Positions 1 to 30,683 of a DNA stretch of 30,683 bases are shown here, piece by piece (positions within the stretch are counted from its first letter, which is position 1; each line of letters begins with the position of its first letter). The notes below the pieces were generated by a model. That model had not been told where the DNA came from. It saw nothing but the letters and a program-made list of their open reading frames with translations, and made no database searches. This stretch comes from a virus, in the UHGV virus genome UHGV-0109493. One strand, given 5' to 3'. The translations under genes were made by a program, and so were the position numbers.

Positions 1-49
1 GTCATAAAAACTATCTCACGTTGGCGGTGCATTACACCGCCAGGCTGGA

Positions 50-883
50 TTATTCTTCTGGATTATCGATTACACTGTATTCCCCGGCTATAACCGATAT
101 GTCGTCTGGATTAATTGTTTCCACCTCTTTTCCATCCATCGATACTGCACGCTGGATTTCAATAGATACCGGCAGATACTTGAACAGTTTTCGTATCACT
201 GTCTTTTTGGCCATGTCTTCAAAGTGTTCATCCCAGATGGACGACGCCCCTTTTGACGCTGCGTTTTTTGCCGCCTTGCTGTGTGTGTCGCGAACTTTTT
301 CTACTTGTTTGCGGGTCATGACTTCAAACTGCACTCCTCCGTCTTTCAGTTTTGCAACAGCATAGACATGGGTTATAGGGGCATCTTCGTTTTCACCGGG
401 ACGATGAACCAGTTTTTCATCAAGGCCAAGTTCATAGCTGAATTCATCACATTCACGGACAACACGAGCTGACAGACTGATGATTTGACCTGATCGACGG
501 GCAAGGTCGATCATGCCGCGATAACCGATGATCAGCTGTACGTTCTTCTTACCGTTTTTTGCTTTTCCGTTGCCGAACGGTAGCAGATATGCATGACCGA
601 GGGCGCTACCTGGCTCAAGTCCGAGCTGTGAACACTGTACGATGGCACCGATAAAACTCGTCGAGTCACAGTTTCTTAGTTCCGGTACTTTACGGATTTC
701 TGTTGTAGCAATGCGGATCATGCGTTCCGCTGTCATGTGACGTGGCAGAGCTGCTGCCAGTTGCGCTTTCATTGCCGGGCTGTTAATCACGCACAGCACA
801 TCCTTATCGTTAACTGCTGCTGGTGCACGGTTTCCCTGAGTTTTTTGCAGATCGGCTTTTGCGATAGGTGGTTGCTTAGTCAT
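50..883 (-). CDS. recT: RecT single-strand annealing recombinase
   Basis: Translation from [25 protein letters not shown] matches my recollection of Rac RecT nearly end to end. AAGGAG lies 8 nt upstream of the ATG at 883; the longer ORF start at 940 is probably not used. Confidence 0.9.
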
Positions 884-3527
884 TTGCATACTCCTTAGCC
901 CAGCGGGGCAGTGATAACGTCTTAATAGCTGGCCATTCATCGGTATTTAGGCAGCCAGCCAGGGTCCGCAGATTGCGGTGATATTCCTGCTGGCCTGCCA
1001 GTTTTGCTTCTTCGCCCATCATGAAAATCTCAACCGGATAACGTCCGCATTCAACAGTTGTGCTGGCAACCAGAAAAACGAAAGTTGGCTGCACACCAAA
1101 CTGTGCTTCATAACCGTCACTGTAGAATGCATCCTGAACGTGATAGCGGTAGTCGTAATAAGCCGTTTTGAATCGTTGAATATCCGCTGTGGTTTTCACG
1201 TCCATGATCCAGTGAAATTCAGGAATAATTTTGTCCGGACGGCACCGACACAAAATTCCTGTTTCCGGATCTTCCCAGTAAATTGATGATTCAGCGTGTC
1301 CGGCGCTTTCAACAAGCCATTGCCCCAGCGGCAAAGCCATAACGCTTTGATACATGAGTTCAATTTTCCGGCCTTCTTCCGCAGTGATAACCGTTTTTCC
1401 TGTGCTTGCGCATTCCATCAGAAACGCTTTCTCTTCTTCTTTTCCGGCGTTTGTACGGCGGTTAAATTCAGGTGCTACGATAAAGCGGTTACTGAATTCT
1501 TCCGGTTCAAGTACCCGGCAGTGGAAAGCGGTTCCTAAATCGAGCGTTTTTGTCTTTGTAGTGTCCACGGGGGCATTTTTACGCCACAAATACAGTGCCG
1601 GAGTATCAGCAATGTCATCGAGCTGAGACTTACTGACACCGGGACCCGCGTGGTAATTCTCATTCGAAATTCCGTAATAAATACCTGGCTCTATGTCTTC
1701 TACGATTACGGGATCTGCGACTTCGCCAGTTTCATCACTGCAATCGCGATGCGGATCGCTGCCAGCATTCTCATTGTGCGGATGTTCAGCGCCTTCCATT
1801 TCCTCCGGATCTTTTTCCTTAGCTTCAACCTGATTCTCTTCACCGAATGTTTCCTGGTATGTTGCGTCGCCCATCACCGCACCACAGTCAGGGCAGTTAT
1901 CCCCGCCAGTCTGACCGCAGGCATTGCAGACTATTTCCGGTTCCTGTTGCACTACTGGCTCAGGTTGTTTCGCATCCGGGCTGATTTTTTCCGTTTCTGG
2001 CTGGTTCTGGTACACAGAATCGCGAGTCTGGAGCCCCTTAACCCATTTCGGATCGTTCGGGTCGCTAATTCCGTCAACAAATTCACCACGTGATACAGCA
2101 AGCAATTTATCGGCATCGACAGGATTTTTTGATGGAATGTTTTTCCGGGCTTCATGGAGTTCTGCCCGCAGTTCCTGATATTTCGCATCAACAGAATTTA
2201 CCTGTGACTGAGCATCCAGCGGCTGCGTGTTCTGATGATGTTCAGTTGCATTCGGTTCCACTGTTTCAGCCGTTGCCTGTTCATCTGCCATTGCGCCAGA
2301 TGGTTGTGGTTTTTCTTCATCGTCCTGTTTTCCTTCTTCTGTTACTCGCTGCGGCATCGGGGCCGAGGAGCGACCGCAGGCAATATCCACGATTTCCGGA
2401 TCAGGGTTGGCATGATCGATTTCAGTCAGTACTTTGTTCAGATATTCAGTGACGTGTGCGGGGATGACCTCGATCCCAATTGGTGCTTCTTTCACGGACG
2501 CAACCACGATGGCGCGGGAATAATCCAGCCCGCCAGGCATGGTGATGAATTTGTCGCGGAAAACAGAAAAGGGTGGTTTATTTTCAGCGATAATTTCCTC
2601 AATGCGTTTAGCGTGTGCCGGATGAAGGTTATAGATGTCCACGTCCATTGAACGGGCCAGTACGCCAGTGGCTACATCGCGCGCCAGTGACGTCAGATCG
2701 TGGACGAAACCTTCGCCGCGATCGGTGAGGTTCCCGCCGCCAGCATTAGCACCGGAAGCCGTGCGAGTGATGCGTGAAACACGATTCCCTTTTCGCCATT
2801 CTTTTGTCAGAAGACCGCGATCTATGTGTTCGGTATCCAGCCAGGCTGAAATGAAATTCTTAAATTCATAGGGCTGATGTTTTTTCGTGATAGAGAACAC
2901 TGCCTTAATTGCATCAGTCAGGCGGAGCAGGGCGGCATTATCCAGAGTTGTCGGTTCTGCCATGCTGCGTATGGCCAACAGCAGATTCTGGACATAGCTG
3001 TTTTCCTGATCCATCTCAAGAGCAGTAATGTGTTTGCGTTGTTCACGGGTGGCATGATGCAGGTATTTTCGATCCCCGGCTGCATACGTAAAAATGTGCA
3101 GAAGACGCTGTGTGAACCGCAAAGTGGCTACAGAGACTTCGCAATCCTGGCAATCCTCGTGGGCGTCTGCCTGCGCGTTTTCTTCCTGGCCTCCCGTCGG
3201 TTCTTCGGTTTCCGGTGCATCCTCCTGATGGTGAACGTCGTCTGGCGCTGCTCCCGGTTTTAGTTCCCAGGTCATGGAGTCTTTGCTGAGTTGATAGCGT
3301 TCACTCCAGGTAAAATCGATCTCACCTTCAGGGGGAAGGTGATTAACGACAGGAAAATTAGTGGCAACAGCTTTAAAATAGCTGCTCAGTTTTTTACCTG
3401 ATTTAACGATCAGGTAGTCCAGAGTGGCGCAGGTCGATTCAAAATCGTCGCTTGCCCACAGGACGACGTCAGGTTCACCGGATGATTTTTTCGCTTTCCG
3501 TAACAGGAAGAGTGGTTTCGCGCTCAT
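876..3527 (-). CDS. recE: RecE exonuclease VIII
   Basis: 883-aa ORF starting [26 protein letters not shown] and ending [13 protein letters not shown], matching recalled RecE N- and C-terminal regions. Its stop overlaps the recT start, as in Rac. Confidence 0.9.
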
Positions 3528-3628
3528 TGTTTTTTAACCTCAACTCAGATTAAAATTCGTTTTGTTCAGTGAATGATCTTGCCGGATACACACTGTTCAT
3601 AGCCTGCGCCATACGCAGGCTATTTCTT

Positions 3629-3904
3629 TCAGATTTCACCTTTTAATTTCATTGCAATCAGCGTTGCCAGAAATGCGGCTTTTTTTTCTGCGGGCAGATT
3701 CTTACCAATGTGCACCAGACTCATTTTTTTGACACCTTCGTTAAGTGTTTTAACGTTGCCTGATGGACCATCGATATCAACCACAGTGAATGGGGTTTCT
3801 TTATTTTGTGTTTTAATCACGTGGCCAATGCGTTTTCCTTCCAGATAAACCTCGTGAACAATGTTATCAGTAGTAACAACAGTGGATTCATAATTGGCAA
3901 TCAT
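3629..3904 (-). CDS. racC: RacC-like protein
   Basis: Translation MIANYESTVVTTDNIVHEVYLEGKRIGHVIKTQ resembles recalled Rac RacC. AGGAG lies 7 nt upstream of the ATG at 3904; the ORF track start at 3952 gives a 16-aa extension. Confidence 0.7.
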   Translation of the reverse strand: MIANYESTVVTTDNIVHEVYLEGKRIGHVIKTQNKETPFTVVDIDGPSGNVKTLNEGVKKMSLVHIGKNLPAEKKAAFLATLIAMKLKGEI

Positions 3905-3978
3905 GTTTTTCTCCTTAATTAAGGTTGAGCGAATCCCTGCCATTGTTGGCATAAATTCAGTTTCGAGTAGTCAGTTAA

Positions 3979-4149
3979 TTAAAGTTCGTGTGCCATCTGG
4001 TGTTTTTCGGCGCAACTTTCACTACAATATTTTTTCATTTCCGTCGTTGGGATAACTCCACGCATGAAATGAAGTGGTATTTTAATACTTTTGCTTTCTT
4101 GAATTTCTTTATTGCAAAGGTGGTAAGCACATTTGATTTTCTTAGCCAT
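3979..4149 (-). CDS. ydaE: YdaE-like small Cys-rich (probable zinc-binding) protein
   Basis: Hand-translated 56-aa [58 protein letters not shown], below the 60-aa track cut-off. Start overlaps the kilR stop; position between racC and kilR as in Rac. Confidence 0.6.
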   Translation of the reverse strand: MAKKIKCAYHLCNKEIQESKSIKIPLHFMRGVIPTTEMKKYCSESCAEKHQMAHEL

Positions 4150-4370
4150 CACCATGATTCCGCTTTTACAGGTAAACCATCACGACCGAGGAAGACTTTA
4201 ATCATGCAGTCAGAAATGCATGTTTTTGTAGTCAGGCTACGAATATAAAGTTTTCGCTTTTTAATATTGTTTGCCGAGGCGATATATGTCCGACCTTCAT
4301 GAAGAACATAATCGCCAGGGGTTACACACTGACGTGGTATTTCATCAGTTCCGAAGTGATGAGCAATCAT
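4149..4370 (-). CDS. kilR: KilR-like cell-division inhibitor
   Basis: 73-aa product [35 protein letters not shown] matches recalled Rac KilR. GGAGA lies 5 nt upstream of the ATG at 4370. Confidence 0.8.
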
Positions 4371-4809
4371 AATCATCTCCATTTTTTCAAATGAACTTTG
4401 TTGATGCGGTGCCTGGTGCCTCCAGGTGACGTTAACCAGTTAACAATTAACACCGGATACAAATACCCCCCCAAACTAATATAGAGTTTTTTAACTGTTC
4501 CGCGTGCGCTTAGCCGCATTCACCGCATCACAAAATTCACTTTAAAAAGGGCGGACATCAGTCGAACTTCAAGAAAAAACCGATGCCGCCAAAGACTACA
4601 CACAGCAATGTCGTTATTCACAACCGGAGGCGCACTCCCACCATTTATATTTAACAGACAAGACCGACTCTTTATTGATACCGGAAATGCGCCTTCGTGT
4701 TGTGCCCGGTTTTATTTCACCACCTCCGGGCTTCGGTGGTCTCGGCTATACCCCTACAGCGAGAGCTTGTGTTAACATTTCAATACCCTTACAGTCGAGA
4801 GTTATTGAA

Positions 4810-5298
4810 ATGTTGGATGTATTTACTCCATTGTTGAAACTTTTTGCTAACGAGCCACTCGAAAGACTTATGTACACGATTATCATTTTTGGCCTCACTC
4901 TCTGGCTGATACCGAAAGAGTTTGCTGTCGTATTTAATGCTTATACTGAAATACCCTGGCTCTTTCAGATTATAGTTTTTGCCTTTTCTTTCGTGGTTGC
5001 CATTTCCGTCTCAAGATTGCGAGCACATATTCAAAAACATTATTCATTGCTACCAGAGCAACGAGTATTGCTTCGTTTATCTGAGAAAGAAATCGCTGTA
5101 TTTAAAGATTTCCTTAAAACAGGAAATCTTATTATCACTTCTCCTTGCCGTAACCCGGTTATGAAAAAATTAGAACGGAAGGGCATCATTCAACATCAGA
5201 GTGATGGCGCAAACTGTTCTTATTATCTCGTCACCGAAAAATACTCCCACTTTATGAAGTTATTCTGGAACAGTAGGAGCAGACGTTTTAATCGTTAG
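4810..5298 (+). CDS. sieB: SieB superinfection exclusion protein
   Basis: 162-aa product from MLDVFTPLLKLFANEPLERLMYTIIIFGLTLWLIPKEF with hydrophobic membrane segments, matching recalled SieB. The ORF track start at 4675 is a TTG extension that I discount. Confidence 0.8.
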   Translation: MLDVFTPLLKLFANEPLERLMYTIIIFGLTLWLIPKEFAVVFNAYTEIPWLFQIIVFAFSFVVAISVSRLRAHIQKHYSLLPEQRVLLRLSEKEIAVFKDFLKTGNLIITSPCRNPVMKKLERKGIIQHQSDGANCSYYLVTEKYSHFMKLFWNSRSRRFNR

Positions 5299-5450
5299 CT
5301 TACTGTGTACTTCTCCAACCAGCGACGCGCGCCAACTTCGGTTTTAAACGTTTTGCTTTTGGTATACGTCATGGCGGTGAACGTTCCATCCTGGTTGGGG
5401 AACACGCCACACACCAGGGATTCGTTGTTGCTAAGATCGATAGTATCCAT
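5295..5450 (-). CDS. ydaF: YdaF-like small protein
   Basis: 51-aa product MDTIDLSNNESLVCGVFPNQDGTFTAMTYTKSKTFKTEVGARRWLEKYTVS. GAGG lies 5 nt upstream of the ATG at 5450; convergent with sieB. Confidence 0.6.
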   Translation of the reverse strand: MDTIDLSNNESLVCGVFPNQDGTFTAMTYTKSKTFKTEVGARRWLEKYTVS

Positions 5451-5581
5451 GTTGACCTCATTTTCCCTTAACGCTGGGGGAATTGGCTTCATAGTTGCTC
5501 CGTATCGTGGAGCCTACGACCTGCTTTTAACCACATCAGGTGAGGTGATATCCTTACAAATGGTAATTTGCTGTAAGGATA

Positions 5582-5860
5582 TTAATTATGGATATTAAAT
5601 TTCGCTGTCCTCATTGCCGATCTCGCTACATTGAGATCGACGAGCACTCTGGCTCTGACAATGATCGTTTTATCTGCGGTGATTGTTTTGCGGAAATCAA
5701 AGATTCTGATTTCAGTGAACACTTTAATAAAACAATCAATAAAATCATCCGGACAGTTAAAAACCGCAGGAACAAGTAGTTTGTATAACTTCTCAATCTG
5801 ATGTCTCAGGGGGCTGGTATCTATTTTTAACACCAGTCCCTGCTTTTCATCTGCGATCAT
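5582..5860 (-). CDS. Hypothetical protein, candidate first gene of the leftward early operon
   Basis: 92-aa ORF MIADEKQGLVLKIDTSPLRHQIEKLYKLL with GGGGA upstream of the ATG. Orientation fits leftward early transcription from beside the repressor gene, but it overlaps a plus-strand ORF almost completely. Confidence 0.4.
   Translation of the reverse strand: MIADEKQGLVLKIDTSPLRHQIEKLYKLLVPAVFNCPDDFIDCFIKVFTEIRIFDFRKTITADKTIIVRARVLVDLNVARSAMRTAKFNIHN
5588..5779 (+). CDS. Hypothetical zinc-ribbon protein antisense to the 5582..5860 ORF
   Basis: 63-aa ORF MDIKFRCPHCRSRYIEIDEHSGSDNDRFICGDCFAEIKD with two CxxC pairs about 20 residues apart. AAGGA lies 7 nt upstream of the ATG. Only one of the two overlapping ORFs is likely real. 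Confidence 0.35.
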   Translation: MDIKFRCPHCRSRYIEIDEHSGSDNDRFICGDCFAEIKDSDFSEHFNKTINKIIRTVKNRRNK

Positions 5861-5960
5861 CTTCGTATCCCCTTAACGCCGGGTGGCGGAACTGTTTGCT
5901 GAGAACACCGTGCGGTGTTTTGGTGTGGTTAATTTAGAATAACCTAACAAGACAGGCAAG

Positions 5961-5992
5961 CACTTTTTGTTAGATCAACCTAACAAAAAGTG
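5961..5992. terminator. Perfect 13-bp inverted repeat, candidate bidirectional terminator or operator
   Basis: cactttttgttag atcaac ctaacaaaaagtg sits about 30 bp downstream of the minus-strand repressor gene and between convergent transcription units. It contains a TTAG-N6-CTAA core. Confidence 0.45.
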
Positions 5993-6021
5993 TGTTGGGA
6001 TATAACAGACTGAAAAGAAAG

Positions 6022-6429
6022 CTATTTTATAGATTTGTTTTTACGAGCTTTGAGCATTTCTTCGAAAAGTCTATTGAAATTCTCAACTCTAGCGCGCATT
6101 TCAGACAGCAATGCTTCCTGCTCGGAGGATGGTAGAGCATCGAATAATTCAATCAATTCTTTGTGGCTGGGAGTTAGCTCGTTTTCCACATGAAGCTCTT
6201 GTGCTGGCAATGGTGTTTTGTCTTCGTCACCAAACATTAGCCACGTAGGTGAGCACTTCAGAGCATCCGCTAAAGCAAACAGTCGCTTCCCTACAGGTTG
6301 GGTTTCATCTCTTTCCCATTGAGAAATGGTGACGTGAGCAACCCCAGCGAGACGTGCGACTTCTCGTTGTGTCAGGCGTAATTCTTTTCGTCTTGCCAGA
6401 GCTCGCTGGCCTAGTGTTTTTGTATCCAT
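6022..6429 (-). CDS. dicA: DicA-like HTH (XRE-family) prophage repressor
   Basis: 135-aa product with helix-turn-helix LTQREVARLAGVAHVTISQWERDETQP and C-terminal MRARVENFNRLFEEMLKAR, closely resembling recalled Qin DicA. Divergent from a Cro-like gene. Confidence 0.85.
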   Translation of the reverse strand: MDTKTLGQRALARRKELRLTQREVARLAGVAHVTISQWERDETQPVGKRLFALADALKCSPTWLMFGDEDKTPLPAQELHVENELTPSHKELIELFDALPSSEQEALLSEMRARVENFNRLFEEMLKARKNKSIK

Positions 6430-6508
6430 AGTTAGGTAATTCTAATTTTTCTTGACTTAGGTATCCCGCGCACATTAGTGTTAGGAATATCTAACAAAGG
6501 GGGCTTTG
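6430..6508. promoter_or_regulatory. Divergent promoter and operator region of the immunity switch
   Basis: 79-bp AT-rich gap between divergent dicA-like and dicC-like genes. Holds two TTAG-N6-CTAA sites (6432-6445, 6481-6494) and a TTGACT -35-like hexamer at 6452-6457. Confidence 0.5.
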
Positions 6509-6736
6509 ATGTTTAAAGTTGATGCAATTATTTTTTTTGGTAGCAAGACAAAGCTTGCCAGTGCCGCAGGAGTAAGGCTGGCAAGTATTGCTGCATGGGG
6601 GGAGCTGGTCCCAGAAGGTCGCGCGATGCGTCTGCAAGAGGCATCTGGCGGAGAGCTTCAGTACGATCCCAAGGTTTATGACGAATATCGTAAGGCAAAG
6701 CGGGCGGGTAAGGGTATTCATGAAAATCAGGCATGA
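6509..6736 (+). CDS. dicC: DicC-like Cro-type regulator
   Basis: 75-aa product MFKVDAIIFFGSKTKLASAAGVRLASIAAWGELVPEGRAMRLQEASGGELQYDPKVYDEY resembling recalled DicC. AAAGGGGG precedes the ATG at 6509. Confidence 0.8.
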   Translation: MFKVDAIIFFGSKTKLASAAGVRLASIAAWGELVPEGRAMRLQEASGGELQYDPKVYDEYRKAKRAGKGIHENQA

Positions 6737-7142
6737 GCACATTGAATCAGTGTTGTTAGCTCTGGCTGCCGAAAAAGGTCAGGCGTGGGTTGCCAACGCA
6801 ATTACTGAAGAATATTTGCGCCAGGGGGAGAGTGAATTAGCCCTGGCGCCAGGCAAGGACTGGAACAATCAGCAAAACATCTATCACCGCTGGTTAAAAG
6901 GTGAAACAAAGGCGCAAAGGGAAAAAATCCAGAAGTTGATTCCTGCAATCCTGGCAATTCTTCCGCGCGAACTGCGACACCGCCTCAGCGTTTTTGACAC
7001 CCTGGAACGTCGCGCATTACTGGCGGCTCAGGAAGCGCTGAATACGGCAATTGATGCGCATGATGATGCAGTCCAGGCCGTTTACCGGAAAGCGCATTTC
7101 AGCCGCGGCGGATCATCCGGCGATTCTGTCGTAGTGCATTGA
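6720..7142 (+). CDS. ydaT: YdaT-like protein (Rac-type, toxin-like in reports)
   Basis: 140-aa product MKIRHEHIESVLLALAAEKGQAWVANAITEEYLRQGE matches recalled Rac YdaT. Its ATG at 6720 overlaps the end of the dicC-like gene. Confidence 0.8.
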   Translation: MKIRHEHIESVLLALAAEKGQAWVANAITEEYLRQGESELALAPGKDWNNQQNIYHRWLKGETKAQREKIQKLIPAILAILPRELRHRLSVFDTLERRALLAAQEALNTAIDAHDDAVQAVYRKAHFSRGGSSGDSVVVH

Positions 7143-7187
7143 TTGAAATTAATCGTGCCGGAGCGTTTTGTTCGGTATCAGTTAAAT

Positions 7188-7206
7188 GTAACGCTGCGAG
7201 CGTTAC
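7188..7206. repeat. 19-bp palindrome copy 1 (gtaacgctgcgagcgttac)
   Basis: Read directly from the sequence; consensus GTAACGC-N5-GCGTTAC, just upstream of the ATG at 7221. Confidence 0.8.
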
Positions 7207-7220
7207 AAGGTGAAAACAAT

Positions 7221-8009
7221 ATGGCTTCAAACTGGATAAAGCTCGAAGTTATTACGCCGGATAAACCGGAAATATTCAGGATTGCTGAGATTCTTAATAT
7301 TGATCCAGATGCCGCATTAGGGAAGGTCATTCGATTCTGGGCATGGGCGGATCAACAAATGATTGATGGTAACGCAGAGTGTAACGCTCGAGGCGTTACA
7401 AAAAGTGCAATAGACCGTATCACTTTTATGGCTGGTTTTGCTGATGCGTTAATTCAGGTTGGATGGCTGGTCGAAAGTGATGGAGTGCTTTCACTACCAA
7501 ACTTTGAGCGTCATAACGGAAAAAGCTCGAAAAAACGGGCGGTTACAAACGAGAGAGTTACAAAAATACGCGAACTGAAGCGAAAAGGTAACGCTGCCAG
7601 CGTTACACAAACGGATCAAAAAGCGTTACCAGAGGAAGAGGAAGAGGAAGATATAAATACTGATCTCCCCCTAAATCCCCCTCGGCAAAAACGAGCGTCT
7701 AAAAAATTCGAGCCGGAGGCCATTGCTCTGCCCGACTGGTTGCCAGAAACACTCTGGAATGAGTGGGTCCAGTTCAGGCAGGCATTGCGAAAACCGATTC
7801 GAACGGAGCAGGGCGCTAACGGGGCGATACGGGAACTGGAAAAATTCCGCCAGCAGGGTTTTACCCCTGAGCAGGTGATTCGACACAGCATCGCCAATGA
7901 ATACCAGGGCTTGTTCGCGCCGAAAAGTGTTCGGCCTGAGACGTTGCTCCGACAGGTTAACACCGTCTCGTTGCCGGACAGTGCGATCCCGCCAGGCTTC
8001 AGGGGGTAA
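7221..8009 (+). CDS. ydaU: YdaU-like phage replication protein
   Basis: Product from MASNWIKLEVITPDKPEIFRIAEILNIDPDAALGKVIRFWAWADQQ resembles recalled Rac YdaU; it sits immediately before a DnaC-like loader. An upstream TTG at 7143 is an alternative start, so the N-terminus is uncertain. Confidence 0.7.
   Translation: MASNWIKLEVITPDKPEIFRIAEILNIDPDAALGKVIRFWAWADQQMIDGNAECNARGVTKSAIDRITFMAGFADALIQVGWLVESDGVLSLPNFERHNGKSSKKRAVTNERVTKIRELKRKGNAASVTQTDQKALPEEEEEEDINTDLPLNPPRQKRASKKFEPEAIALPDWLPETLWNEWVQFRQALRKPIRTEQGANGAIRELEKFRQQGFTPEQVIRHSIANEYQGLFAPKSVRPETLLRQVNTVSLPDSAIPPGFRG
7381..7399. repeat. 19-bp palindrome copy 2 (gtaacgctcgaggcgttac)
   Basis: Read directly; lies inside the ydaU-like coding region. 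An extra GTAACGC half-site sits at 7370-7376. Confidence 0.8.
7588..7606. repeat. 19-bp palindrome copy 3 (gtaacgctgccagcgttac)
   Basis: Read directly; inside the ydaU-like coding region. Two gttacaaa direct repeats sit at 7542-7564. Confidence 0.8.
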
Positions 8010-8015
8010 CTGACC

Positions 8016-16070: not shown

Positions 16071-16357
16071 TTGGCATTAATGAGGCCAGTAAATCCAACC
16101 TGCGGTTAGCTTGTTATTAGACTTACCGAACAAGAAAAACGACTGGAGAAAGAGTTCGGTTTTTATACCAAACAAAGAGGAGAATATGAATCAGTGAGTA
16201 CAGAGAAAAATCCTCGGCAGATCGTATAAATCTTCTTTTAAAGCCGTCCGTTATGAAAGGAATAGAAAAGAAAGTAACTGCACGTCTTTATGTGACACGG
16301 TCTGCTTTTGCTATTTTTCTTTTGGAGATTGTTATTTGCGCATCAAGTGCAGATAGA

Positions 16358-16379
16358 GTTGCCCATCGAGATGGGCAAC
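16358..16379. terminator. Hairpin between the lysis genes and bor (candidate bidirectional terminator)
   Basis: 9-bp perfect stem gttgcccat / atgggcaac with a 4-nt loop, within 10 bp of the bor stop and followed on the plus strand by a T-rich run. Confidence 0.4.
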
Positions 16380-16387
16380 TTATGATA

Positions 16388-16681
16388 TTATTGTGAGCAA
16401 TATACCCGAGCTTCCAGCGGAGTATAAATGCCGAAAGTGATAAAACCGAGCAATCCATTTACGAATGTTTGCTGGGTTTCAGTCTTAACAACTTTTTCTG
16501 CGCCACCACAAATTTTGGCTGCATCGACAGTTTTCTTCTGACCAATTCCAGAAACGAAGAAATGATGAGTGATGGTTTCCTTCGGTGTTACTGTTGTCGG
16601 TTGGTTTTCAACAGTAAACGTCTGTTGAGCACATCCAGAGATAAGCAGGGCCAGCGTGAACGTGAGTAGCGTTTTTTTCAT
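16388..16681 (-). CDS. bor: Bor/Iss-family outer-membrane lipoprotein
   Basis: 97-aa product MKKTLLTFTLALLISGCAQQTFTVENQPTTVTPKETITHHFFVSGIGQKKTVDAAKICGGAEK with lipobox LISGC, nearly identical to recalled lambda Bor. Confidence 0.9.
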   Translation of the reverse strand: MKKTLLTFTLALLISGCAQQTFTVENQPTTVTPKETITHHFFVSGIGQKKTVDAAKICGGAEKVVKTETQQTFVNGLLGFITFGIYTPLEARVYCSQ

Positions 16682-16905
16682 AGTGTTATTCCCGTTGTGT
16701 TTTTAAGGTTGTTGAATCGTATTTGTAGAAATTTAAACAAAACCTAAACAATGAGTTGAAATCTCATATTTTTAATGTTTATTAAAGTATGCCAGATGTG
16801 CTGTATTTTCATTGTATTCCCGGATTAACTATGTCCACAGTACCGACTGGTAACTCCTGTGTGGGAGTGCCGGATAGTGAGGGGGATTAAACCGGGTGAT
16901 ATGGT

Positions 16906-17316
16906 TTAGCGTGGAAAAAATTGTGTCGTGTTCTGAATGCTTTCGGTAAACAATAATGAGTTGTCAAAGGTATAGTAATACCTTTTGTGTTCATGGACAT
17001 TTGTAACCCATCGGAAAACTCCAGCCTTAGCCAGATTTTCCCTGTATTCATGAAATGTGATTTCTCTTGATTTCAACTTATGAGAGTAAGTTTCTATAAG
17101 TCGCGTGTCTCTGCGAAATTTAACATTCACAACCTCCTTAAGTCCTTTTATTAACACTGTGTTATCATTTTTCAATACAACGTGAATATTACCTGTGGCT
17201 AAATAGTAAATGTAATGTGAGACATTGTGACGTTTTAGTTCAGAGTAAAATCGGTCACAGTTTAAATCTTTCCGCACTTGATCAAATATTTCTTTAAAAA
17301 TGGCAACCTGAGCCAT
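16906..17316 (-). CDS. ybcV: YbcV-like protein (DLP12-type)
   Basis: 136-aa product [60 protein letters not shown] matches recalled DLP12 YbcV. Confidence 0.8.
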
Positions 17317-17487
17317 CAGTATAACCTTGTATATGATATGGGGTGCGTAGTCTGCATGAGAGCTTTTAATACTGCAATCTGGTCAGATGTCTTTATCCTG
17401 TGTGGATGATAATTGTCAGAGATTATGAGGTTTTTTTAACCTATGGAATTACCGGAAGGTGCGAAAATTACAAAGTAAGAAGCGTTA

Positions 17488-17518
17488 TAGAAGTCCTTCA
17501 TACAGTGAAGGACTTCTA
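17488..17518. other. Perfect 13-bp stem hairpin in the bor-to-cos noncoding region
   Basis: tagaagtccttca tacag tgaaggacttcta read directly; flanked by A-rich sequence and U-rich on the opposite strand. Confidence 0.4.
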
Positions 17519-17859
17519 TAATCTTAGAAATAAAAAAACCGGTCATAGGGAGCTACACAGAACCGGCCGGCGAAGACCGCCAATACCACCCATGCATCGA
17601 TACAACATACTACTGACAATAGCTGCTATTGATGTAAAAGCAATGTTATGCATCGACGAAAATAAAAAACCGGCAGGGGAAATCCATTGAAGATTTGCCG
17701 GTGGCAAAAGAGGGCCATGTTTTTAACCTTAGTCGCAGAGTTACGGAGTGCAACTACGAATGCTGCCGGTATATGGCTGAATGGCGTTTCAATGATGTAC
17801 GTCATCTTATCTGTAAATGTTAATGATAAACGCTCTCATTTGTGCGGGTCCTTCCGGTG

Positions 17860-17930
17860 GGGTGGTCTGCCACGGGGCGGCAGCGGCGCGGAAAACGGCT
17901 AGTTTTTGCATTTTCATGGTGGCGGCAGCA
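17860..17930. other. Candidate cos site (cosN with adjacent cosB region)
   Basis: acggggcggcagcggcgcgg followed by ttttgcattttcatgg closely resembles the lambda cos region as I recall it (acggggcggcgacctcgcgggttttcgctatttatg). It sits about 190 bp upstream of the small terminase start, as in lambda. Confidence 0.5.
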
Positions 17931-18070
17931 TGTGATGTAATTTATTGATAATTAAAAGCTATTTCCATTTTCACCTGTACAATATTTTTTTCTCCCTGTC
18001 ATTAGACCAGTTTGCAATTCATTGAAATATATAAATAAACCTGATTTTCACCTGCCAGATGGAGTTGCTT

Positions 18071-18607
18071 ATGTCAAATGTGAGCGGGATCGGTGATGCT
18101 TATTACTGGAGTGTTTTTAAAATCGCCGAGGCCTTTGGGCTTCACCGGGACACAGTAAAAAAACGGCTCCTCGCGGCCAACACTCCTGTGGCTGCGACTG
18201 TCAGGGGGAACCCCGTTTACGCCCTGCAGCATGTCGGGCCTGCCCTGTTTAGTGTGAAGCATGAGGCAGCAGACTCTGTTCATGATCCATCCCGTATGGA
18301 GCCGAAAGAGAGAAAGGACTGGTACCAGTCTGAAAATGAAAGGATCAAGCTGGAAAAGGAGCAGCGAAAACTCATCCCCGTTGATGAAGTAGTCATCGTC
18401 TATTCGTCCATGAGAAAGGCTGTCGTCCAGGTTCTGGAGACAATTCCGGATGTTCTTGAACGCGATTGCGCCCTGACTCCTCAGGCCGTCGGCGTTGTAC
18501 AGCAGGCCATTGATGACCTGCGATACACTCTTCAGGAAAAATCCTACGAGGCTTGTGCTGCTGAATTAATTCCTGATGAGGAAGGAGAGAGTCTCCAGGA
18601 GGAATAA
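18071..18607 (+). CDS. Terminase small subunit (Nu1-like)
   Basis: Product MSNVSGIGDAYYWSVFKIAEAFGLHRDTVKKRLLAANTPVA has an N-terminal HTH-like region; directly precedes the large terminase. GGAG lies upstream of the ATG at 18071. Confidence 0.8.
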   Translation: MSNVSGIGDAYYWSVFKIAEAFGLHRDTVKKRLLAANTPVAATVRGNPVYALQHVGPALFSVKHEAADSVHDPSRMEPKERKDWYQSENERIKLEKEQRKLIPVDEVVIVYSSMRKAVVQVLETIPDVLERDCALTPQAVGVVQQAIDDLRYTLQEKSYEACAAELIPDEEGESLQEE

Positions 18608-20706
18608 TGGGTTTTTCATCAGCCCGAAATTTGGGAAGGGACATATCGGCAGGATTTTCCCCACCACGTCGCATGCCGATTTCGGAAGCTGTTAAAAAAT
18701 TCATGCGTGTTCCCAAGGGGGCTGGTAACTCGGTGCCATGGGATCCTGAACTGACACCCTACATCATTGAGCCCATGAACTGCCTGGCATCGCGTGAATA
18801 CGATGCGGTGATTTTTGTTGGTCCTGCGCGAACAGGGAAGACCATTGGTCTGATCGATGGATGGATTGTCTATACCATCGTTTGCGATCCTTCGGACATG
18901 CTCGTTGTGCAGATGACCGAAGATAAGGCCCGCGAGCATTCTAAAAAGCGCCTCGACAGAACGTTCAGAAGCAGTGCGGCGGTAAAGAAAAGAATGAGTC
19001 CACGTCGTAACGACAATAATGTCCATGATAAGACGTTCAGGGATGGCTCGTTCCTTAAAATTGGTTGGCCCTCGGTCAACATTATGTCGTCGTCGGATTA
19101 CCGGTTTGTCGCCTTAACCGATTACGACCGTTTTCCGGAGAATATCGACAGCGAGGGTGATGGTTTCTCCCTGGCCTCAAAACGTACCACCACATTTATG
19201 TCCGCCGGGATGACTCTGGTGGAGAGCTCGCCGGGACGTGACATCTGCGACAGCAAATGGCGACGTAAGTCGCCTCATGAAGCGCCACCGACGACTGGTA
19301 TTCTTTCCCTTTACAATCGTGGTGACCGCCGCCGCTGGTACTGGCCATGTCCGCACTGCGGTGAATATTTTCAGCCAGCCATGGATGCCATGACCGGCTA
19401 CCGTAATGAACCGGATCCCTTTAAAGCCAGTGAGGCGGCGTATCTACTTTGCCCGCACTGCAGCGGCATTATCACTGCGGAGAAAAAGCGTGAGCTCAAT
19501 AGTGCAGGAGTCTGGTTGCGTGAAGGTCAGGTCATTGATCGTAACGGCAACGTTTCCGGTGAACCGCGCCGCTCCCGTATCGCCAGTTTCTGGATGGAAG
19601 GGCCAGCTGCTGCGTATCAGACCTGGGCGCAACTGGTTTACAAATTACTGACTGCAGAACAGGAGTATGAAGCGACAGGAAGCGAAGAAACACTCAGGGC
19701 GGTTATCAACACCGACTGGGGATTGCCTTATCTTCCTCGTGCCAGCATGGAGCAACGAAAAAGTGAACTGCTTGAGCAGCGGGCAGAGCCAGTTCCTTCC
19801 CGCAGTGTGCCGGATGGCGTTAATTTCCTTGTGGCGACAGTGGATGTGCAGGCGGGACATCATCGCCGTTTTGTGGTTCAGGTAACGGGCTATGGCAGCC
19901 GTGGCGAACGCTGGATTATTGATCGTTACAACATCACGCAGTCATTGCGCGGTGACAGCGACGGGGAGAGCCAGCGAATTGATCCGGCCAGCTATCCGGA
20001 AGACTGGGATGTCCTGCTGACGGATGTTTTTCATAAAAGCTGGCCGCTGGCCTCCGACCCTTCTCAACAAATGCGACTGATGGCAATGGCGGTGGACTCC
20101 GGCGGTGAAGACGGGGTCACTGATAATGCCTATAAATTCTGGCGTCGTTGCCGTCGTGATGGCCTTGGTAAACGTATTTACCTGTTTAAGGGCGACAGCA
20201 TCCGGCGCGCAAAACTGATCACCCGTACATTCCCTGATAACACCGGACGAACGGGCCGACGGGCGCAGGCTGCGGGTGATGTGCCTCTCTGGCTTCTTCA
20301 GACTGACGCTCTGAAAGACCGGGTTAATAACGCGTTATGGCGTGATTCTCCCGGTCCTGGCTATGTGCATTTTCCCGACTGGCTGGGGAGCTGGTTTTAC
20401 GACGAACTGACGTATGAAGAGCGGAGCAGTGACGGGAAATGGAGTAAGCCGGGGCGCGGTGCGAACGAAGCCTTTGACCTGATGGTGTATGCCGAGGCGC
20501 TGGTCATTCTGCATGGGTACGAGAAAATTCAGTGGCCTGATGCGCCGGAGTGGGCGTGCCGGGAAACCTGGCTGGAGTGTGTCAGTGACAACGCGGAGCC
20601 ACCTGTTCTGCCGGAGCCGGAACGTCCCCCGGCCAGAAAAAAGAAACGAAAAAAAATGGCACCCGATGAGGATAACCCCTGGGTGACATCCGGAGGATGG
20701 TTATGA
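18607..20706 (+). CDS. Terminase large subunit (lambda gpA-like)
   Basis: 699-aa ORF with ATPase Walker A-like VGPARTGKT near the N-terminus. Start overlaps the small-subunit stop (TAATG). Confidence 0.9.
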   Translation: MGFSSARNLGRDISAGFSPPRRMPISEAVKKFMRVPKGAGNSVPWDPELTPYIIEPMNCLASREYDAVIFVGPARTGKTIGLIDGWIVYTIVCDPSDMLVVQMTEDKAREHSKKRLDRTFRSSAAVKKRMSPRRNDNNVHDKTFRDGSFLKIGWPSVNIMSSSDYRFVALTDYDRFPENIDSEGDGFSLASKRTTTFMSAGMTLVESSPGRDICDSKWRRKSPHEAPPTTGILSLYNRGDRRRWYWPCPHCGEYFQPAMDAMTGYRNEPDPFKASEAAYLLCPHCSGIITAEKKRELNSAGVWLREGQVIDRNGNVSGEPRRSRIASFWMEGPAAAYQTWAQLVYKLLTAEQEYEATGSEETLRAVINTDWGLPYLPRASMEQRKSELLEQRAEPVPSRSVPDGVNFLVATVDVQAGHHRRFVVQVTGYGSRGERWIIDRYNITQSLRGDSDGESQRIDPASYPEDWDVLLTDVFHKSWPLASDPSQQMRLMAMAVDSGGEDGVTDNAYKFWRRCRRDGLGKRIYLFKGDSIRRAKLITRTFPDNTGRTGRRAQAAGDVPLWLLQTDALKDRVNNALWRDSPGPGYVHFPDWLGSWFYDELTYEERSSDGKWSKPGRGANEAFDLMVYAEALVILHGYEKIQWPDAPEWACRETWLECVSDNAEPPVLPEPERPPARKKKRKKMAPDEDNPWVTSGGWL

Positions 20707-20915
20707 ATCAGAATGATATTGAAGCCATGATCCAGCGTTATATTGATGCGGAAATGGCTGTGCTGGATGGAAAATCCGTCACCTTTAATGGTCAGCAGAT
20801 GACCATGGAAAACCTGTCCGAGATCCGACAGGGGCGTCAGGAGTGGGAGCGGCGTCTTGCTGCCCTGACTGCGCGGCGACGGGGGAACCCGGGATATAAA
20901 CTGGTGAGGTTCTGA
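20703..20915 (+). CDS. Head-tail joining protein (lambda gpW-like)
   Basis: 70-aa product MNQNDIEAMIQRYIDAEMAVLDGKSVTFNGQQMTMENLSEIRQ ending RRRGNPGYKLVRF; size, position and C-terminal motif are gpW-like. GGAGG lies 6 nt upstream. Confidence 0.7.
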   Translation: MNQNDIEAMIQRYIDAEMAVLDGKSVTFNGQQMTMENLSEIRQGRQEWERRLAALTARRRGNPGYKLVRF

Positions 20916-22420
20916 TGGCAATTCTGGATGATGTGATTGGTGTTTTTTCTCCAGGCTGGAAAGCGGCGAGGTTGCGCTCAAGAGCGTTAATCCGCGCTTA
21001 TGAGGCCGTGAAACCCACACGCACACACAAAGCCCGACGGGAAAACCGTTCTGCCGACCAGCTCAGTAAGTACGGGGCGGTTTCCCTGCGGGAGCAGGCC
21101 CGTTTTCTGGACATCAATCATGACCTGGTAATCGGTGTTTTCGACAAACTTGAGGAGCGGGTGATTGGTGCAAAGGGGATCATTGTTGAACCACAACCAT
21201 TACTGAAAAATGGTGATATGGCTACAGAGCTGGCAATGATTATCCGTCGTTTGTGGGCGGAATGGTCTGTCAGTCCGGATGTGACCGGGCAGCATACGCG
21301 CCCCATGCTCGAACGTCTGCTGTTGCGTACCTGGTTACGTGATGGAGAAGTGTTTGCCCAGATGGTCAGAGGCGCAGGTGCCGGGCTGGCGCGGACTGCC
21401 GGTGTGCCTTTCTGGCTCGAGGCAATGGAGCCGGATTTTGTGCCCATGCTCAGTGATGAGTCTGCGGGAATGAATCAGGGGGTTTTTCTGGATAAATGGG
21501 GCAGGCCGAAAAAATACCTGGTTTATAAAAATTATCCGGTTACCGGGCGACAGAGTGAAACCAAAGAGATCGCCGCTGAAAATATGGTGCATCTGAAGTT
21601 TACCCGCCGCCTTCATCAGACGCGTGGCACATCCATGTTGTCCGGTGTGCTGATGCGGATCAGTGCGCTTAAGGAATATGAAGATGCTGAGCTGGTAGCG
21701 GCGCGCGTTGCTGCGGCACTGGGGCTGTATATTCGTAAAGGAGACGGGCAGGATTATGAGGAACCTGTGACGAATAAAGATAATGATCGGGAACTGCATA
21801 TCACTCCCGGCATTATTTATGACGATCTGCGTAAGGGGGAAGATATTGGCATGGTCAAATCTGATCGGCCTAACCCTAATCTGGAAACTTTTCGTAATGG
21901 TCAGTTGCGGGCCATGGCGGCGGGCACTCGTCTGAGTTTTTCCAGTGCAGCACGTAACTATAACGGTACCTACAGTTCCCAGCGACAGGAGCTGGTTGAG
22001 TCCACCGATGGCTATCTGATCCTGCAGGACTGTTTTATTGGTGCTGTAACCCGTCCGGTGTACCGGGCATGGCTGAATATGGTGGTTGCCGCGGGGTTGC
22101 TGAAAATTCCGTCGGATGTGGATATAAAAACATTATATAACGCAACATATTCTGGTCCGGTTATGCCGTGGATTGATCCTGTCAAGGAAGCTGAAGCCTG
22201 GAAAATCCAGATTCGTGGTGGTGCGGCAACAGAATCAGACTGGGTGCGCGCCAGTGGTAGTAATCCGGATGATGTTAAACGTCGGCGCAAGGCCGAAATT
22301 GATGAAAACCGCAGGCTGGATCTGGTGTTTGATACCGATCCTGCCTGCGATAAAGGAGGTGGTAATGCTGAAACAGAACGCGTGGTTTCGCGGCGAACCG
22401 AAGGCCAGTATGAAGAATAA
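20915..22420 (+). CDS. Portal protein (lambda gpB family)
   Basis: 501-aa ORF directly after the W-like gene (overlapping TGATG), of portal size and position. Confidence 0.85.
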   Translation: MAILDDVIGVFSPGWKAARLRSRALIRAYEAVKPTRTHKARRENRSADQLSKYGAVSLREQARFLDINHDLVIGVFDKLEERVIGAKGIIVEPQPLLKNGDMATELAMIIRRLWAEWSVSPDVTGQHTRPMLERLLLRTWLRDGEVFAQMVRGAGAGLARTAGVPFWLEAMEPDFVPMLSDESAGMNQGVFLDKWGRPKKYLVYKNYPVTGRQSETKEIAAENMVHLKFTRRLHQTRGTSMLSGVLMRISALKEYEDAELVAARVAAALGLYIRKGDGQDYEEPVTNKDNDRELHITPGIIYDDLRKGEDIGMVKSDRPNPNLETFRNGQLRAMAAGTRLSFSSAARNYNGTYSSQRQELVESTDGYLILQDCFIGAVTRPVYRAWLNMVVAAGLLKIPSDVDIKTLYNATYSGPVMPWIDPVKEAEAWKIQIRGGAATESDWVRASGSNPDDVKRRRKAEIDENRRLDLVFDTDPACDKGGGNAETERVVSRRTEGQYEE

Positions 22421-24428
22421 TTCCTGGTTCAGGATGAAGGCGGGTCATAAAAGTGACGCAGATATTTATATCTATGACGAGATTGGTTTCTGGGGAGTTA
22501 CGGCGAAGCAGTTTGTCAGCGATCTGAATGCGCTGGGTAATATCACCCACATTAATCTCCATATCAATTCACCGGGTGGCGATGTCTTTGAAGGCATCGC
22601 CATTTTTAATGCGCTGAAAAATCATGGGGCGTCCATCACTGTTTATGTGGATGGTGTCGCGGCATCCATGGCATCGGTCATTGCAATGGTGGGTGATCCC
22701 GTCATCATGCCGGAAAACGCATTCATGATGATCCATAAACCATGGGGAGTGAGTGGTGGCGATGCGGATGATATGCGTGATTATGCCGACCTGCTTGATA
22801 AAGTTGAGTCGGTCCTGTTGCCTGCTTATGCGCAGAAAACCGGGAAAACTACCGATGAAATTGCTGCCATGCTGGCGGATGAAACCTGGATGTCCGGTGC
22901 CGAATGTCTGGCACACGGATTTGCTGACCAGGTGACACCAGAAGTTAAGGCAATGGCATGTATTCAGTCAAAACGTACAGAGGAATTTAAAAAAATGCCG
23001 GAATCCATTCGAAATATGATTATTCCGCCACGCAACAGTGCAACGCGTGAACCTGAAAACAAAAATACTGCATCTCAGACACAGGATAAGACTACTACGG
23101 CTCCGGTTGCCACAACCGCGACTACCACAAATGCACCTTCCGCAGATGAAAGCAGTATCCGTGCGCAGGTACTGGCAGAGCAAAAAGCACGTGTGAGTGG
23201 TATTAATGAACTGTTTGGTATGTTTGGCGGGCGCTATCAGACATTGCAGGCCAGTTGTCTTTCCGATCCGGAGTGCTCGCTTGAGCAGGCCCGTGAAAAA
23301 TTACTTAACGAAATGGGTAAGGAATTTTCACCATCAAATAAAAATACCCCGGCCCATATTTATGCCGGTAACGGTAATTTTGTGGGGGACGGGATCCGCC
23401 AGGCGCTGATGGCGCGCGCCGGGTTTGAAAAAACCGAACGTGATAATGTCTACAACGGGATGACCCTGCGTGAATATGCCCGTATGTCACTGACTGAACG
23501 GGGTATTGGGGTTTCCGGTTATAACCCGATGCAGATGGTCGGTGCGGCGTTCACACACAGTACGTCTGACTTCGGTAATATTCTGCTGGATGTTGCGAAC
23601 AAAGCCATTCTGCAGGGCTGGGAAGATGCCCCTGAAACCTATGAACAGTGGACGCGGAAAGGTCAGTTGTCTGATTTTAAAATTGCCCATCGTGTGGGTA
23701 TGGGGGGCTTCAGTGCTCTGCGTCAGGTGCGTGAAGGGGCGGAATATAAATACGTCACCACCGGAGATAAACAGGCCACTATTGCACTGGCGACCTATGG
23801 CGAGCTGTTCAGTATCACCCGTCAGGCCATTATCAATGATGATCTGAATATGCTGACCGATGTCCCGATGAAACTGGGCCGTGCGGCGAAATCCACTATT
23901 GCCGATCTGGTTTATGCCATTCTGACGTCTAACCCGAAAATATCCACAGATAATGTAAGTCTGTTCGATAAAGCGAAACATGCAAACGTACTGGAGAGCG
24001 CTGCAATGGACGTGGCATCGCTGGATAAAGCCCGCCAGTTGATGCGCGTACAGAAAGAGGGGGAGCGTCATCTGAATATTCGTCCTGCGTTCGTACTGGT
24101 ACCGACGGCGATGGAGTCTGTTGCTAACCAGGTCATTCGCTCCTCAAGTGTCAAGGGGGCTGACATTAACGCCGGTATTATTAACCCGGTGAAAGATTTT
24201 GCGACCGTTATTGCAGAGCCTCGTCTTGATGATAATAGCCAGACCACCTTCTACCTGGCTGCGTCAAAAGGCTCCGATACGATTGAAGTGGCTTATCTCA
24301 ACGGTGTGGATACGCCATATATTGATCAGATGGAGGGCTTCAGTGTGGATGGCGTGACAACGAAAGTGCGTATTGACGCTGGTGTCGCGCCAGTTGATCA
24401 CCGCGGTCTGGTGAAATGTACGGCGTAA
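22365..24428 (+). CDS. Head maturation protease (ClpP-like) fused in frame to scaffold/major capsid region
   Basis: 687-aa ORF from MLKQNAWFRGEPKASMKNNSWF with AAAGGAGG upstream. N-terminal part is ClpP-protease-like (INSPGGDVFEGIAIFNALKNHGASITVYVDGVAASMASVIAM); C-terminal part is of capsid size. Confidence 0.8.
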   Translation: MLKQNAWFRGEPKASMKNNSWFRMKAGHKSDADIYIYDEIGFWGVTAKQFVSDLNALGNITHINLHINSPGGDVFEGIAIFNALKNHGASITVYVDGVAASMASVIAMVGDPVIMPENAFMMIHKPWGVSGGDADDMRDYADLLDKVESVLLPAYAQKTGKTTDEIAAMLADETWMSGAECLAHGFADQVTPEVKAMACIQSKRTEEFKKMPESIRNMIIPPRNSATREPENKNTASQTQDKTTTAPVATTATTTNAPSADESSIRAQVLAEQKARVSGINELFGMFGGRYQTLQASCLSDPECSLEQAREKLLNEMGKEFSPSNKNTPAHIYAGNGNFVGDGIRQALMARAGFEKTERDNVYNGMTLREYARMSLTERGIGVSGYNPMQMVGAAFTHSTSDFGNILLDVANKAILQGWEDAPETYEQWTRKGQLSDFKIAHRVGMGGFSALRQVREGAEYKYVTTGDKQATIALATYGELFSITRQAIINDDLNMLTDVPMKLGRAAKSTIADLVYAILTSNPKISTDNVSLFDKAKHANVLESAAMDVASLDKARQLMRVQKEGERHLNIRPAFVLVPTAMESVANQVIRSSSVKGADINAGIINPVKDFATVIAEPRLDDNSQTTFYLAASKGSDTIEVAYLNGVDTPYIDQMEGFSVDGVTTKVRIDAGVAPVDHRGLVKCTA

Positions 24429-24451
24429 ACGTCGCAGATAACAACTCTGAT

Positions 24452-24471
24452 GGCCCGTAAGGGCTTTTTTT
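24452..24471 (+). terminator. Candidate terminator after the capsid ORF
   Basis: Short GC stem ggccc gtaa gggc followed by seven T, about 25 bp after the stop. The stem is short, so confidence is modest. Confidence 0.4.
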
Positions 24472-24514
24472 GTACCTGAAATCAGCCCCTGAACGGGGCT
24501 GTGCGGAGACAGTT

Positions 24515-24838
24515 ATGGCAAAGAATTTTGTAGAAGAAGGAAAAACGGTGGCGATTGTTGCCAGTGCAGCCATCAGCAGCGGAGATCTGGTGCAGGTGGG
24601 TGATGTTTTTGCGGTGGCGCTGACCGATATTCCACAGGGTGAAACAGGCGACGGCCTGACCGAAGGTGTGTTTATGCTGCCTAAGCTGAAAACGGATGAC
24701 ATGAAAACGGGTAAGAAGGTTTATCTGAAGTCCGGAAAAGTTCAGCTGACTAACAGCGGCTCTGATCCGCTGGTCGGGGTTGTCTGGGCAGATGCCGGAA
24801 CCAGTGCAGAAGAAGTGCCGGTAAAACTCAATGTCTGA
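24515..24838 (+). CDS. Small head-associated protein (DUF2190-like, tentative)
   Basis: 107-aa product MAKNFVEEGKTVAIVASAAISSGDLVQVGDVFAVALTDIPQGETGDG; GGAGAC precedes the ATG. Occupies the lambda FI/FII slot. Confidence 0.55.
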   Translation: MAKNFVEEGKTVAIVASAAISSGDLVQVGDVFAVALTDIPQGETGDGLTEGVFMLPKLKTDDMKTGKKVYLKSGKVQLTNSGSDPLVGVVWADAGTSAEEVPVKLNV

Positions 24839-25106
24839 TCCCTTTTCCCGGCTGGCAGCGCGTATGGATGCGATCACGGTCAGAAAGATGGGAAAGACAG
24901 CCTCGATTAATGATGTCGATATGACAGTGATCCCGGGAGAAACACTGGCAGAGCTGAATGCTCTGTCCGGACCTGCGGTCTCTCTGGTGGTGTTTTCTTC
25001 GGGATACCGCCCACGGCGCGGGGATCGCGTTGTTTATGACGGACAACAATGGACGGTCACACGGCATGAACGCTTTAACGGTAAGCCAATGATCTTTATT
25101 GAGTAA
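24831..25106 (+). CDS. Putative head-tail joining / head completion protein
   Basis: 91-aa ORF MSDPFSRLAARMDAITVRKMGKTASINDVDMTVIPGE between the head genes and the Z-like gene; assigned by position only. Confidence 0.5.
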   Translation: MSDPFSRLAARMDAITVRKMGKTASINDVDMTVIPGETLAELNALSGPAVSLVVFSSGYRPRRGDRVVYDGQQWTVTRHERFNGKPMIFIE

Positions 25107-25117
25107 AGAGGTGTGGG

Positions 25118-25708
25118 ATGAAGGGGCTTGAGAATGCCATCCGCAATCTGAACAGCCTTGATACCCGTATGGTGCCACAGGCCAGCGCATGGGCGATAAA
25201 CCGTGTGGCACAGAAAGCGGTCTCGGTTGCCACCCGGCAGGTTGCCGGGAATACCGTTGCGGGAGATAACCAGGTGAAAGGGATCCCCCTGAAACTGGTA
25301 CGTCAGCGTGTCCGGGTGTTTAAAGCCAGTCCGTCAGGAAAAATGACGGCCAGGATCCGCGTTAACCGTGGCAACCTTCCCGCCATCAAACTGAACACAA
25401 CGCGACGGCGTGCCGGTGACGGGCTGAGGGTGGGGAAATATTTTTTCCGTGGCGCGTTTATCCGGCAACTGGCGAATGGTCGCTGGCATGTTCTGAGACG
25501 TCTTCCTGAAGCGCGTTTCGCAACAGGGCGCGACCATCAGGGCAGACCGAAAAAAAATCGTCTACCTGTGGAGGTTGTGAAAATCCCGCTGGCCGGAGCG
25601 CTGACACAGGCATTTGAGGATGCCCGTAAAAGCGTCATTGATAACGAGATGCCGAAACAGCTGGGGTATGCCCTGAAACAACAACTGAGGTTATATCTGA
25701 CCCGATGA
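25118..25708 (+). CDS. Minor tail protein Z-like
   Basis: 196-aa product MKGLENAIRNLNSLDTRMVPQASAWAINRVAQKAVSVA with NGRWHVLRRL and KQLGYALKQQLRLYLTR, resembling recalled lambda gpZ. Confidence 0.8.
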   Translation: MKGLENAIRNLNSLDTRMVPQASAWAINRVAQKAVSVATRQVAGNTVAGDNQVKGIPLKLVRQRVRVFKASPSGKMTARIRVNRGNLPAIKLNTTRRRAGDGLRVGKYFFRGAFIRQLANGRWHVLRRLPEARFATGRDHQGRPKKNRLPVEVVKIPLAGALTQAFEDARKSVIDNEMPKQLGYALKQQLRLYLTR

Positions 25709-26106
25709 ACCGACACACACAAATTCGTCAGGCCGTACTTTCGCGCCTGAAAACGACGTGCGGGGAGAAGACCGTCCTGTTTGACGGCCTTCCTGCCTTT
25801 ATTGATGCGCAGGAGCTGCCTGCCGTGGCGGTGTGGCTGAGTGATGCACAGTACACCGGAAAAATGACGGATGAGGATGACTGGCTGGCAGTTCTGCATG
25901 TCGCCGTCTTTATCCGTGCACAGGCACCGGATTCTGATCTGGATACGTGGATGGACAACATTATTTACCCGGCACTGGAGGATATTCCGGCGCTTTACGG
26001 CCTTATCGATACCATGAGCCCACGGGGATTTAACTATCAGCGTGATAACGATATGGCAACATGGGCGATGGCGGAAATCACGTATCAAATCACATATACA
26101 AATTAA
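25705..26106 (+). CDS. Tail terminator protein U-like
   Basis: 133-aa product MNRHTQIRQAVLSRLKTTCGEKTVLFDGLPAFIDAQELPAVAVWLSDAQYTG ending ITYQITYTN, resembling recalled lambda gpU. Confidence 0.8.
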   Translation: MNRHTQIRQAVLSRLKTTCGEKTVLFDGLPAFIDAQELPAVAVWLSDAQYTGKMTDEDDWLAVLHVAVFIRAQAPDSDLDTWMDNIIYPALEDIPALYGLIDTMSPRGFNYQRDNDMATWAMAEITYQITYTN

Positions 26107-26116
26107 GGGGTGGGAA

Positions 26117-26857
26117 ATGACGACACCGAATCCACTTGAAAAAATGAAAGGGGCGGGGACGACGTTCTGGATGTATACCGGCAAGGGCGACGCATTTGCG
26201 AATCCTTTGTCAGATACGGACTGGTTGCGCCTCGCGATGGTGAAGGATCTGCAGCCGGGGGAAATGACTGCAGATGCGGAAGATGACGATTATCTCGATG
26301 ATGAAAATGCTGACTGGAAAACGACAACTCAGGGGCAAAAATCTGTTGGTGATACATCCGCGACGCTGGCCTGGCGTCCGGGTGACAGCGGACAGAAAAA
26401 ACTGATTCAGTTGTTTGATTCCGGTGAAGTTCGTGCATTCCGCATTAAATACCCTAACGGTACCGTTGATGTGTTCCGCGGCTGGCTGAGTTCGCTGGGT
26501 AAAACCATTACGTCAAAAGATGTGATGACCCGTACGGTTAAAATCAGCGGTGTGGGGCGTCCGTATCTGGCTGAGGAGGGGACTGAAATTGTGGGGGTGA
26601 CCGGGCTGACAGTAATGCCGGTTTCCGCCAGTGTCAGAGTGGGGGCAACGACGACGCTGACATTCAGCACAGTACCGGAAGATGCTTCTGATAAAACGGT
26701 GAGTGTGGCGTCATCATCTCCTGATATCGCCACGGTTACGCTGAGTGGCATGGTGGCCACGGTGAAAGGTGTGAAAGCGGGCAGCACCTCGATTGTGGGG
26801 ATGACTGCGGGTGGTGCGCAGGTTGCTGTGGCCGGTATTACCGTTAATGGTGATTAA
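26117..26857 (+). CDS. Major tail protein V-like with C-terminal Ig-like (Big_2) region
   Basis: 246-aa product MTTPNPLEKMKGAGTTFWMYTGKGDAFANPLSDTDWLRLAMVKDLQPGEMTA, closely resembling recalled lambda gpV. Confidence 0.85.
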   Translation: MTTPNPLEKMKGAGTTFWMYTGKGDAFANPLSDTDWLRLAMVKDLQPGEMTADAEDDDYLDDENADWKTTTQGQKSVGDTSATLAWRPGDSGQKKLIQLFDSGEVRAFRIKYPNGTVDVFRGWLSSLGKTITSKDVMTRTVKISGVGRPYLAEEGTEIVGVTGLTVMPVSASVRVGATTTLTFSTVPEDASDKTVSVASSSPDIATVTLSGMVATVKGVKAGSTSIVGMTAGGAQVAVAGITVNGD

Positions 26858-26876
26858 CCTGGCAGTCTGTTTTTTA

Positions 26877-26898
26877 CCCCGGTATGCCGGGGTTTTTT
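26877..26898 (+). terminator. Rho-independent terminator after the major tail gene
   Basis: ccccgg tatg ccgggg followed by tttttt, about 20 bp after the V-like stop. Confidence 0.75.
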
Positions 26899-26913
26899 GT
26901 TTACGGAGGGGAC

Positions 26914-27303
26914 ATGTTTCTGAAACAGGACACATTTAACTACGGTAATCAGTCTGTGGTACTGACGGAATTATCCGGACTTCAGCGGGTGGAGTATCTG
27001 GCGTTTGTCCAGAAACGGACAGCTGAGTTTGACGCCCTGGATGATGCCATGCCGGTGGCGGATCGTCAGATTGAATTTCTGCGTATGGGGATGGATATCA
27101 ATGCCTGGCTGGTTTCCAGGTCAATGTGGAATACGGACCCGTCACAGGATGTGGATGCGCTGAATGAGGATGTAAAAAACACCTGGTCTTATGACGCGCT
27201 TGGCGACGGGGGCAGTCTGGTTTTATCCCTGAGTGGTATGCCGGTCTCCACCGGTGATGTTCAGAACGGTGAACAGGTTCCCCTGACACCGGAAAAGTCC
27301 TGA
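26914..27303 (+). CDS. Tail assembly chaperone G-like
   Basis: 129-aa product MFLKQDTFNYGNQSVVLTELSGLQRVEYLAFVQKR resembling recalled lambda gpG. GGAGGG precedes the ATG at 26914. Confidence 0.8.
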   Translation: MFLKQDTFNYGNQSVVLTELSGLQRVEYLAFVQKRTAEFDALDDAMPVADRQIEFLRMGMDINAWLVSRSMWNTDPSQDVDALNEDVKNTWSYDALGDGGSLVLSLSGMPVSTGDVQNGEQVPLTPEKS

Positions 27304-27626
27304 CGCGGGAGATGCAGTTTGTGATGCAGCTTGCCCGTGAGTTCCGGCGGGCAGACTGGCGGCGGATGTTATCAGAAATGTCAGCGTCAGAACTGGGCGA
27401 ATGGGGGGATTTCTTCCGGAAGCAGAGTTTCGGGGATATCTGGCTGGATGCACAGATTTCCACACTGAAGTCGCTGATGGTTCAGATGGTGTCCGGTGAA
27501 CGTATTCCGGCTGATGATTTCAGTCTGGTTACGGATGACAGGGTGATCCCTGAACGCACGGATGAAGAGCTGATGCATCTGGGGGAAGGTATATCGGGAG
27601 GAATGAGATTTGGACCAGATTGCTGA
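26914..27626 (+). CDS. G-T-like fusion by programmed -1 ribosomal frameshift (inferred)
   Basis: A -1 frame ORF (MQFVMQLAREFRRADWRRMLSEMSASELGEWGDFFRKQSF) continues past the G stop. That frame is open only from 27273, so any slip must lie in 27273-27303; gaaaag at 27292-27297 is the candidate site. Confidence 0.5.
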
Positions 27627-30600
27627 CCTTGTCATTGATTTAAGCATTGATACCGCCGATTTTAAAGAGCAGCTTCCGCGTGTAAAAAATCTGCTGAATG
27701 GTACAGCAAGGGAGGCGGAGCGGGCCGAAGCCCGTATGAAACGGTTTGAGGAAAGTCAGAAACAGGCTGCCAGCGCGACGGTGATACAGACTCAGGCCGT
27801 GGTGAAGCATGCGCAGGGGCATGTTTCGCTGGCGGAAGATGTGGAAAGGGCGCGCCTGCGGATGGAGGCCCTGAGTCGTCAGATGCGGGAGGAGCAGGTT
27901 CAGGCGGCTGCGCTGGCTGCGGCGCAGGATAAGATGGCTGCCGCATTTTATCGTCAGATCGACAGCGTAAAACAGGCCAGTGCGGGGCTGCAGGAGTTAC
28001 AGCGTATTCAGCAGCAGATCCGACAGGCCAGAAACAGTGGCGGGATTGCTCAGCAGGATTATCTGGCCCTGATTTCTGAGGTGACAGCGAAAACCCGCGT
28101 TCTGACACAGGCAGAGGAAACGGCCACCCGCCAGAAAACCGCATTTATTCGTCAGCTGAAAGAACAGACAAGTCGCCAGAAAATGACCACGACGGAACTG
28201 CTTCGGGCAAAGGCGGCACAACTTGGGTGCAGCAGTGCCGCGGAGGTGTACATCCGTAAAATGGAGAAAGCCGGAAACACCACACATTCGCTGGGACTGA
28301 AAAGTGCGGCAGCCCGTCGGGAGCTGGGGGTCATGATTGGTGAGCTGGCGCGAGGTAATTTCGGTGCGCTTCGTGGCTCCGGGATCACCCTGGCTAACCG
28401 TGCCGGCTGGATTGATAAATTAATGACTCCGAAAGGCCTGGCGGTGGGGGGAGTTATCGGAGGGATCACTGCTGCGGTTATTGGTCTGGGTAAAGCCTGG
28501 ATGGAGGGGCAGGAAGAAGGCGAAGCCTTTAACCGGCAGCTTGAGCTCACCGGACACTATGCCGGTGTGACAGCCGGGCAGTTGTGGGCGCTCAGTAAAA
28601 ATCTTTCCGGTAATGGCATCACGCAACATGCCATGGCGGGGTCACTGGCGCAGGTAGTGGGGAGCGGTGCATTTCACGGTAACGATATTGGTATGGTGGC
28701 GAAAGCTGCCGCACAGATGGAACGCTCGGTAGGGCAGTCTGTCAGTGACACCATCAGTCAGTTTAAACGGCTGAAGGATGATCCGGTCAGTGCTGCGAAG
28801 GCGCTGGATGATGAACTGCATTTTCTGACAGCCACCCAGCTTGAACAGATCCGTGTGCTCGGAGAGCAGGGGCGCACCAGTGACGCAGCCCGGATAGCCA
28901 TGTCTGCACTGGCAGAGGAAACCGGTAAACGTACGTCGGATATTGATAATAACCTCAATGCGCTGGGCAGTACGCTGCAAACCTTGTCTGACTGGTGGAA
29001 GCAGTTCTGGGATGCGGCCATGAACATTGGTCGGGAAGATTCCCTTGATGCGCAGATTGCGTCGCTGCAGGAAAAAATTCAGCGGGCGAAGAAATTTCCG
29101 TGGACTAAGGCGTCCACCACGGGGGAATACGATCAGCAACAACTGGATGCGCTGCAAGAGCGAAAACGCCAGCAGGATTTGCAGGATGCAAAAGAGCAGG
29201 CTGAGCGAAATTATCAGGAGCAGCAGAAACGCCGGAATGCTGAAAATGCCGCGCTGAACCGGATGAACGAAACGGAAGCAGCACGACATCAGCGTGAAAT
29301 TGCGCGTATTAATGCCATGCAGTACGCCGATCAGGCGGTCAGGGACGCAGCGATACAGCGTGAAAATGAACGTTACGAAAAAGCCATTAAGAAAAAAACG
29401 CCTGCCACCCGTAATGATGAGGCCACCCGGCTATTACTGCAGTACAGCCAGCAACAGGCGCAGGTGGAGGGACAGATTGCCGCCGCCAGACAGTCAGCGG
29501 GCATGGCTACTGAAAGGATGACAGAAGCGCATAAACAGCTTCTGGCCCTTCAGCAGCGTATCAGCGATTTAGCCGGTAAAAAACTGACAGCAGATGAAAA
29601 AAGTGTACTGGCTCACAAGGATGAGCTGATTCAGGCACTGACGCTGCTGGATGCAAAACAGCAGGAGCTGCAGAAGCAGACTGCCCTCAATGACCTGAAG
29701 AAAAAGACCATTCAGCTGACCAGTCAACTGGCTGAGGAAGAGCGCGCACAGCGTCAGCAACACGATCTGGACGTTGCCATGGCAGGAATGGGCGATCAGC
29801 AACGGCAGCGGTACCAGTCGCAGTTGCGTCTACGACAGCAGTACCAGCAACAGCTGGAGCAACTTGAACGGGACAGTAAGCAGAAAGGCTCGTATGGTTC
29901 TGACGCATACCGGAAGGCTGAACAGACGCTGACAGACAGTCTGAACCGGAAACTGAATGAGAATCGCCGCTACTGGCAACAGATGGATGCTGCGCAGGGG
30001 GAGTGGAGAAACGGTACAAAACGCGCGTTCATGAATTTTACTGCCGACGCGGATAATGCTGCCGGGACTGCAGAACAGATGTTTATGTCTGCTTTCAGTA
30101 GTATGGGAAATGGTCTGGCAACTTTTGTTACCACCGGCAAACTCAATTTCAAATCTTTCACCTCATCTGTGCTGTCAGATATGGCAAAAATTCTGGCGCA
30201 GGCAACCATGATGAAGGCTGTCAAAGGGATTGGCAGTGTGATGGGGTTTGATTTCGGTGATGTGAAAACCAATGCAGAAGGTGGTGTTTATCAGTCTGCT
30301 GATTTGAGTCGCTACAGTGGCACGGTGGTTAACCGTCCGACGTTTTTTGCTTTTGCAAAAGGCGCGGGGGTGATGGGTGAAGCGGGGCCTGAGGCTATCC
30401 TGCCCTTGCGCAGGGGGGCTGACGGTAAGCTGGGTGTTGTGGCAGCGACCTGTGGTTCGGGGATGGTGATGTTTGCGCCGCAGTACAACATCGAGATCAA
30501 TAATGATGGCCAGAACGGACAGATTGGGCCGGAAGTCATGCAGGCGGTTTACAACCTGGGGAAAAGGGCTGCAGAAGATTTTATGCAACAACAGTCCCGT

Positions 30601-30633
30601 GATGGCGGGCAGTTAAGCGGAGTATACCGGTGA
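27610..30633 (+). CDS. Tail tape-measure protein (lambda gpH-like)
   Basis: 1007-aa ORF MDQIADLVIDLSIDTADFKEQLPRVKNLL with a long Q/A/R-rich coiled region. Starts at a TTG (27610) 9 nt after GGAGG; no in-frame ATG nearby, so the start is uncertain. Confidence 0.85.
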   Translation: MDQIADLVIDLSIDTADFKEQLPRVKNLLNGTAREAERAEARMKRFEESQKQAASATVIQTQAVVKHAQGHVSLAEDVERARLRMEALSRQMREEQVQAAALAAAQDKMAAAFYRQIDSVKQASAGLQELQRIQQQIRQARNSGGIAQQDYLALISEVTAKTRVLTQAEETATRQKTAFIRQLKEQTSRQKMTTTELLRAKAAQLGCSSAAEVYIRKMEKAGNTTHSLGLKSAAARRELGVMIGELARGNFGALRGSGITLANRAGWIDKLMTPKGLAVGGVIGGITAAVIGLGKAWMEGQEEGEAFNRQLELTGHYAGVTAGQLWALSKNLSGNGITQHAMAGSLAQVVGSGAFHGNDIGMVAKAAAQMERSVGQSVSDTISQFKRLKDDPVSAAKALDDELHFLTATQLEQIRVLGEQGRTSDAARIAMSALAEETGKRTSDIDNNLNALGSTLQTLSDWWKQFWDAAMNIGREDSLDAQIASLQEKIQRAKKFPWTKASTTGEYDQQQLDALQERKRQQDLQDAKEQAERNYQEQQKRRNAENAALNRMNETEAARHQREIARINAMQYADQAVRDAAIQRENERYEKAIKKKTPATRNDEATRLLLQYSQQQAQVEGQIAAARQSAGMATERMTEAHKQLLALQQRISDLAGKKLTADEKSVLAHKDELIQALTLLDAKQQELQKQTALNDLKKKTIQLTSQLAEEERAQRQQHDLDVAMAGMGDQQRQRYQSQLRLRQQYQQQLEQLERDSKQKGSYGSDAYRKAEQTLTDSLNRKLNENRRYWQQMDAAQGEWRNGTKRAFMNFTADADNAAGTAEQMFMSAFSSMGNGLATFVTTGKLNFKSFTSSVLSDMAKILAQATMMKAVKGIGSVMGFDFGDVKTNAEGGVYQSADLSRYSGTVVNRPTFFAFAKGAGVMGEAGPEAILPLRRGADGKLGVVAATCGSGMVMFAPQYNIEINNDGQNGQIGPEVMQAVYNLGKRAAEDFMQQQSRDGGQLSGVYR

Positions 30634-30683
30634 TGGAGATATTTAGCTGGAAAGTCCGTCCGGATATGAAGGTGGATTCAGAG
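30633..30683 (+). CDS. Minor tail protein M-like (5' end only, truncated by window edge)
   Basis: Hand-translated MEIFSWKVRPDMKVDSE resembles recalled lambda gpM N-terminus (MKTFRWKVKPGMDV). ATG overlaps the tape-measure stop. Confidence 0.6.
   Translation, partial: MEIFSWKVRPDMKVDSE

Follow-up and report, generated by a model that had tools for sequence, protein, structure and literature searches.

The Qin prophage of Escherichia coli K-12 carries the closest described immunity switch. DicA represses dicBp and dicC in Qin, and dicBp has been treated as the analogue of PL with predicted operators (PMC10448788). The Qin operator Oc, 5'-TTGTTAGTCATAACTAACAA (TTGTTAG-N6-CTAACAA), gave DicA-dependent repression in vivo when placed before a reporter, and a single A-to-C change in its CTAAC arm abolished repression (PMC3441716). 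Oc overlaps the -10 element of the dicC promoter, for which 5'RACE gave the start, and the other two Qin sites, Om and Oa, were not bound by DicA in vivo when they were cloned alone (PMC3441716). In DicC ChIP-seq, the strongest peaks in Qin were at one site on each side of dicA and contained the palindrome TT(A/C/T)G...C(G/A/T)AA, and DicC represses dicA 48- to 84-fold (PMC11430063). According to a 2020 study, it was not known where DicA binds at dicB (PMC7567609); therefore, the left operators of Qin are predicted rather than footprinted.

Related switches are known from other lambdoid phages. P22 operators have the consensus ATTTAAGATATCTTAAAT, in which half-sites TTAAG are 4 bp apart (TTAAG-N4-CTTAA) (PMC5175364). 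In prophage CP-933P (PaaR2/YdaS/YdaT) and in Rac of K-12 (RacR/YdaS/YdaT), YdaT is the CII analogue. The footprinted YdaT box is (A/T)TGATT-N6-AATCAA (PMC11879457).

The window analyzed here (the whole stretch of DNA, 30,683 bp) is a Rac-like lambdoid E. coli prophage carrying a Qin-type immunity module. Four TTAG-N6-CTAA palindromes in this module very probably serve as operators in an immunity switch of the Qin (DicA/DicC) type.

Prophage Context and Immunity Module

The window is 99.9% identical to the chromosome of E. coli strain 442/2. In this strain, the neighborhood of the module consists of xisR, ralR, recT, recE, kilR, sieB, and ydaF on the left and ydaT, ydaV, and hokD on the right. 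The GenBank record "Escherichia phage Rac" (strain 442/2) labels genes as dicA, dicC, and ydaT, and operators are not annotated; a literature search for record MN652886, which is without operator annotation, found no paper. Because genes for DicA-like, DicC-like, and YdaT proteins lie beside Rac genes, we conclude that a Qin-type module replaces RacR/YdaS on the Rac backbone. This Rac variant thus has a DicA/DicC switch and not a RacR/YdaS switch (Table 1).

The repressor matches Pfam HTH_3 (4e-15), and HTH families are the only families it matches in Pfam. It has 57% identity to K-12 Qin DicA over 132 of 135 residues. Residues 1-72 match the N-terminal domain of P22 c2 (E=1.4e-18), where the match ends, and the SQWER helix and a valine are conserved between the two proteins. 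An alignment of 16 DicA family members has 46 invariant columns, including H32, V33, and S36-R40. With its length of about 135 aa, N-terminal HTH_3 domain, and conserved C-terminal helical part, the repressor is a full-length member of the DicA family. No S24 peptidase domain, which would provide RecA-stimulated self-cleavage, was found in the 135-aa protein by Pfam, and published remarks on DicA likewise say that it lacks a cleavage domain (PMC10448788).

The divergent gene encodes a protein with a Pfam P22_Cro match (3e-12; 46.5 bits against a cutoff of 30.2) and 75% identity to K-12 Qin DicC, and Pfam YdaS_toxin scored below cutoff for this Cro-like protein. Alongside the repressor, this DicC-like regulator probably also recognizes the palindromic sites. 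In Qin, Rem lifts the repression of dicBp by DicA (PMC10448788), and the window has a Rem-like ORF with 59% identity to Qin Rem over 82 aa (tblastn, E=6e-28). A search for a LexA box near this ORF found none.

Table 1. Genes, probable operators, and candidate promoter elements of the immunity region (positions in the window).
Feature	Position	Strand	Description
Proximal left operator (OL1-like)	5932..5949		ATTTAGAATAACCTAACA, core 5934-5947; in spacer and overlapping -10 of the leftward promoter
Candidate PL-like promoter	5931..5959	-	-35 TTGCCT 5959..5954, 17-bp spacer, -10 TAAATT 5936..5931; read by hand
Distal left operator (OL2-like)	5968..5985		TGTTAGATCAACCTAACA, core 5970-5983; inside perfect palindrome with 13-bp arms, 5961-5992
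DicA-like repressor gene	6022..6429	-	135 aa; N-terminal P22 c2-type HTH; without peptidase/cleavage domain
Repressor-proximal right operator (Qin Oa/lambda OR3 analogue)	6430..6447		AGTTAGGTAATTCTAATT, core 6432-6445
Candidate repressor -10	6444..6439	-	TAGAAT, in centre and right arm of site 6430-6447; read by hand
Candidate PR-like promoter	6452..6481	+	-35 TTGACT 6452-6457, weak -10 at ~6474-6481 (ATTAGT/TAGTGT); read by hand and by homology
Candidate degenerate middle site (Om-like)	6457..6470		TTAGGTATCCCGCG; only left arm matches; overlaps rightward -35
Main right operator (Qin Oc/lambda OR1 analogue)	6479..6496		TGTTAGGAATATCTAACA, core 6481-6494
DicC-like (P22 Cro-type) regulator gene	6509..6736	+	Divergent from repressor gene; Pfam P22_Cro, 75% to DicC
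YdaT-like (CII-type) regulator gene	6720..7142	+	Pfam YdaT_toxin 1.8e-11; phrog_163 CII-like activator 3.8e-36
Rem-like ORF (candidate antirepressor)	11959..12219	+	86 aa; tblastn with Qin Rem

Number and Positions of the Palindromic Sites

A preliminary description of this DNA listed three TTAG-N6-CTAA sites, TTAGGTAATTCTAA at 6432-6445, TTAGGAATATCTAA at 6481-6494, and TTAGATCAACCTAA at 5970-5983. All of these coordinates are correct, and the last site does lie within a perfect inverted repeat with 13-bp arms (5961-5973 and 5980-5992). A fourth exact site, TTAGAATAACCTAA at 5934-5947, was absent from that list and is located over the core of the predicted leftward promoter. There are exactly four matches in the 30,683 bp (0.29 expected), all of them flanking the repressor gene within 561 bp, and none of 100 whole-window shuffles reached four. 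The extended form TGTTAG-N6-CTAACA is perfect at the main right and distal left operators (6479-6496 and 5968-5985). A short direct repeat, AACCTAACAA, had also been reported; it is present at 5941-5950 and 5977-5986, as described, and nowhere else in the window, but it is not a separate feature because it consists of the right-hand arm and flank of the two left sites.

The region containing the sites is AT-rich (GC 0.38-0.44), and the preliminary description named abundance of the motif throughout AT-rich DNA of this genome as grounds against the operator reading. Dinucleotide shuffles of the local AT-rich intergenic DNA only gave 0.003-0.016 expected sites (P < 1e-4), and the motif was absent from all 25 of the other low-GC 500-bp segments of the window. 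The shuffles and the low-GC counts therefore argue against such abundance, and the occurrence of the sites is non-random.

Conservation of the Sites in Related Loci

Eighty IMG/VR loci with repressors 93-100% identical to that of the window formed a close set. Every locus of the set contains four sites and no more, two of them at -65 and -16 relative to the repressor ATG (corresponding to 6479-6496 and 6430-6447) and two past the stop codon at +38 and +73 to +75 (corresponding to 5970-5983 and 5934-5947). All 320 sites in the close set are in operator zones, with none in the other 242 kb. Among unique sequences of the set, variable positions account for 0 of 32 in the arms, 10 of 24 in the centres, and 78 of 187 in other intergenic DNA. 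This invariance shows purifying selection on the arms.

A distant set of 57 loci was obtained by profile search, with one genome per species. Of the 51 sites in the 28 distant loci whose repressor is full-length, 50 are in operator zones, and a total of 108 related loci have one site in approximately 310 kb outside of operator zones. Loci of E. albertii, E. ruysiae, Citrobacter, and Buttiauxella share the layout of the region, including CAT-AG-TTAG, TTGACT, and CTTGCC-17-TAAATT/TAATCT, and those of Enterobacter, Pantoea, Erwinia, Rosenbergiella, Rahnella, and Yersinia have a looser version of it.

Repressors with the recognition helix of the window type (HVTISQWE) are associated with half-site TTAGR (198 purines and 6 pyrimidines at the fifth base), while those with the Qin type helix (HVSVSQWE) are associated with TTAGY (0 purines and 22 pyrimidines). 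The fifth half-site base thus appears to covary with the recognition helix, and this covariation is suggestive rather than proven because independent lineages are few. The comparative data apply to DicA-like and DicC-like binding jointly and cannot separate them because both genes always co-occur.

Probable Right Operator

The main right operator extends to an Oc-type inverted repeat, TTGTTAG-N6-CTAACAA, in which positions 6478-6497 are GTGTTAGGAATATCTAACAA. It is downstream of the conserved TTGACT and 49 bp from the ATG-proximal site, compared to 50 bp in Qin. In the 80 close relatives its arms are invariant and its centre is variable. TTGACT, the candidate -35 of the rightward promoter, is conserved family-wide, and its position is homologous to that of the Qin dicC promoter; the weak rightward -10 abuts the Oc-like operator. 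This PR-like promoter would drive the dicC-like gene, ydaT, and replication genes. A GGGGG Shine-Dalgarno sequence lies between the Oc-like site and the ATG of the dicC-like gene (6509).

The repressor-proximal right operator is 2 bp from the repressor ATG, without an intervening Shine-Dalgarno sequence. Both arms and the centre are invariant in all 80 close relatives, and the CAT-AG-TTAG..AATTCTAA junction is kept across genera. The candidate repressor promoter has a poor -35 (GGGATA). If TAGAAT is its -10, the repressor mRNA would be nearly leaderless, and this putative arrangement resembles lambda PRM as well as paaR2 of CP-933P, which is leaderless. A lone TTAG (6457-6460) lies between the two full right sites, with the centre of this half-site 25 and 24 bp from those of its neighbors, which places it midway. 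Relatives, those in Citrobacter and Buttiauxella among them, show almost no variation in the segment TTGACTTAGGTATCCCGCGCA, and the half-site may be a degenerate middle site.

Probable Left Operator and Candidate Leftward Promoter

The preliminary description proposed that one site might act like lambda OL on a leftward early promoter. Homology to dicBp supports OL-like control of a predicted leftward promoter, but there are two left sites and not one. Both are at the candidate promoter 3' of the repressor gene (TTGCCT-17-TAAATT), the equivalent of dicBp. The proximal left site is at +72 to +77 in Citrobacter, Buttiauxella, and Qin-type loci. The distal left operator ends 8 bp upstream of the leftward -35; in close relatives its arms are invariant and its centre is variable, and the arm extension beyond 7 bp varies from 5 to 16 bp. 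Relatives keep CTTGCC and TAAATT/TAATCT with this spacing, as does Qin dicBp (TTGACC-17-TAATCT). The PL-like promoter would drive the ORF region at 5860..5582, ydaF, kilR, and recET.

A promoter and terminator consensus scan of positions 5700-6700 did not report any of the three promoters or a terminator at the hairpin. The leftward promoter was not called because it scores 8/12. The promoter assignments therefore come from reading by hand, Qin homology, and conservation. A search for a third left operator site with up to three mismatches yielded nothing near the left operator except 5815-5832, which was rejected as a poor match. A search for another copy of the leader palindrome ACACCGCACGGTGT, as expected for a nutL/nutR-like pair, was negative.

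Comparison With Qin

The K-12 sequence of Qin has CAT-AG-TTAGCTAATGCTAA abutting the dicA start, followed by TTGACT (the dicC -35) and then Oc. On the 3' side of dicA is TTGACC-17-TAATCT, whose spacer contains TTAGCCATGACTAA; a second, degenerate site is approximately 35-36 bp further upstream. Comparison with the Qin operator region, suggested in the preliminary description as a check by alignment, revealed the same motif as Oc and the same layout at dicA/dicC and dicBp, and the window sites are homologous to the Qin sites in both sequence and position. In both prophages the arms are TGTTAG/CTAACA, one site lies over the rightward -10, one abuts the repressor ATG (CAT-AG-TTAG), one is in the leftward promoter spacer, and a second left site is about 35-36 bp upstream. 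Both also have a Rem or Rem-like gene and a non-cleavable repressor.

There are also differences between the two modules. The fifth half-site base is a purine in the window and a pyrimidine in Qin, and the recognition helix is HVTI in the window and HVSV in Qin. Because the fifth base covaries with these two recognition-helix changes, heteroimmunity between the window module and Qin is probable. At the distal left site, the window has a perfect extended palindrome, while the Qin site is degenerate (TATG...CTAA). The module in the window is on a Rac backbone (recET, kilR, sieB, and ydaF) with YdaT downstream, while Qin has ydfX/ydfW. The leftward operon leads to kilR/recET in the window and to dicF/dicB in Qin.

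Proposed Operator Function and Alternative Explanations

The Qin Oc motif, the Qin layout, the DicC ChIP-seq palindrome, and the selection on the arms all support the earlier suggestion that the sites are an operator set for the DicA-like repressor. Aligned in the P22 c2 frame, the sites can be read as 18-bp operators, TGTTAGR-N4-YCTAACA. A dimer of the DicA-like protein would bind each site through its P22 c2-type helix-turn-helix. Binding at the main right operator, over the rightward -10, would silence the dicC-like gene, ydaT, and replication genes, and the two left operators would silence the leftward promoter to ydaF, kilR, and recET. The repressor-proximal right operator would be autoregulatory and Cro-sensitive; there the DicC-like protein would switch the repressor gene off. 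Because the repressor is without a cleavage domain, induction would depend either on an antirepressor, for which the Rem-like ORF is a candidate, or on bistable switching of the kind reported for Qin.

The assignment of proteins to sites is where the strongest alternative arises. Some or all of the sites could be read mainly by the DicC homologue, with 6432-6445 serving as a DicC-type shut-off of the repressor promoter and not as a DicA site; we consider this possible but rather unlikely. In Qin, the strongest DicC peaks are on both sides of dicA and contain the palindrome, DicC represses dicA strongly (PMC11430063), and Oa and Om alone are unbound by DicA in vivo (PMC3441716). Site 6432-6445 is also without the TG/CA flanks of the two perfect sites. 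However, Qin Oc, which has the same core, binds DicA (PMC3441716), and the repressor's P22 c2-like helix varies together with the half-site. By analogy with Oa and Om, site 6432-6445 may not be a DicA site alone, and it may be mainly Cro-type (DicC-like) or cooperative. Lambdoid switches have operators that are common to the repressor and the Cro-type protein. Therefore, a prominent role for the DicC homologue refines the DicA/DicC operator explanation and does not replace it.

The inverted repeat at 5961-5992 could instead be chiefly an RNA hairpin that ends repressor transcription and insulates the leftward operon, with TTAG/CTAA being incidental. The 13-bp stem is perfect and begins 30 nt past the stop codon, the 101-nt segment containing it folds better as RNA than shuffled sequences (z = -3.2), and no other terminator was seen between the repressor gene and the leftward promoter in the consensus scan. 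In some distant relatives (L088-90 and L110-116), a canonical terminator is found at this place after the repressor gene, together with an unextended operator. However, the stem is A/U-rich, with only three G-C pairs, and is followed by CUUGCCUG, which provides no U-tract, and the terminator scan was silent; the G+C-rich stem and U-tract of an intrinsic terminator are absent from 5961-5992. In close relatives the stem can be as short as 5-10 bp, whereas the TTAG/CTAA arms and their position are fixed, and TGTTAG...CTAACA is found at the distal left site in nearly all relatives. Fixed arms with a variable stem indicate that selection acts on the operator core and not on the helix. A terminator is judged unlikely because of the missing U-tract and the variation in stem length, and a hairpin as the chief function is improbable. 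The 5961-5992 repeat is best read as an operator with extended symmetry, and we give an equally low chance to a secondary role of the hairpin as a read-through barrier.

Chance occurrence in AT-rich prophage DNA is ruled out by the local shuffles and background counts (one site in approximately 310 kb outside of operator zones), and boxes for the CII-like YdaT encoded next door are scarcely credible, as the footprinted YdaT box differs (PMC11879457) and a search for TTGATT-N6-AATCAA found no enrichment and no good match at the four sites.

More elaborate possibilities go beyond the DicA/DicC operator explanation. Repressor oligomers might bridge the operator pairs, approximately 0.5 kb apart, and loop the repressor's own gene, and the distal left palindrome might double as an RNA hairpin or protein roadblock against read-through into toxic kilR/recET. 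Independently of this, the fifth base (R vs. Y) may set immunity specificity against Qin DicA in cells carrying both prophages. We regard these possibilities as speculative and unlikely.

The operator assignment locates candidate control sites that would silence the toxic early genes of a Rac-like prophage (kilR, recET, and replication). Comparison across the family sharpens the operator definition (TGTTAGR-N4-YCTAACA in the P22 c2 frame) and backs the predicted left operators of Qin dicBp with evidence from beyond K-12. It also suggests a testable candidate base that may separate two immunity specificities. The switch is of an already known kind with no new mechanism, and the understanding of lambdoid switches is unchanged.

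Comparison With Other Lambdoid Switches

P22 c2 has a homologous N-terminal DNA-binding domain, with the V..SQWER helix common to both repressors, and P22 operators have the same 18-bp, 5-4-5 geometry as the sites in the window. The half-sites differ (TTAGR-N4-YCTAA in the window and TTAAG-N4-CTTAA in P22). P22 c2 has 216 aa and is RecA-cleavable, while the 135-aa repressor of the window has a short helical C-terminal part and no cleavable domain. P22 has three sites per operator, while the window has two full sites per operator.

Lambda and the window both have divergent repressor and cro-like genes, operators that lie to either side of the repressor gene and overlap PR-, PRM-, and PL-like promoters, and a CII-like gene after cro; the logic of the window switch is likely bistable, as in lambda. 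Lambda operators have no sequence relationship to the window sites. In contrast to the tripartite lambda operators, the right operator of the window has two full sites and a half-site and the left operator has two, with left and right approximately 0.5 kb apart. Three full sites at both OR and OL, as in lambda and P22, are thus not present; there are two exact sites on each side. Unlike lambda CI, the window repressor is not SOS-cleavable.

Gene order in the window is the same as in CP-933P and in Rac of K-12, where YdaT is likewise in the position of CII. CP-933P has a leaderless repressor gene and operators common to the repressor and the Cro-like protein, as proposed for the window. The repressor family and the motif differ from those of the window, the inverted-repeat half-site consensus in CP-933P being GTTTAGTAA, and the Cro-like protein is DicC/P22-Cro-type in the window and YdaS-type in CP-933P and Rac of K-12.

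Additional Features of the Window and of Related Loci

A perfect palindrome, ACACCGCACGGTGT, occurs only once in the whole window, within the leader transcribed from the predicted leftward (PL-like) promoter. The palindrome is unchanged across 37 unique related sequences with variable flanks, and the leader of dicBp, the Qin counterpart of this promoter, also carries it. By folding, the RNA hairpin formed from it is weak. The palindrome could serve as a protein site or as a stem that stabilises the 5' end.

Qin and most relatives lack a module of approximately 390 bp found in the window, and their leader continues directly into the ydaF/ydfA-like gene. CCCTTAACGCYGGG is repeated at both edges of this module, which encodes two overlapping ORFs on opposite strands. 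Family searches with the 92-aa ORF returned zero matches. The zinc-ribbon ORF has its own ribosome-binding site (AAGGA), Lar-like and phrog_5602 matches (both weak), and an associated terminator-like hairpin followed by TTTT; this ORF may be the true gene of the module.

Coordinates of additional features in the window
Feature	Position	Strand	Remarks
Module edge repeat, first copy	5466-5480		
Module	5480-5870		
92-aa ORF	5582-5860	-	RefSeq-annotated
63-aa zinc-ribbon ORF	5588-5779	+	CxxC...CxxC
Terminator-like hairpin	5807-5842		
Module edge repeat, second copy	5870-5884		
Leader palindrome	5905-5918		14 bp
YdaT-box-like sequence	6713-6730		Spans ydaT start codon
Rem-like ORF	11959-12219	+	86 aa; 59% identity to Rem, Qin antirepressor of DicA

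The repressor family includes a 139-aa branch, represented by four related loci (L110, L111, L115, and L116) from Enterobacter, Buttiauxella, and others. Exact copies of TTAG-N6-CTAA, the predicted operator motif, were not found at these four loci. They have TGTTAGGTTT half-sites (e.g., TTGTTAGGTTTAAATAACAA) around a TTGACG -35 element, an arrangement that is a predicted variant form of the operator, and a canonical terminator is located 3' of the repressor gene.

Positions 516-1149 of MN652886.1 (“Escherichia phage Rac”) correspond to window positions 6509-7142. In its GenBank notes, the DicC-like gene is named “cII” and YdaT is named “cro.” Family searches indicate that these labels are swapped, with the DicC-like protein being P22 Cro-type and YdaT being CII-like. 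The sequence spanning the ydaT start codon is GGTATTCATGAAAATCAG, which has the same position as the footprinted YdaT box of Rac, ATGATTCATGAAAATCAA, but is a degenerate copy with four mismatches (PMC11879457).

A search upstream of the Rem-like ORF for a LexA box did not find one. This ORF adjoins hokD, as rem does in Qin.

Follow-up and report, generated by a model that had tools for sequence, protein, structure and literature searches.

The placement of an origin of replication inside the gene of its own initiator is a classical architecture. In phage λ, ori lies in the middle of gene O, and the two iterons nearest the adjoining tract, together with that tract, suffice for unwinding (PMC7466680). 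Four 19-bp imperfect inverted-repeat iterons are annotated there, from +348 to +432 of O; a purine-rich A+T tract, aaaagaaaaaagaaaaga, comes next, and recombination joints are annotated just to the right of the tract. At bacterial oriC, the DnaA boxes, which are double-strand sites, are followed by the DnaA-trios, a tract of short-period repeats on one strand where opening starts. Rep proteins of iteron plasmids have been described as binding one of the two strands of the unwinding element (PMC4081077), and oriJ of the Rac prophage is reportedly an active origin (PMC3945230).

In this work, we have analysed a stretch of 30,683 bp (the window, by which we mean the whole of the DNA studied), a Rac-like E. 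coli prophage that is 99.8% identical to the deposited 'Escherichia phage Rac' fragment. It shares with the Rac prophage of K-12 the prophage type and the gene order (repressor, cro-like gene, ydaT, initiator and the DnaC-like ydaV), and the C-terminal half of the initiator gene is 86% identical in DNA. The features of this region are collected in Table 1.

Table 1. Genes and DNA elements of the initiator region (positions in the window)
Feature	Position	Strand	Description
DicA-like repressor	6022-6429	-	
P22-Cro-like protein	6506-6736	+	
YdaT/CII-like protein	6720-7142	+	
Site 1	7188-7206		GTAACGC-TGCGA-GCGTTAC, exact match; precedes the initiator start by 15 bp and stands directly before the RBS AAGGTGA
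Replication initiator	7221-8009	+	262 aa; phrog_2509, E = 2.8e-89
Extra half-site GTAACGC	7369-7375		12 bp left of site 2; on the 12-bp lattice
Site 2	7381-7399		GTAACGC-TCGAG-GCGTTAC, exact match; codes the N-domain loop between helices 29-48 and 61-68
Weak half-site GAGTTAC	7555-7561	+	At +334 of the gene, with site 3 lying 33 bp to the right
Site 3	7588-7606		GTAACGC-TGCCA-GCGTTAC, exact match; codes part of the disordered linker between the domains; putative core site of the origin
Lone half-site GCGTTAC	7623-7629	+	Abuts the purine tract
Purine tract AGAGGAAGAGGAAGAGGAAGA	7631-7651	+	21 nt; putative element for unwinding or single-strand binding
TATAAATA	7652-7659		A+T-rich end of the element
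DnaC-like helicase loader (YdaV-like)	8016-8762	+	PF01695 IstB_IS21, E = 1.8e-19; phrog_50, E = 4e-84

The initiator gene is a mosaic. From position 7648 on it is the counterpart of K-12 ydaU, whereas the segment 7232-7659 has none in K-12 and is 67-70% identical to genes of Uetakevirus phages and a Klebsiella phage. The 12 bp at 7648-7659, where the homology to K-12 ydaU begins (7648) and that to Uetakevirus stops (7659), are by these alignments the joint between a putative N-domain/origin module and a ydaU-type C-domain. A previous, sequence-only reading of this DNA had called the gene ydaU-like, which holds for the C-terminal ~40% to half of it and not for the N-terminal half: K-12 YdaU matches DUF1376 (PF07120) with E = 2.7e-26 and the window initiator does not, so that, judged by profile, its N-terminal half is not DUF1376 and the protein does not qualify as a member of the YdaU family. 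Its N-terminal 137 aa gave no sequence match in Pfam, NCBIfam or PDB, and the whole protein matched no Pfam family at E ≤ 1 except for a chance-level hit to DUF6760 (E = 0.15). There was no match to Phage_rep_O, which places the protein outside the λ O family by sequence; the 'O-like' family phrog_678 covers only aa 93-236. In the AF2 model, the N-domain (aa 1-122) is winged-helix-like and includes a long basic helix, 101-122; aa 123-161 are a disordered linker whose residues 123-137 are coded by the site-3 array, and the loop at aa 49-60 is the part coded by site 2. The C-domain is a helical bundle of the ydaU type. For the N-domain, structure comparison pointed to the winged-helix fold class only, with no specific relative. 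On this model, the site 2 loop and the site 3 linker are places where the protein tolerates a sequence dictated by the DNA. The start of the gene is the ATG at 7221, which begins a conserved MA[SG]xWIK and has an RBS 8 nt upstream, and not the TTG at 7143, and site 1 is therefore non-coding. This initiator variant is present in 679 of 5,426 complete E. coli genomes (~1 in 8), and elsewhere the N-domain is paired with DnaT-type or other C-domains and has DnaC-like or DnaB-like neighbours.

The analogy with λ gene O, already drawn by the sequence-only reading, proved apt (PMC7466680). In both cases, dyad 19-bp sites lie in the part of the initiator gene that codes for the interdomain linker, so that added sites add residues to the protein. 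The N-domain would in the prophage, too, bind the origin and the C-domain the partner, and the presumed helicase-loading partner is likewise the product of the next gene. The offset is nearly the same, the site-3 array lying here at +367 to +408 and the purine tract at +410 to +430, with the mosaic joint at the end of the tract; the likeness of the two tracts resides in their strand asymmetry more than in their A+T content. The differences are as clear. Proteins and sites are unrelated in sequence; one palindrome with oriented lone half-sites on an 11-12-bp lattice takes the place of the four tandem 19-mers; the clusters are ~200 bp apart, with extra ones ~200 and ~400 bp upstream, whereas the λ block is tight; (GAGGAA)n or (GAGAA)n makes up a tract that in λ is A-rich; and the site sequence is retained across bacterial phyla. 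K-12 ydaU, for its part, has repeats of its own, ATGTTCAAACA, in 5-6 direct and inverted copies at the same gene offset and followed by an A+T-rich stretch, but its N-domain is the unrelated DUF1376 and it contains no GCGTTAC half-site. With the Reps of iteron plasmids (RepE, RepA, π, TrfA) the initiator shares sites spaced by about one turn beside a proposed unwinding element, and perhaps a domain of the winged-helix type, and inverted-repeat versions of the Rep sites are bound by dimers. The resemblance to oriC is purely architectural, as the initiator is unrelated to DnaA and without AAA+, and the period of the tract is 5-6 nt, not 3.

The 19-bp palindrome GTAACGCNNNNNGCGTTAC (GTAACGC-N5-GCGTTAC) occurs in three exact copies, spaced 193 and 207 bp apart, as the sequence-only reading had stated, and a motif scan of the window found no further copy even with 2 mismatches allowed. 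Chance would give a mean of 0.04 matches, and none of 100 dinucleotide-preserving shuffles reached three. The arms extend to 8-9 bp at 7187-7207. Its 7-bp half-site, GCGTTAC, is found 10 times on the two strands of the window (2.9 expected; 0/100 shuffles reach 10), and eight of these copies fall within 440 bp, at 7188-7629. The additional elements described before needed adjustment. A half-site given as 7370-7376 is present, its true position being one base to the left, while the solitary one that abuts the purine tract had been missed. The former shows an AAC/AAT polymorphism in close E. coli relatives and is exact in more distant enterobacterial lineages. Copies of the repeat GTTACAAA do exist at 7542-7549 and 7557-7564, but only the second corresponds to an exact GCGTTAC in several other enterobacterial lineages (at +334 in L014, L115, L117, L124, L140 and L141). 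The 33-bp spacing recurs.

The sites are conserved far beyond E. coli. A profile of the N-domain alignment retrieved 74 loci from species-representative genomes and >537 from IMG/VR, and the homologues were reduced to 59 lineages with <85% amino-acid identity. They come, among others, from Enterobacterales and Pseudomonadales (Serratia, Pantoea, Pectobacterium, Pseudomonas and relatives) and Burkholderiales, and also from Planctomycetota, Verrucomicrobiota including Akkermansia, Ignavibacteria and Thermoanaerobaculia. Phages that are otherwise ~68% identical in this part of the gene have both in-gene palindromes with exact arms and free spacers, and in them the purine tract and a 36-bp block, AGTTACCAGAGGAAGAGGAAGAGGAAGATATAAATA, are nearly invariant, the homology stopping right after this block. 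Homologues with 34-66% amino-acid identity keep the palindrome at the same two gene offsets, again with a free spacer. In most of the 59 lineages it lies at +136 to +160 (site 2, kept in nearly all homologues) and at +331 to +412 (site 3), with at least 6 of the 7 arm pairs of site 3 retained in 49/59. Counted with the half-site variant of each locus, the density is 8.1 half-sites per kb in the gene interval from -120 to +460 vs 0.116 per kb in ~250 kb of flanks. About 5 of the 59 lineages, the most diverged, are without a recognisable array. A palindrome upstream of the gene, at -21 to -69, is restricted to the enterobacterial and a few verrucomicrobial homologues, and site 1 is therefore regarded as a lineage-specific accessory site.

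The arrangement of the half-sites is equally regular. Neighbours of like orientation are separated by 11 bp in 24 cases and by 12 bp in 27, all 71 palindromic pairs have a distance of 12 bp, and longer gaps are multiples of these values (22-24 and 33-35). The last half-site is joined to the purine tract by the consensus GCGTTAC-C-W-AGAGAAGAGAAGAG..., and in enterobacteria the tract that follows is AGAGGAAGAGGAAGAGGAAGA, with a short A+T block next to it. The junction GCGTTAC-C-W-AGAG... is conserved across phyla; a purine run of at least 15 nt occupies the tract position in 39/59 lineages, and in 41/59 the run at this position is longer than any other in the ~5-kb locus. The proposed core element, as delimited by these alignments, would span 7588-7659. 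Besides the palindrome and a degenerate unit, it would contain the lone half-site (7623-7629), the purine run (7631-7651) and TATAAATA. The local GC minimum (0.375) lies at 7620-7659; the tract itself, at ~37-40% GC, is only moderately A+T-rich, which makes its unwinding role a guess.

We propose that binding sites for the N-domain together form the origin of this Rac-like prophage, embedded in the initiator gene as in λ, a reading that draws on the analogies set out above and to which we give a probability of roughly two in three. Each 7-bp half-site would bind one N-domain, and bound initiators would line one face of the DNA, because the 11-12 bp of the lattice are about one helical turn. 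On the core array (7588-7629) such a complex would open the duplex at the purine tract and TATAAATA (7631-7659), and the C-domain of the initiator would recruit the DnaC-like loader and the host DnaB. The sites ~200 and ~400 bp to the left, site 2 with its extra half-site (7369-7399) and site 1, would be auxiliary, raising the local concentration of the initiator or looping to the core, and site 1, beside the RBS, may also give autoregulation. The roles given to sites 1 and 2 are guesses, and it counts against this proposal that a minimal origin leaves the near-universal site 2, placed within the coding region of a folded domain, unexplained. The N-domain turned up in just two 'plasmids', each a complete circle of phage size, and a small plasmid that would prove autonomy is not among them. 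The one from Pusillimonas is the 41-kb circular genome of a temperate phage, with no replication genes besides this initiator and a loader.

The main rival is that the sites bind the initiator for autoregulation only, as operators or roadblocks on its own gene, with the origin lying elsewhere. Plasmid Rep proteins use dimer-bound inverted repeats for autorepression, and palindromes of this kind are typical of such operators; site 1 stands directly before the RBS, and the clusters are scattered through the gene's 5' half and lack the dense packing of iterons. We nevertheless consider autoregulation alone improbable. The universally conserved parts are found inside the gene, at +150 and +360, and not at a promoter, a promoter scan of 6300-8200 having found no sigma-70-like sequence. 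An operator has no need of the conserved purine tract and A+T block to which the last half-site is joined, the position matches that of λ ori and of the mosaic joint, and the flanks of the loci showed no further repeat cluster. Autoregulatory and origin roles do not exclude each other.

Could the palindromes work as hairpins in mRNA or single-stranded DNA (for stability, pausing, single-strand initiation or as a primosome signal) and not as double-stranded binding sites? Each of them folds into a 7-9-bp stem, the local folds having z = -2.6 to -2.8 vs shuffles, the changes in the arms are compensatory, and some homologues carry a DnaT-like domain. Hairpin stability does not discriminate between the readings. 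What speaks against hairpins is the behaviour of the half-sites. It is the sequence, and not pairing alone, that is retained across phyla, and half-sites without a partner are as conserved as the palindromes and lie on the same lattice. Moreover, all half-sites of a genome, lone ones included, switch together and identically: to GCGTGAC (the GTCAC type) in 7 lineages, to GCGCAAC (GTTGC) in L044 and to GCGTAAC in L038. Such concerted switches point to a protein that reads the sequence, against independent hairpins. A residue of the initiator, moreover, co-varies with base 3 of the half-site: position 113, on helix 101-122, is Val in 44/45 lineages of the GTAAC type, Lys or Gln in 7/7 of the GTCAC type, and Met in L044 and L038. 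The residue T109 also differs between the GTAAC and GTCAC groups. When the site-2 loop was masked, a neighbour-joining tree put the lineages of the GTCAC type in at least three places, a scatter by which the change in the protein recurs with that in the DNA, although the tree is unbootstrapped and the independent switches are few. Taken together, these observations make it quite improbable that the elements act as hairpins.

The same covariation suggests that the sites are bound by the initiator's own N-domain, which we hold with higher confidence than the origin reading, and makes residue 113 the best candidate for a DNA-reading residue. An alternative candidate, the Asn or His coded by the half-site itself, fits less well than T109 and V113 as sole specificity residue and is left as a minor possibility. 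Three other kinds of element were rejected. A nick site of the HUH type is unlikely, as the palindrome loops are not conserved; no recombinase co-occurs with the arrays, against recombinase core sites; and an intrinsic terminator or regulatory RNA hairpin is countered by the concerted changes, which include unpaired half-sites, and by the lack of a coding-strand T-run, the sole terminator-like call at any palindrome being at site 3 on the minus strand.

A different reader of the sites, be it the DicA-like repressor, the Cro-like or YdaT/CII-like protein or a host factor, has in its favour that such regulators are encoded just upstream, and the sequence-only reading had left room for sites of either a replication or a repressor protein. 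The former is favoured and the latter rejected by the content of the loci. The initiator gene is the only family present at 59/59 of them, while repressors are found at 20, DnaB-like helicases at 13, YdaT at 11, Cro at 11 and DnaC-like proteins at 8, and the homologues from Uetakevirus, Planctomycetes and Akkermansia keep the sites with these neighbours different or absent. The region between the repressor and cro genes in the window has no half-site. In addition, when 2.9 million IMG/VR viral contigs were scanned for the DNA alone, the composite element was found in 58, and the N-domain was encoded just upstream of it in all 56 that could be tested; the remaining two contigs are cut off 16-24 nt before the element begins. 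It is implausible that a host factor would have a single specificity throughout these phyla and switch, lineage by lineage, with residue 113 of a phage protein, and overall the chance that another protein is the binder seems very small.

Since sites 2 and 3 are coding, we asked on which molecule the constraint falls. The sequence-only reading had argued for the DNA on the ground that the encoded peptides are not conserved. The ground was mistaken, for in the window sites 2 and 3 are read in the same frame and both code x-N-A-x-x-V-T (CNARGVT and GNAASVT), and site 1 precedes the start codon; the conclusion was right. Comparison with related phages, which that reading had called for, places the sites at the same gene offsets with their synonymous positions fixed: the Val codon of site 2 is GTT in 46/55, vs a 35% background in the same genes, whereas the next Thr codon is free (ACA 29, ACC 13, ACG 6, ACT 5). 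The residue before Val may be S, G, C or R and is always coded by NGC, and that before Asn may be G, C or S and is always coded by NGT. Furthermore, Asn-AAC is paired with Val-GTT 45 times and His-CAC with Val-GTG 6 times, a non-synonymous change being matched by a synonymous one at a distance of 12 bp. Site 3 is read in frames 1, 0 and 2 in 35, 8 and 6 lineages respectively, and the lone half-site by the purine tract as Ala-Leu-Pro or Ser-Val-Thr depending on the lineage. Codon fixation, codon covariation, the use of three frames and the concerted switches thus show directly that the constraint acts on the DNA. The notion that the repeats have no DNA function and mirror a peptide motif, N-A-x-x-V-T, or chance, is hardly credible even with the shared pattern and frame of sites 2 and 3 and the near-invariance of G50 and N51 in the protein alignment, in view of these codon patterns, a site 3 in three frames, a non-coding site 1 and the low chance expectation. 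The 'conserved' residues of N-A-x-x-V-T are probably by-products of selection on the DNA, which calls for caution in reading protein alignments.

A broader proposal is that the initiator and origin form a single cassette, with the 7-bp word GCGTTAC, almost unchanged, and a (GAGAA)n tract kept within one gene across at least five phyla. Such a cassette would serve phages as a self-contained replicon in a very broad range of hosts, and its specificity could be re-coded through one base per half-site together with residue 113. We advance it tentatively, as a doubtful extension of the origin reading. In such a re-coding, the base change in site 2 also alters a codon of the binding protein itself (Asn to His).

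In the literature searched, the initiator domain, the 7-bp word, the layout of lattice and purine tract and their conservation across phyla appear to be undescribed. Papers on oriJ, ydaU, DnaT with iterons and the phages epsilon15, phiV10 and TL-2011b contained no description of the initiator or its sites, a search for GCGTTAC as an origin motif returned only primer and vector papers, and the paper on phage ZX5 is silent on replication.

What would these sites mean for the phages that carry them? If the origin reading is true, an origin is defined for a widespread class of temperate phages, and the locus illustrates cleanly how a DNA element and a protein evolve on shared nucleotides. It would also yield a testable prediction of specificity, GTAAC with Val113 vs GTCAC with Lys or Gln113. 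Relatives of the initiator are found in prophages of very distant bacteria, and if the broad-host cassette exists, it would provide a natural, readable code of protein-DNA recognition and a portable origin for the poorly tractable Akkermansia and Planctomycetes.

The half-site arrays of the initiator gene appear to grow and shrink by steps of 12 bp, that is, of four codons. In lineage L113/P0036, a 16-codon insertion bears one more palindrome. The extra half-site is polymorphic among close relatives in E. coli and Shigella, the majority of which carry GTAATGC at this position, and enterobacterial lineages farther removed have the exact sequence. In six loci of the GTCAC-type lineages, where the half-sites read GCGTGAC (L037, L046, L063, L069, L070 and L072), the half-site change converts the Asn codon of site 2, the second palindrome, to His (AAC to CAC), so that the switch rewrites a loop residue of the protein that presumably binds the half-sites. 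Outside the initiator region, the window holds only two GCGTTAC half-sites, close to the chance level (2.9 expected per window), and neither of them has a partner or a lattice neighbour at the 11–12-bp spacing.

Features discussed in this section, with their coordinates
Feature	Coordinates	Sequence or extent
Extra half-site	window 7369-7375	
Site 3 and subsequent T-run, minus strand	window 7606-7588	GTAACGCTGGCAGCGTTAC CTTTTCGCTT
Mosaic joint	window 7648-7659	final bases of the purine tract + TATAAATA
C-tract motif	window 7662-7683	GATCTCCCCCTAAATCCCCC
C-tract motif, K-12 Rac ydaU	L006 2506-2535	
Tail of the initiator, weakly similar to DnaT	window 7950-8009	aa 244-262
Isolated half-site	window 9241-9247	
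Isolated half-site	window 15909-15915	
Repeat cluster, K-12 Rac ydaU	L006 2357-2463	gene offset +352 to +458
Circular phage genome L221	NC_015459.1	whole record

Read on the minus strand, site 3 and the T-run that follows it resemble a terminator in a consensus scan. This site could halt antisense transcription into the proposed origin, or its score may be incidental.

The record L221, filed as a 'plasmid' of Pusillimonas sp. T7-7, comprises the entire 41-kb genome of a temperate siphophage and carries genes for integrase, capsid, tail and lysis. It could represent a phage-plasmid, or else a prophage that was excised and then assembled as a circle.

At the mosaic joint, Uetakevirus-type homology stops and K-12 ydaU homology starts, which parallels phage lambda, where recombination joints are annotated just to the right of the ori tract. 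The C-terminal module opens with a C-tract motif (CCCCCCTAACCCCCCAAGGGGG in other loci), which codes for PPLNPP(K/R)GG-like peptides, recurs in many related loci and is common to initiators whose N-domains differ. In some loci a G-run lies opposite the C-runs, with which it could pair. The last ~20 residues of the initiator show a weak likeness to the C-terminal tail of DnaT, a primosomal protein of E. coli (NF002770, E = 0.0014-0.0038, far under the curated cut-off). The same match is found in K-12 YdaU, and this similarity in sequence hints at a partner-binding tail common to these proteins.

The K-12 Rac ydaU gene has a repeat cluster of its own, of the ATGTTCAAACA type, with five direct copies (spacings of 33, 33 and 12 bp) and also inverted ones. 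An A+T-rich stretch follows the repeats, and this arrangement occupies the same position in the gene as the site-3 array does in the window. We propose these K-12 repeats as candidate iterons of oriJ.
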